Below are positions 1 to 64,000 of a stretch of DNA of 64,000 nucleotides, in pieces. Below the pieces are notes generated by a model that saw only the letters and a list, made by a program, of their open reading frames with translations, was not told the origin of the DNA and did not search any database. Source of the DNA: an uncultured Bacteroidales bacterium (lineage in GTDB: Bacteria > Bacteroidota > Bacteroidia > Bacteroidales > GCA-2748055); contig CAVVVN010000001.1 in NCBI GenBank assembly GCA_963751705.1, forward strand, positions 493,329 to 557,328. The letters run 5' to 3'. How positions within the stretch are numbered: position 1 is the stretch's first letter; every line of letters begins with the position of its first letter. A program made the translations under genes and the position numbers.

Positions 1-2
1 CG

Positions 3-1097
3 AGGGCCAGCGGACACATTATTGAGCAGCAGGAGCTCATCGGCAAAATCATGAAGGCAGGTTATGCCTATGAGGTTAATGGATCGGTCTACTTTGATGT
101 TGTTGCCTATAATAAGAAACATCCCTATGGGCAGCTCTCCGGCAGAAAGGTGGAAGATCTTCTTTCTAACACCAGGGCCCTTGATGGACAATCGGAAAAG
201 AAAAACGGACTCGATTTTGCTCTCTGGAAAAAAGCGGATCCCTCACACATCATGCGCTGGTCTTCCAAGTGGGGTGAGGGTTATCCCGGCTGGCACCTGG
301 AATGCTCGGCCATGAGTACCAAATACCTGGGTATGCAGTTTGATATCCATGGGGGCGGTCTGGACCTGCTTTTCCCTCACCACGAATGTGAAATCGCGCA
401 GAATGTAGCCGGATACGGCCAGGCGTCGGTCAGTTACTGGATGCATAACAATATGATCACCATCAATGGCCAGAAAATGGGTCGTTCGCTGGGCAATTTC
501 ATTACCCTGGATGAACTTTTTACGGGTAATCACAGGATGCTGGAGCAGGCATACGGACCAATGGTTATACGCTTTTTTATTCTGCAGGCCCACTACCGCA
601 GTACCCTGGATTTTTCCAACGAAGCCCTGCAGGCCTCTGAAAAAGGATTGATGCGACTGATGAATGCCCTGGATACACTTAAACATATTCAGGCATCCCC
701 TTCCAGTACGGTGGATGTGGAAACACTGGCCAAACGTTGTGAGAGCGCCATGGAAGATGATATGAATACGGCCAAACTGGTGGGTCATCTGTTGAGCGGG
801 ATCACTCAGATAAATAAGCTCTCCGAAGGAAAGGAAACTATTTCTGATCAGGACCTGGAAAAGCTGATTGCTCTCTACCATTCCTGGGTATTCTCTGTCC
901 TGGGTCTGGAGCCACCCCTCGTTACAGATAAAGCGGAGGAGATCACCGGTGAACTGATTGAGATGATCCTTCAGCTCAGAAACGAGGCCAAGTCAAATCG
1001 TGACTTTGAAACTGCAGATCGCATCCGGAAAGGGCTGAGCCATCTGGGGATCACCGTAAAAGACCGGAAGGATGGGGCCGACTGGGAAATCAACTAG
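3..1097 (+). CDS. cysS: cysteine--tRNA ligase, C-terminal ~365 aa (5' end upstream of window)
   Basis: Frame 3 is open from the window edge ([20 protein letters not shown]...). CysRS motifs [20 protein letters not shown] and KMSKS-like QKMGRSLGN are present. Confidence 0.93.
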
Positions 1098-1101
1098 CTG
1101 G

Positions 1102-2706
1102 ATGAAGACCTATCGTTCACAGCTTATCACCATTGCATCCCTCTCCCTGGGTGGAGATCAACCGGTCCGGATACAATCCATGACCAATACAGATACCCGG
1201 GATGTAGAGCTTTCTGTGGATCAATGCATCCGTATGATTGATGCCGGTTCTGAGCTGGTTCGGCTCACCACCCAGGGCAGGAGTGAGGTGGAGAGCCTGG
1301 GGAAGATCCGGGAGAAGCTGCATGCAGTCGGATACCGGGTTCCCCTGGTGGCAGATATTCATTTTAAGCCGGAACTGGCCCTGGAAGCTGCCGGGGTTTG
1401 CGACAAGATCCGGATAAATCCCGGAAATTACCTGAAAGGCAAAAGTCCGGAGCTTTTACTTCCGGCTCTGCTTAAAAGATGCCGAAAACATGGCACCGCC
1501 ATTCGTATCGGAGTAAATCATGGTTCGTTGGACCGGAGCATCCTGGAAAAGTATGGAGACAGCCCTTTGGGAATGGTAGAATCGGCCATGCAATTCCTGC
1601 GTATATGCCAGTCTGAATCTTTTCAGAAGGTGCTTGTTTCCATGAAATCAAGCAATCCGCTGGTGATGGTTCAATCGGTTCGTTTGCTGGTAAACCAGAT
1701 GAACAAAGAAGGAATGGCTTATCCGCTCCACCTGGGGGTTACCGAAGCGGGTGACGGCGCTGAAGGTCGAATCAAATCTGCTGTTGGCATGGCTCCCCTG
1801 CTCCTCGAAGGAATGGGGGACACCATCCGGGTTTCGCTTACCGAACCTCCGGAAATGGAGCTGCCGGTAGCCTCGCAGTTGCGTGCTCTTTTTCCCAAAC
1901 CGGAACACCTGCCCTACCATCCTCTTGAAGGCCTGGCCTGGGATCCCTTCGCCTTTGAAAGAAGAAAAACGCAGGAGCTTTTTGGCATGGGAAACGGAAG
2001 CAGTGTAAAAATTGTAAGCCACTTCCCCCCGGATCCAGGTATCGATTTGAAACCGGAAGATCTTCTGGATCAACTGGTCCCTTTCCAGGATTGGGAAAAA
2101 GATCCTGCCTTATTGGAATCAGGCGGAAAAATATTGCTTCTTGAAAAGGGTACAAACACTATTCAGGATATTAAAGCACAGTTGAACCACTTCTGCGCCA
2201 GGAACAGACAAACACCCGTCCTTTTTAAAATGGTCTCTGGCACAGAGGACCTTGAACTCTTTCAGATTCAAGTGGCCGGAGAACTGGGCTCTCTCCTCGT
2301 GGATGGTTTGCTGGATGGGGTTTGGGTGGAAAACCAACACATGGTCCCTTCCCATATAAATGACACACTGCTGAATATCCTGCAGGCCGCCCGGGCGCGG
2401 ATTACCAAAACGGAATACATAGCCTGTCCCTCCTGTGGTCGCACTCATTTTGATATCCTGACCCGTTTAAAGGAAATTCGAATAGCCACCTCCCATCTCA
2501 CCACCCTGAAAATCGGGATCATGGGCTGTATTGTAAACGGTCCCGGTGAAATGGCCGATGCCGATTATGGGTATGTGGGAGCCGGGCCCGGACGGGTAAG
2601 TATCTATAAGGGCAGGGAGGCCAAAATCCGGAATGTTCCCGAAAAAGAGGCGCTTGATGCTTTGATCCGGCTGATTAAAAAAGAAGGCGACTGGATTGAT
2701 CCCTGA
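1102..2706 (+). CDS. ispG: 4-hydroxy-3-methylbut-2-enyl diphosphate synthase, long insert-containing form
   Basis: VRIQSMTNTDT barrel start and C-terminal Fe-S motifs CPSCGRT and GCIVNGPGE. ATG 1102 lies 5 nt after the cysS stop; the ORF-track start 1072 would overlap cysS. Confidence 0.92.
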   Translation: MKTYRSQLITIASLSLGGDQPVRIQSMTNTDTRDVELSVDQCIRMIDAGSELVRLTTQGRSEVESLGKIREKLHAVGYRVPLVADIHFKPELALEAAGVCDKIRINPGNYLKGKSPELLLPALLKRCRKHGTAIRIGVNHGSLDRSILEKYGDSPLGMVESAMQFLRICQSESFQKVLVSMKSSNPLVMVQSVRLLVNQMNKEGMAYPLHLGVTEAGDGAEGRIKSAVGMAPLLLEGMGDTIRVSLTEPPEMELPVASQLRALFPKPEHLPYHPLEGLAWDPFAFERRKTQELFGMGNGSSVKIVSHFPPDPGIDLKPEDLLDQLVPFQDWEKDPALLESGGKILLLEKGTNTIQDIKAQLNHFCARNRQTPVLFKMVSGTEDLELFQIQVAGELGSLLVDGLLDGVWVENQHMVPSHINDTLLNILQAARARITKTEYIACPSCGRTHFDILTRLKEIRIATSHLTTLKIGIMGCIVNGPGEMADADYGYVGAGPGRVSIYKGREAKIRNVPEKEALDALIRLIKKEGDWIDP

Positions 2707-2711
2707 TAGGC

Positions 2712-4139
2712 TTACCACCTGAAAAACGGGGTTTCCACATGAAAAAAGAAGCCATGCTCCCCGTAACGGTTAATCACGTAATCGATCCTGAAAACCTGGT
2801 CGTAATAGGTCACTAAGTCGATTCCCACCCCCGCAGAGAATTGCCAGGTGTTGACCATGGTATTTGTGGGATTGGGAAAATCGCTGTTTACAAAGCCGGC
2901 ATCGGCAAACATGTTTACGTATACCGCATAGTGAATCTTATTAAACTGTTCCATTCCGATGAAGGGAATGGTATAGGTGTTTTGTTTCACCAGCTGGTAC
3001 TTCAGGTTATATTTAGAAATCACGTAGTCCGTGCCATCGATCACATAAGGTTCATACCCGCTCAGAAACTCCTGGTATCCCAGGGCCTTGTTTAAAAAAT
3101 GAGGCACAATTTTTTCTGAGGAGTACCTCCCTTTTGTGGCATTATAAAAATAGAAGCGGTTGGCCAGTTTCTGATGAAACATCAACGTGCCCGTCAGGCG
3201 ATATTCCGGATATGCAAAATCAGAAATCAGACCCAGCCCTATCTGTTCGGCCCTGATCTTCACCCGGAATCCCTCCAGGGGATACACCTTGGAATCCCGG
3301 ATGTCATAATCAAAGTTATATGTCAGCATAAAATATTTTCGCCTGGTATCCCCTTCGCCCAGATAGTTTGTGTTGAGAATAGCAATGGAATCAGACACCC
3401 TGACATCCATATATTCAAAGCGAAGCGAGTGCGTCGTAAAATATTTCCTCCTGAAGGTATAATTGGTAAAGGCATTTAGCCTGACTTCCGCAGGCCTGTC
3501 CTCCGGCCGGTATTCAAAAGGCATGTTATTGATGGTTGACAAACTGACTTCGTTCCGCTGGTGTATATTAAATCCGGCAGAGATCCCGTGATTCTGCTTT
3601 TTCCCGATATTGGGCTTGGAATACGCCAGGGAGTACTCTTGTACATAGCCCAACCGGACCTTCCCGGTCAGGAGTTCGTTTCTTCCCCTGAAATTACTCC
3701 ATTTTAACCAGGCTCCATAGTTGATTTTTTCCCAGTCTCTGTTTTGAATAAAGGTGCTGAAATTCCTGTCTGCATATTCCAGGATGGGAACCGGCCATAT
3801 ATACCAACGCTCCGTGACATCAATTATCACATCGATCCTGCTGTTTTCCAGGTGTTTAATATTGAGATTTACAAAATTGAACAGAGCCAGGTTCAGCAGG
3901 TTGTCTTTGCTTCTCTGTAACGCAGGAAGTAGTTGCATTTTCTCTATGGTATCCCCGATAGAAAAAACCAGTTCCCGCAGGATGACAGATTCATGGGTGA
4001 CTTCATTGCCGCTGATAATGATATCATCGATAAGCAGTTTATCGTCGCTAATCCCAGGATAAACCTGCGACAATGCTTCGCTTGCATGACCCAGCAGAAA
4101 ACAAACCATTAACATTACTATTGCTCTTGCCATTTGCAT
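2712..4139 (-). CDS. Omp85/BamA-family outer-membrane protein (POTRA-like segment + beta-barrel)
   Basis: Signal-like MQMARAIVMLMVCFLLGHASEA begins at ATG 4139; the ORF-track start 4328 adds 63 non-signal residues. ISGNEVTHESVILREL is a POTRA-type segment. The body is aromatic-rich alternating strands ending ...ETPFFRW. Confidence 0.72.
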   Translation of the reverse strand: MQMARAIVMLMVCFLLGHASEALSQVYPGISDDKLLIDDIIISGNEVTHESVILRELVFSIGDTIEKMQLLPALQRSKDNLLNLALFNFVNLNIKHLENSRIDVIIDVTERWYIWPVPILEYADRNFSTFIQNRDWEKINYGAWLKWSNFRGRNELLTGKVRLGYVQEYSLAYSKPNIGKKQNHGISAGFNIHQRNEVSLSTINNMPFEYRPEDRPAEVRLNAFTNYTFRRKYFTTHSLRFEYMDVRVSDSIAILNTNYLGEGDTRRKYFMLTYNFDYDIRDSKVYPLEGFRVKIRAEQIGLGLISDFAYPEYRLTGTLMFHQKLANRFYFYNATKGRYSSEKIVPHFLNKALGYQEFLSGYEPYVIDGTDYVISKYNLKYQLVKQNTYTIPFIGMEQFNKIHYAVYVNMFADAGFVNSDFPNPTNTMVNTWQFSAGVGIDLVTYYDQVFRIDYVINRYGEHGFFFHVETPFFRW

Positions 4140-4202
4140 CAAGCTCAAGGAGTGCAAGGTAATAAAATAATTAAACGTATTTTTGCAGGAAACATAGATG
4201 CT

Positions 4203-4883
4203 ATGAGAGCTTTGCTTACCTTTTCTATACTCTGGATAGTTCACCTGACCCTGATCGCCCAGGAGTATCAGCTCCCGCTTGTCAGCCCCTTCCATCAGCT
4301 TAAAGTGAGTGGGAATATCCATGTGCAACTGGTGGCATCAGAAAGTCCTAACCTGGTGGTGGAGGGTGAAGCGCTGCCGGAGAACCTGGTGCTCGAGTTT
4401 AGTGAAAACTGGCTGACGCTTAAAACCCGGACCCAGCTGAAAAGTACGCCATCCATCCCGGTGAAATTGTTTTACACGAAACTGAGCAGTCTCGAGATTA
4501 CCCGGGGGGCGGTGATTCAATCGGCCGATATCCTGAAAACCCAAACCCTCTCCCTGAAGGTGGAGACCGGGGGCAAGGTGGAATTGTCTGTGGACCTTGA
4601 TTCCCTGAGTGCCCGGGTCAACCAGGGGGCTGATATTATTCTTCGGGGAAGCTCCCGCAGTCAGCTGATCAATGCCTATACTGTGGGAAATTACCTGGGA
4701 TACGAACTGGAAGCAGAAAGTACCTGGGTAAAGGCAGCCACCGGGGCCCAGGTTAAAGTAAACAGCTCTCAATATCTGAATGCCAATGCGACCAGTAAGG
4801 CATTTGTGGGATATATGGGCACGCCGAAAGAAAAGGAATTTAAGTCCAGTGTAGGAGGTGAAATTACCCAACAGAAGCCATAA
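4203..4883 (+). CDS. DUF2807-like (head GIN domain) beta-helix protein, secreted
   Basis: Internal ATG 4203 gives the signal-like start MRALLTFSILWIVHLTLIAQ. Repeated strand pattern typical of this family (FHQLKVSGNIHVQLV, LSLKVETGGKVELSV, ARVNQGADIILRG). Confidence 0.6.
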   Translation: MRALLTFSILWIVHLTLIAQEYQLPLVSPFHQLKVSGNIHVQLVASESPNLVVEGEALPENLVLEFSENWLTLKTRTQLKSTPSIPVKLFYTKLSSLEITRGAVIQSADILKTQTLSLKVETGGKVELSVDLDSLSARVNQGADIILRGSSRSQLINAYTVGNYLGYELEAESTWVKAATGAQVKVNSSQYLNANATSKAFVGYMGTPKEKEFKSSVGGEITQQKP

Positions 4884-5538
4884 GCAGCGAGGCAAGTTTT
4901 TTATCGACAGGGCTTGTAATCTTAATATTCTCCCTGTTGCCCTCCACCAGAGTGACCGGACCGAAGAGGGACTCATATACAGAAGCATCATCGGTAAATG
5001 TCGGATCATAGGGCTGTTGATAGGCCTTTCTGATTTTCCGGGTTTCAAATACCTGTGGGGTTTGGACTTTCCTTAAGCGGGACCGATCCAGGTGTTCAGA
5101 AGTGCCATTTTGATCGACCATTCTGACCGATTCCTCCATCTCTAAAACGGGTATTCCACTCCCCCTTTCTTCAGCAGCAGCATAGGCACGTGCCAGGGTC
5201 TCCCCGCTAACCAGGGGCCTTACAGCGTCATGAATTCCCACGATTTCAGCTTCCCCGGTCTGGAGTAATCCATTTTTTACGGAATCAAACCGTGTGTTCC
5301 CTCCATGGGTCAGGACAAGCCCTTTGGGAGTCTCATAAGATCCGGCCAGTTGGTCCCACAGGGACCGGTGTTCCGGCGCCAAAACGACGATTATCCGCAT
5401 TTCCGGGTCAAAGCGGTAAAAGGTTTCCAGGGTGTGGATGATTATTGGCTTCCCCCGCAGCTCCTGGAACTGTTTTGGAAGCTTTCCACCCATTCGGCTG
5501 CCCGATCCGGCCGCCACGATAATGACCGCTCTTTTCAT
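4864..5538 (-). CDS. ispD: 2-C-methyl-D-erythritol 4-phosphate cytidylyltransferase
   Basis: MKRAVIIVAAGSGSRMGGKLPKQF P-loop-like start and VLTHGGNTRFDSV. ATG 5538 overlaps the upstream kinase stop (ATGA). Confidence 0.9.
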   Translation of the reverse strand: MKRAVIIVAAGSGSRMGGKLPKQFQELRGKPIIIHTLETFYRFDPEMRIIVVLAPEHRSLWDQLAGSYETPKGLVLTHGGNTRFDSVKNGLLQTGEAEIVGIHDAVRPLVSGETLARAYAAAEERGSGIPVLEMEESVRMVDQNGTSEHLDRSRLRKVQTPQVFETRKIRKAYQQPYDPTFTDDASVYESLFGPVTLVEGNRENIKITSPVDKKLASLLMASVG

Positions 5539-7406
5539 TTGAAATAACTGTCGATCAGTTCCATAATGATGGTCCTGTCCAGGGGCTTGGTAACAAAATG
5601 ATTGCACCCGGCCTTAAGGCTCTCCTCTTTCTCCTCGGCCATCACAAAGGCGGTTTGTGCAATAATTGGAACTTCTTTATTAAACCCCCTGATTTTACGG
5701 GCCGCTTCAATGCCGCTTAATTCAGGCATTTTTAAATCCATCAGAATGGCATCCGGAGATAGCTTTCGGGCCTTGGTCACTACTTCACGGCCATCCATGG
5801 CACGGTGAATGCTGGCCCCGGTCTGGCGTAACATCTCCCTTAAAAAATACCAGTTTAGCTCCTCATCCTCGGCCACAAGTATTTGCTTATTGCTCCAGTT
5901 ATAGCTTTTATTGGAGATCAGGCCCCTGGTTTCCTCCTGCGGCTTTTCAATAACCAGGGGAAGAGTAAAATAGAAGGTGGATCCCTTGCCCACAGCTGAC
6001 TCCACCCACATCTCTCCTCCCATCAGATTAACCAGGCTTTTTGAAATGGGCAAGCCAAGTCCTGTTCCCGAGTGCTGCAGTTCCTGCTCCTGGTTCACCT
6101 GTCCGAACCGGTCAAAAATCAATCGGATCTTATTGTTCGGTATCCCGATTCCGCTATCACTAACGAAAAACTCCACATGCCGGTTGTTTCTTAATGAATA
6201 GCCAAAGGTGATATGGCCCTCACTGGTGAACTTAATGGCATTTCCCAGGAGGTTATTAAAGATCTGGCTCAGTCTGAAATCATCGCATACAATAGTGAAA
6301 TCGTTTGATGCAATCTCTTTCTTCAGCATAAAATTCACCTTCTTCTGTCCGGGTGCATCCCCCCGGATACGATGAAAATAGGAAGAGTAGATCTCATCAA
6401 GAATCTCGTTGATTCTTACAGGTTTGTTGGAGATTTTCATCTGTCCCGATTCTATCTTTGAGATATCCACAATATCATCAATGATGTTCAAAAGCTGGCT
6501 GGAGGAGTTGTCAATATGTTTCAGGAAAAGATCCTTTTTCTCCTCGGACAGCCCAGGATCCCTCAGGAGGTTGGCAAATCCGATAATGCCATTCATGGGG
6601 GTCCTGATCTCGTGGGACATATTTGCCAGGAAAGAGGTTTTCAGGCGGTCAGATTCTTCAGCACGATCCCGGGCCTCTTTGAGCTCGTTTTCAATTCGCA
6701 TTAGGTCCGAAACATCTTTAAAAATTCCCATGGTCATGGTAATGACTCCCCGCTCATCCCTGACAGGAATTTTTATTTTTTCCATCCAGAAGCCTTCCAC
6801 TCCCTCATCTTCAAAAAAGAGGATCTTGCTAACGATGGGGATTCCGGTTTCGATAATGGTCCGGTCCTCCTCCATCATTTTCCGGGCAACCCGCTTGGTA
6901 AAAAATTCCTTGTTGGTCTTACCAACAGCTTCTTCCGGGGAGGATACCCGGAGGAGTTTTGCCATGATATGATTTACCCGGATATAACGTTGATGCCTGT
7001 CGGTGAAAAAGATACAGAACGGGATGGTCTCCATAATAACCTCCAGTGTATCTTTCTCCCGGTGCAGGGTCTGAAGGGAGTCGGTCAGATTGGTAATATC
7101 CTCCCGGTATCCTCCGGTCCCCACGATCTCTTTCTGCTCGTTCCTAACCGGGAAATGAACCGTCTTGATGACCCTCCTGCCAATGGAATAGCTTGATTCG
7201 GTCAATTTGCCGCTACGAAGCACTTCCCGGGCTCCCTCTGCCATCTGTTTGGCCTCTTCCTCTTGAAATACCTCCCTCTCGTCCCGCCCGATTACCAGAT
7301 CGCGCTCTTTCCCGACGGCATCTAAAAAGGCATCGTTAACCCGGTTGAATTTGCCGCTTTCGTCCTTAAACCAGGCGGCAAAGGGAAGGGATTCCAGCAG
7401 GGTCAA
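5535..7406 (-). CDS. hybrid sensor histidine kinase/response regulator (PAS-PAS-HisKA-HATPase-REC)
   Basis: H-box SHEIRTPMNGIIGF, N-box NLLGNAIKFT, G-boxes DSGIGI and GTGLGL. C-terminal receiver ILVAEDEE...ILMDLKMPELSG...KP. Confidence 0.9.
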   Translation of the reverse strand: MTLLESLPFAAWFKDESGKFNRVNDAFLDAVGKERDLVIGRDEREVFQEEEAKQMAEGAREVLRSGKLTESSYSIGRRVIKTVHFPVRNEQKEIVGTGGYREDITNLTDSLQTLHREKDTLEVIMETIPFCIFFTDRHQRYIRVNHIMAKLLRVSSPEEAVGKTNKEFFTKRVARKMMEEDRTIIETGIPIVSKILFFEDEGVEGFWMEKIKIPVRDERGVITMTMGIFKDVSDLMRIENELKEARDRAEESDRLKTSFLANMSHEIRTPMNGIIGFANLLRDPGLSEEKKDLFLKHIDNSSSQLLNIIDDIVDISKIESGQMKISNKPVRINEILDEIYSSYFHRIRGDAPGQKKVNFMLKKEIASNDFTIVCDDFRLSQIFNNLLGNAIKFTSEGHITFGYSLRNNRHVEFFVSDSGIGIPNNKIRLIFDRFGQVNQEQELQHSGTGLGLPISKSLVNLMGGEMWVESAVGKGSTFYFTLPLVIEKPQEETRGLISNKSYNWSNKQILVAEDEELNWYFLREMLRQTGASIHRAMDGREVVTKARKLSPDAILMDLKMPELSGIEAARKIRGFNKEVPIIAQTAFVMAEEKEESLKAGCNHFVTKPLDRTIIMELIDSYFK

Positions 7407-7457
7407 TAACTGCGATCCTCCATGACTGTCCGTATGTTCTATCTGGCTGGCTATGGT

Positions 7458-8309
7458 CTATCCTCCAAAGGTGCTGAATCCAGCGGGTATCTGTTTCTCT
7501 TTGGGGGTGATGCTCAGCAATGGAACAGTTGCGCTTTTTACCATTTGTTGTGCGTAGCTACCCAGAAATACATTCCACTTATCTATGGCGCTGGACATGA
7601 TTGTGATCAGATCTGCGTCTACGGCCTCTGCATAAGTGCAGGTAATGCCTGGCAGACTTTCACCCACCAGGGTTTTGCCAACGGTCTGCAGCTTTCTCGC
7701 CTTAAAATATGCCGTTACCTGTTTTGCATAGGATTCCAACCTGGCCAGATCCCGGGTGTTCCTCCGGGTAGATATGGCCAGCACATGCAGCTCCGCTCCG
7801 AACAACTCGGCCAAATCGGCCACAATGGGGGCCTTCTGCCGGGTATCGAGATGTAACTTAACAGGCACCACAATTTTTTTAATGTCCTTGGGTATATAGG
7901 TGCGCAGAGTAAAGACTGGTTGTTCGATGGCAGCCATGATTTTAAGGGCATTGCTCCCGATAAAGAGCTCTTCAAAACCCGAAGCACCATGAGTGGAAGC
8001 AGAAACAACGGCGTTATTATAAGAATTCACCTGGTTTACGATCTCCCTGTATACCTTCCCTTTCTTTACGATATACCGGAGTTTGGAATTGTTTTCAAGT
8101 CGGGGACCATATTCTTTGAGCAGTTTTTTAAACTGGGTCTCCGCATATTTATGTTCCTCCTCCACCACTCTGGACTGAAAATTGGAACTATTGGTCAGCA
8201 CATAGACCATTTGGATATTAATGGTTTTTTTCTGTGAAAACAGAATGGCCCATTCAAGACCTTTAAGAGAATCTATTGAAAAGTCGATGGGAACGATAAA
8301 GTTGGTCAT
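7458..8309 (-). CDS. tandem universal stress protein (UspA) family protein
   Basis: Two Usp-like halves (IVPIDFS...; KKIVVPVKL...). The size (283 aa) and pattern are typical of Bacteroidota tandem Usp proteins. Confidence 0.75.
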   Translation of the reverse strand: MTNFIVPIDFSIDSLKGLEWAILFSQKKTINIQMVYVLTNSSNFQSRVVEEEHKYAETQFKKLLKEYGPRLENNSKLRYIVKKGKVYREIVNQVNSYNNAVVSASTHGASGFEELFIGSNALKIMAAIEQPVFTLRTYIPKDIKKIVVPVKLHLDTRQKAPIVADLAELFGAELHVLAISTRRNTRDLARLESYAKQVTAYFKARKLQTVGKTLVGESLPGITCTYAEAVDADLITIMSSAIDKWNVFLGSYAQQMVKSATVPLLSITPKEKQIPAGFSTFGG

Positions 8310-8397
8310 GATTTCTTATTTATATAACTCAGCTAATTTAACGTAATCGAATGAGATTTGTTACTTTTATAAGGTATAATCAACAGACATAGAATTT

Positions 8398-9375
8398 ATG
8401 GCTCTGGAAGTTGTTCTTGGAATAGATATTGGCGGGACCTATACGAAAATCGGATTGGTGGACCGCAAAGGAGCCATCCACTTTGAAGATGAAATAAGCA
8501 CGAGCGGATACAAAACAATAGAAGCCTTTATTCGCGCCCTTCATGCTCATGTGACGAAAAGCCTGGAGAAAATAGAACCCTCCTTTCAATTGCTTGGTAT
8601 TGGGGTGGGGGCTCCCAACGGCAACTTCTATGAAGGGACTATCGAGAACGCCCCAAACCTGGCCTGGAAAGGGAGAATCGAATTTGTCAAGCTGATGGAA
8701 AAGCAGTTTCATCTTCCCGTCCTGGTCACCAATGATGCCAATGCTGCTGCTTTGGGCGAGATGTTGTTTGGTGCTGCAGGCGATCTTAAGAATTTTGTAA
8801 TGATTACCCTGGGAACCGGCCTGGGAAGTGGTCTGGTGGTAAACGGGGATGTGGTATACGGGCACGATGGCTTTGCCGGGGAACTCGGTCACGTTCTGGT
8901 ATATGATCATGGCCGGCAGTGCGGCTGTGGTAAAAGAGGTTGTCTGGAAACCTATGTATCAGCTACAGGGATTAAACGAACCGTGTTTGAATTATTGGCG
9001 CAAGAAAACATGGAGAGTGCCTTTCGAAACATTTCCTTTTCCAAGTTAAAACCCAAGATGATCACCTCCCTGGCCGAATCGGGCGATCCCATTGCAATTA
9101 AAGCCTTTGAGAAAACCGGCTTCCTGCTGGGCCGGGCCCTGGCTGATACGGTGGCCCATATTAGTCCGGCTCGCATTTTTATTTTCGGGGGACTGGCCAA
9201 GGCGGGGAAGTGGATCATTGATCCAGCCAAACGTAGCATGGAAGAACATCTTTTACCCATCTACAGGAACAAGATCGATATTGTTCCATCCGCTCTTTTG
9301 AAGAAAAATATTGCTGTTCTGGGTGCTGCAGCGCTGATCTGGAACCGCCTGGAAAACAAATCCGGGGATACCTGA
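8398..9375 (+). CDS. ROK-family sugar kinase (glucokinase-like)
   Basis: LGIDIGGTYTKIG ATP motif, ROK signature GELGH and zinc motif CGCGKRGCLETYVS. Confidence 0.88.
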   Translation: MALEVVLGIDIGGTYTKIGLVDRKGAIHFEDEISTSGYKTIEAFIRALHAHVTKSLEKIEPSFQLLGIGVGAPNGNFYEGTIENAPNLAWKGRIEFVKLMEKQFHLPVLVTNDANAAALGEMLFGAAGDLKNFVMITLGTGLGSGLVVNGDVVYGHDGFAGELGHVLVYDHGRQCGCGKRGCLETYVSATGIKRTVFELLAQENMESAFRNISFSKLKPKMITSLAESGDPIAIKAFEKTGFLLGRALADTVAHISPARIFIFGGLAKAGKWIIDPAKRSMEEHLLPIYRNKIDIVPSALLKKNIAVLGAAALIWNRLENKSGDT

Positions 9376-9394
9376 TCCTATTTTTTCAGGATCA
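9373..9394. terminator. 7-bp hairpin spanning both convergent stop codons (possible bidirectional terminator)
   Basis: TGATCCT (9373-9379) pairs with AGGATCA (9388-9394) around the loop ATTTTTTC. It covers the TGA of the ROK gene and the TAG of the minus-strand lipoprotein gene. Confidence 0.3.
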
Positions 9395-11180
9395 TTGTAA
9401 CATCGTGATCCCAGTTAGACCGAACTTCAATGGTCTTAATAAGAAATTCAACGGGCTCGGGTTGGACCTTTTCTAAATAATTACCCGTATCCCATTTTCC
9501 GTTTCCATTGAGATCGTGAATAAATTTCAGCTGGTACTTATTAGGAGCTAAGAAAGGAAAGGCATACTGCCCATCAGCCTCCACACTAAGCTCCTTTGCT
9601 ACTGTTTTGCCACTGAAAAGCTGGACCAGCACCCGGTGCTTCACATTATTCAGTGTGAGCAGGATCTGGCCATAGTACTCCAGATCGCGTGTTTTAAAGT
9701 TTACATCCACCGTATCATGCGCCATGGGGTAAATGCTTTCCAGGGCCCCGGGTAAAACCAGTATTCGGTACCTGGAATCAGACTCCCAGGACGCAGACAG
9801 GGCGGCCCGGTATGGATCCAGGCTATCCGCCCTCACCTCAAAAGGAATCGGGACTTCCACCGAATCGGGAATATGGTACAGGGAGATTAGCGAATCATTG
9901 ATTTTATCCAGAGGGAAATCTATCCGAAACGACAGATCCCTGTTAATGTCTTGGTTCCCATTGGCCCGGATGGTAAGGAGCTCCAGCGTCTCTTCTTTCT
10001 CCGTGTCCTCCTTTCGCTGCGATCGGCTCTTTTTGCTCTTGCTGGCATCATCCCGGTAGGAAAACAGCAGGGTGTCTCTTTTGACTACATATTGTTCGCT
10101 GGTATCCTTCACGGTATAGTTCGCAACGATCCGTATACTGTCGTGGTTGTAGTGAAGGGAATCCAAAATCCAAAGCGTCAGGCTATCCCGGTTCGGAGAC
10201 ATATCTTCCAGAAAGCGTGGTGCGCTCTCCTGTTCTGGATGGATAGAATAATAAGAAAATGTGTCTGTGAGCGGAAGAGCAAAGATGAACTGGATTTTTC
10301 TTCGGTCCTCTCTGGTGTAATCGGTCAGGTACTGGATCTCGGAGGCCTCCGTAAACAGCAGCAAATCAATATAAATGGAATTCAGATCCGGGCCCTTTCG
10401 GGCCAGAGAATCGACCACTGCGCCGGTAGAGTCCACAGCCAGGCTGTCCCTTACTGCCGATGATACCACGGAATCTCCCAGCAAAAGCCGGGTAAGATCG
10501 GCATTCAGAATCAGACTGCTATCCAGAAAGGCAATCTCTTCCGAGGGAAGGTCAAAGAGCAAATTGTTGTTTCCGTCATTTAAGGCAAACACCTTGTAGA
10601 CATCGGGGCGCAGGTTATTTACACTGAAGACCCCGCTGTCATTTGAGCGCCCTACATAGAGTGGGATATCTATCAAAGGTACCGAATCCCGGAGATCGGA
10701 GTAAAGCATAATGGAGATCGGATCTTCAGGTTTTTCCAGGTTTTCTGCATATTGTAGGGTTCCCTTCACAGAGAGCGAATCAAGAATCTCACCGGTGGAG
10801 AAAACATATTCGTAATTTTGCAAGGTGTTCCCTGCGTGAAGATCTTCAATGGCGCTTCCAAAATTGAAGGTATAGGTGGTATTTATCCTGAGGTCCTCCT
10901 CAAACTCGATGATCAGGGTCTTTTTTTTCAGCTTTACCTCCGGTTTCTCATCCATGGGCGGAGAAACAATCAGCTCCTGGTTTACACTGTTCAGGACAAT
11001 GTATTCATCAAAAGTAATCAGGATCTTATTCGCATCAAAAAGTGTGGAATAATTTGGCGGCTCACTTTTTACCACCACCGGGGGATCCTCATCAAGGGGT
11101 CCTCCCGAAGGGGATCCCTGCTGTGCACAGCTAAAGCAAACCAGAATAACAGAGAGAAGCCAATAGTATTTTGCAGACAC
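9378..11180 (-). CDS. Ig-like (Big_5/SbsA-type) domain lipoprotein
   Basis: Lipobox-like LVCFSCAQ, followed by GGPLDEDPPVVVKSEPPNYSTLF...ILITFDEYI, which is typical of this family. Confidence 0.65.
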   Translation of the reverse strand: MSAKYYWLLSVILVCFSCAQQGSPSGGPLDEDPPVVVKSEPPNYSTLFDANKILITFDEYIVLNSVNQELIVSPPMDEKPEVKLKKKTLIIEFEEDLRINTTYTFNFGSAIEDLHAGNTLQNYEYVFSTGEILDSLSVKGTLQYAENLEKPEDPISIMLYSDLRDSVPLIDIPLYVGRSNDSGVFSVNNLRPDVYKVFALNDGNNNLLFDLPSEEIAFLDSSLILNADLTRLLLGDSVVSSAVRDSLAVDSTGAVVDSLARKGPDLNSIYIDLLLFTEASEIQYLTDYTREDRRKIQFIFALPLTDTFSYYSIHPEQESAPRFLEDMSPNRDSLTLWILDSLHYNHDSIRIVANYTVKDTSEQYVVKRDTLLFSYRDDASKSKKSRSQRKEDTEKEETLELLTIRANGNQDINRDLSFRIDFPLDKINDSLISLYHIPDSVEVPIPFEVRADSLDPYRAALSASWESDSRYRILVLPGALESIYPMAHDTVDVNFKTRDLEYYGQILLTLNNVKHRVLVQLFSGKTVAKELSVEADGQYAFPFLAPNKYQLKFIHDLNGNGKWDTGNYLEKVQPEPVEFLIKTIEVRSNWDHDVTMILKK

Positions 11181-11244
11181 GTTGTTTCAATTTAGTGCAA
11201 ACATACAAAGATATACGCTTCAGGAAAAACCCCCGGAATGTTAT

Positions 11245-11252
11245 TATATTTG
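11245..11252 (+). promoter_or_regulatory. Bacteroidota-type -7 box TATATTTG upstream of lgt
   Basis: Exact match to TAnnTTTG, 26 nt upstream of ATG 11279. Confidence 0.4.
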
Positions 11253-11278
11253 TAGCCTAATCTCTAAGGCGAACAACT

Positions 11279-12151
11279 ATGATTTTTGAAGCTATCACCT
11301 GGAATGTGGATCCCGAAATTTTCAGCATAGGACAGCTCAGTATCCGTTGGTACGGTTTGATGTTTGCTTCTGCCTTTCTGTCAGGCTACATTGTTTTTAC
11401 CAGATTTCTTGCTACCGAAAGGCTTAGCTCTGAAATGCTGGACCAATTACTGATCTACATTGCGGTAGGTACGGTTATCGGGGCAAGGCTGGGACATTGT
11501 TTTTTTTATGAACCGGACTATTTCCTGGCAAATCCTCTGGAAATTCTGAAAATCTGGAAGGGCGGACTTGCCAGCCATGGAGCAGCCATAGGAATTCCTC
11601 TCTCACTCTGGCTTTATATTCGTAAATATAAACTCTCTTTCCTCTGGCTCATTGATCGTATTGTCATTGTTGTAGCCCTGGGGGGAGCCTTCATTCGGCT
11701 GGGAAACCTGTTTAATTCCGAGATTTACGGGCTCCCGACCGATCTGCCCTGGGGCTTTGAATTTGTGCGCGACAGGCTGTATGACTCCAACACCGGAGAT
11801 CTGTTACCCACAGTCGCACGTCATCCCACTCAGCTCTATGAATCGCTCAGTTATATCCTGATATTTGTGGCTCTGTTTCTCTTTTACCGGAAAAGGTATA
11901 TGAAGGTTCGAGACGGATTTATATTTGGAGTGTTTATGATCCTTCTTTTTTCGGCCCGCTTTTTTATTGAATTCGTGAAAAACGATCAGGTTGCCTTCGA
12001 GGCCGGAATGCAATTTAATATGGGACAATTACTTAGCCTTCCGTTCATTATAGCGGGAGTAGTGATGATCGTGTGGACCGCTAAACGGCCCCGCCACTTC
12101 ACCCTGGAGCCTATTCCAAAAGCCCCGAAAAAAGGTCGAAAAGCTAGCTAA
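11279..12151 (+). CDS. lgt: prolipoprotein diacylglyceryl transferase
   Basis: [20 protein letters not shown] and [13 protein letters not shown]...PTQLYES motifs. Confidence 0.92.
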
Positions 12152-12162
12152 AAAGGTTCTTT

Positions 12163-12969
12163 ATGGAGACAGGTAATTTCTGGTTTGCATTTGGCCTCAC
12201 CTTGTTTGCCGGCTTATCAACGGGCATCGGAAGTGCACTGGCTTTTTTTACCAAAAGTACCAATACACGTTTTCTCTCCGTAAGTCTTGGTTTCTCAGCG
12301 GGAGTGATGGTATATGTCTCTTTTGTGGAGATTTTACAAAAAGCACGTATATCTCTGATCCCGGCGTATGGAGAAAAAATGGCCGCCTGGTATTCGGTGC
12401 TCGCTTTTTTTGCCGGAATCCTGGTCATCGCCCTGATCGACAAATTGATTCCTTCTCAGGAAAATCCTCATGAGATCAGGAAGGTTGAAGAGATGTCCAC
12501 AAACAATGTAAGAGATCCAAAGTTGGTGCGCATGGGGCTGTTTACAGCCCTGGCCATTGCCATACATAATTTCCCTGAGGGAATAGCTACCTTTATGGCC
12601 GGTCTCACCGATCCTACCCTGGCTATCCCCGTAGCCGTGGCTATCGCCGTTCACAATATTCCGGAAGGAATTGCTGTTTCTATCCCTATCTCCTATGGCA
12701 CAGGGAATAAGAAAAGGGGCTTTTTTCTTTCTTTTCTTTCCGGACTGGCCGAACCGATAGGTGCTCTGATCGCATGGCTGATTCTAATGCCCTTTATGGA
12801 CGGTAATCTCTTTGGGTTTATCTTTGCCGGTGTGGCAGGCATCATGGTGTTTATATCTATCGACGAGCTCTTACCTACGGCCCGGGAATATGGATTGCAT
12901 CATCATTCCATCTATGGCTTTGTGGCGGGAATGGCCATTATGGCACTTAGTCTATTACTGTTTATCTAG
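12163..12969 (+). CDS. zupT: ZIP-family divalent metal transporter ZupT
   Basis: Duplicated HNFPEGIA / HNIPEGIAV motifs and 8-TM-like hydrophobic pattern; starts 11 nt after lgt. Confidence 0.9.
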
Positions 12970-13899
12970 ATGGCGAAGAAAAAATATAAGCGTAAACACT
13001 CTCACCACCATCACGCAGTAAATGAAAAAAACCTGCTGACCGTCACCCTTCTGAACCTGGTAATTACGATTGTGGAGATTGCCGGGGGGGTTCTCTCTGG
13101 CAGCCTGGCCTTGCTCTCTGACGCTCTTCATAATCTAAGCGATACCTTCGCTACCTTTATTGCCTACCTGGCCACCATTGCGGGCAAGCGTGAGGCCAAT
13201 CAAAAAAAGACATTCGGGTACAAACGATTGGAAATTCTGGCCGCTCTGATCAATGCGGTGATCCTGATAGTCATAAGCTTCTTTCTGATTAAAGAGGCCT
13301 GGCACAGGTGGCAAAACCCAGGCACCATTAACTCTATGATCATGCTGGTTGTGGGAATGATCGGCCTTCTTGCCAATCTCTATGCGGTCCTCATCCTGAA
13401 AAAAGAGGCCAGCAAAAGTATCAATGTCAGAGCGGCCTACGTCCACCTGATCGCCGATAGCCTGTCTTCCGTGGTGGTAATCATCGGGGGGGTGCTGATT
13501 CGAATTTTTAAAATCGACTGGATCGACCCGGTCATCACCTTTATGATTTCCATATATATCATACGTTCAGGCTTCCTGATCCTTAATGAGTCAGTCAATA
13601 TACTGATGCAATCGGCCCCGGAACACCTGGACCTGAACAGTATTAAGAAAAAAGTTGAACAAGTGCCCGGGGTACTAAACCTGCATCATTTACATGCCTG
13701 GATGCTGACGGACCGGGAGATTCATCTGGAAGCTCATGTGGAGCTGAATACGGATATGAAGCTTAGTCATGTAAATCCCATCAGGCAACAAATCGAAGCA
13801 CTTCTGAAAGAAGATTTCGGCATCGGCCACATCACCCTGCAAATGGAGTTTAAAACTGAACATGATCCCCGGTTAATTCATGCCAGCCCTGACCGATGA
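12970..13899 (+). CDS. cation diffusion facilitator, CzcD/ZitB-like (HxxxD/HxxxD site, His-rich N-terminus)
   Basis: KHSHHHHA N-terminus, TM2 SDALHNLSD, TM5 VHLIADS and a C-terminal cytoplasmic domain. The ATG directly abuts the zupT TAG. Confidence 0.88.
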   Translation: MAKKKYKRKHSHHHHAVNEKNLLTVTLLNLVITIVEIAGGVLSGSLALLSDALHNLSDTFATFIAYLATIAGKREANQKKTFGYKRLEILAALINAVILIVISFFLIKEAWHRWQNPGTINSMIMLVVGMIGLLANLYAVLILKKEASKSINVRAAYVHLIADSLSSVVVIIGGVLIRIFKIDWIDPVITFMISIYIIRSGFLILNESVNILMQSAPEHLDLNSIKKKVEQVPGVLNLHHLHAWMLTDREIHLEAHVELNTDMKLSHVNPIRQQIEALLKEDFGIGHITLQMEFKTEHDPRLIHASPDR

Positions 13900-14831
13900 A
13901 GAGGGAGCAACATATCATCCGGGCCTCGTGGTGGTCCATTACAGGCAACACTCTGCTGGCTTTTTTGAAACTTTCCGCGGGGCTTATTTCTGGAAGTTTT
14001 GCGGTGATAGCCGATGGCATCGATTCTGTTTCTGATATTGTTTCTTCCCTGGTGGTCCTGATAGCTGCCCGAATCATTGCCAAACCTCCAAATATCAAAT
14101 TTCCCTATGGGTATAAAAAAGCTGACACGGTAGCTACTAAAGTTCTCTCATTTATGATCTTTTTTGCAGGGGCCCAGCTGGCCTACTCCACCGTAAAGCT
14201 TCTGATTCGGGGGGAGAGCATGGAGATTCCGGGAAACCTGGCCATCTGGATCACCGTGATTTCCATTGGCGGTAAATTTATTCTCTCGCTCCTGCTGTTC
14301 AAAACGGGTAAAAAAGTAGAGAGTACGATGCTTATGGCCAATGCCCGGAATATGCGAAATGATATATTTCTCTCCTTTAGTGTTCTCGCCAGCCTGGTCT
14401 TTACCATGATTCTCGAGGAACCCCTGATCGATCGCATCATTGCGCTTCTGATTAGCATTTTCATTATGTATGAAGGATTCCGGATCTTTATGAAATCCAA
14501 TATTGATCTGATGGATGGGATTGACAACACAGAGCTATACAAGCGCCTTTTCGAATCGATTCATCTGGTCAAGGGGGCCCATAATCCCCACCGGGTCAGA
14601 GCCCGAAAAATTGGGCATTACTACATGGTAAACCTGGATGTGGAGGTGGATCCGGAGCTGACCGTTAAAGAGGCTCATGAGATAGCCAAAAACGTGGAGA
14701 AAAGCATTAAATCGAATCTTCGAAATATTTACGACATCATGGTTCATGTGGAGCCCCTGGGCAACCGGGAAGAAGATGAAAAATACGGTATCACAGAAAC
14801 CGAGATTCAAAAAGAAAAAAGAAAAAAATGA
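13896..14831 (+). CDS. cation diffusion facilitator, FieF/YiiP-like with atypical DxxxD/NxxxD site
   Basis: TM2 ADGIDSVSD and TM5 ARNMRND. ATGA overlap with the upstream CDF gene. Confidence 0.82.
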   Translation: MKREQHIIRASWWSITGNTLLAFLKLSAGLISGSFAVIADGIDSVSDIVSSLVVLIAARIIAKPPNIKFPYGYKKADTVATKVLSFMIFFAGAQLAYSTVKLLIRGESMEIPGNLAIWITVISIGGKFILSLLLFKTGKKVESTMLMANARNMRNDIFLSFSVLASLVFTMILEEPLIDRIIALLISIFIMYEGFRIFMKSNIDLMDGIDNTELYKRLFESIHLVKGAHNPHRVRARKIGHYYMVNLDVEVDPELTVKEAHEIAKNVEKSIKSNLRNIYDIMVHVEPLGNREEDEKYGITETEIQKEKRKK

Positions 14832-15562
14832 TTACCAGGGATTGGCCCATGTATCGGGTGATACTTGAGAACCTGCAGTTGCTGCCTCTTTTACCTCGCT
14901 TCAACCTGAAACCTGGTTTCGGTGAGCTGAGCGTGGATGAGGTCTGCGAGGCTCATGGAGTGAATACGGAATTTTTCCTGGAAATTGCTAACGCCTATCT
15001 GGATGAATTGTATGTCCCCGAGGAGGGACTGGCCCTTTTTCCTCTGGGTACCATGGTGACTTACATTACCTCCACCCATACCTATTACAAAGAAATTGCC
15101 CTGCCCATGGTGGAAGAGAAACTAATGCGACTGATGGACCATTCTTCCCTGTCGGAGAAAGAAGTGACTCTGATACGTACTTTTTTCAATGACTACAAGG
15201 AAGATTTTATGGCCCATCTTTCCCAGGAGGAGGAACAAATTTTACCCTATGTGCTTGAACTTGAAAGACAGGCCTCCCTGGATAAGCCAGATCCTTTGTT
15301 CCTGGAAAAACTTCAGGCGTATTCCATCCGTGAATTTGAGAAGGAACATACTCGTTTGGAAACAAGCCTGAGTCATCTTTCTGAACTCATCATTAAATAC
15401 CTGCCTCCCTTTGACGATCTGCAACTGTGTCATCAGGTATTGAATGATCTGGCAAGCCTGATGAAAGACCTGGTCGATCATGCTGACATGGAAGATAAAG
15501 TGCTGATTCCCAGGGTTGCAAATCTTGAAAATCTCCTGCTAAACAGGTCGTCTATTTCATGA
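14828..15562 (+). CDS. hemerythrin-like (RIC/ScdA-type) di-iron domain protein
   Basis: Four-helix H/E pattern: YITSTHTYYKEIALP, FMAHLSQEEEQILP, EKEHTRLE, LVDHADMEDKVLIP. ATGA overlap with the upstream gene. Confidence 0.6.
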   Translation: MITRDWPMYRVILENLQLLPLLPRFNLKPGFGELSVDEVCEAHGVNTEFFLEIANAYLDELYVPEEGLALFPLGTMVTYITSTHTYYKEIALPMVEEKLMRLMDHSSLSEKEVTLIRTFFNDYKEDFMAHLSQEEEQILPYVLELERQASLDKPDPLFLEKLQAYSIREFEKEHTRLETSLSHLSELIIKYLPPFDDLQLCHQVLNDLASLMKDLVDHADMEDKVLIPRVANLENLLLNRSSIS

Positions 15563-16173
15563 GGTTTTCGGGTTTCATACTGGTTCTGGATTCCTATATC
15601 GTCCGAAAAGGGCTGATCTCCGTGCTAAACCGGATTCAGGGAGTCCGGGTGTTGAAAGAATTTAATGCGGCGGATCCTTTTCAGTCTTATCTGGAGGATC
15701 ACCCGGTTGATTTTATTATTATCAGCCAGTCGGCTTTCCGTCAGCGTACAGACCTGTTTATATCGAACCCTGAACTGCTGGAGAAAACTATCCTGCTGGA
15801 AGAACCCCAGGCAGATGATCAGTTGAAAACTAAGCCTGTGCAGGGAATTCCTGCTTCTATCCATCTGATGGAAAATAAAGAGGCCCTGAGCGCTAAAATT
15901 CAAAGCCTGCTGGACCATCGCTATTTTAAAGCTTCCGGGAATGAGCCCCTGGGTCTTTCACCCCGTGAAACTACCATTGTCAGACTGGTTTCCATGGGAC
16001 TCACAAACCGGCAAATTGCAGAAAAATTATTTCTGTCTGCCCATACCGTTATGACCCACCGGAAAAACATCAGCAGCAAGCTGGGAATTAAATCTGTTTC
16101 CGGACTAACCATCTATGCCATTGTAAATAACATTATCACCCTTGATGAGGTAAGCTCCTATCCTGCTAAGTAA
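15559..16173 (+). CDS. LuxR/NarL-type HTH regulator with degenerate (pseudo)receiver domain
   Basis: C-terminal LSPRETTIVRLVSMGLTNRQIAEKLFLSAHTVMTHRKNISSKLG. The N-terminal receiver-like fold lacks the acidic pocket and acceptor Asp (ILVLDS..., DFIIISQS). Confidence 0.8.
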   Translation: MRFSGFILVLDSYIVRKGLISVLNRIQGVRVLKEFNAADPFQSYLEDHPVDFIIISQSAFRQRTDLFISNPELLEKTILLEEPQADDQLKTKPVQGIPASIHLMENKEALSAKIQSLLDHRYFKASGNEPLGLSPRETTIVRLVSMGLTNRQIAEKLFLSAHTVMTHRKNISSKLGIKSVSGLTIYAIVNNIITLDEVSSYPAK

Positions 16174-16177
16174 TTCT

Positions 16178-16185
16178 TATATTTG
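16178..16185 (+). promoter_or_regulatory. -7 box TATATTTG upstream of the coiled-coil protein gene
   Basis: Exact TAnnTTTG, 21 nt upstream of ATG 16207. Confidence 0.4.
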
Positions 16186-16206
16186 TAAAAATTTAATCCA
16201 TCCAAC

Positions 16207-17094
16207 ATGGCTGAAAAGAAAACCAACGTAAATGCACTATACGGAGTCCTCGGATTACTGGTTGTTATCCTGGGTGTTGCCGTATACATGCTGCTGGATA
16301 CCCGGAAAAATCTGAACCTGGTTTCTACAGATCTGGCTGAAAAAACAGAGTTCTTTCGTATAGAGAAAGATTCCCTGGAAGGAGAACTTCGCAACATCTA
16401 CTTCAGGTACGACACACTTGAAACCAATAATCTGGAACTGCAGGTGGAGATGGAACAACAGAAGGAAAAGATCGAAAAGCTTATCTCACTTCAGGCGGAG
16501 GACGCTTACAAGATCCGTATGTACCGCAAAGAGATGGAAACCCTGCGTTCTGTTTTACGGAGTTACATTGTACAGATCGATTCCCTGAATATGCAAAACC
16601 AGGAGTTGCTGGCCGAAAATAAACAGTTGAGAAACACCGAATTGAGGCTGAGTTCAGAAAAGAAACAACTTGAAAAGGATAAAACCCAGTTGGAAGAAAT
16701 TAAAGACCTGGCCACCACCCTGCAGGCTTCTCAGATCGACCTGGTCCTGCTAAACAAACGCGACAAAAATACAGACCGTATCAGAACGGCTGTGAAAGTC
16801 AGGGTTGACTTTGTTCTCAGGGCCAATAAGGTAAGCCCCGCCGGAGAGAAGAGCATCTATCTGCGAATTATCAGGCCAGATCAGGTGGTCCTGGGTTCCC
16901 CGGAACTGGAAATGATTGAAGTAAACCGTGAACAGATTCCGGTCTCTGCTTCCCGGGTAGTCAACTATGAAAACGAGGATTTGCCGGTCTCCATCTTCTG
17001 GAATAACGATGGTGAAATTGTGCCCGGTGAACATAGCGTAGAGCTCTATTCCGAAGGAAAAATTATCGGACAGTCCTCTTTCGTCCTTAAGTAA
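16207..17094 (+). CDS. membrane-anchored coiled-coil protein, function unknown
   Basis: N-terminal TM segment LYGVLGLLVVILGVAVYMLL, about 150 aa of heptad-rich E/K/L/Q sequence, then a C-terminal beta-rich ~110 aa region. Confidence 0.55.
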   Translation: MAEKKTNVNALYGVLGLLVVILGVAVYMLLDTRKNLNLVSTDLAEKTEFFRIEKDSLEGELRNIYFRYDTLETNNLELQVEMEQQKEKIEKLISLQAEDAYKIRMYRKEMETLRSVLRSYIVQIDSLNMQNQELLAENKQLRNTELRLSSEKKQLEKDKTQLEEIKDLATTLQASQIDLVLLNKRDKNTDRIRTAVKVRVDFVLRANKVSPAGEKSIYLRIIRPDQVVLGSPELEMIEVNREQIPVSASRVVNYENEDLPVSIFWNNDGEIVPGEHSVELYSEGKIIGQSSFVLK

Positions 17095-17109
17095 GTATTC
17101 TCCCCCGGT

Positions 17110-18405
17110 ATGAATATTGGAATTATCATCGGGCGGATCGGTGGGGTGGACGGTGTGGCACTGGAATCCGAAAAGTGGATCGAGGTTCTCAGGGCTATGG
17201 GCCACCGGGTCTATACTCTTTCCGGCCAATTTCAGGAGCGCCCCATGGACCCCGCTACAGAAAACCTGGTTCCTGAAATGTCTTTTTTCTCCCCCGAGAG
17301 TTTCTGGAGCCAGAAAAAAGCATTTTTCTACCCGGAAACTACTCCTGAAGAGCTTATCGAGCACCTGAATCTCTATTCTAAGGTGATCTACAAAAAGATC
17401 ATGCACTGGATCCAGGAACGCCAAATCGAATTGCTGATCTCGGAAAACGCTTCTGCTCTCCCCTCTCATCTGGAAATGGGAATGGCCATCAATAAGGCGG
17501 TACATAAAACCGGGATACCCACCATCACCCATGATCATGATTTTGCCTGGGAACGCGGAGACCGGTATCTGTCTCCTCATAAGGAGATCAATGAGTTTGT
17601 TTCTGAGGTTTTTCCGCTCAGGGCACCTAATTCGGTGCATGCCGTAATTAATAGTCATGCGGCTTTGACTTTAAAGGAGCGATTTGGGCGTGAGGCGATA
17701 ATGGTTCCCAATGTGATGGATTTCGACCAGCCATTCGGCCTGCATACAGAGAAAAATGAGGCCCTGGCCGAACATATGGGGTTTCAGAAAACAGATCTTT
17801 TCCTCTTTCAGATTACCCGCATTGTCAGGCGAAAAGGGATCGAGTCTGCCATACGCTTAATTCACGAACTTGACGATACAAAGATAAAACTGATTATTAC
17901 CGGCAATTACGCAGATGATGCCGGAAGCGCCTATTACAATGAGCTGGTCAACCTGATACATGACCTTAAGCTGAGTGAACAGATTCGTTTTGCCTACCAT
18001 CTTTTTCATAACAAAGGGCTCTCTAACGGCAACGGAGAGGTGCGTTTTTCACTGTCGGATGCTTATGCCAAGGCTACGGCATGTACCTATTTCAGTACCT
18101 ATGAGGGCTTCGGTAATGCCTTTGTAGAAGCGGTTCTGGCCAGGAGACCCATTTTCGTTAACAATTACGTGCCGGTATATATGCCGGATATCGGCAGTAA
18201 GGGATTTAAAACTGTCATGATTGAAAATGGAGAGCTTACCGGCAAAGCGTTAAGCGAAATGGCCGAAATCATCTATAATCCAAAACTGGCTGCTGAAATC
18301 GCCGAGTTTAATTTTAAGCTGGGTAAGAAGGAATTTAGTTTTGATACCCTCAGGGAAAAACTGGATCAGTTAATTGGCAAGGCCCTGAAAGCGGCCGGAC
18401 GCTAA
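17110..18405 (+). CDS. GT-B fold retaining glycosyltransferase (GT4-like, EX7E motif)
   Basis: GRIGGVDGVALESEKW N-terminal motif and EGFGNAFVEA (E-x7-E). It is paralogous to the N-terminal module of the 19532-23689 product. Confidence 0.78.
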   Translation: MNIGIIIGRIGGVDGVALESEKWIEVLRAMGHRVYTLSGQFQERPMDPATENLVPEMSFFSPESFWSQKKAFFYPETTPEELIEHLNLYSKVIYKKIMHWIQERQIELLISENASALPSHLEMGMAINKAVHKTGIPTITHDHDFAWERGDRYLSPHKEINEFVSEVFPLRAPNSVHAVINSHAALTLKERFGREAIMVPNVMDFDQPFGLHTEKNEALAEHMGFQKTDLFLFQITRIVRRKGIESAIRLIHELDDTKIKLIITGNYADDAGSAYYNELVNLIHDLKLSEQIRFAYHLFHNKGLSNGNGEVRFSLSDAYAKATACTYFSTYEGFGNAFVEAVLARRPIFVNNYVPVYMPDIGSKGFKTVMIENGELTGKALSEMAEIIYNPKLAAEIAEFNFKLGKKEFSFDTLREKLDQLIGKALKAAGR

Positions 18406-19529
18406 TCCATAAACAGGGCCCTCAACACTTGATCTGTAATCAGCCACTGTGCCGGATCAATGGCAAGCTTTCCGTCTATGCGGACCAAACTACCAGATCC
18501 GAGAAAGGTCCGGGCCTGATTCTCAAAATGTACCCGATACTCTTTACCGAAAGCTTTTTCTATATGGCCGGGATCCGCACCCCATTTGGTTCTCAGCGAG
18601 GTGATCAGATAGTCGTGGTATTTTTCCTGCCTGGAAAGAAGCTCCGTTTCTTCTATATTTTTTCCGGAAGACACACGATCCATATAGTCTTTCAGGGAAG
18701 AGATATTCCAGCTTCGTCGCTCTCCATCGTAGGAGTGAGCTGAAGGTCCGAGCCCCAGGTAGGCTTGGCCCGTCCAGTATAGCATATTGTGTTTCGAGAA
18801 ACTTCCATTGAGCCCAAAATTGGATAGTTCATAGTGATCAAATCCGCGCGTAAGCAGCCTTTCCCGCATGATTCTGAATTGTTCAACGCTCTCTTCTTCA
18901 GCCACCGGTACCAATCTCCCCTTCTTTCTCCAGTGATCAAACACGGTTCCGGGTTCAAAGCTCAGGTGATAGGCAGAAAGATGGTTCACGGGTAAAGAAA
19001 GCGCTTTTTCAATATTCAGTTCCCACTCCTCCACGGACTGTCCGGGAATTCCATAGATCAGATCCATGGTCAGATTATCAAAGCCGCAATCTGCTGCCCG
19101 CATTATTCCCTCTTCGGCCTGTCCCGCCTGATGAGACCGGCGCATGAGTTCCAGATCTCTTTGGTGAAAAGATTGTACCCCCACACTCAAGCGGTTAAAG
19201 CCCATTTGGCGTAGTATCTTTAAAGCAGCCTCCTCCAGGTCCTCCGGATTACACTCTATGGTCCATTCGGAATCCTCCCGGAAGTTGTGGTACCTGCCAA
19301 TTGCATCCAATATTTTTTCCAGGTGGAGGGGAGATAGAAGGGACGGGGTTCCTCCTCCCAGATAGAGTGTCTCCAGGTTCTTGCCTGGATTTTTTTCTCC
19401 CTTCTGCCTGATCTCCTCCACCAGTGCATCCACAAAGCTATCCATGTACTGCAAGCTGACTGCAAAGAAAAAGTCGCAATATCTGCAGGCCTTTCTGCAA
19501 AACGGGATATGCACATATATGCCAGACAT
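18402..19529 (-). CDS. hemW: radical SAM heme chaperone HemW (HemN-like, oxygen-independent coproporphyrinogen oxidase family)
   Basis: IPFCRKACRYCDF (CxxxCxxC), GGGTPS, and a C-terminal HemN_C-like region. Confidence 0.88.
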   Translation of the reverse strand: MSGIYVHIPFCRKACRYCDFFFAVSLQYMDSFVDALVEEIRQKGEKNPGKNLETLYLGGGTPSLLSPLHLEKILDAIGRYHNFREDSEWTIECNPEDLEEAALKILRQMGFNRLSVGVQSFHQRDLELMRRSHQAGQAEEGIMRAADCGFDNLTMDLIYGIPGQSVEEWELNIEKALSLPVNHLSAYHLSFEPGTVFDHWRKKGRLVPVAEEESVEQFRIMRERLLTRGFDHYELSNFGLNGSFSKHNMLYWTGQAYLGLGPSAHSYDGERRSWNISSLKDYMDRVSSGKNIEETELLSRQEKYHDYLITSLRTKWGADPGHIEKAFGKEYRVHFENQARTFLGSGSLVRIDGKLAIDPAQWLITDQVLRALFMD

Positions 19530-19531
19530 CT

Positions 19532-22500
19532 TTACTCCATGGTAAATCCGATAATAGCGCTGGAAACAGCTCTGGGCTCCGGGGGCAGGGCGTAAACATC
19601 CTGCTCATAATTGCGGTTATAGGGGGAAATATTCAGCGTGGAAGAGCCCACTACCAGGGTGCTGCTGCCACCAGGATCAAAGCCCATGGCTTTCTCCATG
19701 CCATGTTTCAGGAGAATCTCAGCCATATCGTGGTGCGTGGCTCCCACCGATTCCCTGATTCTTCCGTTTACGGTCAGAACGGCCAGTTCATTTCTCTGGT
19801 TGATCCCCACCGCAATTTTTGGTCCGCGCATATTTGTATAATCCAGCCTGGCAGCCTGTGTGCGAATGGAGTTGGGACTATTCCACCCCTCCAGCTCCAT
19901 ATCAATGATGCATTTGCCCTTGTCCAGTAATAAAGGTCCCGCTTCCACCGCATGCCTCACCCCTTCCAGGCCCGGAATCTCCAGTTCCAGTATTTCTCCA
20001 GGTTTCAGGCCCACGGGAAGCTCAGATGGATGCAGGACCAGGGTCAGTCCCACGGGAATAAGAGGAACCCGCTCCCCCTTCCGGGTAAGAACAATCTCCT
20101 TGACCACATTCCCGGAGAGGCGTATAAGAGCTCTTCCGTTTCCCTCGATCATCTCCTCCGGATAGAGGAGGTCAAAGTAGGCCCGGGCAGTATGTTTTCC
20201 TGTGGGATTATACTCCCTGCTTTGGAAGACAATATCCCTCCCTTTCCAGGAAACCTTTAGCCCCTCCTTACAATTAACCCGCCGGATATCCATGGAGCCA
20301 TCTTCAAAAATCAATAGAGCTGGTTTATTAAAAAGGGGGGGCGCTGTCTTGTTTCCCTCTGTAATAAGCAAACCCAGGGGAGAGCCGATATAGGTTTCGG
20401 GTAATCCAAGTTTTCCAACCAGTTCAGGATTCAAAATATAACCGCCGTTCCAGGCGATCCTGGCAGTATGGCCGGTCTTTTTCTTAAAGGCCTGAACTAA
20501 CTGTCCGACCGTCCGGGGTTTGCCCCCTGAAGAAACCGCCTGAAAGTCCCAACGCTGCTCCTTGAAATTCAGGATGGCCAGGGCTCCATTATAGGGCAGG
20601 CCATCGGAGAAGAGTCCGCTAATGTATCCATAGCTTACTGCCTCTTCCTGAGACTCTGCTTGCTCCATTTTCGTAAGTACATGCCTCAGGGGGCTACCCT
20701 TGTGAATCGCATCTTCTTTTATGGCCGCTAAAACCTTCTCCTCTCCCAGATTTTTTACCAGTTTTTTATATAACTCACTATTCATTCCCCGATCAAAATC
20801 TTTCGCGGTTTGAACGGGAGCCGGATAGGATAGGGTGGCCCTAACCCCGGCCGGCACAAATTGAATATACCCGCTTGATAGGGGGATACCCATCATATGG
20901 GCCTTGATTTCATTGGCCACCTTTCCAATATGAAAACGATCCATGTCAACCAGGTCGGTCATCATGCTGGCATTACTGCGATTGGACAGCAAATATCCCT
21001 TTTGATCCCTCACCTTTCGCAGGACCTTCAGCGCCCTGTTGCCCAGCTGCGGGAAATGTATTCCCACGCATAGCTGTTTGGTTCGAATAATCTGGATCAC
21101 TTTAAATTCATAAAGCAGTCTTAACTCTTCCGATTCTCCGGTAATGATATAATCGGTGATTTCATCCTTATTCAGCTGTTTTCCCAGATTCTTTTCCTGT
21201 GCAAAAATATAGACCACTTGTAAAGTTGACGCTTTCTCCTCCAGCATCTCCCTGGTAATACTCTCCTCCATGGGAAGGTTCATTCTGGATCGGATCGACT
21301 GAAGAGCAAAGAACTCCAATTCATACATGATGTAGGCCCCCGGAAAATAGGCGATGGGTCGGTTTTGCCTGAGCCACTCTATTAAGCGCTTTCTGTTATC
21401 AATGGCCAGGTAGGAGCTGCCGGTCAACTGCATCAGGGCCAGGTTCCAGTCGGTGAAAAACGGAGGACTCAGGTCTACTTTATTGAGGGGGGCCGGCTGC
21501 ACGATCCTTATATATAGCAGGTTGATTAAGCCTGTTAGCTCCTGGAAAGTATAGTCCTGGTAGGGATAGTGGTAGTTGTTTCGGTGCCGGTAAGACAAGG
21601 AATGATCATGCTGTATGGAGCGGCTTCCCTCTCTGTATTCAAAAAGTGTCTCCACCGCATTGAAAAACTGGTTGAAAAACTTTTCTGGAATATATTCTGA
21701 ATCGGGATCATTGCTTATGATGGTACGCGAAAAATGCAAAGCCATTCCCCGGATCCGTTGTTGCTCCACTCTGAAAAAGCTGGGATCAATCAAAGACTTC
21801 AACATAAACATAAATCTTAGTTGCGCGTAGCCTGGAAGATATTGACGGGTTGTGGTGTCCATCAAAGCCTCCAGGTGCTCACTCCTGAAACCGACCATCT
21901 CTCGGTAATCATCCAGGCTTTCGCAAACATATCTCAGGGTTTTTTCATTTCCGCGAAGCTGCTCATAAAGACGGTGCAATATCTGGTGCAGATTATTATT
22001 AAGCGCTTCCAGGCTATAACGCTTCAGCACCACCCGCTGATTGTGCCTGATTTCATCCATATACCGGTGTGGGAAAAAGATTCGGTCGATGATCCTTTGT
22101 ACCATCCCCACAGATATACGTTTCCCTTTAAATTCCAGCACCATCAAACGATCCCGCTCGTCCAGGTGTTCTCCGATCACATCCGAATATACTTTCTCTG
22201 GTTCATATCTTCTGCAAAAAATTGGCGTACCGCAGGCTGTAGCTTCAATAATGGGCAATCCGCGCCCTTCTGTTTTACTGGGCAATAATACCAGAGAAGA
22301 AACATTATACAACTCCGAAATCCCCATGGGTGTGTCAAATCTCTCCCTAAATGAATCCCGGTCTATCTCGCCGAATAGCAGGGCAAGGTATACCCGCTTT
22401 CTTAATTCAGGTTCCACTTCCTCCAGAAGATCTTTGAATCTTTTGACCAGTTTTTTATAATAAGCATAATGCCCGGCTGCAATGGGTCCCGTGATAAGCA

Positions 22501-23689
22501 GGGTCATCTTTAAATGAGAAGTTTTACGGAAGCGCAGCTTCATTTCTTCCTCCTGGAACATTTTGAGCAGAAGATTAAAGGAGGCCTCGATCTTTTTTCT
22601 GGATATGATTCTCGTGGGCTGCAGCAGAAGGATATTTTCGTCGATAAAACGCTCCACCCCTGCTGTGCGCTCGCCTATCAGAATAGGTCTCTGGTTGCTC
22701 TCTGCCACCAGTTCACCCGACAGGACATCCTCCACCGAATAGCTGACCAGTTTGTCAGCATATCTCGCCAGCATCTGCTCCAGCTGAAGAAAGGTGTTGA
22801 TGTTTTTCCGCTTATCTGCTTTGGTATAAAGTGTGGTATCCACTGCAGTGCCTATTTCCATGACATTGGCCGGATTATGGCCATTAAGACGGATCAGGTG
22901 CTCTTTTTGTCCCCGGTTTATATTTACATTGATCCAGGCCCGGGATTGCCAGGGATAAAGGATTTCCAAAAGGGAAAACACTTCTCCCAGGTGGCAATTG
23001 GTAAAGAAGAAATCCCTTGGGCCCGCTTTACCTCCCGCCCTCTCCCTGTCCAGGGGGCACATACCATCCTCCCAGTAGAAATCATGATTATTGTTGATTG
23101 CGGGTATCTTCAGGAATTCGGATAAGAGCACCAGGGCAAGCGCATAGGCCACATTCCCCGGATTAGAACAAACATTGATTATATAGAAAAGGTTTATTCC
23201 CTCTTCCTCTATGTAATTGCCCAGTTCCTCCACAATGCCCAGCGTCTGTTTCCAGAGCTTCCGGATAAGTTCGTTATAGACAGGGCCCCCTCTTTCGAGC
23301 CTGCTGAAGTAGAAGTCCCGGTAGAGTTCCCATTGGTTAAACCCGGCCAGATCGGGAATTACCTTTTGTCTGATGTCCTTTTGGATAAATGGGGCTGTTT
23401 TCGAATGGATCTCCCCGGCAATGTAGTGAATGGGGATTCCGGGGATATTACGTCTCATTAATGCGGCATATTTATCCACTTCAATGGTCACCCCATCTAC
23501 CATATAATGAAATGTGAGGAAGGCCACTCCCCCTGTTCTAAGCCTTTCCTTGTATTCCTCGTATGTGCCTTCCTGCTGAATGGATGGATAGTCCCGTTCT
23601 TCCCTGAATCTGTCCAGAAAAAGCCCCAGGTCGAACCAGGTTTCGATTTTTTCTCTATTTAGTACAGCCAATAATTCAGCTACTTTCAT
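19532..23689 (-). CDS. 1385-aa multidomain protein: GT4-like glycosyltransferase + unassigned central module + phosphodiester glycosidase (NAGPA/DUF2233-like) domain
   Basis: N-terminal motifs VDGVTIEVDKY, NNNHDFYWEDG, QPTRIISRKKIE and EGRGLPIIEA (EX7E). C-terminal motifs AWNGGYIL, GPKIAVGINQRNELAVLTVNGR and GFDPGGSSTLVV. No signal peptide or TM segment seen. Confidence 0.7.
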   Translation of the reverse strand: MKVAELLAVLNREKIETWFDLGLFLDRFREERDYPSIQQEGTYEEYKERLRTGGVAFLTFHYMVDGVTIEVDKYAALMRRNIPGIPIHYIAGEIHSKTAPFIQKDIRQKVIPDLAGFNQWELYRDFYFSRLERGGPVYNELIRKLWKQTLGIVEELGNYIEEEGINLFYIINVCSNPGNVAYALALVLLSEFLKIPAINNNHDFYWEDGMCPLDRERAGGKAGPRDFFFTNCHLGEVFSLLEILYPWQSRAWINVNINRGQKEHLIRLNGHNPANVMEIGTAVDTTLYTKADKRKNINTFLQLEQMLARYADKLVSYSVEDVLSGELVAESNQRPILIGERTAGVERFIDENILLLQPTRIISRKKIEASFNLLLKMFQEEEMKLRFRKTSHLKMTLLITGPIAAGHYAYYKKLVKRFKDLLEEVEPELRKRVYLALLFGEIDRDSFRERFDTPMGISELYNVSSLVLLPSKTEGRGLPIIEATACGTPIFCRRYEPEKVYSDVIGEHLDERDRLMVLEFKGKRISVGMVQRIIDRIFFPHRYMDEIRHNQRVVLKRYSLEALNNNLHQILHRLYEQLRGNEKTLRYVCESLDDYREMVGFRSEHLEALMDTTTRQYLPGYAQLRFMFMLKSLIDPSFFRVEQQRIRGMALHFSRTIISNDPDSEYIPEKFFNQFFNAVETLFEYREGSRSIQHDHSLSYRHRNNYHYPYQDYTFQELTGLINLLYIRIVQPAPLNKVDLSPPFFTDWNLALMQLTGSSYLAIDNRKRLIEWLRQNRPIAYFPGAYIMYELEFFALQSIRSRMNLPMEESITREMLEEKASTLQVVYIFAQEKNLGKQLNKDEITDYIITGESEELRLLYEFKVIQIIRTKQLCVGIHFPQLGNRALKVLRKVRDQKGYLLSNRSNASMMTDLVDMDRFHIGKVANEIKAHMMGIPLSSGYIQFVPAGVRATLSYPAPVQTAKDFDRGMNSELYKKLVKNLGEEKVLAAIKEDAIHKGSPLRHVLTKMEQAESQEEAVSYGYISGLFSDGLPYNGALAILNFKEQRWDFQAVSSGGKPRTVGQLVQAFKKKTGHTARIAWNGGYILNPELVGKLGLPETYIGSPLGLLITEGNKTAPPLFNKPALLIFEDGSMDIRRVNCKEGLKVSWKGRDIVFQSREYNPTGKHTARAYFDLLYPEEMIEGNGRALIRLSGNVVKEIVLTRKGERVPLIPVGLTLVLHPSELPVGLKPGEILELEIPGLEGVRHAVEAGPLLLDKGKCIIDMELEGWNSPNSIRTQAARLDYTNMRGPKIAVGINQRNELAVLTVNGRIRESVGATHHDMAEILLKHGMEKAMGFDPGGSSTLVVGSSTLNISPYNRNYEQDVYALPPEPRAVSSAIIGFTME

Positions 23690-23705
23690 TACAAAATAAT
23701 TATCA

Positions 23706-23713
23706 TATTTTTG
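23706..23713 (+). promoter_or_regulatory. -7 box TATTTTTG upstream of the VanZ-like gene
   Basis: Matches TAnnTTTG, 24 nt upstream of ATG 23738. Confidence 0.35.
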
Positions 23714-23737
23714 TAAGCCTGTCTAAGCCCTGCCGAT

Positions 23738-24130
23738 ATGCTAAGGTACGTGTTCCAGTATAAATTTTCCATCCTTCTGGCCATTCTGATTGCTTTGTTG
23801 AGCCTGATACCCGGCAGCAGTATGCCTGGCAGCTCCCTGTTTTCCATTCCCCACTTTGATAAAATAGCTCATTTTTCCATGTATGCCCCTTTCGGCTTTA
23901 TCGCCTTGATGGAGAATCGATGCAAGACACAATGCTTTAGATATCACCTGTTTATTGTTGCAAGTGTCTTTTTGCTCAGCGCTTTAATTGAAATCCTGCA
24001 GGCAACGGTCACGACGGCCCGGGAGGCGGAATGGACCGATCTGCTGGCCAACTTTGGCGGCTTAATTGCGGGTTATCTGGCATACAGGCTTTTAGGCGGA
24101 TACAGGTTGTTTCGCTTCCTTAAATCCTGA
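23738..24130 (+). CDS. VanZ-family membrane protein
   Basis: Four TM-like segments and the FDKIAHFSMYAPFG motif. Confidence 0.7.
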   Translation: MLRYVFQYKFSILLAILIALLSLIPGSSMPGSSLFSIPHFDKIAHFSMYAPFGFIALMENRCKTQCFRYHLFIVASVFLLSALIEILQATVTTAREAEWTDLLANFGGLIAGYLAYRLLGGYRLFRFLKS

Positions 24131-24551
24131 TCTTTTCGTTTCCTTCCCTGAATTCCGACACCAGATCGGCTATGGTTTCTGTTGTGTACAGCGTTTTAAT
24201 CCCGCTTCTGAGTTTTGCCAGTTTCTTGTGCATGCTGCAGGGGTGGTCCGGATCACAGGGGGTGGTCCGGATCACGCAGGTATTAAATGGCTCTTTACCT
24301 TCCATGAGCTCTATAATCTCCATAAGAGAGATATCCATGGCTGGCTTTCTGAGACAAAAGCCCCCATGGGGGCCCTTCGTAGAATCAAGTATTTGCTGTT
24401 TTACCAGACCCTGCAGGATCTTTCCCAGAAAAGGTGGCGGAATGCCAAGTTCGCTTGCTATGCTTTTTATGCCCTCCTTTTTGTCGGGAGAGGAATAGAG
24501 TTCCAGGTAAATTAAAGCCCTGATGGCATATTTACTTGTATTGGATATCAT
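24120..24551 (-). CDS. Rrf2-family transcriptional regulator with three-Cys cluster motif
   Basis: SKYAIRALIYL wHTH start and C-x6-C-x5-C (NTCVIRTTPCDPDHPCSMH). ATGA overlap with rpiB. Confidence 0.88.
   Translation of the reverse strand: MISNTSKYAIRALIYLELYSSPDKKEGIKSIASELGIPPPFLGKILQGLVKQQILDSTKGPHGGFCLRKPAMDISLMEIIELMEGKEPFNTCVIRTTPCDPDHPCSMHKKLAKLRSGIKTLYTTETIADLVSEFREGNEKIRI
24240..24275. repeat. 17-nt perfect direct repeat, 19-nt period, inside the Rrf2 CDS
   Basis: GGGGTGGTCCGGATCAC occurs at 24240-24256 and again at 24259-24275, separated by AG. Confidence 0.95.
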
Positions 24552-24994
24552 CTTTCATTTTTGATCGGGATCTTGCTAATTCGGATATCGTGCCGCCCTC
24601 CCTCATACTCCGTGTTAAGAAAGGCATCTAAAATTTCTTTGGCCGTTTCCAGGTCAATGTATCTGGCTGGCAGAGAGCAAATGTTTGCATCGTTATGTAA
24701 TCTGGCCATCCTTGATATTTCCTTGTTCCAGCAAAGGGCCCCTCGAATTCCCTGATGCTTATTGGTAACCATGTTGATCCCGTTTCCGCTTCCGCAAAGA
24801 GAAATGCCCATATGAAACCTCCCCGATTCGACCGCCTCAGCCAGGGGATGTCCGAAATCCGGATAATTAACCGCTTCCGCGGAATCTGTTCCAAAATCAC
24901 TTACCACGTATCCTTTATCTTCCAGATACTTTATCAGGGCAACTTTCATATGGTATCCTGCATGATCCGATGCAATGGCCAGGGTTTCTTTCAT
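24548..24994 (-). CDS. rpiB: ribose-5-phosphate isomerase B
   Basis: IASDHAGY, SLCGSGNGI and NDANICSLPAR motifs; 148 aa. Confidence 0.92.
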   Translation of the reverse strand: MKETLAIASDHAGYHMKVALIKYLEDKGYVVSDFGTDSAEAVNYPDFGHPLAEAVESGRFHMGISLCGSGNGINMVTNKHQGIRGALCWNKEISRMARLHNDANICSLPARYIDLETAKEILDAFLNTEYEGGRHDIRISKIPIKNER

Positions 24995-25365
24995 TATTCT
25001 TTCTTTTTAACAATCCGTATGTTCATTTGTTGTTCATTTATTTTAAAAAACAGCTTTCTCCTAGGACTCCCTGTCCGAACCCGTTAATTAAGCTAACTTT
25101 ACCATGAATGATAAACAAATTTTCAACATCCGCCGGGTGCATTCTTCAGATATAGTTATTAAAACAAAGTGTTTTCAACAACTGTTAAATTTATTTGCAA
25201 CATGCCTGTTTTCAAAACTTAACAAATATCCTGGTTGTTAATAGAGTGTGTTAAAACATTCATCAATGGAATATGCAAAGATACTTTCTGTTTTTTTAAA
25301 ACAGAATTAACCGCCTATCATCATTATTAGATAGATTTATTATTTAATATGATAATATATATATT

Positions 25366-26367
25366 ATGAATATTGTGAATAAATCGGAAATGGAGAAAAA
25401 GGGTTTTATAGACCTTGATGTGGATAAGTCGCTTGATATTGTTAAAGAAATCAAGCGTATGCAGAAAGAGAAGAATGCAGTGATCCTGGCACACTTTTAC
25501 CAGGAAGGAGAAATACAGGATATTGCTGACTTTGTGGGAGACAGTCTTGGATTATCCCAGCAGGCTGCAGCTACCGAAGCAGATATCATTCTATTTGCAG
25601 GGGTGCATTTTATGGCTGAAACCGCTAAAATCCTGGCACCGGAGAAGAAGGTTTTGATCCCGGATACGCAGGCCGGCTGTTCCCTGGCTGACTCCTGTCC
25701 TCCAAAAGAGTTCGCAGCATTCAAAAATAAATATCCTGAGCATACAGTGATATCATATGTAAATACGACCGCTGAGATCAAGGCGTTAACGGATATCATT
25801 TGTACCTCAACTAACGCACTTCAGATAATTGAGAGCCTTCCTGAAGATGAAAAAATCATATTCGCACCAGATAGAAACCTGGGAAACTATATACAGAGCA
25901 TCACCGGAAGAGAGATGGTCATTTGGGATGGTGCCTGTCACGTGCATGAGGAGTTCAGTCTGGAAAGGATTCTTGAACTGAAGAAGGAGTATCCGGATGC
26001 CCAGATAATTGCGCATCCGGAATGTGAAAAACAGATTTTGATTGTGGCCGATCACATTGGATCCACTTCCTCCCTGCTGAACTACACGATTAAAAACAGC
26101 GGGAATTCATTTATTGTGGCCACGGAATCAGGTATTTTACACCAGATGAGAAAAGAGAGTCCCCATAAATTATTTATTCCGGCTCCTCCAAAAGATTCAA
26201 CCTGTGCCTGTAACGATTGCAAATACATGAAACTGATCTCCCTTAAAAAGATATACAATACTTTGAAGTATGAGCTTCCTGAAATAACTTTGGAACAGGA
26301 TTTGATGGATAAAGCCAGGGGATCAATTTTAAGAATGCTTGAAATATCAAAACGTCTTCAATTATAA
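25366..26367 (+). CDS. nadA: quinolinate synthase
   Basis: ILAHFYQ, GVHFMAETAKIL and conserved Cys residues (GCSLADSC, ACHVHEEF, TCACNDCKYM). Confidence 0.92.
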   Translation: MNIVNKSEMEKKGFIDLDVDKSLDIVKEIKRMQKEKNAVILAHFYQEGEIQDIADFVGDSLGLSQQAAATEADIILFAGVHFMAETAKILAPEKKVLIPDTQAGCSLADSCPPKEFAAFKNKYPEHTVISYVNTTAEIKALTDIICTSTNALQIIESLPEDEKIIFAPDRNLGNYIQSITGREMVIWDGACHVHEEFSLERILELKKEYPDAQIIAHPECEKQILIVADHIGSTSSLLNYTIKNSGNSFIVATESGILHQMRKESPHKLFIPAPPKDSTCACNDCKYMKLISLKKIYNTLKYELPEITLEQDLMDKARGSILRMLEISKRLQL

Positions 26368-26376
26368 GTCAGCTTC

Positions 26377-27954
26377 ATGAGTAAAGGGATTAATAGATAT
26401 CTGTTTCTTCTCCTGATTTTGGGATGCTGCCATATGGCCCTGCAAGGACAGGGAGAGGAAATTGAAAATGGATTTGTCCAGATCTTTTATCCCAACAATC
26501 AGGTTTCCAGTGAGGGAACCATGAGGGATGGAAAACCAGATGGGTTCTGGCGTACCTACTATGTAACAGGAGTCATAAAATCAGAAGGAAAAAGAACTAA
26601 TTATTTGCTGGATAGTATCTGGAATTTTTATAACCAGGCAGGTGAGCTGACCGAACAGATCTCATATAATATCGGGGAGAAAAATGGATATTCCAACAGG
26701 TATAGTTACAATAATCCTCAGAATCCGGGTAGACCTACTCTGATTTCAAAGGAGTTATATGTAATGGGAAGAAAGGAAGGAGCTTCCTATTACTACCATC
26801 CCACCGGGGAATTGAAGTTAATCGTATTTTATAAAGATGGAAAGAAACAGGGATTGTCCAGAGAGTTTTCGAAGGATAGTACCCTGATCACTGTGGTGCA
26901 GTACAAGGATAATTATGTCGTGGACCGGGAACGCCTGAACAGAACGGATGAAGAGGGAAATAAACAGGGAACTTTCAGAGAGTATTACGAGAATGGTAAG
27001 ATAAAGAAAGAGGAAAACTACCTGGATAATCAACTTCATGGTTATTATAGAGAGTTTGACGGAAAGGGAGAATTACTTATGGCCCTTCGTTATGAACGGG
27101 GTCAGATCATGGAGGAAATTGACGAGGATCTGAGAGAGCTGCTGGATATGAAGAGCACCTTTGATTCGGAAGGAAGACTCATTTTTACAGGAGGATATAA
27201 GGAGGGTGTGCCTGTGGGAATCCACCGCTTTTATGACACCACAGGGGTGGTAGAAAATGCCCATCTCTATAATGAGCTGGGCCAGAAGGTTTCGGAGGGA
27301 ATTATTGATGAGCAGGGGAATAGAAAGGGTAGCTGGACCGATTTTTACCCGACTGGAGAAGTGAGGGCAAAAGGAAATTATTTAAATAATCAGCGCTCCG
27401 GAGATTGGACCTACTATTTTAAAAAAGGAGGAATTGAGCAGAAAGGAAAATTTGAACGTGACCGATACCGGGGAATTTGGATATGGTATTATCCCAATGG
27501 GAACAAATGGAGAGAGGAGAGTTATTTTAATGGAAGAGAGGATGGTCAGTTTGTGGAATACGATCCTGTTGGAAATATTCTTACCAAGGGAAATTATATT
27601 GGTGGGGAAAGAGAAGGGGAATGGATCTACCAGGTTGGGGATCATGAGGAGCGCGGCAGTTATGTCATCGGACTGAGAGAAGGTGTTTGGAGGTATTATT
27701 ATCCCGATGGGGAATTGAAATATGAGGGTGTTTATTCACAGGGGAATCCAGATAAAAGACACAAATATTACTATCCGGACGGGACCCTGAAGGAGGAGCA
27801 GTATTATGAGCTGGGCATCAGAGAGAAAAACTGGAAAAAGTATGATACAGAAGGGAACCTGGTCATGACCATCACCTACAAGAACAATGAAGAGTTAAGG
27901 ATCAATGGAGTCAAACTCAAACTCCCTGATAGTGATATAAAATTAATTCGCTGA
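26377..27954 (+). CDS. secreted MORN-variant (YwqK-type) repeat protein
   Basis: Signal-like LFLLLILGCCHMALQG, then more than 12 copies of the G-x-W-x-x-YY-x-G pattern (GFWRTYYVTG, GVWRYYYPDG, ...). Confidence 0.75.
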   Translation: MSKGINRYLFLLLILGCCHMALQGQGEEIENGFVQIFYPNNQVSSEGTMRDGKPDGFWRTYYVTGVIKSEGKRTNYLLDSIWNFYNQAGELTEQISYNIGEKNGYSNRYSYNNPQNPGRPTLISKELYVMGRKEGASYYYHPTGELKLIVFYKDGKKQGLSREFSKDSTLITVVQYKDNYVVDRERLNRTDEEGNKQGTFREYYENGKIKKEENYLDNQLHGYYREFDGKGELLMALRYERGQIMEEIDEDLRELLDMKSTFDSEGRLIFTGGYKEGVPVGIHRFYDTTGVVENAHLYNELGQKVSEGIIDEQGNRKGSWTDFYPTGEVRAKGNYLNNQRSGDWTYYFKKGGIEQKGKFERDRYRGIWIWYYPNGNKWREESYFNGREDGQFVEYDPVGNILTKGNYIGGEREGEWIYQVGDHEERGSYVIGLREGVWRYYYPDGELKYEGVYSQGNPDKRHKYYYPDGTLKEEQYYELGIREKNWKKYDTEGNLVMTITYKNNEELRINGVKLKLPDSDIKLIR

Positions 27955-27961
27955 TTAAGGC

Positions 27962-28981
27962 ATGGAAGAAGATTTTGAATTCAGGGGAAAGAGTTTATCG
28001 GAAACGGACCTGGAAGTTGAAGCCCGCTTAAGACCTACGGTTTTTTCAGATTTTGATGGCCAGAAAAAGATCGTGGAAAATTTGAAAATCTTTGTAGAGG
28101 CTGCCCGATTGCGGGATGAAGCACTGGACCATGTTCTTCTGCATGGACCGCCGGGTTTAGGAAAAACAACCCTGGCGCATATTATTGCCAACGAGATGCA
28201 AGTAGGTATTAAGATTACCTCCGGACCCGTTCTTGATAAACCGGGCGATCTTGCTGGCCTTCTGACCGGACTGGAAGAAGGGGATGTACTTTTTATTGAT
28301 GAGATCCACAGGCTTTCCCCCATAGTGGAAGAGTATCTCTATTCCGCGATGGAGGATTACTGCATCGACATTATGATTGATAAAGGGCCAGCAGCACGTT
28401 CGGTACAGTTGACGCTGCAACCTTTCACCTTAATTGGAGCCACCACCAGGTCCGGCTTATTAACCGGTCCTCTTCGGGCCAGGTTCGGAATCAACTCCTT
28501 GCTGGAGTATTATGACGCAGGAATACTTACGGGTATTGTAAAAAGATCATCTGGGATCCTGAAAGTGGAGATCCATAGCGATGCTGCTGTTGAAATTGCT
28601 TCCAGGAGCCGGGGAACTCCAAGAATTGCCAATGCCCTGTTAAGGAGGATCAGGGATTTCGCACAGGTGAAAGGGAATGGAATTATTGATATGGAGATCA
28701 CCAGGTATGGACTGGATGCATTAAATATTGACCGTTCCGGCCTGGATGAAATGGACAATAAGATCCTGATAACCATTATCGATAAGTTTCAGGGGGGGCC
28801 GGTAGGACTGAACACCATTGCTACGGCGGTGGGAGAAGAGGCCGGGACCATTGAAGAGGTGTATGAACCTTTTCTGATCAAGGAAGGCTACATCAAGAGA
28901 ACGCCCAGGGGAAGAGAGGTTACCAGAAATGCCTATGAGCACCTCGGGAAATATAGGGATAGTCAGAACTTTTTATTTTGA
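27962..28981 (+). CDS. ruvB: Holliday junction branch migration helicase RuvB
   Basis: Walker [19 protein letters not shown], Walker B FIDEIHRL and sensor [12 protein letters not shown]. Confidence 0.95.
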
Positions 28982-28990
28982 TATTTTATA

Positions 28991-28998
28991 TATATTTG
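28991..28998 (+). promoter_or_regulatory. -7 box TATATTTG upstream of the small membrane ORF
   Basis: Exact TAnnTTTG, 24 nt upstream of ATG 29023. Confidence 0.4.
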
Positions 28999-29022
28999 TG
29001 AGGAACTGAAACGGAAGCAATT

Positions 29023-29196
29023 ATGTTACACAATTTAATTAAGAATGCAGGTCTGCTGGTTATACTTATTGGTGTAATCTTTTTAGGTATTGTGGTATTT
29101 ACCGGGATGCAAACAAATGCCTATCTTATGCTTAGCCTGGTTCTTGTGGTTGGAGGTCTGCTCGCCCATATTATCATCAACAGGTTTGTTGACTGA
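29023..29196 (+). CDS. 57-aa two-TM small membrane protein (absent from ORF track, below its length cutoff)
   Basis: Hand translation: MLHNLIKNAGLLVILIGVIFLGIVVFTGMQTNAYLMLSLVLVVGGLLAHIIINRFVD*. It fills an otherwise empty 224-bp gap and has its own -7 box. Confidence 0.5.
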   Translation: MLHNLIKNAGLLVILIGVIFLGIVVFTGMQTNAYLMLSLVLVVGGLLAHIIINRFVD

Positions 29197-29205
29197 TTTT
29201 TCAGG

Positions 29206-29907
29206 CTAAATATTTGCCATATGCTTCAATCCTGGCTTGTCCAGGATTTTTATTTTGCGGCCGTTTATTTCAATATATCCCCTGGATTTAAATTCCGATA
29301 ACAGCCTGATAATTGATTCTGTTGCTGTGCCGACGATATTGGAAAGCTCTTCACGGGTGAGTGAAAGTTTAAGTACACCCAGAGAGTCTTCTCCGAATTC
29401 TTCATCCAGATGTATTAAAATTTCGGCCAGCCTTTCCTTCACAGTTTTTTGAGCTATATCGGTAATATACGAGTTCGCCTCTCCAAGCTCTTTGCAGGTT
29501 AACTTCATTAATTCTACTGCAAAATTGCCGTTGGTCTTTACCAGATTAAGCAGTATTTCGGTGGATATATTACAAAGAAGGGCATCCTCAATTACCTCTG
29601 TGGTGGTGCAGGCAGGCTCGTTGCTTACCACGGAACGATAACCAATGATATCGCCTGCTTTGGCAAAACGAATGATCTGTTCTTTCCCGTCAAAACCGGT
29701 TTGATATATTTTAATAATCCCCGATCGAACACAATAGAATCCTTTCATGCGGCTCCCCTGCCGGTACACGATTGAACCTCTTTTGTGGCTTTCTGTTATC
29801 TTGTTGAGCATGATCTCCTGTAACTCCTGTTCTTCCAAGTGACGAAAAAGAGTATGTGTACGGAGAGAGCAGGAATCACAGCTCATGGCGAAAAGATTGT
29901 CATCCAT
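29206..29907 (-). CDS. Crp/Fnr-family transcriptional regulator
   Basis: cNMP-binding fold (GFYCVRSGIIKIY...FAKAGDIIG) and C-terminal HTH LTREELSNIVGTATESIIRLLSEF. N-terminal C-x2-C (MSCDSCS); alternative start at 29886. Confidence 0.85.
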   Translation of the reverse strand: MDDNLFAMSCDSCSLRTHTLFRHLEEQELQEIMLNKITESHKRGSIVYRQGSRMKGFYCVRSGIIKIYQTGFDGKEQIIRFAKAGDIIGYRSVVSNEPACTTTEVIEDALLCNISTEILLNLVKTNGNFAVELMKLTCKELGEANSYITDIAQKTVKERLAEILIHLDEEFGEDSLGVLKLSLTREELSNIVGTATESIIRLLSEFKSRGYIEINGRKIKILDKPGLKHMANI

Positions 29908-29946
29908 CCTGAAATTGTATAATTTTCAAAAATAATTAAATATCAA

Positions 29947-30378
29947 TTGAAAAACAGCGCAATGAAAGAAACAATCACAGCGAGATGGCTCAGCGACCTG
30001 GCCTTTGAAGCAGAAGTGGACGGACATAAAATATATATGGATTCATCCATGGAGCATGGAGGGAAGAATACAGGACCAAAACCTAAACCCCTGATGATGG
30101 TAGCCCTGGCCGGTTGTACAGCGATGGATGTGGCGGCCATACTGAAAAAAATGAAGGTGGAGCTTGAAGATTTCTCTGTGGAGGTAGAGGGAGAGGTCTC
30201 CGAGGATCACCCCAAGAGATTTTTAGGGATGAAGGTCATTTACCGGGTGAAAGGAAAAGACATCAACCGGAAGAACGTGGAAAAAGCCGTGAACCTCTCT
30301 TCAACCAGGTATTGTGGGGTATCAGCCAACTACAGTAAAGCCTTTCCCATTACCTACGAAATAATCATGGAGGAGTAG
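29947..30378 (+). CDS. OsmC-family peroxiredoxin-like protein
   Basis: GPKPKPLMMVALAGCTAMDV and SSTRYCGVS contain the two conserved Cys. Alternative start at 29962. Confidence 0.82.
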   Translation: MKNSAMKETITARWLSDLAFEAEVDGHKIYMDSSMEHGGKNTGPKPKPLMMVALAGCTAMDVAAILKKMKVELEDFSVEVEGEVSEDHPKRFLGMKVIYRVKGKDINRKNVEKAVNLSSTRYCGVSANYSKAFPITYEIIMEE

Positions 30379-30380
30379 GC

Positions 30381-31400
30381 TTAATAGGCCGCTTTGAATT
30401 GCTCCAGGAAGCGCAGATCATTTTCAAAATAGAGGCGAAGGTCTTTTACCTGGTATTTCAGCATGGCTACGCGTTCGATGCCCATGCCAAAAGCAAAACC
30501 TGTATATTTTTTCGAATCTATACCATTAAATTCCAGCACATTAGGATCGACCATGCCACACCCAAGGATCTCCAGCCAGCCCGTGTATTTACAAACATTG
30601 CACCCCTTTCCGCCACAGATCTGACAACTGATATCCATCTCCGCCGAAGGTTCTGTGAAAGGAAAGAAAGAGGGACGCAGGCGGATTTCCACGCTTTTTC
30701 CAAACATTTCCCGGGCAAAATGAAGCAGGGTTTGTTTCAGGTCCGCAAAGGATACATTCTCATCAATATATAGCCCTTCAACTTGGTGAAATATGCAATG
30801 TGCCCTGGCGGATATGGCTTCATTCCTGAAGACGCGGCCCGGAGAGATGGTTCTTATGGGAAGAGACTCTTTTTCCATGACCCTCACCTGCACGGAGGAG
30901 GTGTGTGTGCGGAGCATGATATCTGGATCTTTTTCAATGAAGAAGGTGTCCTGCATATCCCGGGCCGGATGTTCCGGGGGGAAATTTAAGGATGAAAATA
31001 CATGCCAGTCATCTTCAATTTCCGGACCCTCTGAAATGGTATACCCCAATCTCCCAAAAATAGAAATGATTTCGTTTCGAACAATAGAGATGGGGTGCCT
31101 TGCTCCGATGAGGTGCGGCGGACCAGGAAGGGTAAGATCCCGGGTATCCTTACTGCCGGATTCTTCTGAAATATGAGCCAGAAGAGTATCTACCCGTTCG
31201 CTCACAAACTGCTTCAGGTGATTGATCTTCTGCCCCACCTCTTTCTTCTGGTCGGCAGGAAGTTCCTTGAAATTCCTGAACAATTCGGTAAGCGCTCCCT
31301 TTTTACCCAGATATTTGATTCGGAACTGTTCCACCTCTTCTCTGGTTTCAGCCCGGAACTCTCGGGCTTCTTCCAGGAGTCTCGCAATCGTTTGCAGCAT
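30381..31400 (-). CDS. pheS: phenylalanine--tRNA ligase alpha subunit
   Basis: FPPEHPARDMQDTF, class II motifs FRNEAISARAH and GFAFGMGIERVAMLKY. Confidence 0.95.
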   Translation of the reverse strand: MLQTIARLLEEAREFRAETREEVEQFRIKYLGKKGALTELFRNFKELPADQKKEVGQKINHLKQFVSERVDTLLAHISEESGSKDTRDLTLPGPPHLIGARHPISIVRNEIISIFGRLGYTISEGPEIEDDWHVFSSLNFPPEHPARDMQDTFFIEKDPDIMLRTHTSSVQVRVMEKESLPIRTISPGRVFRNEAISARAHCIFHQVEGLYIDENVSFADLKQTLLHFAREMFGKSVEIRLRPSFFPFTEPSAEMDISCQICGGKGCNVCKYTGWLEILGCGMVDPNVLEFNGIDSKKYTGFAFGMGIERVAMLKYQVKDLRLYFENDLRFLEQFKAAY

Positions 31401-31420
31401 ATCTGATTGAATTAGAGATA

Positions 31421-31428
31421 CAAAAGTA
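31421..31428 (-). promoter_or_regulatory. -7 box TACTTTTG (minus strand) upstream of pheS
   Basis: The plus strand reads CAAAAGTA. The box is 20 nt upstream of the pheS ATG (31400). Confidence 0.4.
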
Positions 31429-31440
31429 TAAAAATCCCTC

Positions 31441-32121
31441 TTATTTGATGAGGGAAATCGAATAGATTACATCCTCCAGGGGGCGGTTATAGTTATCGAC
31501 CGCTGTGGAAGCGATGGCATCAAGCACCTCCAGACCCTCTATCACTTCTCCAAAAACGGTATACGCCCCGTCCAGGTGAGGGGTTCCTCCCAGGGAAGTA
31601 TATACCCTGGCACTCTCTTCGGTGAAGCTTGCCCTCCCACTCTGGCTTAGGATATTGATTTCCTCCGGGGTAAGCACTCTCCCCTGTACCAGGTAAAACT
31701 GAGAACCTGATGAAGCTTGTTCCGGGTTTACATTATCCCCTTTTCTTGCAGCAGCGAGAGCTCCCTTTTTGTGTATCAAATCTTTATGAAATTCTGCAGG
31801 AACGGTATATCCGGGACCTCCCGATCCCAGCCTCTGACCTTTTTCAGCTCCTGTGGAATGGGGATCTCCCCCCTGGATCATAAAATCTTTGATAACACGG
31901 TGAAAAAGTTGGTCCCTGTAAAACCCTTCGTTTATCAATTTGATCATATTGTCACGGTGAGCCGGGGTTTCATTGTAGAGTTTAATCAACATGTTGCCCA
32001 TAGTAGTCTCTATTTTTATCCATGTTTCATCCTGACTTTTTTGAGCCATTGCGGGAATTGCGGATAAAAAGATGATCATTACCACGGAAACAAAAGATAC
32101 AGACAAACAATTCTTCCTCAT
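31441..32121 (-). CDS. cyclophilin-type peptidyl-prolyl isomerase, secreted
   Basis: Signal-like N-terminus; FHRVIKDFMIQGGDP, SQFYLV and VFGEVIEGLEVLD motifs. Confidence 0.9.
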   Translation of the reverse strand: MRKNCLSVSFVSVVMIIFLSAIPAMAQKSQDETWIKIETTMGNMLIKLYNETPAHRDNMIKLINEGFYRDQLFHRVIKDFMIQGGDPHSTGAEKGQRLGSGGPGYTVPAEFHKDLIHKKGALAAARKGDNVNPEQASSGSQFYLVQGRVLTPEEINILSQSGRASFTEESARVYTSLGGTPHLDGAYTVFGEVIEGLEVLDAIASTAVDNYNRPLEDVIYSISLIK

Positions 32122-32153
32122 TTTTGATGTATTTTTAATATAGAATAGTTCTG

Positions 32154-32161
32154 CAAAGATA
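32154..32161 (-). promoter_or_regulatory. -7 box TATCTTTG (minus strand) upstream of the PPIase gene
   Basis: The plus strand reads CAAAGATA. The box is 32 nt upstream of ATG 32121. Confidence 0.35.
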
Positions 32162-32167
32162 GAATGA

Positions 32168-34462
32168 ATGTTGAAAAAGTATGTTATTATAGGTTTAGTA
32201 GCTTTACTGCCGTATACGGTTCTGGGTCAATCTGTGGGTCTTGTGCTTAGCGGCGGGGGATCTAAAGGTTTGGCACATATTGGAGTGATCAAGGCCCTGG
32301 AAGAAAACAGAATCCCCATTGATTATATAGGAGGAACCTCCATGGGCGCCATTGTGGGTGCCTGTTATGCCATGGGGATGAGGACCGATGAAATCATGGA
32401 GATCGTGCGCTCGGATGATTTTCAGTACTGGATGCAAGGTATTCTGGAAGATAAGTATAAATACTATTTCAAGGCAGATGAACCCGAACCTGATATTATT
32501 AATGTGGGAATCGATCTGAAGGATACGGTTCCGAAAACCAGATTACCCCTGAGCGTGATTCCCAACCACCTGATGGACTTTGCTTTTATGGAGATTTTTT
32601 CCAGGGCCAGTGCAGCTGCGGGATATGAGTTTGACAGCCTGTTTATTCCATTCTTATGCAACGCCGTTGATATAAGCAACAACCGTGAAGTTGTATTTAG
32701 AAAAGGCGATCTGACCCAGGCTGTCAGAGCCTCCATGACCGTTCCACTATACTTCCGCCCCATTGTGATAGAAGGGAATATTATGTATGATGGTGGGATT
32801 TATAATAATTTCCCGGTTCAGCATGTGCTTGAACATTTCAATCCGGATGTAATCATTGGCAGCAAGGCTGCAGAGGGAAATACTCCTCCAGATGAATTTG
32901 ATATTCTGGCGCAGATTGAGAACATTGTCATGAAACCGTCCAATTATAATATTGATGCGGACAAAGGACTTTTGATCGATATGGATTTCAAGAAGCAATC
33001 TCTTCTTTCTTTTGATAAGCTGGATGAATTTGTGGAGGTGGGTTATAAAACCACCATGGAAAAGATGGATAGTATTAAACTGCTTGTCCACAGAACGGCC
33101 GAAGATACCGCAAGCCTGAATCGAAGACGGGAGGTATATGTAAACAGCTTTCCGGAACTTCGCTTTAATGAGTTTGAAATAGAAGGATTAAATGATAGCC
33201 AAAAACAATATGTGGAAATGAGTATCCGGAAATCAGATTCTATTCTGGGTATAAGGGAAATGAAACGGGAGTTTCTGAAGCTATCTAATGATAAAAGTTT
33301 GTTCTATCTCTATCCGAGAGCGATATATAAGACTGAAGACAGTTTGTTTACTATGAATCTCAGGATCATCCCACAGGCCCCGCTGGAAGCCAGGTTTGGC
33401 CTCTTTTTCTCCACTACCGGGTTGGCACAGACCTACTTGGGATTCAGTTACAGGCAGATTTCTGAACTTAGCACGCACCTAAAGGGTAGTGTACAGTTCG
33501 GACGTTTTTATGATGGTGTAAACCTGGGTTTCAGATTTGATTATCCAGCCAGAATCCCGGTTTTTTTCAAGGGGACCTTCAATTACAACGGATATAAATA
33601 CAACACCTATAATACTAACTTCTTTTTCAAGGACCTGAAACCCTCTTATATCACTGAAGATGAACTCAATTTCAGGTTTGATGTGGGATTTCCATATAAG
33701 ATCAACGGGATTATTAAAAGCGGAATCGGAATCGGAAGGAACAGGGAAATTTATTACATGACCAAAGATTTTTCTTCCACCGACACCTCTGAGGTTTCCA
33801 ATGTAAATAAGGTTTCTCTCTATTTTGCCAGCGATAGAAATACTTTGAATAATAAGCAATTTGCCACCGAAGGAACACACCGGGAACATGCCATAAGGGC
33901 CGGATATGGAATGGAATCCTATCTTCCCGGTTCCACTGCCCTGGAAGAGAATAATAGTAGATCCAGTTACTACTGGGTATCGGCAAGAGTCAAAAATTGT
34001 GGGTTTATTCCTGTTTCATCCACGGTTTCACTTGGGTATTATTTTCAGGCGGAGGCTACGTTTAAACCTCTGCTGAACAATTATTATTCAACAATTATTG
34101 AAGCGCGGGTTTTTCAACCAAATATGATTACCAGGGGGCTGTTTATGGAACATTACCGGGCACACCAGTTTCTGGCGGCCGGAGTGATGCCGGTGTATAA
34201 TTTTTCAAAACAGCTTCATGCCAAAGTAGAAGCCTATGCCTATTTTCCGGTGCAGGAAATTTTCAGGGATGTGAATAATAAGGCATATTTAGGCAGTTAT
34301 TTTAGGAGCATGAAAACCATGTTTTTCGGGTCACTAAATTTTGTCTCGGTTGCCGGACCGGTATCCCTGCAACTGGGATATATAACTGATGAGGAAAATC
34401 CATGGATTGTCCAGCTAAGTTTCGGCTACCTGCTGTTCAATAAAAAATCGACCGACGAGTAA
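32168..34462 (+). CDS. patatin-like phospholipase fused to an Omp85-like beta-barrel (PlpD/type Vd-like architecture)
   Basis: Oxyanion SGGGSKG, nucleophile GGTSMGA (GxSxG) and catalytic MYDGG. The C-terminal ~400 aa is an aromatic-rich strand pattern ending LSFGYLLF. Confidence 0.8.
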   Translation: MLKKYVIIGLVALLPYTVLGQSVGLVLSGGGSKGLAHIGVIKALEENRIPIDYIGGTSMGAIVGACYAMGMRTDEIMEIVRSDDFQYWMQGILEDKYKYYFKADEPEPDIINVGIDLKDTVPKTRLPLSVIPNHLMDFAFMEIFSRASAAAGYEFDSLFIPFLCNAVDISNNREVVFRKGDLTQAVRASMTVPLYFRPIVIEGNIMYDGGIYNNFPVQHVLEHFNPDVIIGSKAAEGNTPPDEFDILAQIENIVMKPSNYNIDADKGLLIDMDFKKQSLLSFDKLDEFVEVGYKTTMEKMDSIKLLVHRTAEDTASLNRRREVYVNSFPELRFNEFEIEGLNDSQKQYVEMSIRKSDSILGIREMKREFLKLSNDKSLFYLYPRAIYKTEDSLFTMNLRIIPQAPLEARFGLFFSTTGLAQTYLGFSYRQISELSTHLKGSVQFGRFYDGVNLGFRFDYPARIPVFFKGTFNYNGYKYNTYNTNFFFKDLKPSYITEDELNFRFDVGFPYKINGIIKSGIGIGRNREIYYMTKDFSSTDTSEVSNVNKVSLYFASDRNTLNNKQFATEGTHREHAIRAGYGMESYLPGSTALEENNSRSSYYWVSARVKNCGFIPVSSTVSLGYYFQAEATFKPLLNNYYSTIIEARVFQPNMITRGLFMEHYRAHQFLAAGVMPVYNFSKQLHAKVEAYAYFPVQEIFRDVNNKAYLGSYFRSMKTMFFGSLNFVSVAGPVSLQLGYITDEENPWIVQLSFGYLLFNKKSTDE

Positions 34463-34481
34463 GAGAGGCCTTGGATAATGC

Positions 34482-34489
34482 TACTTTTG
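34482..34489 (+). promoter_or_regulatory. -7 box TACTTTTG upstream of the flippase-like gene
   Basis: Matches TAnnTTTG, 19 nt upstream of TTG start 34509. Confidence 0.35.
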
Positions 34490-34508
34490 CAGAAACCTAA
34501 GCTGCATT

Positions 34509-35981
34509 TTGAAGAATCCCATTAAACAACTATTTGGGCAGACGGCTGTATATGGACTGGGGATCGTATTGCCCCGCCTGCTTAACTACTTGTTACTAAC
34601 CCCATTTTATACACGAGTATTTGATAGGGCCACTTACGGAATAGTCACCGAGCTCTACGCTTACGTGGTCTTTCTTCTGGTGATCTTAACTTATGGCATG
34701 GAGACGGGATATTTCCGCTATGCCAGTAATTCAGCACAAAAGGCCAAGGTCTACAGTACCGTCATCAGCTCGCTATTTGTCAGCTCCCTTCTTTTTATTC
34801 TGCTTGTTCTTTTCTGGTCGGGGTCCATCAGCGCTGTTATGGGGTATGAATCGCATCCGGAATATATAAAATGGCTGGCAGTAATCGTTGGAATTGATGC
34901 TTTTACAAGCATTCCTTTCGCAAGGATACGGCTTCTAAATAAGCCACTTAAATATGCATTGATCCGAATAGTGGAAGTATCTATCAATATTGGACTGAAC
35001 CTCTTTTTTCTTCGGTATTGTCCCCGGCATGCCGAGTCGGAGCTGGTCTCTCTCTTGTATAATGAGAACATTGGTGTGGGATATGTTCTGATCTCCAATC
35101 TGATTGCTTCCTCCATTAAACTTGTATTACTGGTGCCAGATATCCTGGTGGCCTTTCAGGCCAGGTTTGACTGGAAGCTGTATAAAGAAATTCTCAAATA
35201 TTCATATCCCCTGCTTATCGCCGGATTAGCAGGAACAATTAATGAAGCCCTGGACCGTATTCTCTTAAAGCACTTAATACCCTTGGACCAAAATCCCATG
35301 GAACAGCTGGGAATATATGGGGCAAACTACAAGCTTGCGGTATTGATGACCCTTTTTGTACAGATGTTTAAATATGCTGCCGAGCCTTTCTTTTTCTCAA
35401 AATCGGGCGAAAAGGATGCAAAGAAGCTTTACGCAGACGTTATGATGTTTTTTGTAGTCTGCGGATTATTTATTTTCCTGCTGGTCAATCTGTATCTGGA
35501 TTACTTTATTCTATTTATTGGCTCCGATTTCAGGGAGGGAGTACAGATTGTGCCGGTAGTGCTTTTGGCCAATCTGGTCATGGGGATTTTCTTTAACCTG
35601 TCTATTTGGTATAAATTGACCAATAAAACACGATTTGGAGCCGTTCTAGTATTGCTTGGAGCCGTGATAACAGTGGTCATAAATACGCTGTTCATTCCCA
35701 GGTATGGGTTTGTGGCCTCGGCATGGGCCCATCTGTTTTGCTACAGCACCATGGTAATCCTTTCTTATATTTGGTCAAGAAAGCATTATGCCATCCCCTA
35801 CCGGGCAGGAAGGATCATGATATATATCGCCATAGCCCTGTCTATATATCTTATCAATACACTATTTTTGCAGGATATTGGGGGACCGGGTGACTTGTGG
35901 GCACTGTTGTTGTTGTCGGTTTTCACAGTGGCCGTCATCTGGGGAGAAAGGAGCACGTTTAATCAATATAAAAGCACATAG
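34509..35981 (+). CDS. MOP-superfamily polysaccharide/oligosaccharide flippase (Wzx-like)
   Basis: About 12-14 TM segments, and N-terminal [26 protein letters not shown] typical of this family. TTG start. Confidence 0.72.
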
Positions 35982-35986
35982 TATTT

Positions 35987-36421
35987 ATGGATGTGAAAAT
36001 CGTCAACCGTTCAGATAACCCTCTTCCGGAGTACAGCACCACGAGTTCGGCGGGAATGGACCTCCGGGCGAAGCTGGATCAGGATGTAAGCCTGAAACCC
36101 CTGGAGCGAAAACTAATCCCCACGGGATTATTTATCGAGCTACCGCCAGGATTTGAGGCTCAAATCAGACCCAGAAGTGGATTGGCATTAAAAAAAGGGA
36201 TTTCAGTTTTGAATACTCCCGGAACCATTGATGCCGACTACAGGGGAGAAATAGGAATTATTTTGGTGAACCTTTCATCTGAGGAGTTTGTGGTTAAGAA
36301 CGGAGAACGAATTTGCCAGATGGTGATCAACAAAGTGGAAAGCATTAAATGGAAGCAGGTAGAATCCCTGGAGGAATCCATACGCGGAACCGGTGGATTC
36401 GGACATACGGGCACAAAATAA
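35987..36421 (+). CDS. dut: dUTP diphosphatase
   Basis: [28 protein letters not shown] and [10 protein letters not shown] motifs. Confidence 0.95.
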
Positions 36422-36428
36422 ACAGAGA

Positions 36429-38135
36429 ATGAAGAGAAAAGCGCTTACAGGCCTGGTGATGGGGGTATTCTTTTTCCTGGCCGTTGTGGTTCAGGGGCAG
36501 GAAGAGGAGGACAACAAGGATTACCAGTATGTGTTGATAGAAGCGGTGAAGCAAAAAAACCTGGGTAATTTACCGGAGGCCGTGAAGCTCTATAATCTGG
36601 TTATCAAAGACAAACCGGATTGTGCAGTGGCCTATTATGAATCTGGTTCCATTTATCTTGTTACCAATCAATATCAACTTGCCCGCAGATACCTGGCACG
36701 GTCTTTTGAACTTGAACCGGGAAATGAATGGTTTACCATTGCCTTTCTGAATGCCCTTGGAGCGCTGGAAGAATATAAAGAAGCTGCTGAAATCCTGAAG
36801 GACAAAATCAAAAGTGATCCGGACGAACCAGAATGGGAGTTCAAACTTGCTGTGACCTATTTTACTATGGGAAAAACGGCAAAGGCCAGAAAAATACTGG
36901 ATAAAATAGAAAAGGAGAAAGGATTCAGCGAGAAAATAACTCTATTGAAGGCCTCCATATACGAGAGTGAAGAAAAATACGAACTGGCTACAAAGGAGAT
37001 AGAAAGGGTGATGAGCATATTCCCGGAAGCTATTCAGTTTCGCATTGTGGCCGCGGAATTATGTTTAAAGAACGGAGATCAGGATGCTGCCGCCCAATAT
37101 TATCTGGAAATTCTGGAAGTAGATAGTCTGAATATATTTGCTCTAACCAATTTGACGGACTATTACCGGCAAAAGGAGGATTTCAGGAACAGTTATAAAT
37201 ATCTGGCAAAATCCTTCAGTAGTGAGCAGATAGAAGTGAGCAGAAAAACAGCCATACTATCTTATTATTTATCTGATGATGAGCATGTTCAACTGTATTT
37301 CAAGGAACTTAACCGGGTGATTGAAGCATTCACTGAGACTCACCCGGATGAAAGTGATGTCCGATTGCTGGCCGCAGATTTCTATATACAGAACCTGGAT
37401 TATACAAAGGCTTACGCTAATTTAAAGCACTACCTGGAGCTTCAGAAAGGCACCTTCAATATATATATGCAGGCGATATTGCTGGCCAATGCGGCCGCTA
37501 TGGATGAGGAACTTATTTACATGACGGGGAAAGCTTTGGAAATGTATCCCGACAGCAGTGATATCAAGTTTTTCAGGGGCCTGGCTTTATATCAGAACGG
37601 AAGTTTTGAGGAGCTTATTCTCAACTTCGAGGGGGTTTCACACGACCAGTACACCTCTCCTGAGTATGCGTCGCAGGCGAAAATGCTTATTGCTGAGGCG
37701 TATTACCGAACCGGCGATTTTACAAAGTCAGACTCTTTGTTTGAGGCTCTGATCATGGAAGATCCGGGGAATTATATGGTTTTAAACAACTATAGTTATT
37801 ACCTGGCGGAGCGGGGAGAAAAGCTCGAAAAGGCTAAAGAATGGAGCGGGTTGGTGGTAAAAAACAATCCGGACAATGCTACATTCTTGGACACCTATGC
37901 CTGGGTATTATACAAGTTGCAATCTTTCGAAGAAGCAGAGAGATATATCCTGGCGGCCCTGGATAAGGGAGGAGAAAATGATCCTGAAGTAAACGAACAC
38001 GCAGGAGATATTCAGGTGGAATTGGAAAGTTATCAGATTGCAAGATCCTATTATTTAAAAGCCATTATACTGGGTGGAAACAGGGATACTCTTGAAAAGA
38101 AAATTTCCAGCGCAAAAGCAAAGGAGAATGAGTAG
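36429..38135 (+). CDS. TPR-repeat protein, secreted or periplasmic
   Basis: ATG 36429 gives the signal-like start MKRKALTGLVMGVFFFLAVVVQG (the ORF-track start 36393 overlaps dut). Multiple 34-aa A/Y/L repeat units. Confidence 0.75.
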   Translation: MKRKALTGLVMGVFFFLAVVVQGQEEEDNKDYQYVLIEAVKQKNLGNLPEAVKLYNLVIKDKPDCAVAYYESGSIYLVTNQYQLARRYLARSFELEPGNEWFTIAFLNALGALEEYKEAAEILKDKIKSDPDEPEWEFKLAVTYFTMGKTAKARKILDKIEKEKGFSEKITLLKASIYESEEKYELATKEIERVMSIFPEAIQFRIVAAELCLKNGDQDAAAQYYLEILEVDSLNIFALTNLTDYYRQKEDFRNSYKYLAKSFSSEQIEVSRKTAILSYYLSDDEHVQLYFKELNRVIEAFTETHPDESDVRLLAADFYIQNLDYTKAYANLKHYLELQKGTFNIYMQAILLANAAAMDEELIYMTGKALEMYPDSSDIKFFRGLALYQNGSFEELILNFEGVSHDQYTSPEYASQAKMLIAEAYYRTGDFTKSDSLFEALIMEDPGNYMVLNNYSYYLAERGEKLEKAKEWSGLVVKNNPDNATFLDTYAWVLYKLQSFEEAERYILAALDKGGENDPEVNEHAGDIQVELESYQIARSYYLKAIILGGNRDTLEKKISSAKAKENE

Positions 38136-38865
38136 GATTCGTTCGGGTTTAATCATTTCTGCAATTTTTTTACTCAGTCAATGCGGAGTAATGAAAGAGA
38201 CCATTCAGCCGGTTAATCGCGAGCTGGTGGGCGTGGAGGGGCTGCTTCAAAAGTGTCAGAACAATGATACCATCAGAAGCATTTTAATTAATAAGGCAGA
38301 AGCGATCCTGACTTTTGATAATGAACGCTATGAGGTTACCGTGACCCTTTATTCCAAGAGGGATTCGATCATATATCTTTCAGCAGTAAACAGCGGGTTT
38401 GAAATATTACGGGCCTCGGTAAAACATGATTCCATACGGGTGATTAACCGCATGGATAAGATTGTATACCGGGCTCCGCTTAAAAGAAAGTATGGGTATC
38501 AGTATCCGGTGGACTTTAAGGATTTGCAGAATCTGATTTGTTCCTGCTATTTATGTAATGATCTTGATATGGCCAGGGATGATCGTATAAACAGCGTAGT
38601 CTTCGAATTTGATGAGATGCGGATTAAGAAAAGAATCTCTTTAAACAGGATTGGCCTGGATTTACGTATTTTTGAATTTTATCACCAGGAAACTCACAAA
38701 TATTTAATGGGCGAACGGAGAGACGATTCCTTTAAAATATATTCGAATTTTATGATAAGCGAATTCGAAATAGTGGCCCGCGGGGGAAATCGTTCCTTTA
38801 ACCGGGATATCGACATTAAAATGGATGTGAATCCCAGAAAATATTCATTTACAGAGCTAAGATGA
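38128..38865 (+). CDS. DUF4292-like (LolB-like fold) lipoprotein
   Basis: ATG 38128 gives a lipobox, MSRIRSGLIISAIFLLSQCG. It sits between the TPR and M23 genes, as is commonly seen in Bacteroidota. Confidence 0.55.
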   Translation: MSRIRSGLIISAIFLLSQCGVMKETIQPVNRELVGVEGLLQKCQNNDTIRSILINKAEAILTFDNERYEVTVTLYSKRDSIIYLSAVNSGFEILRASVKHDSIRVINRMDKIVYRAPLKRKYGYQYPVDFKDLQNLICSCYLCNDLDMARDDRINSVVFEFDEMRIKKRISLNRIGLDLRIFEFYHQETHKYLMGERRDDSFKIYSNFMISEFEIVARGGNRSFNRDIDIKMDVNPRKYSFTELR

Positions 38866-40049
38866 AAAGAGCTATTGCCGTTCTATTTGCACTTACGCTT
38901 ATTGCCGGGGTCTCTTATGGGCAATCAAAGGAAGAGCTGCAATTACAGAAGCAAAAAGCTTATGATGATCTGAAGCTTACAAAAGAGCTAATGGAAAAGA
39001 CGTCGGCCCAACGATCTAACACCGTGAAACAGCTGCGTCTTCTTCAAAACGGGATCAACGCCAGAGCCAGATTAATCTCTACGCTGGAAGAAGAAGTGAT
39101 CTTGTTGAACAATCAAATTAGAGATACGGAGATAGAAATGGGCCAGTTGAGCCAGGAAAATAAGAAGAATAAGGAGGAGTATGCCCGTTTAATCTATTAT
39201 GCTTACAGAAATCACACCGATTATGAAAAACTGATGTATCTGTTGGCAGGCGCTACCATATCACAGTCTTATCAGCGTTACAAATACTTAAAATACATCA
39301 GTGATTACCGGGTTCAAAAAGCGGAAGAGATTGAGGCCTTCATGGAGGAATTGGACCGGAAGAAAAGACAACTGAATGAGCTCAAGAATGAAAAACAGCA
39401 AGCATTGGAAGCGAAAGAATCCGAGCAGGGAAACTTGCTTGTTCAAAGGAGCCGGGAAACAGAACTGGTAAACAACCTAAACAAACGGGAGGCTCAGTTG
39501 AGAGAAGAGCTTAGAGAGAAAGAGAGGATCGCCAGGGAGCTGGAAGCGCGGATACGAGAGATCATTGAAGAGGAGGCGAGAAGGCTTAACTCGTCCAATA
39601 TTTACGCCGCCCTGACCCCTGAACAGGAGCTGGTTGGAAGTGATTTCAGAAAGAACAAAGGAAAATTGCCCTGGCCAGTGGAAAAGGGTATAATAACGGC
39701 GGGTTTCGGAAACCAGGAAGTCCCGGGATTACGAGGTTCGAGCGTTCAAAATAATGGGGTGGATTTTACCAGTGCTGCCGGGACAGAGGTTAGGGCGGTG
39801 TTTGAAGGAGAAGTGACTAAAGTTTTTGCAATTCTGGGTGCCAATTATACCGTGCTGATCAGGCACGGAGAGTTTCTGTCCGTCTATCAGAACCTGGTGA
39901 ATGTGAGGGTTAAGACCGGTGATAAAGTGTTGACCAAGGAAAGGTTAGGAGAGGCTTTCACGGATGAAACTGAGAATGTAGCTTCGGTACATTTTGAAGT
40001 GTGGCAGGAGAGGAATATACTTAACCCCGAGGATTGGATAAGTAAATAA
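38862..40049 (+). CDS. M23-family peptidase / murein hydrolase activator (EnvC-like coiled coil + LytM domain)
   Basis: Signal peptide, long coiled coil, and a C-terminal LytM-like region (NNGVDFTSAAGTEVRAVFEGEV...HFEVW). Confidence 0.82.
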   Translation: MKRAIAVLFALTLIAGVSYGQSKEELQLQKQKAYDDLKLTKELMEKTSAQRSNTVKQLRLLQNGINARARLISTLEEEVILLNNQIRDTEIEMGQLSQENKKNKEEYARLIYYAYRNHTDYEKLMYLLAGATISQSYQRYKYLKYISDYRVQKAEEIEAFMEELDRKKRQLNELKNEKQQALEAKESEQGNLLVQRSRETELVNNLNKREAQLREELREKERIARELEARIREIIEEEARRLNSSNIYAALTPEQELVGSDFRKNKGKLPWPVEKGIITAGFGNQEVPGLRGSSVQNNGVDFTSAAGTEVRAVFEGEVTKVFAILGANYTVLIRHGEFLSVYQNLVNVRVKTGDKVLTKERLGEAFTDETENVASVHFEVWQERNILNPEDWISK

Positions 40050-40108
40050 CGATTTTTTGGAACCTTTGAGGAATAGGCACCGTATAAGAAGCGTCCATTG
40101 GAATTGTT

Positions 40109-40504
40109 ATGAGAAAAGATCTGAATATTCCCTCTGAAATAGGAAACCTAAGTTTGGTAGAGAAGGCCATTGATGAATTGTCGCTGGAACTTGATTTAAG
40201 CGATGAAGTTTATGGGAATGTGCTTGTGGCTACCATGGAGGCAACAAACAACGCAATTATACATGGCAACAATTCCGATCCGGAAAAACATGTAAAAATC
40301 GAAATTTTGTGCGAGCAGAAAGAGCTGCAGGTACACATTGAGGATCAGGGAGTAGGATTTGATTATTCAACCGTACCCGATCCTACAGCTCCTGAAAATT
40401 TGGAGAAAATAAACGGGCGGGGAATCTTTTTAATGGAACGGCTTTCAGATGAAATTGTATATCTGGAAGATGGCCGAATAGTCGTGCTTAAGTTCAGGAT
40501 TTAG
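40109..40504 (+). CDS. RsbW/SpoIIAB-type anti-sigma-factor-like serine kinase (HATPase_c_2)
   Basis: N-box EATNNAIIHG, G1 box EDQGVGF and G2 box NGRGIFLM; 131 aa. Confidence 0.75.
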   Translation: MRKDLNIPSEIGNLSLVEKAIDELSLELDLSDEVYGNVLVATMEATNNAIIHGNNSDPEKHVKIEILCEQKELQVHIEDQGVGFDYSTVPDPTAPENLEKINGRGIFLMERLSDEIVYLEDGRIVVLKFRI

Positions 40505-40929
40505 TGTCCGTCACATTTCATACCGAAAATCAAAAATTTTCTTTTAAGCAAAAGCTGCGGCATAAACGCTGGATCAAATTCTGGATTGATTCGCAACATG
40601 CGGTATGCGGAAAGATAGCTTTTGTATTTACGTCAAACGAGCAGATCAAGCTTATTAACCGTGAGTATTTAAACCACAACGACTTCACAGATGTTATAAC
40701 TTTTGACTATACAGAAGGGAAGGCGATCTCAGGAGATATTTTTATAAGTATCGATCAGGTCAGGCTAAATGCCCGGAGTTATGGTAAAGAAGAAGAGGAT
40801 GAATTACGCAGAGTAATGGTTCATGGGGTACTACATTTACTTGGGTATGGGGATGGTAATAAGGAAGAGAGAAGAACCATGCGTCAAATGGAAAATGAAG
40901 CATTACATTTGTGGTTGAAAATGGTTTAG
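40504..40929 (+). CDS. ybeY: rRNA maturation endoribonuclease YbeY
   Basis: TDVITFDY and zinc motif HGVLHLLGYGD. The GTG start shares one base with the upstream TAG. Confidence 0.92.
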   Translation: MSVTFHTENQKFSFKQKLRHKRWIKFWIDSQHAVCGKIAFVFTSNEQIKLINREYLNHNDFTDVITFDYTEGKAISGDIFISIDQVRLNARSYGKEEEDELRRVMVHGVLHLLGYGDGNKEERRTMRQMENEALHLWLKMV

Positions 40930-40930
40930 A

Positions 40931-42805
40931 ATGAAAGCTCAGTACGATGTGATTGTGGTTGGCGCTGGCCATGCGGGCTGCGAGGCTGCTTCCGCAGCTG
41001 CGAATATGGGATCCAGGACCCTGTTGATCACCATGGATATGACAAAATATGCACAGATGTCATGCAATCCAGCCATGGGGGGTATCGCTAAAGGTCAAAT
41101 AATCAGAGAGATAGACGCAATAGGGGGCTATTCGGGAGTTGTCACTGACCGGGCCATGATTCAATTTAGAATGTTAAACAGGAGCAAAGGACCCGCTATG
41201 TGGAGCCCCAGGGCACAATGCGACAGATGGCTCTTTACCCTGGAATGGAGGAAAATTCTAGAGGGACTTCCAAACCTGGAGTTCTGGCAGGACACGGTAA
41301 ATAGCCTGATAATTGAAGACGATCAGGTTCGGGGAGTTGAAACCATTATGGGAATTAGCTTTACAGCCAGGAAGGTTATCCTAACTGCGGGAACTTTTAT
41401 TAATGGCTTGATGCATGTTGGGAAAGTGCAAATGAAGGGAGGAAGGATGGGAGACTCACCCTCTTTCGGCTTGAGTGAACAATTGGCGAAGCATGGCTTT
41501 GAGGTGGGTCGTATGAAAACAGGGACCCCGGCACGGATCGATGGCAGAAGTATTGACTTTGAAAAGCTCCAGGAACAACCCGGAGATATGGAGTACAGGA
41601 AATTTTCCTACCTGGATTATGAAATGGACTATAGCAATCATAGGAGCTGTTATATAGCTTATACAAATCTGACAGTACATTCTGAGTTGGAAAAGGGCTT
41701 TACTGACAGCCCCATGTTTGATGGCACCATTCAGAGTATTGGTCCGCGCTATTGCCCAAGCATTGAAGATAAAATAGTGACTTTTTCAGAGAAGGAGGAG
41801 CATCAGTTGTTTCTGGAACCAGAAGGGCTAGAAACCATCGAATATTATATCAATGGATTTTCTTCTTCTTTGCCATGGGAGGTACAGTACAATGCTTTGT
41901 TGCAGATCGAAGGTCTTGAACATGTCAAAGTGTTCCGGCCCGGCTACGCCATTGAATATGATTACTACCCCCCCACCCAACTTTACCATACCCTGGAGAC
42001 AAAGAAATTAAAGAACCTTTACTTCGCTGGTCAGATCAACGGAACTACCGGATACGAAGAAGCTGGTGCGCAGGGTTTGATGGCAGGGATCAATGCAAGC
42101 CTTCGAATCAATGGAGATGAAGAGTTTGTGTTGGGAAGAGACCAGGCCTATATCGGTGTCCTTATTGATGATCTGGTAACCAAAGGAGTTGATGAACCCT
42201 ACAGGATGTTTACCTCGAGGGCTGAATACCGGATTTTATTGCGGCAGGACAATGCGGATGAGAGACTGACAGAATTGAGTGCAAGAATGGGCCTGGCAAA
42301 CATTGAACGTGTGAAGCTTTTACAAAGCAAGAGGGAGCTTGTAAATAGCCTGGTTGATTTTATGAAGTCCTATAGTGTGGCTCCTGCTGAGATCAATGAG
42401 TTCCTGAACAGATCACAAACTTCCCCTCTGAAGCAGAAGGTGAAATTAATAGAGCTAGCTAAGCGCCCACAGGTAATACTAAACGAATTAATAGAAGAGA
42501 TAGATGGTCTTCGGAAGGTTAAAGAAAAATGTGGCCGCAGGGCAGGAGAAGTTATTGAGGCGGCTGAAATAGCCATAAAGTACGAAGGGTATATTGCCCG
42601 GGAACGAATCATGGCCGATAAGATAAAGCGCCTGGAAAAAATAAGACTGGATGAAAAATTTGATTACGACCGTCTAAAAAGTATTAGCACCGAGGCCAGG
42701 CAAAAGCTGGGCAGAATTAAACCAAGGTCTATTGGACAGGCCTCAAGAATATCCGGCGTCTCTCCCAGCGACATAAGTGTACTGCTCATATATATGGGCA
42801 GGTAG
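40931..42805 (+). CDS. mnmG: tRNA uridine 5-carboxymethylaminomethyl modification enzyme MnmG
   Basis: YDVIVVGAGHAGCEAA FAD motif, GPRYCPSIEDK and a C-terminal GidA-associated region. Confidence 0.96.
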   Translation: MKAQYDVIVVGAGHAGCEAASAAANMGSRTLLITMDMTKYAQMSCNPAMGGIAKGQIIREIDAIGGYSGVVTDRAMIQFRMLNRSKGPAMWSPRAQCDRWLFTLEWRKILEGLPNLEFWQDTVNSLIIEDDQVRGVETIMGISFTARKVILTAGTFINGLMHVGKVQMKGGRMGDSPSFGLSEQLAKHGFEVGRMKTGTPARIDGRSIDFEKLQEQPGDMEYRKFSYLDYEMDYSNHRSCYIAYTNLTVHSELEKGFTDSPMFDGTIQSIGPRYCPSIEDKIVTFSEKEEHQLFLEPEGLETIEYYINGFSSSLPWEVQYNALLQIEGLEHVKVFRPGYAIEYDYYPPTQLYHTLETKKLKNLYFAGQINGTTGYEEAGAQGLMAGINASLRINGDEEFVLGRDQAYIGVLIDDLVTKGVDEPYRMFTSRAEYRILLRQDNADERLTELSARMGLANIERVKLLQSKRELVNSLVDFMKSYSVAPAEINEFLNRSQTSPLKQKVKLIELAKRPQVILNELIEEIDGLRKVKEKCGRRAGEVIEAAEIAIKYEGYIARERIMADKIKRLEKIRLDEKFDYDRLKSISTEARQKLGRIKPRSIGQASRISGVSPSDISVLLIYMGR

Positions 42806-42818
42806 TTCCACGTGGAAC
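42805..42818. repeat. perfect 14-bp palindrome GTTCCACGTGGAAC starting on the last base of the mnmG stop codon
   Basis: Read directly from the sequence. It is either a hairpin (5-bp stem, ACGT loop) or a dimeric-regulator site. Confidence 0.9.
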
Positions 42819-42840
42819 GTTTCGGATAAAATCCAGAAAT

Positions 42841-43398
42841 ATGAAGAAAGAAAATGCCGTAAGTTTTTTGAAAGAAGCAACGCGCTCCATTCCGGATTAT
42901 CCGAAACCAGGAATCATATTCCGGGATTTGACAACGATTTTTCAAAACGGGGAGGCCTTTGCATTGGCCCTTGAAATGTTGAAGGATTGTTTACTGGATG
43001 AAAAAGCCGCACAAAAGTCTTTCGAGAAGTTTGCTGGAATTGAGGCAAGGGGATTTGTTTTGGCGGGGGCACTTGCTGCAAAAATGGGAGGCGGGGTGGT
43101 TTTGTTGAGGAAGCCGGGAAAGCTTCCTTATCAAAAAAGAAGAATAGAATATAAGTTAGAATATGGAGAAGATGCCCTGGAAATGCATGTGGATACAATT
43201 AGTCCTGGAGAGAAAGTTGTTGTGGTGGATGATCTTCTTGCAACAGGAGGAACTGCGGAAGCAGGTTGTAGACTGGTGGAGGAGGCGGGAGGAATAATCG
43301 TTAAAGTTATATTCCTGGTTGAGCTTCCTGAGCTGGAAGGAAGAAAAAAACTCAGCACTTATGATGTGGACTCTATTATTACATTTGAAGGGCACTAA
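42841..43398 (+). CDS. apt: adenine phosphoribosyltransferase
   Basis: IPDYPKPGIIFRDLT and PRPP motif VVVVDDLLATGGTAEA. Confidence 0.93.
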   Translation: MKKENAVSFLKEATRSIPDYPKPGIIFRDLTTIFQNGEAFALALEMLKDCLLDEKAAQKSFEKFAGIEARGFVLAGALAAKMGGGVVLLRKPGKLPYQKRRIEYKLEYGEDALEMHVDTISPGEKVVVVDDLLATGGTAEAGCRLVEEAGGIIVKVIFLVELPELEGRKKLSTYDVDSIITFEGH

Positions 43399-43582
43399 TT
43401 CGCCTGGAAGGGAATATAACATGCCTCAGCTTTTTTAGAGAGAGGTCTTTTAAAAGGGCATAAAGATGAGGCCCTTAGAGATAAAAATGCCCCCCTGAGG
43501 ATCAGATTTAGAGCCGGGAGAATGCCATATTTAGTTGGGAGGTGGCCCATGACACGGAAGGTGCATTATAGACAGGCTTAAA

Positions 43583-45391
43583 ATGAGTGATAAATTTGAT
43601 ATTTCCACAATTCTTTCATCCCTGACAGATCAATCCGGGGTATATCAGTTTTATGATAAGAATGGAGAAATCATTTATATTGGAAAAGCAAAAAATCTAA
43701 AGAAACGGGTCTCTTCCTATTTCACCAAAAAGAAGTTCGAATCCTATAAGATTAAAGTACTGGTTGATCGGATCGATGATTTGAAAGTCATCGTGGTGGA
43801 TAGTGAATCCGATGCACTTCTGCTGGAAAACAATCTGATCAAAAAACACCAACCCCGGTATAACATTCTTTTAAAAGACGATAAAACTTTCCCCTGGATC
43901 TGTATTAAGAATGAACCCTTCCCCCGGGTATTTTCTACCAGGACCATTATTAATGACGGGTCAAAATATTATGGACCCTATACTTCAGCCTATGCGGTGA
44001 AAATCCTGCTTGGCCTGATTCGCCAGCTTTATCAATTAAGAACATGCAAGCTATCCTTAAGTGAGCAGAATATAAAAGCGGAAAAATTCAAAGTATGCCT
44101 CGAGTATCATATTGGAAATTGTAAAGGCCCGTGTATTGGATTACAAAGTCCGGAGGAGTATGAAAAGAATATCAGTCAAATCAGGGATATTATAAAAGGG
44201 AACCTAAGTGATGTACTCACCTATTTGAAGGGTGAAATGAAAAAATACGCTGCGGAATTTAAGTTTGAGGAGGCTAACCGGTTTAAGGAGAAGATCGAAA
44301 TCTTATCCCGGTATCAAAGTAAATCCACCATTGTTAATTCCGCCATTCACGATGTGGAGGTTTATAGCATCATAAGTGATGAAAAGGAAGCCTTTGTTAA
44401 CTTTCTAAAGGTGGTAAAAGGAGCCATCGTTCAAGCTCATACGGTGGAGATCAAGAAAAAACTTGATGAAGAGGATAAGGAGCTACTAGCCTTTGCCCTT
44501 ACCGATATCCGGAACAGGACTGAAAGCAGCTCCAGAGAAATTATCGTTCCGGTGGAAATGAAGGAGTATTTTCCTCATTTGAAAATTACAGTTCCGAAAC
44601 GGGGCGATAAATTAAAGCTGCTGGAGTTGTCCTTAAGAAATGCGAAAAGCTACAAGCTGGAAAAAATGAAAAGGAGTGGGTCAAAGAAAACAGCAGGAGC
44701 GACAGAAAGAGTACTCAAAGCCGTGCAAGCTGATTTCAGGCTTAAGGAATTACCCAGGCATATAGAGTGTTTTGATAATAGCAATATGCAGGGAAGCGAA
44801 CCGGTTGCGGCCTGTGTTGTCTTCAAGAACGGGAAGCCGCAAAAGAAAGAATATCGGCACTATAATATTAAGGAGGTAGAGGGAATTGATGATTTTGCAT
44901 CCATGAAAGAGGTTGTATACAGGCGCTATAAAAGGCTATTAGATGAGAAACAAGCCCTTCCGCAGCTGATCGTGGTCGATGGGGGAAAAGGCCAGTTGAG
45001 CTCAGCCCTGAGCAGTCTGGACCAGCTTAATCTCCGGGGTAAAATTGCCATTGTTGGAATTGCCAAGAAGCTGGAAGAGATCTATTTTCCAGGGGATCCG
45101 GTCCCTCTCTATATTGATAAAAATTCAGAATCTTTGAAGCTGATTCAGAATCTCAGAAATGAGGCGCATAGATTTGGAATTACATTTCACCGGCTGAAAC
45201 GCTCGGGAGCTATGACCAGCTCCGCCATGGAAGGAATAAGTGGAATAGGGAAAAGATCCATTGAGAAATTGTTCAAACGGTTTAAATCCATAGATGGGAT
45301 AAAAATGGCGACCATCGAGGAGCTCACGGAAGAGGTGGGATTATCCAGGGCGAGGCTCATACAGGAACATTTTCAACAGAGGCGGAACTAA
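43583..45391 (+). CDS. uvrC: excinuclease ABC subunit C
   Basis: GIY-YIG domain (GVYQFYDKNGEIIYIGKAKNLKKRV), a Cys cluster, an Endo V-like domain (ECFDNSN) and a C-terminal HhH region. Confidence 0.95.
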   Translation: MSDKFDISTILSSLTDQSGVYQFYDKNGEIIYIGKAKNLKKRVSSYFTKKKFESYKIKVLVDRIDDLKVIVVDSESDALLLENNLIKKHQPRYNILLKDDKTFPWICIKNEPFPRVFSTRTIINDGSKYYGPYTSAYAVKILLGLIRQLYQLRTCKLSLSEQNIKAEKFKVCLEYHIGNCKGPCIGLQSPEEYEKNISQIRDIIKGNLSDVLTYLKGEMKKYAAEFKFEEANRFKEKIEILSRYQSKSTIVNSAIHDVEVYSIISDEKEAFVNFLKVVKGAIVQAHTVEIKKKLDEEDKELLAFALTDIRNRTESSSREIIVPVEMKEYFPHLKITVPKRGDKLKLLELSLRNAKSYKLEKMKRSGSKKTAGATERVLKAVQADFRLKELPRHIECFDNSNMQGSEPVAACVVFKNGKPQKKEYRHYNIKEVEGIDDFASMKEVVYRRYKRLLDEKQALPQLIVVDGGKGQLSSALSSLDQLNLRGKIAIVGIAKKLEEIYFPGDPVPLYIDKNSESLKLIQNLRNEAHRFGITFHRLKRSGAMTSSAMEGISGIGKRSIEKLFKRFKSIDGIKMATIEELTEEVGLSRARLIQEHFQQRRN

Positions 45392-45392
45392 T

Positions 45393-46373
45393 TTACTTAT
45401 TTCGGGATACTGTAAACTCTACAAGATCTCGAAGGGAAGATCTGGAGGGAGATTCAGGAAAGGTGTAAAGTATCTCCATGGCGGCTGATTTATATTCCTG
45501 CATTTTAGAATTGGCATACACGATCCCTCCCAGGTCATTCACAAATTGGACTACTTCGTTAACCACGTGCTGACTGCGATTTCCATTCTTAATTTTCCTG
45601 ATGATGGCCTTTCGCCTGGCTGAATCTGCCTGGTTTAGAGCGTAAATTAGGGGCAGGGTGAACTTTTTATCTTTTATGTCGTTCCCGGTAGGCTTACCGA
45701 TGGAACCATGTTGTTGATAATCAAAGAGATCATCTTTGATTTGAAAGGCCATCCCTATATTAATTCCCATGTCATATACCCGATTAACCACCTCCTGGCT
45801 GGCGCCGGCAGCCTTGGCTCCACAAGCCGTGCAGGAAGCAATGAGACTGGCCGTTTTTTTCCGAATAACTTCGTAATACGTCTCCATATCGATATTCAGA
45901 CTTCGGGATTTCTGAATCTGTAGCAATTCCCCCTCACTCATTTCCCTGGAAGCGTGAGAGACGATCTCCAGAAGATCATAATTTTTTCTTTCTACAGCCA
46001 ACAACAAGCCCTGGGCAAGCAGGTAATCCCCAAAGAGGACGGCCACCTTTGATCTCCAGATGGCGTTTACTGAAAAAACTCCGCGGCGCTCATTGGATTC
46101 GTCCACCACATCGTCATGTACCAGGGTGGCTGTATGCATCAATTCTACCAGAGAGGCAGCGGTATAGGAAGCCTCGGTGATCTCCCCGGTGAGCCTGGAG
46201 GAGAGGAAGACAAAAAGCGGGCGCATCTGTTTTCCTTTCCTGCGAAGAACAAAACGGGTAACCATGGTCAAAAGAGGTATATTGCTGGAAACTTCTGATT
46301 TGAATCGGGAATCAAATTCTTTCATTTCACGGCTAACAGGCTTCCTGATGGTATCCAAAGTGATCATTGGCAT
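45393..46373 (-). CDS. long-chain polyprenyl diphosphate synthase (IspB-like)
   Basis: FARM LVHDDVVDESNERRG and SARM FQIKDDLFD motifs. Confidence 0.88.
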   Translation of the reverse strand: MPMITLDTIRKPVSREMKEFDSRFKSEVSSNIPLLTMVTRFVLRRKGKQMRPLFVFLSSRLTGEITEASYTAASLVELMHTATLVHDDVVDESNERRGVFSVNAIWRSKVAVLFGDYLLAQGLLLAVERKNYDLLEIVSHASREMSEGELLQIQKSRSLNIDMETYYEVIRKKTASLIASCTACGAKAAGASQEVVNRVYDMGINIGMAFQIKDDLFDYQQHGSIGKPTGNDIKDKKFTLPLIYALNQADSARRKAIIRKIKNGNRSQHVVNEVVQFVNDLGGIVYANSKMQEYKSAAMEILYTFPESPSRSSLRDLVEFTVSRNK

Positions 46374-46466
46374 TCATTGAGAGTTTTCAAAGGTAGAAAA
46401 AAGAACTCTGAATAGCGTCAATTTTTAAGAGGGGAGAAATAACATATTAAATACCTTAAATATTAA

Positions 46467-46474
46467 TATATTTG
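46467..46474 (+). promoter_or_regulatory. -7 box TATATTTG upstream of the ArsR-family gene
   Basis: Exact TAnnTTTG, 38 nt upstream of ATG 46513, in an AT-rich divergent spacer. Confidence 0.35.
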
Positions 46475-46512
46475 TATTTGATCAATATGTACTGCTTAAG
46501 AAATCATAAATT

Positions 46513-46812
46513 ATGGAGTTTTCGGATCTAAAACCTGAAGAAGTTGAACGTGCTGCAAATATGATCAAAGCCATTTCTCATCCCATGCGGCTGGCAATTC
46601 TGGGTTATCTGGGAGAGGGAAATCAACTGAATGTGACCGAAATTCACAATTTGCTCCACATTGAGCAATCCACAGCATCTCATCATCTTGGCATTTTGAA
46701 AGATAAGGGCATTCTTGCCTCTGTGCGGAAGGGAAAAAACACCCTTTATTACCTGAAAAGAAAGAATTTGAGTACTCTGGTAAAATGTATCAGCGAATGT
46801 GCCTGTGATTGA
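46513..46812 (+). CDS. ArsR/SmtB-family transcriptional regulator with C-terminal Cys cluster
   Basis: ISHPMRLAILGYL...VTEIHNLLHIEQSTASHHLGILKDKGIL wHTH domain; C-terminus is KCISECACD. Confidence 0.85.
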   Translation: MEFSDLKPEEVERAANMIKAISHPMRLAILGYLGEGNQLNVTEIHNLLHIEQSTASHHLGILKDKGILASVRKGKNTLYYLKRKNLSTLVKCISECACD

Positions 46813-46825
46813 AAAATATGAAAGC

Positions 46826-47275
46826 ATGAAGAAAGTTAGGCTTACCAAGGAGTTTCATTTCGAAATGGCACACGCCTTGTGGAACTATGACGGGCTATGC
46901 CGGCATATACACGGGCACTCTTACAAACTTACGGTAACGGTTATTGGAGAACCCATAGCGGATGCAAACAGTCACAAATTGGGAATGGTGCTTGACTTTA
47001 CGGATCTGAAAGCTGTGGTCAAAGGACCTGTAGTCGATCACTTCGATCATTCCCTGGTAATATATCGCGGAGCAGAGAGCGCCCTTCCTGATAGACTAAA
47101 TGAGATGTATGGAAAGGTGCATCTTGTTAATTTTCAGCCTACTTGCGAAAATCTTGTTATACATATTGCTGAAAAGATTAGCCCCCTTCTCCCTTCAGCC
47201 GTGCAGTTGTTTTCTGTGAAGCTCTATGAAACGGCCACCTCCTATGCCGAGTGGCACGCAACAGATAATCAGTAA
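46826..47275 (+). CDS. queD: 6-carboxy-5,6,7,8-tetrahydropterin synthase
   Basis: FEMAHAL and CRHIHGHSYKLTV zinc/catalytic motifs, and DHSLVI. ATG 46826 is preferred over the GTG 46799 that overlaps the arsR-like gene. Confidence 0.88.
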   Translation: MKKVRLTKEFHFEMAHALWNYDGLCRHIHGHSYKLTVTVIGEPIADANSHKLGMVLDFTDLKAVVKGPVVDHFDHSLVIYRGAESALPDRLNEMYGKVHLVNFQPTCENLVIHIAEKISPLLPSAVQLFSVKLYETATSYAEWHATDNQ

Positions 47276-47290
47276 CTAACAGATAAAATA

Positions 47291-50104
47291 GTGGAAAAGA
47301 AATTATTCCTCCTGGATGCTTATGCCTTGATTTTCAGGGCATACTATGCATTTATTTCAAACCCCATGGTCAATTCAAAAGGCCTCCCCACTTCAACTGT
47401 ATTTGGGTTTACCCTGGCTCTTGAAGAGATTCTTCGAAAAGAATCCCCATCACATATTGCCGTGGTTTTTGATCCTCCCGGTCCCACCTTCCGGCATGAT
47501 ATGTTTCCGGAATACAAGGCTAACAGGGATGCTACCCCCGAGGATATTATATTGGCAGTGCCCTATATAAAAAAGCTGGTGGAAGGCTTTAATATTCCGG
47601 TTATAGAAGAATCCGGATATGAGGCAGATGATGTTATAGGAACCTTAGCCAAACAGGCAGAAAAAAAGGGTTTCGAGGTGTATATGATGACGCCTGATAA
47701 GGATTTTGCACAGCTGGTATCGGAGCATATTTTTATGTACAAACCCGGCCGGGCAGGAGGAGGGGCCGAAGTGCTGGGGCTTTCTGAAGTGAGAGAAAAG
47801 TTCCTCGTGGAACGTGCAGAACAAATAATTGATTATCTGGCTTTAATGGGAGATTCGGCCGATAATATTCCGGGAGCTAAGGGAATAGGTGAAAAAACAG
47901 CCCAAAAGCTGATTGGACAATTTGGGTCTGTGGAGGGAGTATACGGAAATATTAATGAACTTAAAGGGAAACAGAAGGAGAATATCGAAAACTCCAGAGA
48001 GCAGGTAATGCTCTCCAAAGAACTGGCAACCATTGCGCTGGATGTACCCATCCAATTCGATCCGGCTGATCTAAAGCGGAAGGAGCTAAATCGAGACCAG
48101 CTCACAAAATTATTTAATGAACTGGAATTTAAAAACATAGCGGACAGAGTGTTAAGCTTAAGCCTGTCTGCGCCCACGGGATCGACCAGTGAAAGCTCCC
48201 CGGACCCCAAATTTTCAGGTTCCGCAAGCGGACAGGGAAACCTGTTTGAGGATAACAGTATGCAGAGAAAGGCAGAACTGGAGACTTTGTTCGCGTCCAT
48301 TGATTCTGTGAAGCACCACTACAGCCTGATCGATACCAAAGAAGGAGTTAAGAAGCTGGCAAAGGAGCTTTCCGGTTTAAAGTCATTCTGCTTCGATACA
48401 GAAACAACCGGCCTGGATGTGATGGAAGCAGAATTGGTGGGTATGGCATTCAGCTGGGAGGCAAAACAGGCAGCCTATATCTCCTTTAGTGAAGAGAGGA
48501 AAGAAATTCTGGAGTGGCTGGAGCTTTTAAAGGAACCCTTCGGTAAGGAGGAGATTGAAAAGATCGGGCAGAATTTAAAATATGATCTTCACATCTTAAA
48601 GAATTATGAAATAGAGGTAAAAGGCAGCTTATTTGATACTATGGTTGCACATTTTATCTTAAAACCCGAACAGAAGCACAATCTGAATATTCTGGCAGAA
48701 CAATACCTGAATTATACCATGATTAGTATCGAATCCCTTATCGGGAAAAAGGGTGCCAGACAATCATCTTTCAGATCCATTTCCCCGGAAAAGGCCAAAG
48801 AATATTCCGGTGAAGATGCAGATATTACCTGGCAGCTGGCGCAAATTCTCAAAAAAGAAATCGCGGATAATGGCTTCCTCGAGCTTTCTGAAACTATTGA
48901 AATGCCCTTGATCCCTGTTTTGATGAAGATGGAACATCAGGGGGTTAAACTGGATGTGAAGGCATTGAATCATTTTGCAATCAAATTAAGAGAAGATATC
49001 CTGGAAGCGGAGCAGCAAATATATACGCTGGCAGGCATGGAATTTAATATCAATTCGCCCAAACAATTCGGAGAAGTACTGTTTGAAAGAATGAAAATAG
49101 TGGAGAATCCCAAAAAGACGAAAACCAAGCAGTATGCCACCGGCGAAGAGATACTGATCCAATTAAAAGACAAGCATCCCATTATAGGTAAAGTATTGGA
49201 ATACAGGTCATTAAAAAAACTTCTCAGCACCTATGTTACTGCTCTCCCCCTGCTTGTAAAGCCAGGGACCGGAAAATTGCACACTTCTTTTAACCAGGCC
49301 CTGGTTACCACAGGCAGGCTCTCATCGGTAAATCCGAATCTCCAGAATATACCCATCCGGGAGGAGCGCGGAAGAGAGATCCGAAGGGCGTTTATACCGG
49401 AGAAGAAAAAAAATGTGTTTTTTTCGGCTGACTATTCTCAGATTGAGCTGCGAGTGATGGCACATTTAAGCGGTGATGAGCAGATGATCCAGGCCTTTGT
49501 CGACAAGGAGGACATCCATACGGCCACGGCTGCTAAAATATATAAGATTCCCATGGAAGAGGTTAGCAAGGAAATGAGAAGCCGGGCGAAAACAGCTAAT
49601 TTCGGAATCATATACGGCATTTCAGCTTTTGGCCTATCCCAGAGAATGCAAATTTCCCGAACGGAGGCAAAAGACCTTATCGAAGGGTATTTTGTATCTT
49701 ATCCCAAAGTGAAAGAATTTATGGATGCCTCTATCCGAATGGCCCGAGAAAAGGGATATGTGGAGACCATGTTTGGCAGAAGACGATACCTCCCTGATAT
49801 TCTTTCAAGGAATTCGGTTGTACGGGGGAATGCGGAGCGAAATGCCATAAACTCCCCCATACAGGGCTCCGCTGCAGATATTATAAAAATAGCCATGATC
49901 CGCATTCAGAGGGCCTTTGAAGAAGAGAAACTGGGGTCGGCGCTGATTCTTCAGGTTCACGATGAATTGAATTTCGATGTTCTGCCAAATGAGCTTGAAA
50001 GGGTGCAAGAGATTACCAAAATGGAAATGGAGAATGCCACCAGATTGTCAGCACCCCTTATTGTGGATATGGGCGTGGGAGCCAACTGGCTGGAGGCACA
50101 CTAA
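47291..50104 (+). CDS. polA: DNA polymerase I
   Basis: 5' nuclease LLDAYALIFRAYYA, 3'-5' exonuclease FDTETTGLD, polymerase motif A DYSQIELRVMAH, motif B RSRAKTANFGIIYG and motif C QVHDEL. GTG start. Confidence 0.96.
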   Translation: MEKKLFLLDAYALIFRAYYAFISNPMVNSKGLPTSTVFGFTLALEEILRKESPSHIAVVFDPPGPTFRHDMFPEYKANRDATPEDIILAVPYIKKLVEGFNIPVIEESGYEADDVIGTLAKQAEKKGFEVYMMTPDKDFAQLVSEHIFMYKPGRAGGGAEVLGLSEVREKFLVERAEQIIDYLALMGDSADNIPGAKGIGEKTAQKLIGQFGSVEGVYGNINELKGKQKENIENSREQVMLSKELATIALDVPIQFDPADLKRKELNRDQLTKLFNELEFKNIADRVLSLSLSAPTGSTSESSPDPKFSGSASGQGNLFEDNSMQRKAELETLFASIDSVKHHYSLIDTKEGVKKLAKELSGLKSFCFDTETTGLDVMEAELVGMAFSWEAKQAAYISFSEERKEILEWLELLKEPFGKEEIEKIGQNLKYDLHILKNYEIEVKGSLFDTMVAHFILKPEQKHNLNILAEQYLNYTMISIESLIGKKGARQSSFRSISPEKAKEYSGEDADITWQLAQILKKEIADNGFLELSETIEMPLIPVLMKMEHQGVKLDVKALNHFAIKLREDILEAEQQIYTLAGMEFNINSPKQFGEVLFERMKIVENPKKTKTKQYATGEEILIQLKDKHPIIGKVLEYRSLKKLLSTYVTALPLLVKPGTGKLHTSFNQALVTTGRLSSVNPNLQNIPIREERGREIRRAFIPEKKKNVFFSADYSQIELRVMAHLSGDEQMIQAFVDKEDIHTATAAKIYKIPMEEVSKEMRSRAKTANFGIIYGISAFGLSQRMQISRTEAKDLIEGYFVSYPKVKEFMDASIRMAREKGYVETMFGRRRYLPDILSRNSVVRGNAERNAINSPIQGSAADIIKIAMIRIQRAFEEEKLGSALILQVHDELNFDVLPNELERVQEITKMEMENATRLSAPLIVDMGVGANWLEAH

Positions 50105-50114
50105 GACTTTAGTT

Positions 50115-51797
50115 CTAATTGTTAGCTTTCGCGAGGGCTCCCTTGTTTCCGCTTAAGACTTCTTTCAGCATTCCGGGTTCATTAAGTATCTCGCGGGCTT
50201 TGTCCAGTTGAGAGTCTTCCTGTATTTGTTTCAGTATTCTTCCCGCCTGAAAATAGTACCTGTTCACAATCTCTTCCGCAAGGATCTGTTTGATCTCCTT
50301 TTCAAAGGTTTCCAGATCCTTAAGATTATTGTGAGCAAGTTTCTCTTCCAGGGAGGAGAACTCTTCACTTGCTAGCTCGTAATATTTTTCTCTTTTGGCG
50401 CTTTTCACAAGCGTGGCAAAGGTCTTTTCACTGGCCGTTTGAAACTCAAAATCTTTTTCTTCAATGAAATCTTTAAATAATGCATACTCATCACTTGATA
50501 ATGAGTAAGATTTTGGAGAACTTATTTCATCATTTGTGTTTCGGTACCGTGTGGCAAAGTCAAAAAATAAACCCTGAGTATAAAGCTGGATGGCAATTTC
50601 TGAAAGCATTTCCGGGATCACTTCAAAATCGGGCTGAATTCCTCCACCATCATAGACCAGACGTCCGTTTTGGGTTTGGTATTCCGAAATGAGTGAATCG
50701 GGGATGACTCCCACACTGCCATCTTCATTGCGATGGGTATAGTCAAGCGCCTGGATACAACGACCACTGGGAATATAATATTTAGCGGTAGTTACTTTTA
50801 ATTGTGCGTTGTATTTGAGAGGCCTGGAAGTTTGCACGAGGCCTTTACCAAAGGTGCGTTGCCCAACAATTACGGCCCGATCCAGGTCCTGTAAAGCTCC
50901 TGCCACAATTTCAGAGGCGGACGCAGATCCACGGTTTACCAGGACCACCAGGGGAATCTCCCTGTCCAGAGGCACCTGCGTGGTGGAATATTCAGAATCC
51001 CACTGTTTCATCTTCCCCCGGGTGCTTACAATCATTTCGCCTTTATCAACAAACAGATTACAGATTCTTACCGCTTCTATCAGCAAGCCTCCCGGATTGG
51101 AACGCAGATCAAGGACCAGGGAATTTAATTGATTCTCTTTCTTTAATTCATTCAAAGCATTTTCAACCTCTTTGCTGGCGCCACTTGTAAAATTAGAAAT
51201 GCGGATGTATCCCGTCCCCTGATCAATCATTCCGTAATAGGGAACATTCAGAATAGATATTTTCTCTCTGGATAGTTTAAACTTAAGGGGCTTTTCTTCT
51301 CCGTAACGTTCAATGGTCAGAGAAAGCTCGGTGCCGGGTTTCCCTTTTAAGCGCTCACTGACCGATTCAATTGCCAGGTTCCTGGTATCTACCCCATCCA
51401 CTTCTAAAATCAGATCGCCGGCTCTTATCCCTGCCTTTGCTGCGGGAAAGCCTTCATAAGGTTCTGCAATCATTACCTGTTCATTAGACCTTCTGATCAA
51501 AGAACCGATCCCTCCATATTCACCGGTAGTCTGGAATTGAAAATCATCCATGTCGGATTCCGGTATATAGTCTGTATAGGGGTCAAGCGAGGAAAGCATG
51601 GCCTCAATACTGGTTGTGACAAGCTTTTCAGGATCTGTTTCATCCACATAAAACATGTTTAGCTCCCTGAAAAGAGTGTAGTAGATATCCAGGTTTTTAA
51701 CCAGTTCAAGATCCTTATTTTTTAAGGTAGAAAAACCAACACTTAAGAGGAAAATAAGAAATCCAGCCAGATATAAGATATGTTTATGCTTTTTCAT
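50115..51797 (-). CDS. S41-family C-terminal processing peptidase with PDZ domain
   Basis: N-terminal TM/signal segment, a PDZ segment (GIRAGDLILEVDG), catalytic region NRGSASASEI and GQRTFGKGLVQ. Confidence 0.88.
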   Translation of the reverse strand: MKKHKHILYLAGFLIFLLSVGFSTLKNKDLELVKNLDIYYTLFRELNMFYVDETDPEKLVTTSIEAMLSSLDPYTDYIPESDMDDFQFQTTGEYGGIGSLIRRSNEQVMIAEPYEGFPAAKAGIRAGDLILEVDGVDTRNLAIESVSERLKGKPGTELSLTIERYGEEKPLKFKLSREKISILNVPYYGMIDQGTGYIRISNFTSGASKEVENALNELKKENQLNSLVLDLRSNPGGLLIEAVRICNLFVDKGEMIVSTRGKMKQWDSEYSTTQVPLDREIPLVVLVNRGSASASEIVAGALQDLDRAVIVGQRTFGKGLVQTSRPLKYNAQLKVTTAKYYIPSGRCIQALDYTHRNEDGSVGVIPDSLISEYQTQNGRLVYDGGGIQPDFEVIPEMLSEIAIQLYTQGLFFDFATRYRNTNDEISSPKSYSLSSDEYALFKDFIEEKDFEFQTASEKTFATLVKSAKREKYYELASEEFSSLEEKLAHNNLKDLETFEKEIKQILAEEIVNRYYFQAGRILKQIQEDSQLDKAREILNEPGMLKEVLSGNKGALAKANN

Positions 51798-51911
51798 TCA
51801 GATCATACTTTTATAAAACTCATATTATCACTTGGTTCAAGCGGGTATAAAGGAACTACAAAGAAATTAATTCTTCCCAACATTTAACTTTTTTTTAGAA
51901 AGTGTGATATG

Positions 51912-51919
51912 TATCTTTG
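51912..51919 (+). promoter_or_regulatory. -7 box TATCTTTG upstream of the DUF4271-like gene
   Basis: Matches TAnnTTTG and overlaps the ORF-track TTG start (51917). This argues for ATG 51938 as the real start. Confidence 0.35.
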
Positions 51920-51937
51920 TGGACAAATTTTCTACAA

Positions 51938-52684
51938 ATGCCGGGCCAGGATACTGTTGTACATGCTATTTTTAAAGGCTCTGCTATAGAAAGCACATCC
52001 TATACGGGTGGAGTAGAGCTACTTGAAAGAATGCCGCTCCACCAACCCACCTGGTATTTTATCTTTCTGTTTCTGCTGATCGGACTATTTGCCTGGATCA
52101 GGCTCTATTATGGCAACATTTTAACTCAAACTGTACAGGCCTCCACAAATTTTCAGGTAGCAAATCGGATGTTTCAGGATAACAGCTTGTTGCAGAACCA
52201 ATTAGACATCGTGCTGTACCTGTTTTATTTTCTGAGTGTGGCTTTTATGCTTTTCCACCTGGAGATGCGGGTAGGCCTGAAGCCATATGAGTTGCAGGGA
52301 GCTTCATTATACCTGTTTAATCTGGCCTTTCTGGCCGGCTTGTTTATTTGCAGAACAGTGCTATTCAATGCAGCAGGATTATTGTTCAACAGGCTGAAGC
52401 TCGTCAGAGAGTATTTATACAATATTTTCATATTTAACAAACTGTCAGGAATGGCTGTTCTGCCCCTGATGTTCCTGCTGGTTTATACAAGGGGAAGCAT
52501 CCAGGTGGTGTTTTTCTGGATTAGTATTTTTGTCCTTGCGGGCATTATTGTAATGAGAGTCATCAGAGGAATTGTATTTTCTTATCGAAAAGATATTTTA
52601 GTATTCTATATGTTTTTGTACCTTTGTGCCCTTGAAATAGCACCTCTTGTATTATTATACAGGTGGTTGGAAGGTGTCCTTTAA
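51938..52684 (+). CDS. multi-pass membrane protein (DUF4271-like)
   Basis: Six or more hydrophobic segments. From memory, this family sits immediately upstream of hemD in Bacteroidota. Confidence 0.5.
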   Translation: MPGQDTVVHAIFKGSAIESTSYTGGVELLERMPLHQPTWYFIFLFLLIGLFAWIRLYYGNILTQTVQASTNFQVANRMFQDNSLLQNQLDIVLYLFYFLSVAFMLFHLEMRVGLKPYELQGASLYLFNLAFLAGLFICRTVLFNAAGLLFNRLKLVREYLYNIFIFNKLSGMAVLPLMFLLVYTRGSIQVVFFWISIFVLAGIIVMRVIRGIVFSYRKDILVFYMFLYLCALEIAPLVLLYRWLEGVL

Positions 52685-52707
52685 GAGAGAAATTAAAACG
52701 GAATAAT

Positions 52708-53469
52708 ATGGGAAGAATAAGGAAAATCCTTGTTTCTCAGCCAGAGCCTGAGAATAACAAATCACCCTATTTTGATTTAGCAAGCAAACATAATCTGAAA
52801 ATTGATTTCAGGCCTTTCATTCATGTGGAAGGTGTTACAGCAAGAGATTTTCGGCAGGAAAAAGTGGACCTGGGCTCTCACACGGCAGTTATTTTTACCA
52901 GTAAAACCTCAATTGACCATTATTTCAGAATGGCCGAGGAGACGCGGACCAGCATTCCCGACACCATGAAATATTTCTGTGTGTCAGAGGCCACAGCTTA
53001 TTATCTCCAGAAATATATCGTTTACCGTAAAAGAAAGATTTTCTATGGAAACGGTATGATCCCGCATCTGGTGGAAGTCATGAACAAGCACAAGGATGAG
53101 AAATTTCTGCTGCCCCTTTCTGCTGCACACAAAGAGGAGATCCCCGAACTGCTGAATAAAGGCAGCTTTAATTTCTCCAAAGCCATACTTTACAGAACCG
53201 AATGCAGCGATCTATCCGACCTGGCCGATGTGAATTATGATATCCTGGTCTTTTACAGTCCTTCAGGGATTAAGTCACTATTCCAGAATTTCCCCGATTT
53301 TAAGCAGAACAACACAAAAATCGCCTCCTTTGGTGCCAAGACGGCAAAGGCAGCAGAAGAAGCAGGATTAAGGTTGGACATTACAGCTCCACAGCCTCAG
53401 GCCCCCTCGATGACCATGGCCCTGGAGAACTTTATAAAGAACTACAATAAGAGCAACGGGAGATCGTAA
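52708..53469 (+). CDS. hemD: uroporphyrinogen-III synthase
   Basis: ATG 52708 gives MGRIRKILVSQPEPEN...; FTSKTSIDHYF and VFYSPSGIKSLF duplicated half-domain pattern. Confidence 0.8.
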   Translation: MGRIRKILVSQPEPENNKSPYFDLASKHNLKIDFRPFIHVEGVTARDFRQEKVDLGSHTAVIFTSKTSIDHYFRMAEETRTSIPDTMKYFCVSEATAYYLQKYIVYRKRKIFYGNGMIPHLVEVMNKHKDEKFLLPLSAAHKEEIPELLNKGSFNFSKAILYRTECSDLSDLADVNYDILVFYSPSGIKSLFQNFPDFKQNNTKIASFGAKTAKAAEEAGLRLDITAPQPQAPSMTMALENFIKNYNKSNGRS

Positions 53470-53852
53470 AGCAGTTTTCATTTTCAAAAAAAGAAAGACT
53501 TTCCAGCAGGAAAGCCATTTCACTTCTGTTTGAAACGGGCAAATCTGTCTATGCCTCCCCCATTCGGATCATTTTCAAATTAGAGGATCGGGGTCCTTAT
53601 CCGCTTGCCATGGCCGTTTCGGTTCCCAAAAGGCTTTTTAAGCGGGCAGTTGATCGAAATCTGCTGAAACGAAGGATCAGAGAAGCTTACCGTCTGAATA
53701 AGAGCGACTTATATAAATTAATGGAGCAGAAAAATCAAACCCTTCATATGCTTGTCCAGTACCAGCAAAGAGAAATTACGGATTTCAGAAACATTGAGAC
53801 GGGACTGCTCCATGCTATGGTAAAACTGGCAGAGAAACTGAATGAGCAATAG
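53463..53852 (+). CDS. rnpA: ribonuclease P protein component (start codon unresolved; 53463 is an ATC)
   Basis: RNR-type motif KRAVDRNLLKRRIREAYR. The conserved N-terminal FSFSKKERLSSRKAISLLFETGKS is encoded in frame upstream of the first ATG (53610). Confidence 0.7.
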   Translation: MVKQFSFSKKERLSSRKAISLLFETGKSVYASPIRIIFKLEDRGPYPLAMAVSVPKRLFKRAVDRNLLKRRIREAYRLNKSDLYKLMEQKNQTLHMLVQYQQREITDFRNIETGLLHAMVKLAEKLNEQ

Positions 53853-53856
53853 TTGA

Positions 53857-55812
53857 TTAGCGGATTACCGTCCGGCCTCCCAGGCCGATCGAAAGTTCCC
53901 GTCTTACCTTTTCAAGACTTTGGATTCTTACGATGATCTGGTTAAGAGTTTCCAGATCCTTTTTCTTTTCGCTTTCCCCCAGCTCTTTACGCAATTGAGA
54001 CAGGGCTTTTTCAACAACCATCATTTTGTAGGAGAGAAGGGTTTTTGGAATCTCAAAACCCAGGTTTTCTCCGGGCAGTTCCACATAGGCCTCTTTGCGT
54101 TTCCAGACTTTACTTAGTTCATATCGCGAGGTAAAAATATCCACCGCCAATTCCCGCACCCCGGGGTGATCGTGGTAAACGAAATAGCGCTCTGCCACCT
54201 CCTCCCCTCGTTCAATCAGATCTTTTACATTTTCAAATATCTGATTGTAAACCAGATTATTAAACTCCAATTCATCATTTTGAATTTCTCTGATAATATA
54301 CTGGGCTACGCTAATCTCAGAATGCTCCTCTCCGCTTATATGAAGTTTCTGGTTGCCAAACTTGAGCAAGAAATAGATAATCTCACGTTCTTCAACTTCA
54401 GAATAAATATTCTCCACGAAGCCAGGAACAACGGGTTGTTTTGGCAAGGTGCTAAGGCCCGGATCACCGGGCTGTCGTCGACCTGTTTGTTCCCTGCGCC
54501 ACTGTTGTTCCTGTTTTCGAAGACGGATCTTATTGACTTCGTTATAGAGAACCTGTTCCTCTACCCCCAGAAGCTGGCCGCTCTCTTTCAGAAAAACGCT
54601 CCGCATGATCCCATCGGGAATGACGGATACGGATCTGACAATATCGGTGATCAGCTGGGCTCGCCTGATAGGATCGTGCCGGGTATCAGCCAGCAGAAGC
54701 TCGGTCTTAAAGGAGATAAAATCTTTCTCACTGGATTGAATATATTCCAGAAACTCGGATGAACTGTGAGACCGGGCATACGAATCCGGATCCTCTCCCG
54801 CCGGGAGCATTACCACCTTCACATTCATCCCCTCTTCCAGAATCATATCTATGCCCCTGAAAGAAGCCTTGATTCCGGCTTCATCCCCATCATAAAGGAT
54901 GGTGATATTCTGTGTAAATCGTTTGATTAAACGGATCTGGTCTGTGGTTAGGGCTGTTCCGGAAGAAGCCACCACGTTTTCAATCCCGGCCTGATGCAGG
55001 GAAATTACGTCCGTATAACCTTCCACCAGGAAACATCTGTCCCCTGAGACTATGGATTTTTTTGCCTGAAACAAGCCATAGAGCACCCGGCTCTTGTGAT
55101 AGATATCAGATTCGGGGGAGTTCAGGTATTTAGCGATATTCTTATCAGATTTTAAGGTTCTGCCCCCAAAGCCGATAACATTACCTGAAAGAGAGTGAAT
55201 AGGAAAGATTACCCTGCCTGCAAAACGGTCAAAGAGATAATTTTCCCTTTCAATGGAGAGTCCGGTTTTTACCAGGTAACTTTGCTTATATCCGTTTTTT
55301 CCGGCTTCCTCACTAAATGCGTTTCGTTTTTCCGGACTGTAACCAAGTTCAAATTTTTTCAGAATATCATCACGAAAACCCCGCTTTCTGAAATAAGCCA
55401 GACCTATGGAACGCCCTTCGTCACTTTCCAGTTGAGCAGAGAAGTAGGAAGCAGCAAAGGCTGTGACTGTCATCAGACTCTCTCTTTCATTCTTTTGCTG
55501 GATTTCCTCTGCGCTTAGCTCTCTTTCCTCTACGGCAATATTGTAACGCTGGGCAAGGTACCTGAGGGCCTCCGGATAGGAGAGTTTCTCATGCTCCATC
55601 AGGAAACCTACCACATTGCCTCCCTTTCCCGAACTAAAATCTTTAAAAATCCCTTTTGCCGGGGAGACAATAAAAGAAGGTGTTTTTTCATTGGAGAAGG
55701 GGCTGAGCCCCTTGTAGTTGGCTCCGCTTTTTTTCAGAGTCACAAAATCAGAGATTACCTCCACAATATCGGCGGTATTGAATATTTGATTTATGGTTTG
55801 CTGGTCAATCAT
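53857..55812 (-). CDS. dnaG: DNA primase
   Basis: MIDQQTINQIF...DIVEVISDFVTLKK start at ATG 55812 (ORF-track start 55848 is a TTG). NEKTPSF motif; RNAP domain; Toprim EGYTDVISL and LYDGDEAG. Confidence 0.93.
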   Translation of the reverse strand: MIDQQTINQIFNTADIVEVISDFVTLKKSGANYKGLSPFSNEKTPSFIVSPAKGIFKDFSSGKGGNVVGFLMEHEKLSYPEALRYLAQRYNIAVEERELSAEEIQQKNERESLMTVTAFAASYFSAQLESDEGRSIGLAYFRKRGFRDDILKKFELGYSPEKRNAFSEEAGKNGYKQSYLVKTGLSIERENYLFDRFAGRVIFPIHSLSGNVIGFGGRTLKSDKNIAKYLNSPESDIYHKSRVLYGLFQAKKSIVSGDRCFLVEGYTDVISLHQAGIENVVASSGTALTTDQIRLIKRFTQNITILYDGDEAGIKASFRGIDMILEEGMNVKVVMLPAGEDPDSYARSHSSSEFLEYIQSSEKDFISFKTELLLADTRHDPIRRAQLITDIVRSVSVIPDGIMRSVFLKESGQLLGVEEQVLYNEVNKIRLRKQEQQWRREQTGRRQPGDPGLSTLPKQPVVPGFVENIYSEVEEREIIYFLLKFGNQKLHISGEEHSEISVAQYIIREIQNDELEFNNLVYNQIFENVKDLIERGEEVAERYFVYHDHPGVRELAVDIFTSRYELSKVWKRKEAYVELPGENLGFEIPKTLLSYKMMVVEKALSQLRKELGESEKKKDLETLNQIIVRIQSLEKVRRELSIGLGGRTVIR

Positions 55813-55892
55813 CCTGTCTAAATGTAAAGAAACTAATTGTTCAGCCAAAATCTTATATTTACGTGAAAGGAATAATTTTATCAGAAGGGAAA

Positions 55893-56303
55893 ATGAAGTT
55901 TGGAACGGTGATTAATTGCACGGATGGGCGGGTTCAGTACCCGGTTCTGGACTATCTGAAAAAAAATTTTGACATTGATTTTTTTGATTCCGCGAATGAG
56001 GCGGGCCCTCTGAGAACCCTGACTAAAAAAAGTGATAAATGCCGCTTGATTACCTTAAAAGAGCAAATCCGGGCATCGCTGGAAGATCATGAGTCAAAAT
56101 TTATCGCCCTGGTGGGCCATCATGACTGTACTGATAATCCTGGTGACAGGGCGTTTCAGGAGGATCAACTGGACCAGTCTCTGGATTACCTGCAACGGGC
56201 CTTTGGAACCGGGATCACCTATCTGGGGCTCTATGTAAATGAGCGGTGGGAGGTGGAAGAATATACCAGACTTGAAGCAGAAGAGCAATATAAACCGGGA
56301 TAA
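55893..56303 (+). CDS. hypothetical protein with beta-carbonic-anhydrase-like CxDxR...HxxC motif
   Basis: VINCTDGRV and ALVGHHDCTDNPG. ATG 55893 is preferred over GTG 55863. It ends 2 nt before the Sir2 gene. Confidence 0.4.
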   Translation: MKFGTVINCTDGRVQYPVLDYLKKNFDIDFFDSANEAGPLRTLTKKSDKCRLITLKEQIRASLEDHESKFIALVGHHDCTDNPGDRAFQEDQLDQSLDYLQRAFGTGITYLGLYVNERWEVEEYTRLEAEEQYKPG

Positions 56304-56305
56304 TC

Positions 56306-56992
56306 ATGAAAAAGCTGGTGGCGCTGACCGGTGCCGGGATGAGTGCAGAGAGTGGACTGAGGACCTTTCGGGAAATGGGAGGCCTGTGGGAGGAGCATAA
56401 TGTATACGAAGTGGCCAGTCCGGGCGGATGGGCCAGCGACAAGTCGATGGTTCTGCGCTTCTATAACGAGCGAAGGAAACAATTGCTTGAAACCTCTCCC
56501 AACAAGGGTCACCATGGGCTGGTGGAGCTGGAGAAAGATTTTGAGGTTTTTATTGTTACACAGAATGTGGATGACCTGCATGAGAGAGCTGGATCGAGCA
56601 ACATCCTGCATCTCCATGGCGAACTGAGAAAGTCACGCAGTACCGTGGACCCTGGGCTGGTATATGATATTGAGGGATGGAAACTTGAAGAAGGAGATCT
56701 ATGTGAAAAGGGGTCTCAACTGCGCCCCCACGTGGTCTGGTTCGGAGAGGCCGTAACTGCTCTTGAGGAGGCGGTTGAAGTGGTCTCTTCAGCGGATGTT
56801 TTTGTTATCATTGGAACATCCATGAATGTATACCCGGCAGCGGGATTGATCAATTATGTTCCTCCCGGGGCGCCTGTCTATGTGATTGATCCCAATGAAG
56901 TGGCCATCACGGGTCACCCCAGATTAAAAATTATCGCCTCAGGCGCCGGTGAAGGGGTTCAATTGCTGATTAAGGAACTCAGGAATGACTAG
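56306..56992 (+). CDS. cobB: NAD-dependent protein deacylase (Sir2 family, short form)
   Basis: GAGMSAESGLRTFR, TQNVDDLHERAG, catalytic LHLHGEL and LRPHVVWFGE. Confidence 0.88.
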   Translation: MKKLVALTGAGMSAESGLRTFREMGGLWEEHNVYEVASPGGWASDKSMVLRFYNERRKQLLETSPNKGHHGLVELEKDFEVFIVTQNVDDLHERAGSSNILHLHGELRKSRSTVDPGLVYDIEGWKLEEGDLCEKGSQLRPHVVWFGEAVTALEEAVEVVSSADVFVIIGTSMNVYPAAGLINYVPPGAPVYVIDPNEVAITGHPRLKIIASGAGEGVQLLIKELRND

Positions 56993-57605
56993 GATCAGGT
57001 ACAGGAGTGTTTTCGTATTTTTCTGGGTAATTTTTGCTCTGACAGATACTGCTGGACAACATTTAAATGTTGGACTGTATGGAGGTGTAACAGCCTCACA
57101 GGTGGACGGTGACTCTTACACGGGATTCAACAAGCTGGGACTTTGTGGCGGATTCTTTATGAACCGGCCTATGGATTACAACATCTCCTGGCAGCTTGAA
57201 ATAAAATATGGATCACGGGGCGTTTATAAAGGGCCTGCCGATAATGATCTGACACTTTACCGGAGTGTTTACCATATTGTGGAGCTACCCTTATCGGTTC
57301 ATTACCTTTTCGAGGATAAAATATTGCTGGAGATAGGGACTTCGCCAGAAGTGCTTGTGGCCACCAGGTTCTCGGATGAGAACGGATTGATGGATCCTTC
57401 CACCTACCCTGAAAACAGGAGATTTGGCTTAAGTGTTTTTGCAGGCATAGGATACTGGTTCAATGGAAAGATCATGGCCGGGCTCCGGTATACAAACTCG
57501 GCGATTCCCTTCCGCGATCCGGAAGAATGGAACCATCCTCTATACAGGGGGTATTTTCACAATGTTATTTCCCTCACCCTGGCTTACAGCCTGGTTCATC
57601 AGTAA
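56985..57605 (+). CDS. outer-membrane beta-barrel protein (PorT/OmpA-beta-barrel-like)
   Basis: Signal-like FVFFWVIFALTDTAGQ and alternating aromatic strands, but the C-terminus (ISLTLAYSLVHQ) is not aromatic. Confidence 0.6.
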   Translation: MTRIRYRSVFVFFWVIFALTDTAGQHLNVGLYGGVTASQVDGDSYTGFNKLGLCGGFFMNRPMDYNISWQLEIKYGSRGVYKGPADNDLTLYRSVYHIVELPLSVHYLFEDKILLEIGTSPEVLVATRFSDENGLMDPSTYPENRRFGLSVFAGIGYWFNGKIMAGLRYTNSAIPFRDPEEWNHPLYRGYFHNVISLTLAYSLVHQ

Positions 57606-57606
57606 T

Positions 57607-58290
57607 CTAGGCGCAGGCCACGGTTGCTATGTAAATTCTGCAGTTGAATTGGCTCAAAAGTGCCTGGCAACAGGCTTCCAGAGTTGCTCCGGTAGTCAGC
57701 ACATCATCGATAAGTAAAATCTTCTTATCTTCCAGGTTCCCGCTAGAGTCGGAAAGCGCAAAAACTCCGGACATATTCTCAAATCGCTCCTGGCGGGTCA
57801 TGGTGGTCTGTGAACTGCGGTAATCTTTTCGCTTAATCAGCCTGGCAGCCAGGGGAATCCCTGTTATTTCAGAAACTCCCAGGGCAATGATCTCACTCTG
57901 GTTATACCCCCGCTGTTTTAGTTTTCTCCTGTGAAGAGGTACCGGGATCATCAGTTCACATTCCGAATAAGGAGTGTTCAAAAGAGCCTGTCCAAGCAAA
58001 CGACCCAGGTAGAGTCCGGCCCTCCTGTGCCCTTTGTATTTTAACTCGTGAAGCAAAGACTGGTAAGCAGAGCCCTTTTCAAACCGGAACAGGGAAGTTG
58101 CAGAAACCACAGGAACCCTTCCCCAGAATATCTGACTGACCGGGTTAGAATCCTCCTTTTGGAAATTGGTTCTTGGCAGGTTCGTTTCGCAGACAAAACA
58201 AAGAGCCTGCAGGCGGGAGGGTAGTCTTTTTCCACAGACCAGGCAGTTGGACGGAAAGAAAAGAAGCAGCAAATCTTTAATCCAGAGCAT
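57607..58290 (-). CDS. ComF-family protein (phosphoribosyltransferase domain with N-terminal Cys4 motif)
   Basis: CLVCGK...CFVCE zinc-ribbon-like motif and PRT motif ILLIDDVLTTGATL. Confidence 0.85.
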   Translation of the reverse strand: MLWIKDLLLLFFPSNCLVCGKRLPSRLQALCFVCETNLPRTNFQKEDSNPVSQIFWGRVPVVSATSLFRFEKGSAYQSLLHELKYKGHRRAGLYLGRLLGQALLNTPYSECELMIPVPLHRRKLKQRGYNQSEIIALGVSEITGIPLAARLIKRKDYRSSQTTMTRQERFENMSGVFALSDSSGNLEDKKILLIDDVLTTGATLEACCQALLSQFNCRIYIATVACA

Positions 58291-58319
58291 CCTCTTTTTA
58301 GGATTGATGGATGGTTTTG

Positions 58320-59342
58320 CTATTTATCAGCCAGTTTTTTTGTGGAAAGTAAGCCGCAGGCGGCCCAAATGTCCTGTCCCCGGCTGGCCCTTATGGTGGT
58401 GGTTATACCCTTGGCAGTAAGCTTTTCCTTGAATAAGTTAATGGTCTCTTCATCTGGCGATTCAAGTGGGGTGTCGGGGATGGGGTGGAAGCGGATCAAA
58501 TTGATCCGACAACGGATCCCATGAAGGATCCTTGAGAGTTCGTTCACGTGTGCCGCCGAATCGTTAAAGTCTTTAAAAAGAATATATTCGAAGGAGATCC
58601 TTCGTTGCCGGCCAAAGTCCCAGGATCTAATCTCTTTTAAGACCTCTTTCAGGGGATAGACCTGCTGAACAGGCATCAGTTTACGACGCTCCTCATCGAA
58701 GGGAGTGTGCAGGCTTACCGCCAGGTGCGCATTGCTCCTGTCAAGAAACTGAAGCATAGCCGGGGTGATCCCTATGGTAGAGACCGTTATTCTTCGGGGG
58801 CTCAGGGCAAATCCCCAGTCCGATGTAAGCACCTCCAGACTTTTTAGTACCTCCTCCAGGTTGTCCAGGGGCTCACCCATCCCCATATAGACAATATTGG
58901 AGATCTCTCTCCATTCCGGGATACTCCGAAATTGATTTAGAATTTCTCCTGAACTCAGATTTCCCTGGAACCCCTGTTTACCCGTCATACAGAAGAGACA
59001 ACCCATCTTGCAGCCCACCTGCGAGGATATGCACAAGGTGCTTCGTTTAATTTCCGGGATATAGGCCGTTTCAATAAACTTACCCCCGGCCGCCTGAAAG
59101 AGGTATTTCTTGGTTCCATCCACCGACTCCTGTACCTCCACCGGAGGACGGATCCCTGTCTCATAGTTATCCTCGAGCAGTGCTCGTGCTTTTTTCGAAA
59201 GATTAGTCATCTCCTGTATGGAAGCGACCTCTTTCTTATACAGCCATTCAGCCAGTTGTGTACCGGTGAAAGAGGGAAGCCCATGGGTCTGACTTAGTGC
59301 TTTCAGCTCTTCCAGGGTCTTACCGAACAGAATTTCGCGCAT
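58320..59342 (-). CDS. rlmN: 23S rRNA/tRNA (adenine-C2)-methyltransferase RlmN
   Basis: Radical SAM motif SSQVGCKMGCLFC, plus GMGEPL and the C-terminal Cys in DIWAACGLL. Confidence 0.94.
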   Translation of the reverse strand: MREILFGKTLEELKALSQTHGLPSFTGTQLAEWLYKKEVASIQEMTNLSKKARALLEDNYETGIRPPVEVQESVDGTKKYLFQAAGGKFIETAYIPEIKRSTLCISSQVGCKMGCLFCMTGKQGFQGNLSSGEILNQFRSIPEWREISNIVYMGMGEPLDNLEEVLKSLEVLTSDWGFALSPRRITVSTIGITPAMLQFLDRSNAHLAVSLHTPFDEERRKLMPVQQVYPLKEVLKEIRSWDFGRQRRISFEYILFKDFNDSAAHVNELSRILHGIRCRINLIRFHPIPDTPLESPDEETINLFKEKLTAKGITTTIRASRGQDIWAACGLLSTKKLADK

Positions 59343-59345
59343 GTA

Positions 59346-60011
59346 TCAGAAATATATTTCCGAGATGATATGATGAAAAGGGATCCCCTTGCTGATGAGC
59401 AGGTCCCGGGTTTCAACTACCATATCAGCACTCCCGCAAAGGTAATAATTTAGTTCCGGATCCAGGTCCTGCTGTTCTTCCAGGTAGCTCGTTACCCTTC
59501 CGGAATAAACCTCCGGATCTTTTTCTGCGCTGCAGCACCGGATGTAGTTTTTGCCCAGGACTTCCTGGAACTCGTCGTAAAAATGAAACTGTTCCAGATA
59601 GCGGCTGCCATGTATCAGTGTTTTATTTTTTCCCAGCCCCGAGCAAAACATCGCGTAGTAGGGGGCAATTCCGGTGCCGGTGGCAATCCAGACCGCAGGT
59701 TCCTCTGTTCCGGTAAACTCTCCTCCCGGGGGAGTGATCCAGATGCTGTCCCCGGCCACTAAATCTGAAAGCTGGGGGGTCAGATAACCCTCGTCTACTA
59801 CTTGGTAAAGAATCCGGATATCATCTTCCTTCTCCCCGCTGCAGATGCTGTAGAGACGCCGGGCATCATTTTCCCGGAGGGTAATTCCAATCACCTGTCC
59901 GGCTATAAAATCAAAGGGGCGTTTAAAACTGATCAGGAAAAGGCCTTCGGAAAGTTCTTCAGAGGAGAGGATGGAGACCCGGGTTAACTCTTGTTTATTG
60001 TTGCTTAACAT
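59346..60011 (-). CDS. ferredoxin/flavodoxin--NADP reductase-like FAD-binding oxidoreductase
   Basis: RLYSICS (RxYS FAD motif), GTGIAPY NAD(P) motif and C-terminal YLCGSADMV. Confidence 0.8.
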   Translation of the reverse strand: MLSNNKQELTRVSILSSEELSEGLFLISFKRPFDFIAGQVIGITLRENDARRLYSICSGEKEDDIRILYQVVDEGYLTPQLSDLVAGDSIWITPPGGEFTGTEEPAVWIATGTGIAPYYAMFCSGLGKNKTLIHGSRYLEQFHFYDEFQEVLGKNYIRCCSAEKDPEVYSGRVTSYLEEQQDLDPELNYYLCGSADMVVETRDLLISKGIPFHHIISEIYF

Positions 60012-60012
60012 A

Positions 60013-60621
60013 TTAAAGGGGTTTTTTTCCTACAAACCGGACGACAGAAGCTTCTCCCTGGTGAAAGGGCCCCTCGTTGAGTTTTCGGACCATTTTTTCG
60101 AGGATAAGGGTTTCAAATGCAACAAAATCGTCAGAGAGGATCTCTTCATCAACAAGCATTTCAAGAGATCTGGGACCTCCCGTATCCCTGCCCAGTTGGT
60201 CCTTATGGAAAGCTTCCAGGACCAGCGTTCCTCCCGGTTTCAAGGATTCGAAAATACGCTGATGAAGATACTTCCTCGCGGGGTGTTCCAAATGGAAAAA
60301 GATAAGCCCGGCAAGATCATAAAATTCAGATTTAAAGGAATAATCCTCCAGCTGACAGACCTGGTAGTTTATGCGAACTTTCTTTTCAGAGGCCAGATCC
60401 ACGGCTTTTTCATATCCGGGAAAACTTTGATCAAAGGCCTCCACTTCCCATCCTTTTTCGGCTGCATAAACGGCGTTTCTACCCTCCCCCTCACCCGGAA
60501 GAAGCAGAAATCCCGGGGTTAATCTGTTCATCTGAGTTGAAAAAAAGGCATTGGGCTCTTTGCCGTATACATAATTTTGGTCACTATATCTTTTATCCCA
60601 GAGGTCTTTCATTTTATACAA
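60013..60621 (-). CDS. class I SAM-dependent methyltransferase
   Basis: Motif I-like LLLPGEGEGRNAVYAAEKGWEVEAFDQS and post-I/II pattern. Alternative start at 60612. Confidence 0.72.
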   Translation of the reverse strand: MYKMKDLWDKRYSDQNYVYGKEPNAFFSTQMNRLTPGFLLLPGEGEGRNAVYAAEKGWEVEAFDQSFPGYEKAVDLASEKKVRINYQVCQLEDYSFKSEFYDLAGLIFFHLEHPARKYLHQRIFESLKPGGTLVLEAFHKDQLGRDTGGPRSLEMLVDEEILSDDFVAFETLILEKMVRKLNEGPFHQGEASVVRFVGKKPL

Positions 60622-60714
60622 TTTAGACGAACATAGTGATAACCAACTTAGGGGAAAAATGTTGATTTAAATTTTTTTTACTTTCTTGTGTGCGCTAAAC
60701 ACAAAAGAATTCAC

Positions 60715-62208
60715 ATGAAAAGAATGTATTTATTGGTGATTGGAGTGCTGGTTTCTGCCCAATTATTAATGGCAGGCGGACTGGTAACCAATACCAACCA
60801 GAGCGCTGCATGGGTGCGTATTCTATCCAGGAACGCCACCCTGGGAGTTGATGCAGTTTACTTCAACCCCGCAGGACTTTCCCAATTGAAAAACGGACTG
60901 CATCTTTCAATATCCAACCAGACCATTTTTCAAACCAGAAACATCTCCAGTGATTATACCTATTTGTCCGGGGACCCCGCTACTTATGAGGCTGATTTGA
61001 TGGCCCCTGTCTTCCCCAGTATATATGCAGCCTTTAAAATGGATAAATGGACCTTTTCCGGAGGCTTTAATATCATTGGCGGCGGAGGTAGTGCCGATTT
61101 TCCAACTGGACTTCCTTCTTTCGAGATCCCAGTTGCCTCCCTGGTACCCTTGTTACAGGGCTCCTTAGGACCATTAGATCAGGGCATTCTCGCAGCCTCA
61201 GGAACAGATCCAGGATTTAGGAATATAACCGGATATAATTTAGACGCCTCCTTTCTCGGAACCTCCACCTATATGAGCTACCAGCTGGGAGCTACCTATG
61301 CCGTGAATAATATGATTTCGGTCTTTCTCGGTGCCCGAATGGTGACGGCCAAGAACAGCTATGAAGGTTCTCTGAGCGGAATTACCATTGATGCCCCTGC
61401 GGCCTATGGAGGGACCCAGACAGCGGGAGATTATCTGAGGTTTGTGGCCCAGAGCTACGATTTCATGAGCGGTGGAGCAGATCCGATTACCGTGGGCACC
61501 CTGAACGGAACAGCAGCCGGCCTGGATATTGCTACGGCCGATGCGAACCTGAATGCCATCCAGACGGGAACAGGATTTACGCCGATCATCGGGGTAAACG
61601 TGCATATTTCCGACATGCTGAATATTGCTGCCAAGTATGAGCATCATACCAAGATCGAACTTACCAATGAAACCGAGGTGGACGATGTAGATATGTTTCC
61701 TGATGGAGAGAAGGTGAGAGCGGACCTTCCCGGTATGTTAGCCCTGGGTGTGGAAGTGAAGCCGATAAAGAAACTTACTGCCAGTTTAAGTTTTAACTAC
61801 TTCCTGGATAAATCAGCCTTTTACGGGGACACAGACGAAGGCGGGGAGCAGATAAACAATGATCTGACCATCGATCAGAATGGCTACGTTTTCTCTGGCG
61901 GACTGGAGTATAAGCTGCTGAGTATTCTTGGCGTAAGCGCCGGATATTCCACCGGGAACAATGGAGTGAACGCCAACTACCAGTCAGATCTCAGTTATGC
62001 ACTGAAGAGTCAGACTATTGGCGGGGGACTATTTGTAGATTTAGGAGAAAGGATCATTGTCAATGCGGGTGTCAGCTTAACCATGTATGATGATTACAGC
62101 AAGTCACAGTCCTATCAACCTTCCGGATTTCCTTCCGCTATTCCATTTACCGATACTTATGGAAAAAACACTTTGATTGTGGCCCTTGGGGTGGATATCA
62201 GTCTGTAA
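60715..62208 (+). CDS. outer-membrane transport protein (FadL/TodX/OMPP1-like)
   Basis: ATG 60715 gives the signal MKRMYLLVIGVLVSAQLLMAGG. N-terminal hatch-like NQSAAWVRILSRNATLGVDAVYFNPAGL and long barrel-type strands. Confidence 0.6.
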   Translation: MKRMYLLVIGVLVSAQLLMAGGLVTNTNQSAAWVRILSRNATLGVDAVYFNPAGLSQLKNGLHLSISNQTIFQTRNISSDYTYLSGDPATYEADLMAPVFPSIYAAFKMDKWTFSGGFNIIGGGGSADFPTGLPSFEIPVASLVPLLQGSLGPLDQGILAASGTDPGFRNITGYNLDASFLGTSTYMSYQLGATYAVNNMISVFLGARMVTAKNSYEGSLSGITIDAPAAYGGTQTAGDYLRFVAQSYDFMSGGADPITVGTLNGTAAGLDIATADANLNAIQTGTGFTPIIGVNVHISDMLNIAAKYEHHTKIELTNETEVDDVDMFPDGEKVRADLPGMLALGVEVKPIKKLTASLSFNYFLDKSAFYGDTDEGGEQINNDLTIDQNGYVFSGGLEYKLLSILGVSAGYSTGNNGVNANYQSDLSYALKSQTIGGGLFVDLGERIIVNAGVSLTMYDDYSKSQSYQPSGFPSAIPFTDTYGKNTLIVALGVDISL

Positions 62209-62227
62209 TAAATTTATAACGAATCCT

Positions 62228-62265
62228 AAAAAAACCGTCCTCCCGAGAGGGGTGGCGGTTTTTTT
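62228..62265. terminator. bidirectional rho-independent terminator between convergent genes
   Basis: AAAAAAA-CCGTCCTCCC-GAGA-GGGGTGGCGG-TTTTTTT. The 10-bp stem has 7 G-C pairs, 2 G-U wobbles and 1 mismatch, flanked by a 7-nt A run and a 7-nt T run. Confidence 0.7.
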
Positions 62266-63496
62266 ATGTATCACCTTCCAGGCGGCTGATCACTACAGCT
62301 CCAACACTATCCGAAAATACGTTGACCGTGGTACGGAACATGTCCAGGATCCGGTCTACAGCCAGGATCATGGCCACTCCCTCCAGCGGGAGCCCCACGG
62401 CATTGAGAATGATACTTAGCATGACCAGTCCGCTCATGGGGATGCTGGCCGCACCAATGGAGGCCAGAACGGCGGTGAGAACGACAATACCCTGTTGTGC
62501 CAGTCCCAGGTCAAATCCGTAGGCCTGGGCAATAAAAATGGCAGCCACACATTCATAAAGAGCTGTTCCATCCATATTGATGGTGGCCCCGATGGGTAGT
62601 ACAAATCCAGCCGCTTTTTCTGAAGCCCCCGAAGTTTCAGTGACCGCTTTCATGGTCAGAGGAAGGGTAACAATGGTGGAACAGGTTGAGAAGGCAGTCA
62701 TCAATGCCGAGAGCATGCCCCGGTAATGTTTGACCGGGCGGACCTTCCCTATGTATTTCAGGATCAGCGGGAGGGTGACAAAGAAATGAATAGCCAGGCC
62801 AGCCATGACTACCAGGAAAAATTTTCCCAGAGAGGCGAAAGCCTCAAACCCGGTTCTGGCAACTATGCCGGCAATAATACCGAATACTCCAATGGGGGCA
62901 GTCCAGATCACAAAGGAGGTCAACTTCATCATGGTTTCAAATGCGGCCTTAAAAAACCCACCCAGAAGAGTTTTTTGGTCCGTTTTCAGCCGGGTTACAA
63001 AAAACCCAAAAAGGAGGGAAAAGAAAATGACCGGGAGCACATCACCATTGGCCATGGCAGCAAAGGGATTTTCCGGGATCAGCTCAAGCAACATTTCTCC
63101 CAGGCCCTGGTCAACCACCCCAATCTCTTCAGGCTGTTCCATCAGTCCAATATTGCCCCCTCTTCCAGGTTGAAAAACATTCACTAGCAGCTGTCCTGTC
63201 AAAATAGCCAGAACACTTGTAGTAATGTAATAAATAAACGTGCGTAAACTGATCAATCCTAATCCTTTACTACTACCAACCTGAATCACCGCACTAACAA
63301 TGGAAGTAATTACCAGGGGCAGGATGGCCATTTTGAGTAGTCGAAGAAAAAGCTCTTTCATGGGTTCGGCCACCGGAAGAATAGGCTCACCAATCAGCCA
63401 TCCAAACAGGATTCCCAGGAAAAAGCCTGCGAAAATCAGATAGGTAAGAGTGTGTTTTCCGTGACGCATAATTTCAATTACGGGAAAATACCGCAC
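62264..63496 (-). CDS. dicarboxylate/amino acid:cation symporter (DAACS family)
   Basis: SIGAASIPMSGLVM, ATINMDGTALYE and DRILDMFRTTVNVFSD motifs. Alternative start at 63466. Confidence 0.9.
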   Translation of the reverse strand: MRYFPVIEIMRHGKHTLTYLIFAGFFLGILFGWLIGEPILPVAEPMKELFLRLLKMAILPLVITSIVSAVIQVGSSKGLGLISLRTFIYYITTSVLAILTGQLLVNVFQPGRGGNIGLMEQPEEIGVVDQGLGEMLLELIPENPFAAMANGDVLPVIFFSLLFGFFVTRLKTDQKTLLGGFFKAAFETMMKLTSFVIWTAPIGVFGIIAGIVARTGFEAFASLGKFFLVVMAGLAIHFFVTLPLILKYIGKVRPVKHYRGMLSALMTAFSTCSTIVTLPLTMKAVTETSGASEKAAGFVLPIGATINMDGTALYECVAAIFIAQAYGFDLGLAQQGIVVLTAVLASIGAASIPMSGLVMLSIILNAVGLPLEGVAMILAVDRILDMFRTTVNVFSDSVGAVVISRLEGDT

Positions 63497-63574
63497 AATT
63501 AAAAGCGCTTACTTTTCAACAACCCTTCGATAATCGTGACATAAGCTCTATTTTTGGAAGACAATGTGTTACGA

Positions 63575-64000
63575 ATGACCATTCCTAAAAATATCGTGGA
63601 AACACCCTTGATGAAACAATACTACTCCGTCAAGGCAAGTCACCCGGATGCCGTGCTGCTCTTTCGGGTGGGAGATTTCTATGAGACTTTTGGGGAAGAT
63701 GCCATACGAACCTCTGAAATACTGGGCATCACACTTACTAAAAGGGCCAATGGAGCAGCCTCCTCTGTGGAGCTGGCGGGATTTCCATACCATGCCCTGG
63801 ATAACTACCTGCCCAAGCTGGTACGGGCCGGACAAAGGGTGGCCATTTGTGAGCAGCTGGAGGATCCCAAACTCACAAAGAAGATTGTGAAAAGGGGGAT
63901 TACCGAACTGGTTACTCCGGGAGTTACCTACAATGAGAATGTACTGGATAACCGGGAAAACAACTTTCTGGCCAGTCTCTATCTGGACCGGCAGCTTCAC
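63575..64000 (+). CDS. mutS: DNA mismatch repair protein MutS, N-terminal 142 aa (continues beyond window)
   Basis: Hand translation: [43 protein letters not shown]...[10 protein letters not shown]. It is not in the ORF track because it has no stop within the window. Confidence 0.93.

Follow-up and report, generated by a model that had tools for sequence, protein, structure and literature searches.

In Porphyromonas gingivalis, the LuxR-family protein CdhR has been studied as a regulator of hemin uptake and community behavior. Metal sensing in Bacteroidales is, to our knowledge, poorly understood, and we know of no established input signal for CdhR. The genes for CdhR (PG1237) and its neighbor PG1236 are both NO induced (PMC11018363). 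In a mutant of either gene, hmuY is down about 10- to 60-fold and expression of the hemin-uptake operon (hmu) is lost (PMC11018363). Known outputs of the pair comprise hemin uptake through hmu, fimbrial and community genes, and tolerance of NO (PMC11018363). PG1236, a hemerythrin-like hypothetical protein, is left unclassified in the literature, where no role as the sensor of CdhR is proposed for it.

Other described systems are close to parts of this locus. In the flow-equilibrium model of metal homeostasis, broad import and selective export run simultaneously (PMC11112998, PMC12632275). In Cupriavidus metallidurans, broad-specificity ZupT works in this way alongside CDF-type exporters that remove unwanted cations. 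RIC (YtfE, ScdA) di-iron repair proteins have a two-domain architecture with a four-helix bundle (PMC9268430). Hemerythrin domains are also used as iron/oxygen sensors, as in plant BTS (PMC12022348), and the mycobacterial hemerythrin-like protein MsmHr modulates SigF (PMC4295536).

The window analyzed here is the whole 64,000-nt stretch from an uncultured Bacteroidales bacterium. It contains a unit of six genes headed by lgt, in the order lgt-zupT-cdf1-cdf2-ricL-cdhR-like (Table 1). We give a probability of about 60% to the reading that this is a conserved unit made of a flow-equilibrium transport module and a CdhR-type two-protein regulator. The transport components match those of the Cupriavidus flow equilibrium. 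The Cupriavidus genes are scattered and are under Zur, ZntR, and others, whereas here the importer and exporters share an apparent operon with a housekeeping gene and a candidate regulator.

Table 1. Positions in the window of the six genes and of the promoter and palindrome elements around them
Feature	Position	Strand	Evidence or remark
-7 box of Big_5 gene	11198-11213	-	
Imperfect palindrome, CTTCAGG-N-CCCGGAATG type, conserved	11219..11243	.	Alignment of 24 related upstream regions
Bacteroidetes-type -7 promoter box TATATTTG	11245..11252	+	27 nt 5' of lgt ATG
lgt, prolipoprotein diacylglyceryl transferase, first gene of unit	11279..12151	+	PF01790, 253 bits; TIGR00544, 194 bits (cutoff, 119)
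zupT, ZIP-family divalent metal importer	12163..12969	+	NF003243 match
cdf1, CDF exporter 1, ZitB/CzcD-like	12970..13899	+	Domain matches, site motif
cdf2, CDF exporter 2, FieF/MamM-like	13896..14831	+	Domain matches, site motif
ricL, RIC-like two-domain hemerythrin-type protein, PG1236 homologue	14828..15562	+	
cdhR-like, CdhR-type LuxR regulator (receiver-like N-domain and GerE HTH)	15559..16173	+	
Next TATATTTG promoter box	16178..16185	+	29 nt before coiled-coil gene at 16207

The genes are packed tightly. The zupT stop codon TAG (12967-12969) abuts the cdf1 ATG (12970-12972), and ATGA stop/start overlaps follow at 13896-13899, 14828-14831, and 15559-15562. The gap between lgt and zupT is 11 nt. 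An earlier note on this DNA had described this abutment, the three overlaps, the gap, and the TATATTTG box at 11245, and all of its coordinates were confirmed on the window. The five gene identities it gave also hold by profile and domain matches (ZupT, two CDFs, Hemerythrin HHE, and GerE/LuxR). Tight packing by itself is ordinary in the host genome because such runs recur there. In a crude whole-genome count, 7% of co-directional gene pairs had a 4-nt overlap and 38% were spaced within -4 to +15 nt. The same count found 15 other runs of at least five consecutive tight junctions.

The order lgt-zupT-CDF-CDF-hemerythrin-LuxR was found again in about 40 related genomes, and chance juxtaposition is therefore ruled out. 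The five genes from zupT to LuxR were mutually adjacent in 15 to 16 of 24 same-genus genomes. Of 25 further named MAG loci, about 22 had the full array with upstream lgt, and the same genes flanked it on both sides. This synteny is far beyond chance and has been kept across roughly 50% protein divergence. Junction gaps remain at -4 to +15 nt throughout the operon-bearing clade, and the lgt-zupT gap is 2 to 12 nt in most of its loci. The earlier note had proposed the five genes as one tightly packed co-directional unit and had asked whether their order was conserved. It is conserved, and lgt belongs to the unit as well, as that note had hinted; lgt stood at the head in every case.

Individual genes have been lost in places. 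zupT is absent from three relatives, cdf2 is absent from three, and cdf1 is absent from sister clades. Some relatives lack the hemerythrin-like gene alone or both regulator genes. One genome (G011) and another (G004) have the transporters without the regulator pair, and a third (G038) has the pair without any ZIP or CDF gene. Because zupT, cdf2, and the regulator genes are each missing in some relatives, their functions are separable.

Conserved Bacteroidetes-type promoter boxes were found only 5' of lgt and after the LuxR gene. A TAnnTTTG box lies 26 to 39 nt upstream of lgt in nearly all related loci. The box before the downstream coiled-coil gene is kept at about -29 in related loci and likely marks the downstream border of the unit. 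No plus-strand TAnnTTTG box occurs between positions 12827 and 16177 of the window. The evidence for these promoters is the box position kept across relatives, since the TAnnTTTG count across the whole window is not above chance (54 versus 46 expected). Scans for sigma-70 promoters and intrinsic terminators gave fewer matches than shuffled controls. At the sequence level, the six genes have the marks of an operon: one strand, short kept gaps, kept order, and no conserved internal promoter or terminator. One transcript from the lgt promoter for all six genes is most likely. About half of the relatives have TAnnTTTG boxes inside zupT and cdf1 that could be internal promoters.

The conserved palindrome upstream of lgt sits between the divergent -7 boxes of lgt and the Big_5 gene. 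Its geometry occurs once in the genome, and it is a possible operator. In distant loci, the sequences 5' of the hemerythrin-like gene had no motif in common with it, and a search for an operator common to the lgt promoter and other lineages found none. A second palindrome, ATACC-N8-GGTAT, precedes the ZIP genes that adjoin fused regulators and also precedes a flavodoxin gene, and it follows one cdf2 gene. We rejected it as a regulon marker here; it is absent from the lgt promoter, and its eight exact copies in this genome all lie within ORFs.

The hemerythrin-like and LuxR genes are the oldest conserved core of the unit. Across Bacteroidales, 78 of 80 loci have them side by side, usually with a 4-nt overlap. 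This overlap is present in 24 of 26 clade loci and in the P. gingivalis-type locus. In a search with the two sequences concatenated, more than 115 of the best 120 matches were natural Hemerythrin+GerE fusions of 302 to 351 aa. The hemerythrin-like protein is 33% identical to PG1236 (E, 2e-35) and the LuxR protein is 34% identical to CdhR (E, 1e-26), both over nearly full length. Gene order is identical in the two loci, and the sizes are similar (236 and 199 aa for PG1236 and CdhR; 244 and 204 aa here). PG1236 has the same six His/Glu ligands as its homologue here. CdhR likewise has a residue other than Asp at the receiver-Asp position, and its HTH signature is near-identical. The P. gingivalis pair stands alone between epimerase and pseudouridine synthase genes without an adjacent transporter, whereas the pair in the window ends a ZIP/CDF operon. 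NO induction and control of iron/heme uptake are known for the P. gingivalis pair only. The PG1236 mutant phenotype could also arise through polar effects on CdhR. The earlier note had suggested that the hemerythrin-like protein and the pseudo-receiver LuxR protein act as a control pair. This is very likely, given the 78/80 adjacency, the kept overlap, the natural fusions, and the homology to PG1236-CdhR, a pair whose two members are each required for hmu expression.

It is unlikely, in our judgment, that the transporters and the CdhR-type pair are neighbors through genome compaction only. The pair would then answer NO or redox state and control unrelated genes elsewhere, as CdhR does, and the transporters would be constitutive housekeeping genes driven by the lgt promoter. 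The pair occurs without any transporter in most of the distant loci and in P. gingivalis, and many lineages have it among genes unrelated to metals (about 22 loci, for example, show era-der-lipoprotein). The separate occurrences in G011, G004, and G038 also fit, as do the promoter boxes that cdf2 and the regulator pair each have of their own in sister clades. However, the pair or its fused form is found repeatedly beside ZIP, CDF, imelysin/DHOR, TonB/HMA, and flavodoxin genes in different lineages. Ten fusion genes were sampled. Five adjoin metal-uptake genes (two ZIP, two imelysin/DHOR, and one TonB receptor with an HMA protein), and the other half have no metal gene nearby. Survival of the arrangement across the divergence given above also argues against mere compaction. 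About 13 more distant loci also have cdf2 directly 5' of the regulator pair. The transporters appear to have joined an ancient regulator pair stepwise in the operon-bearing clade, with compaction into one string afterward.

ZupT matches NF003243 with 386.7 bits (cutoff, 252) over residues 4 to 267 and Pfam Zip with 99 bits. One match was returned by the search of its own genome, and zupT is the only ZIP gene found there. It is predicted to import Zn and other divalent cations. The Riemerella ZntR/ZupT system was set aside as a parallel; its ZupT belongs to another ZIP subfamily. Both CDF proteins contain the membrane domain PF01545 Cation_efflux and the cytoplasmic domain PF16916 ZT_dimer, and they score 274 and 215 bits with TIGR01297 (cutoff, 82).

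The two CDF proteins differ in predicted selectivity. The transport site of cdf1 is H54xxxD58 with H159xxxD163 (HD-HD), and it has an N-terminal His run (H10, H12-H15). ZitB and CzcD have the same HxxxD/HxxxD site A. cdf1 probably acts like a Zn-type CDF, though it is no ZitB equivalog (NF002923, 221 bits; cutoff, 408). The cdf2 site is D43xxxD47 with N152xxxD156 (DD-ND). It has oxygen donors throughout, and a Mn/Fe-type exporter is therefore predicted. cdf2 scores below the equivalog cutoffs for MamM (176 versus 350 bits), FieF (137 versus 420 and 108 versus 447), and MntE (117 versus 500). These CDF specificities are derived from motifs alone, by the rule of PMC10932157. A CDF1/CDF2 heterodimer like MamB/MamM was rejected; each CDF is found without the other in relatives.

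The transport part is probably a hard-wired flow-equilibrium module. The broad-range ZIP importer would let in divalent cations, and the two CDF exporters would expel the excess, each with its own selectivity. Flux would be set chiefly at the protein level. The earlier note had argued that co-expression of importer and exporters points away from homeostasis. That argument is not supported. In the published flow-equilibrium form of homeostasis, import is broad and export selective (PMC11112998, PMC12632275). The operon would be a compact natural case of an importer and exporters expressed together. It could be a model for the flow-equilibrium view outside Proteobacteria.

The same note had proposed that overlap-coupled translation fixes the importer-to-exporter ratio for a non-homeostatic purpose. 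One version would be metal exchange or selectivity filtering, taken here as an obligate machine, and the other metal delivery to the periplasm or outer membrane, taken here to include exported (lipo)proteins. The stop/start overlaps and abutments do exist, and relatives keep the tight spacing. The lipoprotein-making lgt always heads the unit, which would fit delivery to exported (lipo)proteins, and the two exporters differ in their predicted metal sites. Among relatives, however, the transporter-gene overlaps range from -4 to +15 nt, and runs of tight junctions are common in the host genome. An obligate complex is not implied because zupT, cdf2, and cdf1 are each missing in some relatives. Obligate fixed-stoichiometry coupling is likewise unsupported, given the predicted difference in CDF selectivity and the losses of zupT, cdf2, and regulator genes. 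Filtering of this sort is what the standard flow-equilibrium model of homeostasis already describes. We regard a fixed ratio of this kind as improbable.

The hemerythrin-like protein has a Hemerythrin HHE domain match and six di-iron ligands (H84, H130, E134, H174, H218, and E222). All six are unchanged across 74 family members and when aligned with a canonical RIC, and they match YtfE H84, H129, E133, H160, H204, and E208. The channel glutamates equivalent to E125 and E159 are also conserved. The AlphaFold2 model (pLDDT, 89; pTM, 0.85) has the two-domain RIC fold with its four-helix bundle. Its top 12 Foldseek matches in the PDB were all YtfE or S. aureus RIC, with bundle TM-scores of 0.73 to 0.74 normalized to the target. 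On these grounds it could be an ordinary RIC repair or iron-donor enzyme that guards Fe-S proteins during changes in metal flux, with no sensor role and an independent LuxR protein. We think this very improbable: the protein reaches only 66.3 bits with the RIC family model TIGR03652 (cutoff, 204.7), its N-domain (ScdA_N position) lacks the DfCCgG Cys pair (PGFGEL versus DFCCGG in the canonical RIC of its own genome), that canonical RIC is encoded separately in an NO-stress cluster with norB-like, Rrf2, and katG genes, more than 100 natural proteins join the entire RIC-like module to that same HTH, and hmu transcription is altered in published PG1236 mutants (PMC11018363). Unlike RIC, it always comes with a LuxR HTH, either in a paired protein or within a fusion. 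Long open frames in two relatives (G008 and G017) that match the hemerythrin-like protein were rejected as hemerythrin-LuxR fusions; both encode canonical RICs and have the CC motif.

Instead, the RIC-fold di-iron protein likely senses Fe(II), NO, or redox state. It would use a di-iron four-helix bundle as a regulatory input, not as an oxygen carrier, as BTS and MsmHr do. It differs from them in its RIC-type topology and in its output, a LuxR HTH versus an E3 ligase or sigma-factor control, and sequence kinship ends at the HHE motif. It would act on the LuxR-family protein, in which a receiver-like domain predicted to be unphosphorylatable is joined to the DNA-binding output.

CdhR-type systems may tentatively be seen as an unrecognized class of metal- or NO-responsive switches in Bacteroidales. 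In these, a RIC-fold di-iron sensor would be fused to a LuxR HTH or would dock on a phosphorylation-dead receiver and, here, feed back on the ZIP/CDF operon. If so, the switch at the end of this operon would make it a self-contained metal homeostat without a Fur, Zur, or MerR-type regulator. The near-constant RIC-fold partner, the fusions in many species, and the recurrence of the module beside ZIP, CDF, and iron-uptake genes make this a concrete, testable hypothesis for the input of CdhR.

The LuxR protein contains a GerE HTH (60 bits) and has no Response_reg Pfam match. Its predicted structure aligns over the full length with LiaR, RcsB, StyR, and FixJ (E, about 1e-9). It shares with NarL/FixJ response regulators a predicted receiver-like (beta-alpha)5 domain and the GerE four-helix HTH; VpsT and CsgD are atypical members for comparison. 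Unlike these regulators, it has no adjacent kinase gene, and its partner is a di-iron protein, not a kinase or small ligand. The phospho-acceptor position at the end of strand 3 is Ser56, not Asp. Across the family this position is N or S in 61 of 78 proteins (N in 35 and S in 26) and D in 7.

The stretch from 11279 to 16173 contains six genes, all co-directional. Profile searches upheld the gene identities proposed in the earlier note, which was made from the sequence alone, and every junction that it listed was borne out in the raw sequence. The hemerythrin-like protein scored 66 bits against the RIC model TIGR03652, below the cut-off of 205.

Genes, junctions and other features of the string (window coordinates, with spacings across the window's clade)
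Feature	Coordinates	Observation in the window	Spacing in the clade
Palindrome	11219-11243	Imperfect, conserved: CTTCAGGgg-AAA-ccCCCGGAATG	
TATATTTG box	11245		
lgt	11279-12151	First gene of the string	
lgt-zupT junction		11-nt spacer	2-12 nt
zupT	12163-12969	NF003243, 387 bits (cut-off 252)	
zupT-CDF1 junction	12967-12972	TAG directly against ATG	0-3 nt
CDF gene 1	12970-13899	Cation_efflux and ZT_dimer domains	
CDF1-CDF2 junction	from 13896	ATGA stop/start overlap	-4 to +15 nt
CDF gene 2	13896-14831	Cation_efflux and ZT_dimer domains	
CDF2-hemerythrin junction	from 14828	ATGA stop/start overlap	mostly -4 to +3 nt
Hemerythrin-like gene	14828-15562	Hemerythrin HHE domain	
Cys40	14945-14947	Invariant in 74 family members	
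Cys201	15428-15430	Nearly invariant in 74 family members	
Hemerythrin-LuxR junction	from 15559	ATGA stop/start overlap	exactly -4 nt in 24/26 loci
LuxR-type gene	15559-16173	GerE/LuxR HTH, sole domain match in profile search	
Second TATATTTG box	16178	Ahead of the next gene	

In related loci lgt is preceded by a conserved TAnnTTTG box at a distance of 26-39 nt, and the coiled-coil gene by one at about 29 nt. None was found on the plus strand of the window from 12827 to 16177. For this reason the unit is best described as six genes with lgt at its head, and a single transcript would run across the string. About half of the relatives have such boxes within zupT and CDF1. They sit in conserved coding sequence and are possible internal promoters. 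Because lgt, which heads the unit, is an essential gene, at least basal expression of the unit is likely constitutive.

The palindrome is in the intergenic region 11181-11278, exactly between the -7 box of lgt and that of the divergent Big_5 gene. It is a candidate operator, and its geometry occurs once in the genome. Both arms are changed in two related loci (L050 and L063), and the loop is far longer in two others (L057 and L060). A tie between this palindrome and the LuxR regulator was sought and was not established.

Tight packing by itself is not beyond chance. A crude gene call on the whole 5.2-Mb assembly gave 2,892 co-directional pairs, of which 7% overlap by 4 nt and 38% are spaced at -4 to +15 nt. 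It also gave 15 runs of at least five consecutive tight junctions. Conservation is decisive for the string being more than chance. The earlier note had proposed looking for the same order in related genomes, and the order is conserved there. Searches with each protein in 40 relatives supplied the coordinates for comparison. Of the 24 same-genus genomes, 15 have the five genes downstream of lgt side by side and in one direction, and one further genome has them with a split CDF gene 2. A profile search of named genomes retrieved 80 loci, all from Bacteroidales or Bacteroidota MAGs except those from Marinifilum and Labilibaculum. The full array is present in about 22 of the 25 closest loci (hemerythrin-like protein 52-83% identical). 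It runs from a divergent Big_5 gene through lgt-zupT-CDF-CDF-hemerythrin-LuxR to the coiled-coil gene.

zupT is the only ZIP gene of the genome. CDF1, a predicted ZitB/CzcD-like exporter, has an HxxxD motif in each of TM2 and TM5, and a His run at its N-terminus; ZitB and CzcD have the same motif pattern. CDF2, a predicted FieF/MamM-like exporter, has DxxxD and NxxxD, with oxygen donors throughout, and its site resembles those of Mn-transporting CDFs. The metal specificities of the transporters are predicted from these motifs. A third CDF gene, HD-HD as well, is encoded elsewhere in the genome. The earlier note took co-expression of an importer with exporters as a sign of a non-homeostatic function, and this reading is not supported. 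In the flow-equilibrium model of metal homeostasis, which is backed by isotope experiments, import is broad and unwanted cations are exported at the same time (PMC11112998, PMC12632275). Since it covers simultaneous import and export, expressing both together is no paradox. The "selectivity filter" option in the same note is the flow-equilibrium model, hence also homeostasis.

The transporters are not the core of the string. zupT is missing from G018, G020 and L062 (G, related genome; L, locus from a named genome, MAG or metagenome). CDF gene 2 is missing from G010, L058 and L060; G003 and L059 have a broken copy. In the last two it is split or truncated (G003:C18:8803-9452 and L059:5339-5794), only residues 1-152 and 242-307 match, and the other genes of the string are intact; it is probably a pseudogene. 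The regulators can also be lost. G024 has the string without the hemerythrin-like gene, and G011 and G004 are without the entire pair. The hemerythrin-like gene is followed directly by the LuxR gene in 78 of the 80 loci. Pair loci number more than 453 in all.

In distant lineages the pair follows era, der and a small lipoprotein gene in about 22 loci. About 13 distant loci have only CDF2 directly upstream of the pair, across a gap of 53-240 nt, and several of these have separate promoter boxes before the CDF gene and before the pair. Sister clades have intermediate layouts, with lgt-zupT-(CDF1 or HMA-permease)-gpmA-CDF2 and then the pair. These layouts point to stepwise recruitment and spacer loss as the likely origin of the window's compact string. 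The window's clade has lost gpmA and the ArsP_1/HMA permease. In five sister-clade loci (L069, L071, L075, L077 and L079) the gene between zupT/CDF1 and CDF2 belongs to the histidine phosphatase family. It was read as gpmA, for cofactor-dependent phosphoglycerate mutase. Some of these loci also encode an ArsP_1 permease that ends in an HMA domain. Four distant loci (L078, L090, L114 and L122) have a long-chain flavodoxin gene directly 3' of the LuxR gene; flavodoxin is the classic replacement for ferredoxin at low iron. One related genome (G002:C57:166-4812, locus L033) has two hemerythrin-LuxR pairs in tandem on a single contig. No ZIP or CDF gene was detected in this 82%-complete genome.

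The pair resembles a known one from P. gingivalis, in which the LuxR-family regulator CdhR (PG1237) adjoins PG1236, a hemerythrin-like 27.5-kDa hypothetical protein (PMC11018363). Both genes are induced by NO (11.9-fold and 7.7-fold), and a joint transcript was detected. Mutation of CdhR lowered hmuY expression about 10-fold, mutation of PG1236 15- to 64-fold and mutation of both 18- to 27-fold (PMC11018363). The locus was retrieved from a metagenome by a primer of that study. Its two genes overlap by 4 nt, and their products are 236 and 199 aa long. Identity is 33% between the first and the hemerythrin-like protein of the window (E 2e-35), and 34% between the second and the LuxR protein of the window (E 1e-26). 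Sequence thus places the window's pair in the PG1236-CdhR family.

Natural fusions also join the two proteins. A search with both joined end to end, under a length filter that drops stand-alone proteins, returned more than 115 natural proteins of 302-351 aa with Hemerythrin and GerE domains among the best 120 matches. They come from Alloprevotella, Prevotellamassilia, Culturomica and many MAGs. They keep the whole RIC-like module, its six ligands and the same HTH signature, and the receiver-like domain is missing. Among 10 fused genes sampled for neighbourhood, two have a ZIP gene directly upstream, two diverge from a porin-like/imelysin/DHOR cluster and one from genes for a TonB receptor and an HMA protein; five were uninformative. 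No role has been assigned to PG1236 in the literature. On the strength of the fusions and the strict pairing, we argue for PG1236 as the input module of CdhR-type regulators. From the layout of the fusions, the RIC-like module would be expected to sit beside the HTH. The control pair proposed in the earlier note thus has the support of independent comparative evidence and published genetics. We infer direct contact between the two proteins, Fe(II), NO or O2 as the signal sensed, and the promoters that the regulator would control.

The LuxR protein contains no cysteines, and its HTH is close to invariant across the family. The N-domain (residues 1-125) is predicted to be receiver-like, and the whole length of the model can be aligned with LiaR, RcsB, StyR and FixJ. 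The phospho-acceptor position is Ser in the window and Asn or Ser in 61 of 78 family members.

The AlphaFold2 model of the hemerythrin-like protein is confident (pLDDT 89, pTM 0.85), and its best 12 PDB matches are all RIC structures. H84, H130, E134, H174, H218 and E222 are invariant in an alignment of 74 family members and align with the E. coli YtfE di-iron ligands H84, H129, E133, H160, H204 and E208. The protein lacks the DfCCgG Cys pair of canonical RICs. Its conserved Cys40 and Cys201 could be a redox- or NO-reactive feature.

The same genome separately encodes a second, canonical RIC with the CC motif (FCCGG). It lies about 50 kb upstream of the window in a stress cluster (G000:C1:437768-446117; G000, the window's own genome) with genes for a norB-like oxidoreductase, an Rrf2 regulator, a hemerythrin/PAS-type protein, KatG, a Dps/ferritin-like protein and a Fur-family protein. 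Three Fur-family genes were found in the genome, by purA/relA (C3:860124-860579), katG (C1:440540-440902) and a peroxiredoxin gene (C8:207920-208345). None of the three is in an evident Zur-type setting next to a zinc uptake system.

An 18-bp palindrome, ATACC-N8-GGTAT, is absent from the window's promoter. It is intergenic at L134:4094, L137:3008, L078:7378 and L091:5593; near-matches lie at L127:4854 and, in L143, upstream of the PG1236-like gene. It stands before ZIP genes beside fused regulators, before a flavodoxin gene that follows the pair and behind a cdf2 gene. Some CdhR-type regulators may use it as their operator.

What the first reader, a model, noticed from the sequence alone, without database searches (positions are those of the whole stretch)
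19532..23689. 1385-aa cytoplasmic fusion of a GT4-like glycosyltransferase, an unassigned ~450-aa module and a phosphodiester-glycosidase-like domain
Seen in sequence: one uninterrupted 4.16-kb ORF with no signal peptide or TM segment. The first ~560 aa carry a retaining GT-B signature, with EGRGLPIIEA as the E-x7-E motif. The last ~340 aa carry motifs I recognise from the phosphodiester glycosidase (NAGPA 'uncovering enzyme', DUF2233) family: AWNGGYIL, GPKIAVGINQRNELAVLTVNGR and GFDPGGSSTLVV. I cannot assign residues ~560-1000 to any family. Established knowledge: bacterial NAGPA-like domains are normally stand-alone exported proteins, and GT4 enzymes are normally 350-450 aa. Inference: a cytoplasmic protein that could both form a glycosidic or sugar-phosphate linkage and cleave a sugar-1-phosphodiester suggests a coupled two-step pathway. 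Products could include a small glycoside, a compatible solute or a carrier-linked sugar, but I cannot match the arrangement to a described pathway. The gene ends 2 nt before hemW and is probably co-transcribed with it. This is the best candidate in the window for undescribed biology.
Basis: partly seen in the sequence, partly recalled or inferred. Interest (0 to 1): 0.72.

Follow-up and report, generated by a model that had tools for sequence, protein, structure and literature searches.

The report
Three-enzyme sugar-processing fusion protein, uncharacterised
A real, widely conserved 1385-residue cytoplasmic protein joins a sugar-adding enzyme, a previously unrecognised phosphatase-like module and a sugar-phosphate-cleaving domain; it always travels with a second sugar-adding enzyme and probably makes an unknown soluble sugar compound.

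Summary
The ORF is real. It lies on the minus strand (19532-23689), encodes 1385 aa, and contains every quoted motif. It is not an assembly artefact. The same ~1385-aa architecture occurs in 393 species genomes, mostly sediment Bacteroidales. It also occurs sporadically in Planctomycetota, Myxococcota, Anaerolineae and DPANN archaea.

- **Residues 1-570:** a GT-B/GT4 glycosyltransferase. The closest structures are sucrose-phosphate synthase, MshA, GlgM and BshA.
a confident model whose only significant PDB neighbours are DUF89/ARMT1 metal-dependent phosphatases. No sequence HMM detects this.
- **Residues 1035-1385:** a true NAGPA-family domain with a DPGGS variant of the catalytic DGGGS loop.

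The hemW adjacency holds only within Bacteroidales. The partner conserved across phyla is the neighbouring 431-aa GT4 (17110-18405), a distant relative of mannosylglucosylglycerate synthase. It sits directly upstream of the gene in four of seven distant loci with readable upstream sequence.

Best reading (about 40%): a cytoplasmic GT-then-phosphatase route to a small glycoside, extended by the partner GT. The role of the NAGPA-like domain is unresolved. No substrate is established. I found no published characterisation.

The parts
19532..23689 (-). Whole gene: 1385-aa three-module protein, here called BIG
   Evidence: The ORF list and translation give one open frame. There are 758 homologues at E<=1e-5, and the best 120 nearly all share the same length and Pfam pair.
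21980..23689 (-). Module 1, aa 1-570: GT-B / GT4-like retaining glycosyltransferase. It has a ~55-aa N-terminal helical extension and an enlarged inter-domain insert.
   Evidence: The AlphaFold2 model has pLDDT 92.3 and pTM 0.86. Foldseek top hits are Leishmania SPS-like 8vrf (4e-15), MshA 3c4q, GlgM 6tvp, BshA 3mbo and SPS 2r60. PF00534 scores 28.8-30.4 bits. It is paralogous to the partner GT over both halves.
22241..22270 (-). E-x7-E motif EGRGLPIIEA (E474...E482)
   Evidence: Coordinates were verified by translation. E474, R476, L478, P479 and E482 are invariant even in the 29-sequence cross-phylum alignment.
20588..21979 (-). Module 2, aa 571-1034: DUF89/ARMT1-like fold with a helical N-part and a Rossmann-like alpha/beta part. 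It is a putative metal-dependent phosphatase and matches no sequence family.
   Evidence: The AlphaFold2 model has pLDDT 89.5 and pTM 0.90. The top 13 Foldseek PDB hits, and 16 of the top 17, are DUF89 entries; the best has E 1.1e-5 and probability 1.00. Pfam, PDB-sequence and hhalign searches give no match. The module is found in only 112 clusters among 1.84 billion representative proteins, nearly always at aa ~575-1045 of a ~1390-aa protein.
21395..21400 (-). D764-N765, directly after the first beta-strand (LAID) of the alpha/beta part. This is a candidate nucleophile / metal-ligand dyad.
   Evidence: D764 is invariant in 20 cross-phylum sequences and the next residue is N, D or H. The strand position comes from the model. 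In DUF89 the Asp-Asn dyad follows the middle strand (PMC9062747). The equivalence is inferred, not superposed.
20954..20956 (-). D912 (MMTD), an invariant acidic residue of module 2. R950 lies 38 residues downstream.
   Evidence: D912 and R950 are invariant in A6. The spacing equals the Asp363...Lys401 spacing in S. pombe Duf8901. This is inference only.
19535..20587 (-). Module 3, aa 1035-1385: NAGPA / phosphodiester-glycosidase family domain
   Evidence: PF09992 scores 56.5-60.5 bits against a cut-off of 25. PDB profile hits are Slr0280 5h3k (4.7e-9), 6u11 (3e-5), NAGPA 6pku (2.5e-4) and DUF2233 3ohg (2e-3).
19664..19678 (-). DPGGS loop (D1338-S1342), the counterpart of the NAGPA catalytic DGGGS motif
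   Evidence: The HMMER alignment to 6pku places it on DGGGS. Coordinates were verified. D1338, P1339, G1340, G1341 and S1342 are invariant among close homologues and at least 90% conserved in the 57-sequence alignments. The roles of D286 and the glycines come from PMC13474241.
17110..18405 (+). Partner gene: 431-aa GT4, a distant relative of mannosylglucosylglycerate synthase
   Evidence: NF041101 scores 211.6 bits over its full length against a cut-off of 640. It lies within 8 kb in 44 of 53 Bacteroidales loci. Orthologues at 47-55% identity lie directly upstream of BIG on the same strand in L081, L084, L085 and L086.
18402..19529 (-). hemW, 2 nt downstream on the same strand. It is probably co-transcribed but is not part of the conserved module.
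   Evidence: TIGR00539 scores 268 bits. It is adjacent in 53 of 65 Bacteroidales loci and absent next to BIG in all distant loci.

Best explanation
BIG is a soluble cytoplasmic three-enzyme fusion. Together with the neighbouring MggS-like GT4, it probably builds a small soluble glycoside, such as a compatible solute or another cytoplasmic sugar conjugate, through a phosphorylated intermediate.

Proposed order of steps:
1. The N-terminal GT4 domain transfers a sugar from an NDP-sugar to a phosphorylated or acidic small acceptor. Its closest structural relatives do this: SPS uses Fru-6-P, MshA uses Ins-3-P, GlgM uses Glc-1-P and BshA uses malate.
2. The DUF89-like middle module removes the phosphate.
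3. The stand-alone MggS-like GT4 adds a second sugar to the dephosphorylated glycoside. This is the reaction type of true MggS (GDP-Man + glucosylglycerate).
4. The C-terminal NAGPA-like domain cleaves an anomeric C1-O-P bond of a sugar-1-phosphate ester. It could do this to turn over or trim an intermediate, or to release a sugar from a glycosyl-phosphate.

Shown here: the three folds or families, conservation of the catalytic motifs of modules 1 and 3, the cytoplasmic location, and the cross-phylum GT partnership. Inferred: all substrates, the order of steps, catalytic activity of module 2, and the role of module 3.
For: - **Architecture.** It is conserved at full length in 393 species genomes and across phyla. 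All three modules are about equally conserved within Bacteroidales, at 63-68% mean identity and 26-29% invariant columns each.
- **Module 1.** It has a GT-B fold. Its best structural neighbours are small-molecule GT4 synthases that use phospho- or acid acceptors. The EX7E motif and the QPTR..RK motif are invariant.
- **Module 2.** The model is confident, and DUF89 phosphatases fill the top 13 PDB hits and 16 of the top 17. An invariant Asp followed by N/D/H sits right after the first strand. There are invariant R/K/H-rich motifs (LKSLIDPS.FR.E and DHS..YRHR), as expected for a phosphate-binding site.
- **Module 3.** It scores above the Pfam threshold, and the Asp, two Gly and Ser of the catalytic loop are retained.
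- **Partner GT.** An orthologue lies directly upstream on the same strand in 4 of the 7 distant loci that have readable upstream sequence. One further locus has a different GT4 there. The partner is nearby in 44 of 53 Bacteroidales loci.
- **Precedent.** GT-plus-phosphatase two-step synthesis followed by an MggS-type second glycosylation is an established pathway logic in Petrotoga and Rhodopirellula (PMC3736172).
- **Genomic setting.** The surroundings are core housekeeping genes, not an envelope-polysaccharide locus, a mobile element or a defence island.
Against: - No substrate or product is known.
- The DUF89 assignment rests on fold similarity only. TM-scores are 0.27-0.51, and there is no HMM, PDB-sequence or hhalign support.
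- I could not superpose coordinates to confirm the metal-ligand residues.
- The partner GT and BIG score far below the MggS equivalog cut-off: 211.6 and 39.9 bits against 640. MGG itself is therefore not implied.
- The scheme gives the NAGPA-like domain no necessary role.
- Foldseek also ranks glycogen synthases and a polysaccharide mannosyltransferase highly, so a polymer product is not excluded.
- Two DPANN loci and one bacterial locus lack the MggS-like partner next to the gene.
Confidence: 0.4

Rival explanations
1. BIG handles an oligo- or polysaccharide through glycosyl-1-phosphate intermediates, by analogy with the GlgM/GlgE route. A GT4 would extend a sugar-1-phosphate, as GlgM makes maltose-1-P. 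The NAGPA-like domain, which breaks C1-O-P bonds with retention, would then transfer or release the glycosyl unit. The DUF89-like module would clear phosphorylated by-products. The product would be a cytoplasmic storage or protective glycan.
For: GlgM is among the top four structural neighbours of module 1. Glycogen synthases and the methylmannose-polysaccharide mannosyltransferase are also strong hits. NAGPA cleaves the anomeric C-O bond of GlcNAc-1-P(-R) by an SNi-like retaining mechanism, like retaining GTs, and it turned GlcNAc-1-P into GlcNAc + Pi (PMC13474241). This reading gives all three modules and the second GT a role.
Against: No transglycosylase activity is known for any NAGPA-family protein. 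No glycogen or glucan genes (glgB, glgC, glgE, treS) are in the window or in the conserved neighbourhood. Differences in Foldseek rank among GT4 enzymes are small.
Confidence: 0.2
2. BIG runs a 'cover/uncover' phosphodiester cycle. The GT domain would glycosylate the phosphate of a phosphomonoester, giving a sugar-1-phosphodiester. The NAGPA-like domain would later uncover it and the DUF89-like module would remove the exposed phosphate. This would be a cytoplasmic counterpart of the mannose-6-phosphate uncovering chemistry, acting on a metabolite or on a polyprenyl-phosphate- or protein-linked sugar at the inner face of the membrane.
For: The product of an NAGPA reaction is a phosphomonoester, which is exactly what a DUF89-type phosphatase takes. 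The middle module plus NAGPA domain seem to form an evolutionary unit. A distant exported relative, P0222, carries part of the middle module fused to a canonical DGGGS NAGPA domain and lacks the GT.
Against: No GT4 enzyme is known to glycosylate a phosphate oxygen. Making and then cleaving the same bond within one polypeptide would be futile unless the steps are separated by another reaction. The protein has no membrane anchor.
Confidence: 0.12
3. One or both C-terminal modules are non-catalytic, serving as a regulatory, ligand-sensing or oligomerisation scaffold. BIG would then be essentially a large regulated GT4.
For: Module 2 matches no DUF89 sequence model. The NAGPA loop departs from the DGGGS motif, which is described as strictly invariant (G287 becomes P), and G287A impairs the human enzyme. 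The position aligned to the N-acetyl-binding Glu226 is variable here.
Against: Many charged or polar residues are invariant in both modules across phyla: K631, D635, R640, E642, D695, H696, R701, R703, D764, D912, R950, and R1310, S1314, D1338, G1340, R1373. Conservation equals that of the GT domain. Slr0280, a solved NAGPA-family protein, also deviates from the motif (DGGSS).
Confidence: 0.15
4. The long ORF is an assembly or frameshift artefact that joins separate genes.
For: None was found.
Against: The same full-length architecture appears in hundreds of independent assemblies. These include isolate genomes (Ancylomarina longa, Marinifilum fragile), a complete MAG chromosome and several phyla.
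Confidence: 0.01

Closest known systems
Sucrose-phosphate synthase with fused SPP-like domain, and other GT-plus-phosphatase solute pathways (GpgS/GpgP, MpgS/MpgP, OtsA/OtsB, MshA + MshA2)
   Same: A GT-B/GT4 enzyme is physically or genetically coupled to a phosphatase, so that a glycosyl-phospho-intermediate is made and then dephosphorylated in the cytoplasm. SPS and MshA are the top structural neighbours of module 1.
   Different: The phosphatase-like module here has a DUF89-like fold, not a HAD fold. There is a third, NAGPA-like domain. Sequence similarity to SPS or MshA is negligible, with E values of 0.04-1.
Mannosylglucosylglycerate synthase MggS (NF041101; Petrotoga, Thermotoga)
   Same: The partner GT aligns with MggS end to end. 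The GT domain of BIG is a paralogue of the partner and shares the HDFxWE and TRI..RK motifs. True MggS adds a second sugar to a non-phosphorylated glycoside.
   Different: Scores are far below the equivalog cut-off: 211.6 and 39.9 bits against 640. No gpgS, mggA or mggB genes are in the neighbourhood. The R. baltica MggS homologue itself showed no activity.
NAGPA 'uncovering enzyme' and bacterial DUF2233 proteins (PF09992; PDB 6pku, 3ohg, 5h3k Slr0280)
   Same: Module 3 is a Pfam family member. The catalytic-loop Asp, two Gly and Ser are retained, and an invariant Arg lies ~35 residues downstream, where R316 would be.
   Different: It is cytoplasmic and fused, whereas known members are secreted or luminal. 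The loop is DPGGS, not DGGGS. The position aligned to the GlcNAc N-acetyl-binding Glu226 is not conserved, so the sugar is probably not recognised as in NAGPA.
DUF89 / ARMT1 'damage-control' metal-dependent phosphatases (PDB 2g8l, 1xfi, 2ffj, 6umq, 5f13, 7u1v), including the PanK4 kinase-DUF89 fusion
   Same: The overall two-part fold is shared: a helical part plus a Rossmann-like part. An invariant Asp followed by N/D/H follows the first strand. DUF89 also occurs as a domain fused to another metabolic enzyme.
   Different: There is no detectable sequence homology by Pfam, PDB profile or hhalign. TM-scores are modest. The module is ~460 aa with extra elements. The metal triad is not verified.

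Membership tests
GT4 / GT-B retaining glycosyltransferases (Pfam PF00534 Glycos_transf_1) | Two-Rossmann-domain GT-B fold | tested here: met
   The AlphaFold2 model of aa 1-575 has pLDDT 92.3. There are 388 PDB matches at E<=1e-3, headed by GT4 enzymes with TMt up to 0.75.
GT4 / GT-B retaining glycosyltransferases (Pfam PF00534 Glycos_transf_1) | HMM score above the Pfam gathering threshold | tested here: met
   The score is 28.8 bits on the full protein and 30.4 bits on aa 1-570, against a cut-off of 26.4. This is marginal and covers only aa 457-496.
GT4 / GT-B retaining glycosyltransferases (Pfam PF00534 Glycos_transf_1) | E-x7-E motif and the basic residues of the nucleotide-sugar site | tested here: met
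   E474 and E482 are invariant across phyla. Q357, P358 and T359 are invariant in the cross-phylum alignment, and R360, R364 and K365 are invariant in the 57-sequence alignment.
GT4 / GT-B retaining glycosyltransferases (Pfam PF00534 Glycos_transf_1) | Glycosyl transfer from an NDP-sugar with retention | not testable with these tools
   This needs an enzyme assay.
Mannosylglucosylglycerate synthase, NF041101 (equivalog) | Whole-protein score at or above the curated cut-off of 640 bits | tested here: not met
   BIG scores 39.9 bits (aa 350-570 only). The partner GT scores 211.6 bits over its full length. Both are distant relatives, not MggS.
DUF89 / ARMT1 phosphatases (Pfam PF01937) | Sequence-model match | tested here: not met
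   No PF01937 hit appears at E<=10 for the window protein or for any of 20 family members. No DUF89 chain appears in the PDB profile search. hhalign against human ARMT1 gives probability 0.1%.
DUF89 / ARMT1 phosphatases (Pfam PF01937) | Characteristic fold: helical domain plus Rossmann-like domain | tested here: met
   The top 13 Foldseek hits, and 16 of the top 17, are DUF89 entries. Eight have E<=1e-3. Probability is 0.99-1.00 for the top 9. Alignments of 411-470 columns to 1xfi and 6umq span both parts.
DUF89 / ARMT1 phosphatases (Pfam PF01937) | Asp-Asn dyad after the middle strand plus a second Asp forming the metal site, with Asp/Lys in later loops | tested here: inconclusive
   Invariant D764 followed by N/D/H lies after the first strand. 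Invariant D912 and R950 are 38 residues apart, matching the Asp363/Lys401 spacing.
NAGPA / phosphodiester glycosidase (Pfam PF09992) | HMM score above the gathering threshold | tested here: met
   The score is 56.5 bits on the full protein and 60.5 bits on aa 1041-1385, against a cut-off of 25. PDB profile hits go to five NAGPA-family structures.
NAGPA / phosphodiester glycosidase (Pfam PF09992) | Invariant DGGGS catalytic loop (D286, G288, G289 and S290 essential) | tested here: inconclusive
   The loop is D1338-P-G-G-S1342. The Asp, the last two Gly and the Ser are kept, but the first Gly is Pro throughout the family.
NAGPA / phosphodiester glycosidase (Pfam PF09992) | Phosphate-binding Arg (R316) and sugar-binding Glu226/Thr227 | tested here: inconclusive
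   Invariant R1373 lies 35 residues after the Asp, but outside the HMMER alignment. T1277 aligns with T227 and is invariant. The residue aligned with E226 is R1276 and is variable.
NAGPA / phosphodiester glycosidase (Pfam PF09992) | Hydrolysis of a sugar-1-phosphodiester | not testable with these tools
   This needs an enzyme assay.

The most novel reading that the evidence does not exclude
BIG and its partner GT form a previously undescribed prokaryotic pathway that passes through a sugar-1-phosphodiester ('covered phosphate') intermediate. The diester would be made, uncovered by the first known cytoplasmic NAGPA-type enzyme, and then dephosphorylated by a new, sequence-orphan branch of the DUF89 phosphatases. 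The result would be a new class of cytoplasmic glycoside or glycan in anoxic-sediment Bacteroidales, and in DPANN archaea through gene transfer.
Probability: 0.12. Interest if true: 0.8.

Novelty: new variant of a known kind. Interest (0 to 1): 0.6.

Why it matters
Each module has a known fold, but this combination has not been described. It contains a cytoplasmic NAGPA-family domain fused to a glycosyltransferase and to a phosphatase-like module that no sequence model recognises. It is conserved in about 400 species genomes, mostly anoxic-sediment Bacteroidales, and has moved between bacterial phyla and DPANN archaea.

If the pathway reading is right, three things follow:
- These abundant, mostly uncultured organisms make an unknown soluble sugar compound, possibly an osmolyte or stress protectant.
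- NAGPA chemistry has a cytoplasmic role in prokaryotes.
- The DUF89 superfamily has a deep, unannotated branch that deserves its own family model.

Two cultured hosts, Marinifilum fragile and Ancylomarina longa, make the hypothesis directly testable.

Tried and rejected
- **Sequence routes to the middle module.** Pfam at E<=10 on the window protein and on 20 family members, a PDB profile search, and hhalign against human ARMT1 all gave nothing meaningful. The single hhalign alignment (probability 0.1%) places the DUF89 'DN' on a non-conserved NR/GE position, so I discarded it.
- **Related-loci search.** The search for related loci with the diverse alignment A2 failed because it had no conserved 7-10-residue stretch. 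I repeated it with A1.
- **hemW as a functional partner.** Rejected. The adjacency is confined to Bacteroidales (against 29-31, 36-38, 40, 60, 61).
- **Defence or conflict system.** Pfam gave a weak 'GT4-conflict' hit at 17.3 bits. BIG, the partner GT and the adjacent ORF have no PADLOC match, and the context is core genome. Rejected.
- **Envelope-polysaccharide locus.** Rejected. The conserved neighbourhood holds no flippase, polymerase or sugar-nucleotide genes. One Polysacc_synt gene at 34509-35981 is 11 kb away, and I did not test its conservation near homologues.
- **Promoter and terminator scan of 16-25.2 kb.** Counts were at or below shuffle expectation, so it was uninformative.
- **Literature.** I searched for phosphodiester glycosidase + glycosyltransferase, Slr0280, DUF2233, NAGPA + Bacteroidetes, MggS, and glucosylglycerate + Bacteroidetes. 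No paper describes this architecture. The DUF2233 structure paper (PMC3675612) was not available.

Full report
**The observation**

The ORF list shows one open frame at 19532..23689 on the minus strand, starting with ATG and encoding 1385 aa.

There is no N-terminal signal-like segment. The most hydrophobic 19-residue window scores 1.86 at aa 180. It contains a charged residue and aligns with a helix of the partner glycosyltransferase's Rossmann domain. A cytoplasmic location is therefore the reasonable reading.

The stop codon is separated by 2 nt from the start of a gene that passes the HemW equivalog model, at 268 bits against a cut-off of 205.

**It is not an artefact**

A search of 5.8 billion protein clusters returned 758 homologues. 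Nearly all of the best 120 are 1383-1405 aa long, cover 99-100% of the query and carry the same Pfam pair.

A scan of one genome per species (185,579 species) found relatives in 393 genomes. The 80 best are Bacteroidales, Marinilabiliales or Marinifilaceae, and most are MAGs. They include the isolates Ancylomarina longa and Marinifilum fragile and one complete MAG chromosome. One locus is 95% identical to the window.

A profile built from the most distant members found the same ~1380-1460-aa architecture in proteins labelled Myxococcota, Planctomycetota, Anaerolineaceae, Chlorobi, Woesearchaeota and DPANN.

**The two ends**

Pfam gives NAGPA (PF09992) 56.5 bits, against a cut-off of 25. It gives Glycos_transf_1 28.8 bits, against a cut-off of 26.4.

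A profile of the family hits five solved NAGPA-family structures. Slr0280 (5h3k) is best at 4.7e-9. The HMMER alignment to guinea-pig NAGPA places the family's D-P-G-G-S (aa 1338-1342) on the catalytic D-G-G-G-S loop. According to PMC13474241, D286, G288, G289 and S290 of that loop and R316 are essential, and E226/T227 bind the N-acetyl group.

In this family:
- The Asp, the last two Gly and the Ser are conserved, but the first Gly is always Pro.
- An invariant Arg (R1373) lies 35 residues downstream.
- T1277 aligns with T227.
- The residue aligned with E226 is variable.

The domain therefore looks catalytically competent, but it is unlikely to recognise GlcNAc in the NAGPA manner.

An AlphaFold2 model of aa 1-575 (pLDDT 92.3, pTM 0.86) has a GT-B fold. 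Its best PDB neighbours are the Leishmania sucrose-phosphate-synthase-like protein, MshA, GlgM (maltose-1-phosphate synthase), BshA, HepE and Halothermothrix SPS, at E 4e-15 to 3e-12. These are GT4 enzymes that glycosylate small phosphorylated or acidic acceptors. Glycogen synthases follow closely, so the ranking is suggestive rather than decisive.

**The "unassigned" middle**

Residues 571-1040 have no Pfam hit even at E<=10 and no PDB sequence hit.

An exhaustive HMMER search of 1.84 billion representative proteins found the module in only 112 clusters. Nearly all full-length hits are 1380-1460 aa with the module at about 575-1045. The module is therefore essentially confined to this architecture.

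An AlphaFold2 model built from 57 homologues is confident, with pLDDT 89.5 and pTM 0.90. Foldseek against the PDB returns DUF89/ARMT1 metal-dependent phosphatases as its top 13 hits, and as 16 of the top 17. These include PH1575, At2g17340, AF1104, human ARMT1, the two S. pombe paralogues and yeast YMR027W. The best has E 1.1e-5, and probability is 0.99-1.00 for the top nine. The longer alignments (411-470 columns) span both the helical and the Rossmann-like parts. TM-scores are modest, at 0.27-0.51.

In DUF89 enzymes an Asp-Asn dyad directly after the middle strand, plus a second Asp, bind the metal, and the first Asp is the phosphoryl acceptor (PMC9062747). In this module an invariant Asp (D764), followed by N, D or H, lies directly after the first strand of the alpha/beta part. 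D912 and R950 are invariant and 38 residues apart, which matches the Asp363/Lys401 spacing. Two R/K/H-rich invariant motifs (LKSLIDPS.FR.E and DHS..YRHR) lie in the helical part.

I could not superpose coordinates, and hhalign against human ARMT1 found nothing. The fold assignment is therefore supported, but the active-site equivalence is inferred.

All three modules are about equally conserved within Bacteroidales: 63-68% mean identity, with 26-29% of columns invariant.

**Neighbours**

Within Bacteroidales, hemW follows BIG on the same strand in 53 of 65 loci with enough flank. A 431-aa GT4 lies convergent just beyond hemW in 44 of 53 loci. That GT4, at window 17110-18405, matches the MggS model end to end but scores far below the cut-off, at 211.6 bits against 640. 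The GT domain of BIG is its paralogue and shares the HDFxWE motif.

The informative test is the set of eight distant loci:
- In a Planctomycetota contig, a Myxococcota contig and two further metagenome contigs, an orthologue of this GT4 (47-55% identity) sits immediately upstream of BIG on the same strand. The gaps are 18-317 nt.
- None of the other window neighbours (hemW, Rrf2, RpiB, NadA, VanZ) is found next to BIG there.
- A DPANN locus has a different GT4 upstream.
- One bacterial locus and one Woesearchaeota locus have no GT4 upstream.
- One Anaerolineae contig has no upstream sequence.

The conserved functional unit is therefore the MggS-like GT4 plus BIG. hemW is a lineage-specific operon neighbour.

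The rest of the window is core genome: cysS, ispG, ispD, lgt, pheS, mnmG, uvrC, polA, ruvB and nadA. There is no PADLOC match.

**Mechanism**

The best-supported reading is a cytoplasmic glycoside synthase system built on a familiar logic. A GT4 glycosylates a phosphorylated acceptor, a fused phosphatase removes the phosphate, and a second MggS-type GT4 adds another sugar. This is the sequence GpgS, then GpgP, then MggS described for mannosylglucosylglycerate.

Three differences set this system apart:
- The phosphatase has a DUF89-like fold rather than a HAD fold.
- Neither GT is an MggS equivalog.
- A third, NAGPA-like domain is attached. Its known chemistry is cleavage of an anomeric C1-O-P bond.

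That third activity is not required by the simple scheme. It might turn over the product or an intermediate. Alternatively, the pathway might run through glycosyl-1-phosphate or glycosyl-phosphodiester intermediates, as in the two rival readings. I put about 40% on the main scheme. Substrates and product remain unknown.

**Comparison and novelty**

Public annotation calls these proteins "phosphodiester glycosidase family protein" or "glycosyltransferase". Searches of the held literature found no characterisation.

Each module belongs to a known fold class, so this is not categorically new. The combination, the cytoplasmic NAGPA-type domain and the sequence-orphan DUF89-like module make it a new variant of known kinds. 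Two cultured hosts are available for direct testing.

Noticed in passing
window 16207-17094 (+): This 295-aa ORF has no family beyond weak coiled-coil-type hits. It lies just upstream of the partner GT and is found in the same position in 36 of 80 Bacteroidales loci, but in none of the distant loci.
   Followed up: partly
window 18402-18405: The convergent hemW and partner-GT genes end within the same 4 bases, so their stop codons overlap and there is no room for a terminator. The tight BIG-hemW-GT spacing recurs in many Bacteroidales loci, with the GT starting ~1130-1200 nt after BIG.
   Followed up: partly
proteins P0222 and P0225 (1559-1562 aa): These are distant relatives of BIG. P0222 has an N-terminal signal-peptide-like segment, an unrelated N-terminal ~900 aa, only the C-terminal half of the middle module (D912 replaced by N) and a NAGPA domain with the canonical DGGGS loop. 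This suggests that the middle-module-plus-NAGPA pair predates the GT fusion and also exists in exported form.
   Followed up: partly
L083 (DPANN archaeon), L089 (Woesearchaeota): DPANN archaea carry full-length homologues. The L083 protein is more similar to the Bacteroidales protein (about 47% identity) than the Myxococcota homologue is (37%). This points to inter-domain gene transfer.
   Followed up: partly
L054 and L060: Two different contigs of the same MAG (Bacteroidales 20BLK6-1.bin.63) each carry a full BIG-hemW locus with the partner GT ~4 kb away. This is either a true duplication or mixed strains in the bin.
   Followed up: no
window 12163-16173 (+): This is a run of metal-homeostasis-type genes: a ZIP transporter, two tandem cation-diffusion-facilitator paralogues, a hemerythrin-domain protein and a LuxR/GerE-type regulator.
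   Followed up: no
window 23690-24130: A VanZ-family gene diverges from BIG across a 48-bp intergenic region. It is conserved there only in the closest relatives (25 of 80 loci). The Myxococcota locus L084 also has a VanZ-like gene, about 6 kb downstream of BIG.
   Followed up: no
protein P0317: A protein 100% identical to the partner GT is on record from an 879,623-bp NCBI contig, so the source genome of the window is probably public. The closest named genome found is the uncultured Bacteroidales MAG MFD03551.bin.2.12, at 95-97% protein identity.
   Followed up: no
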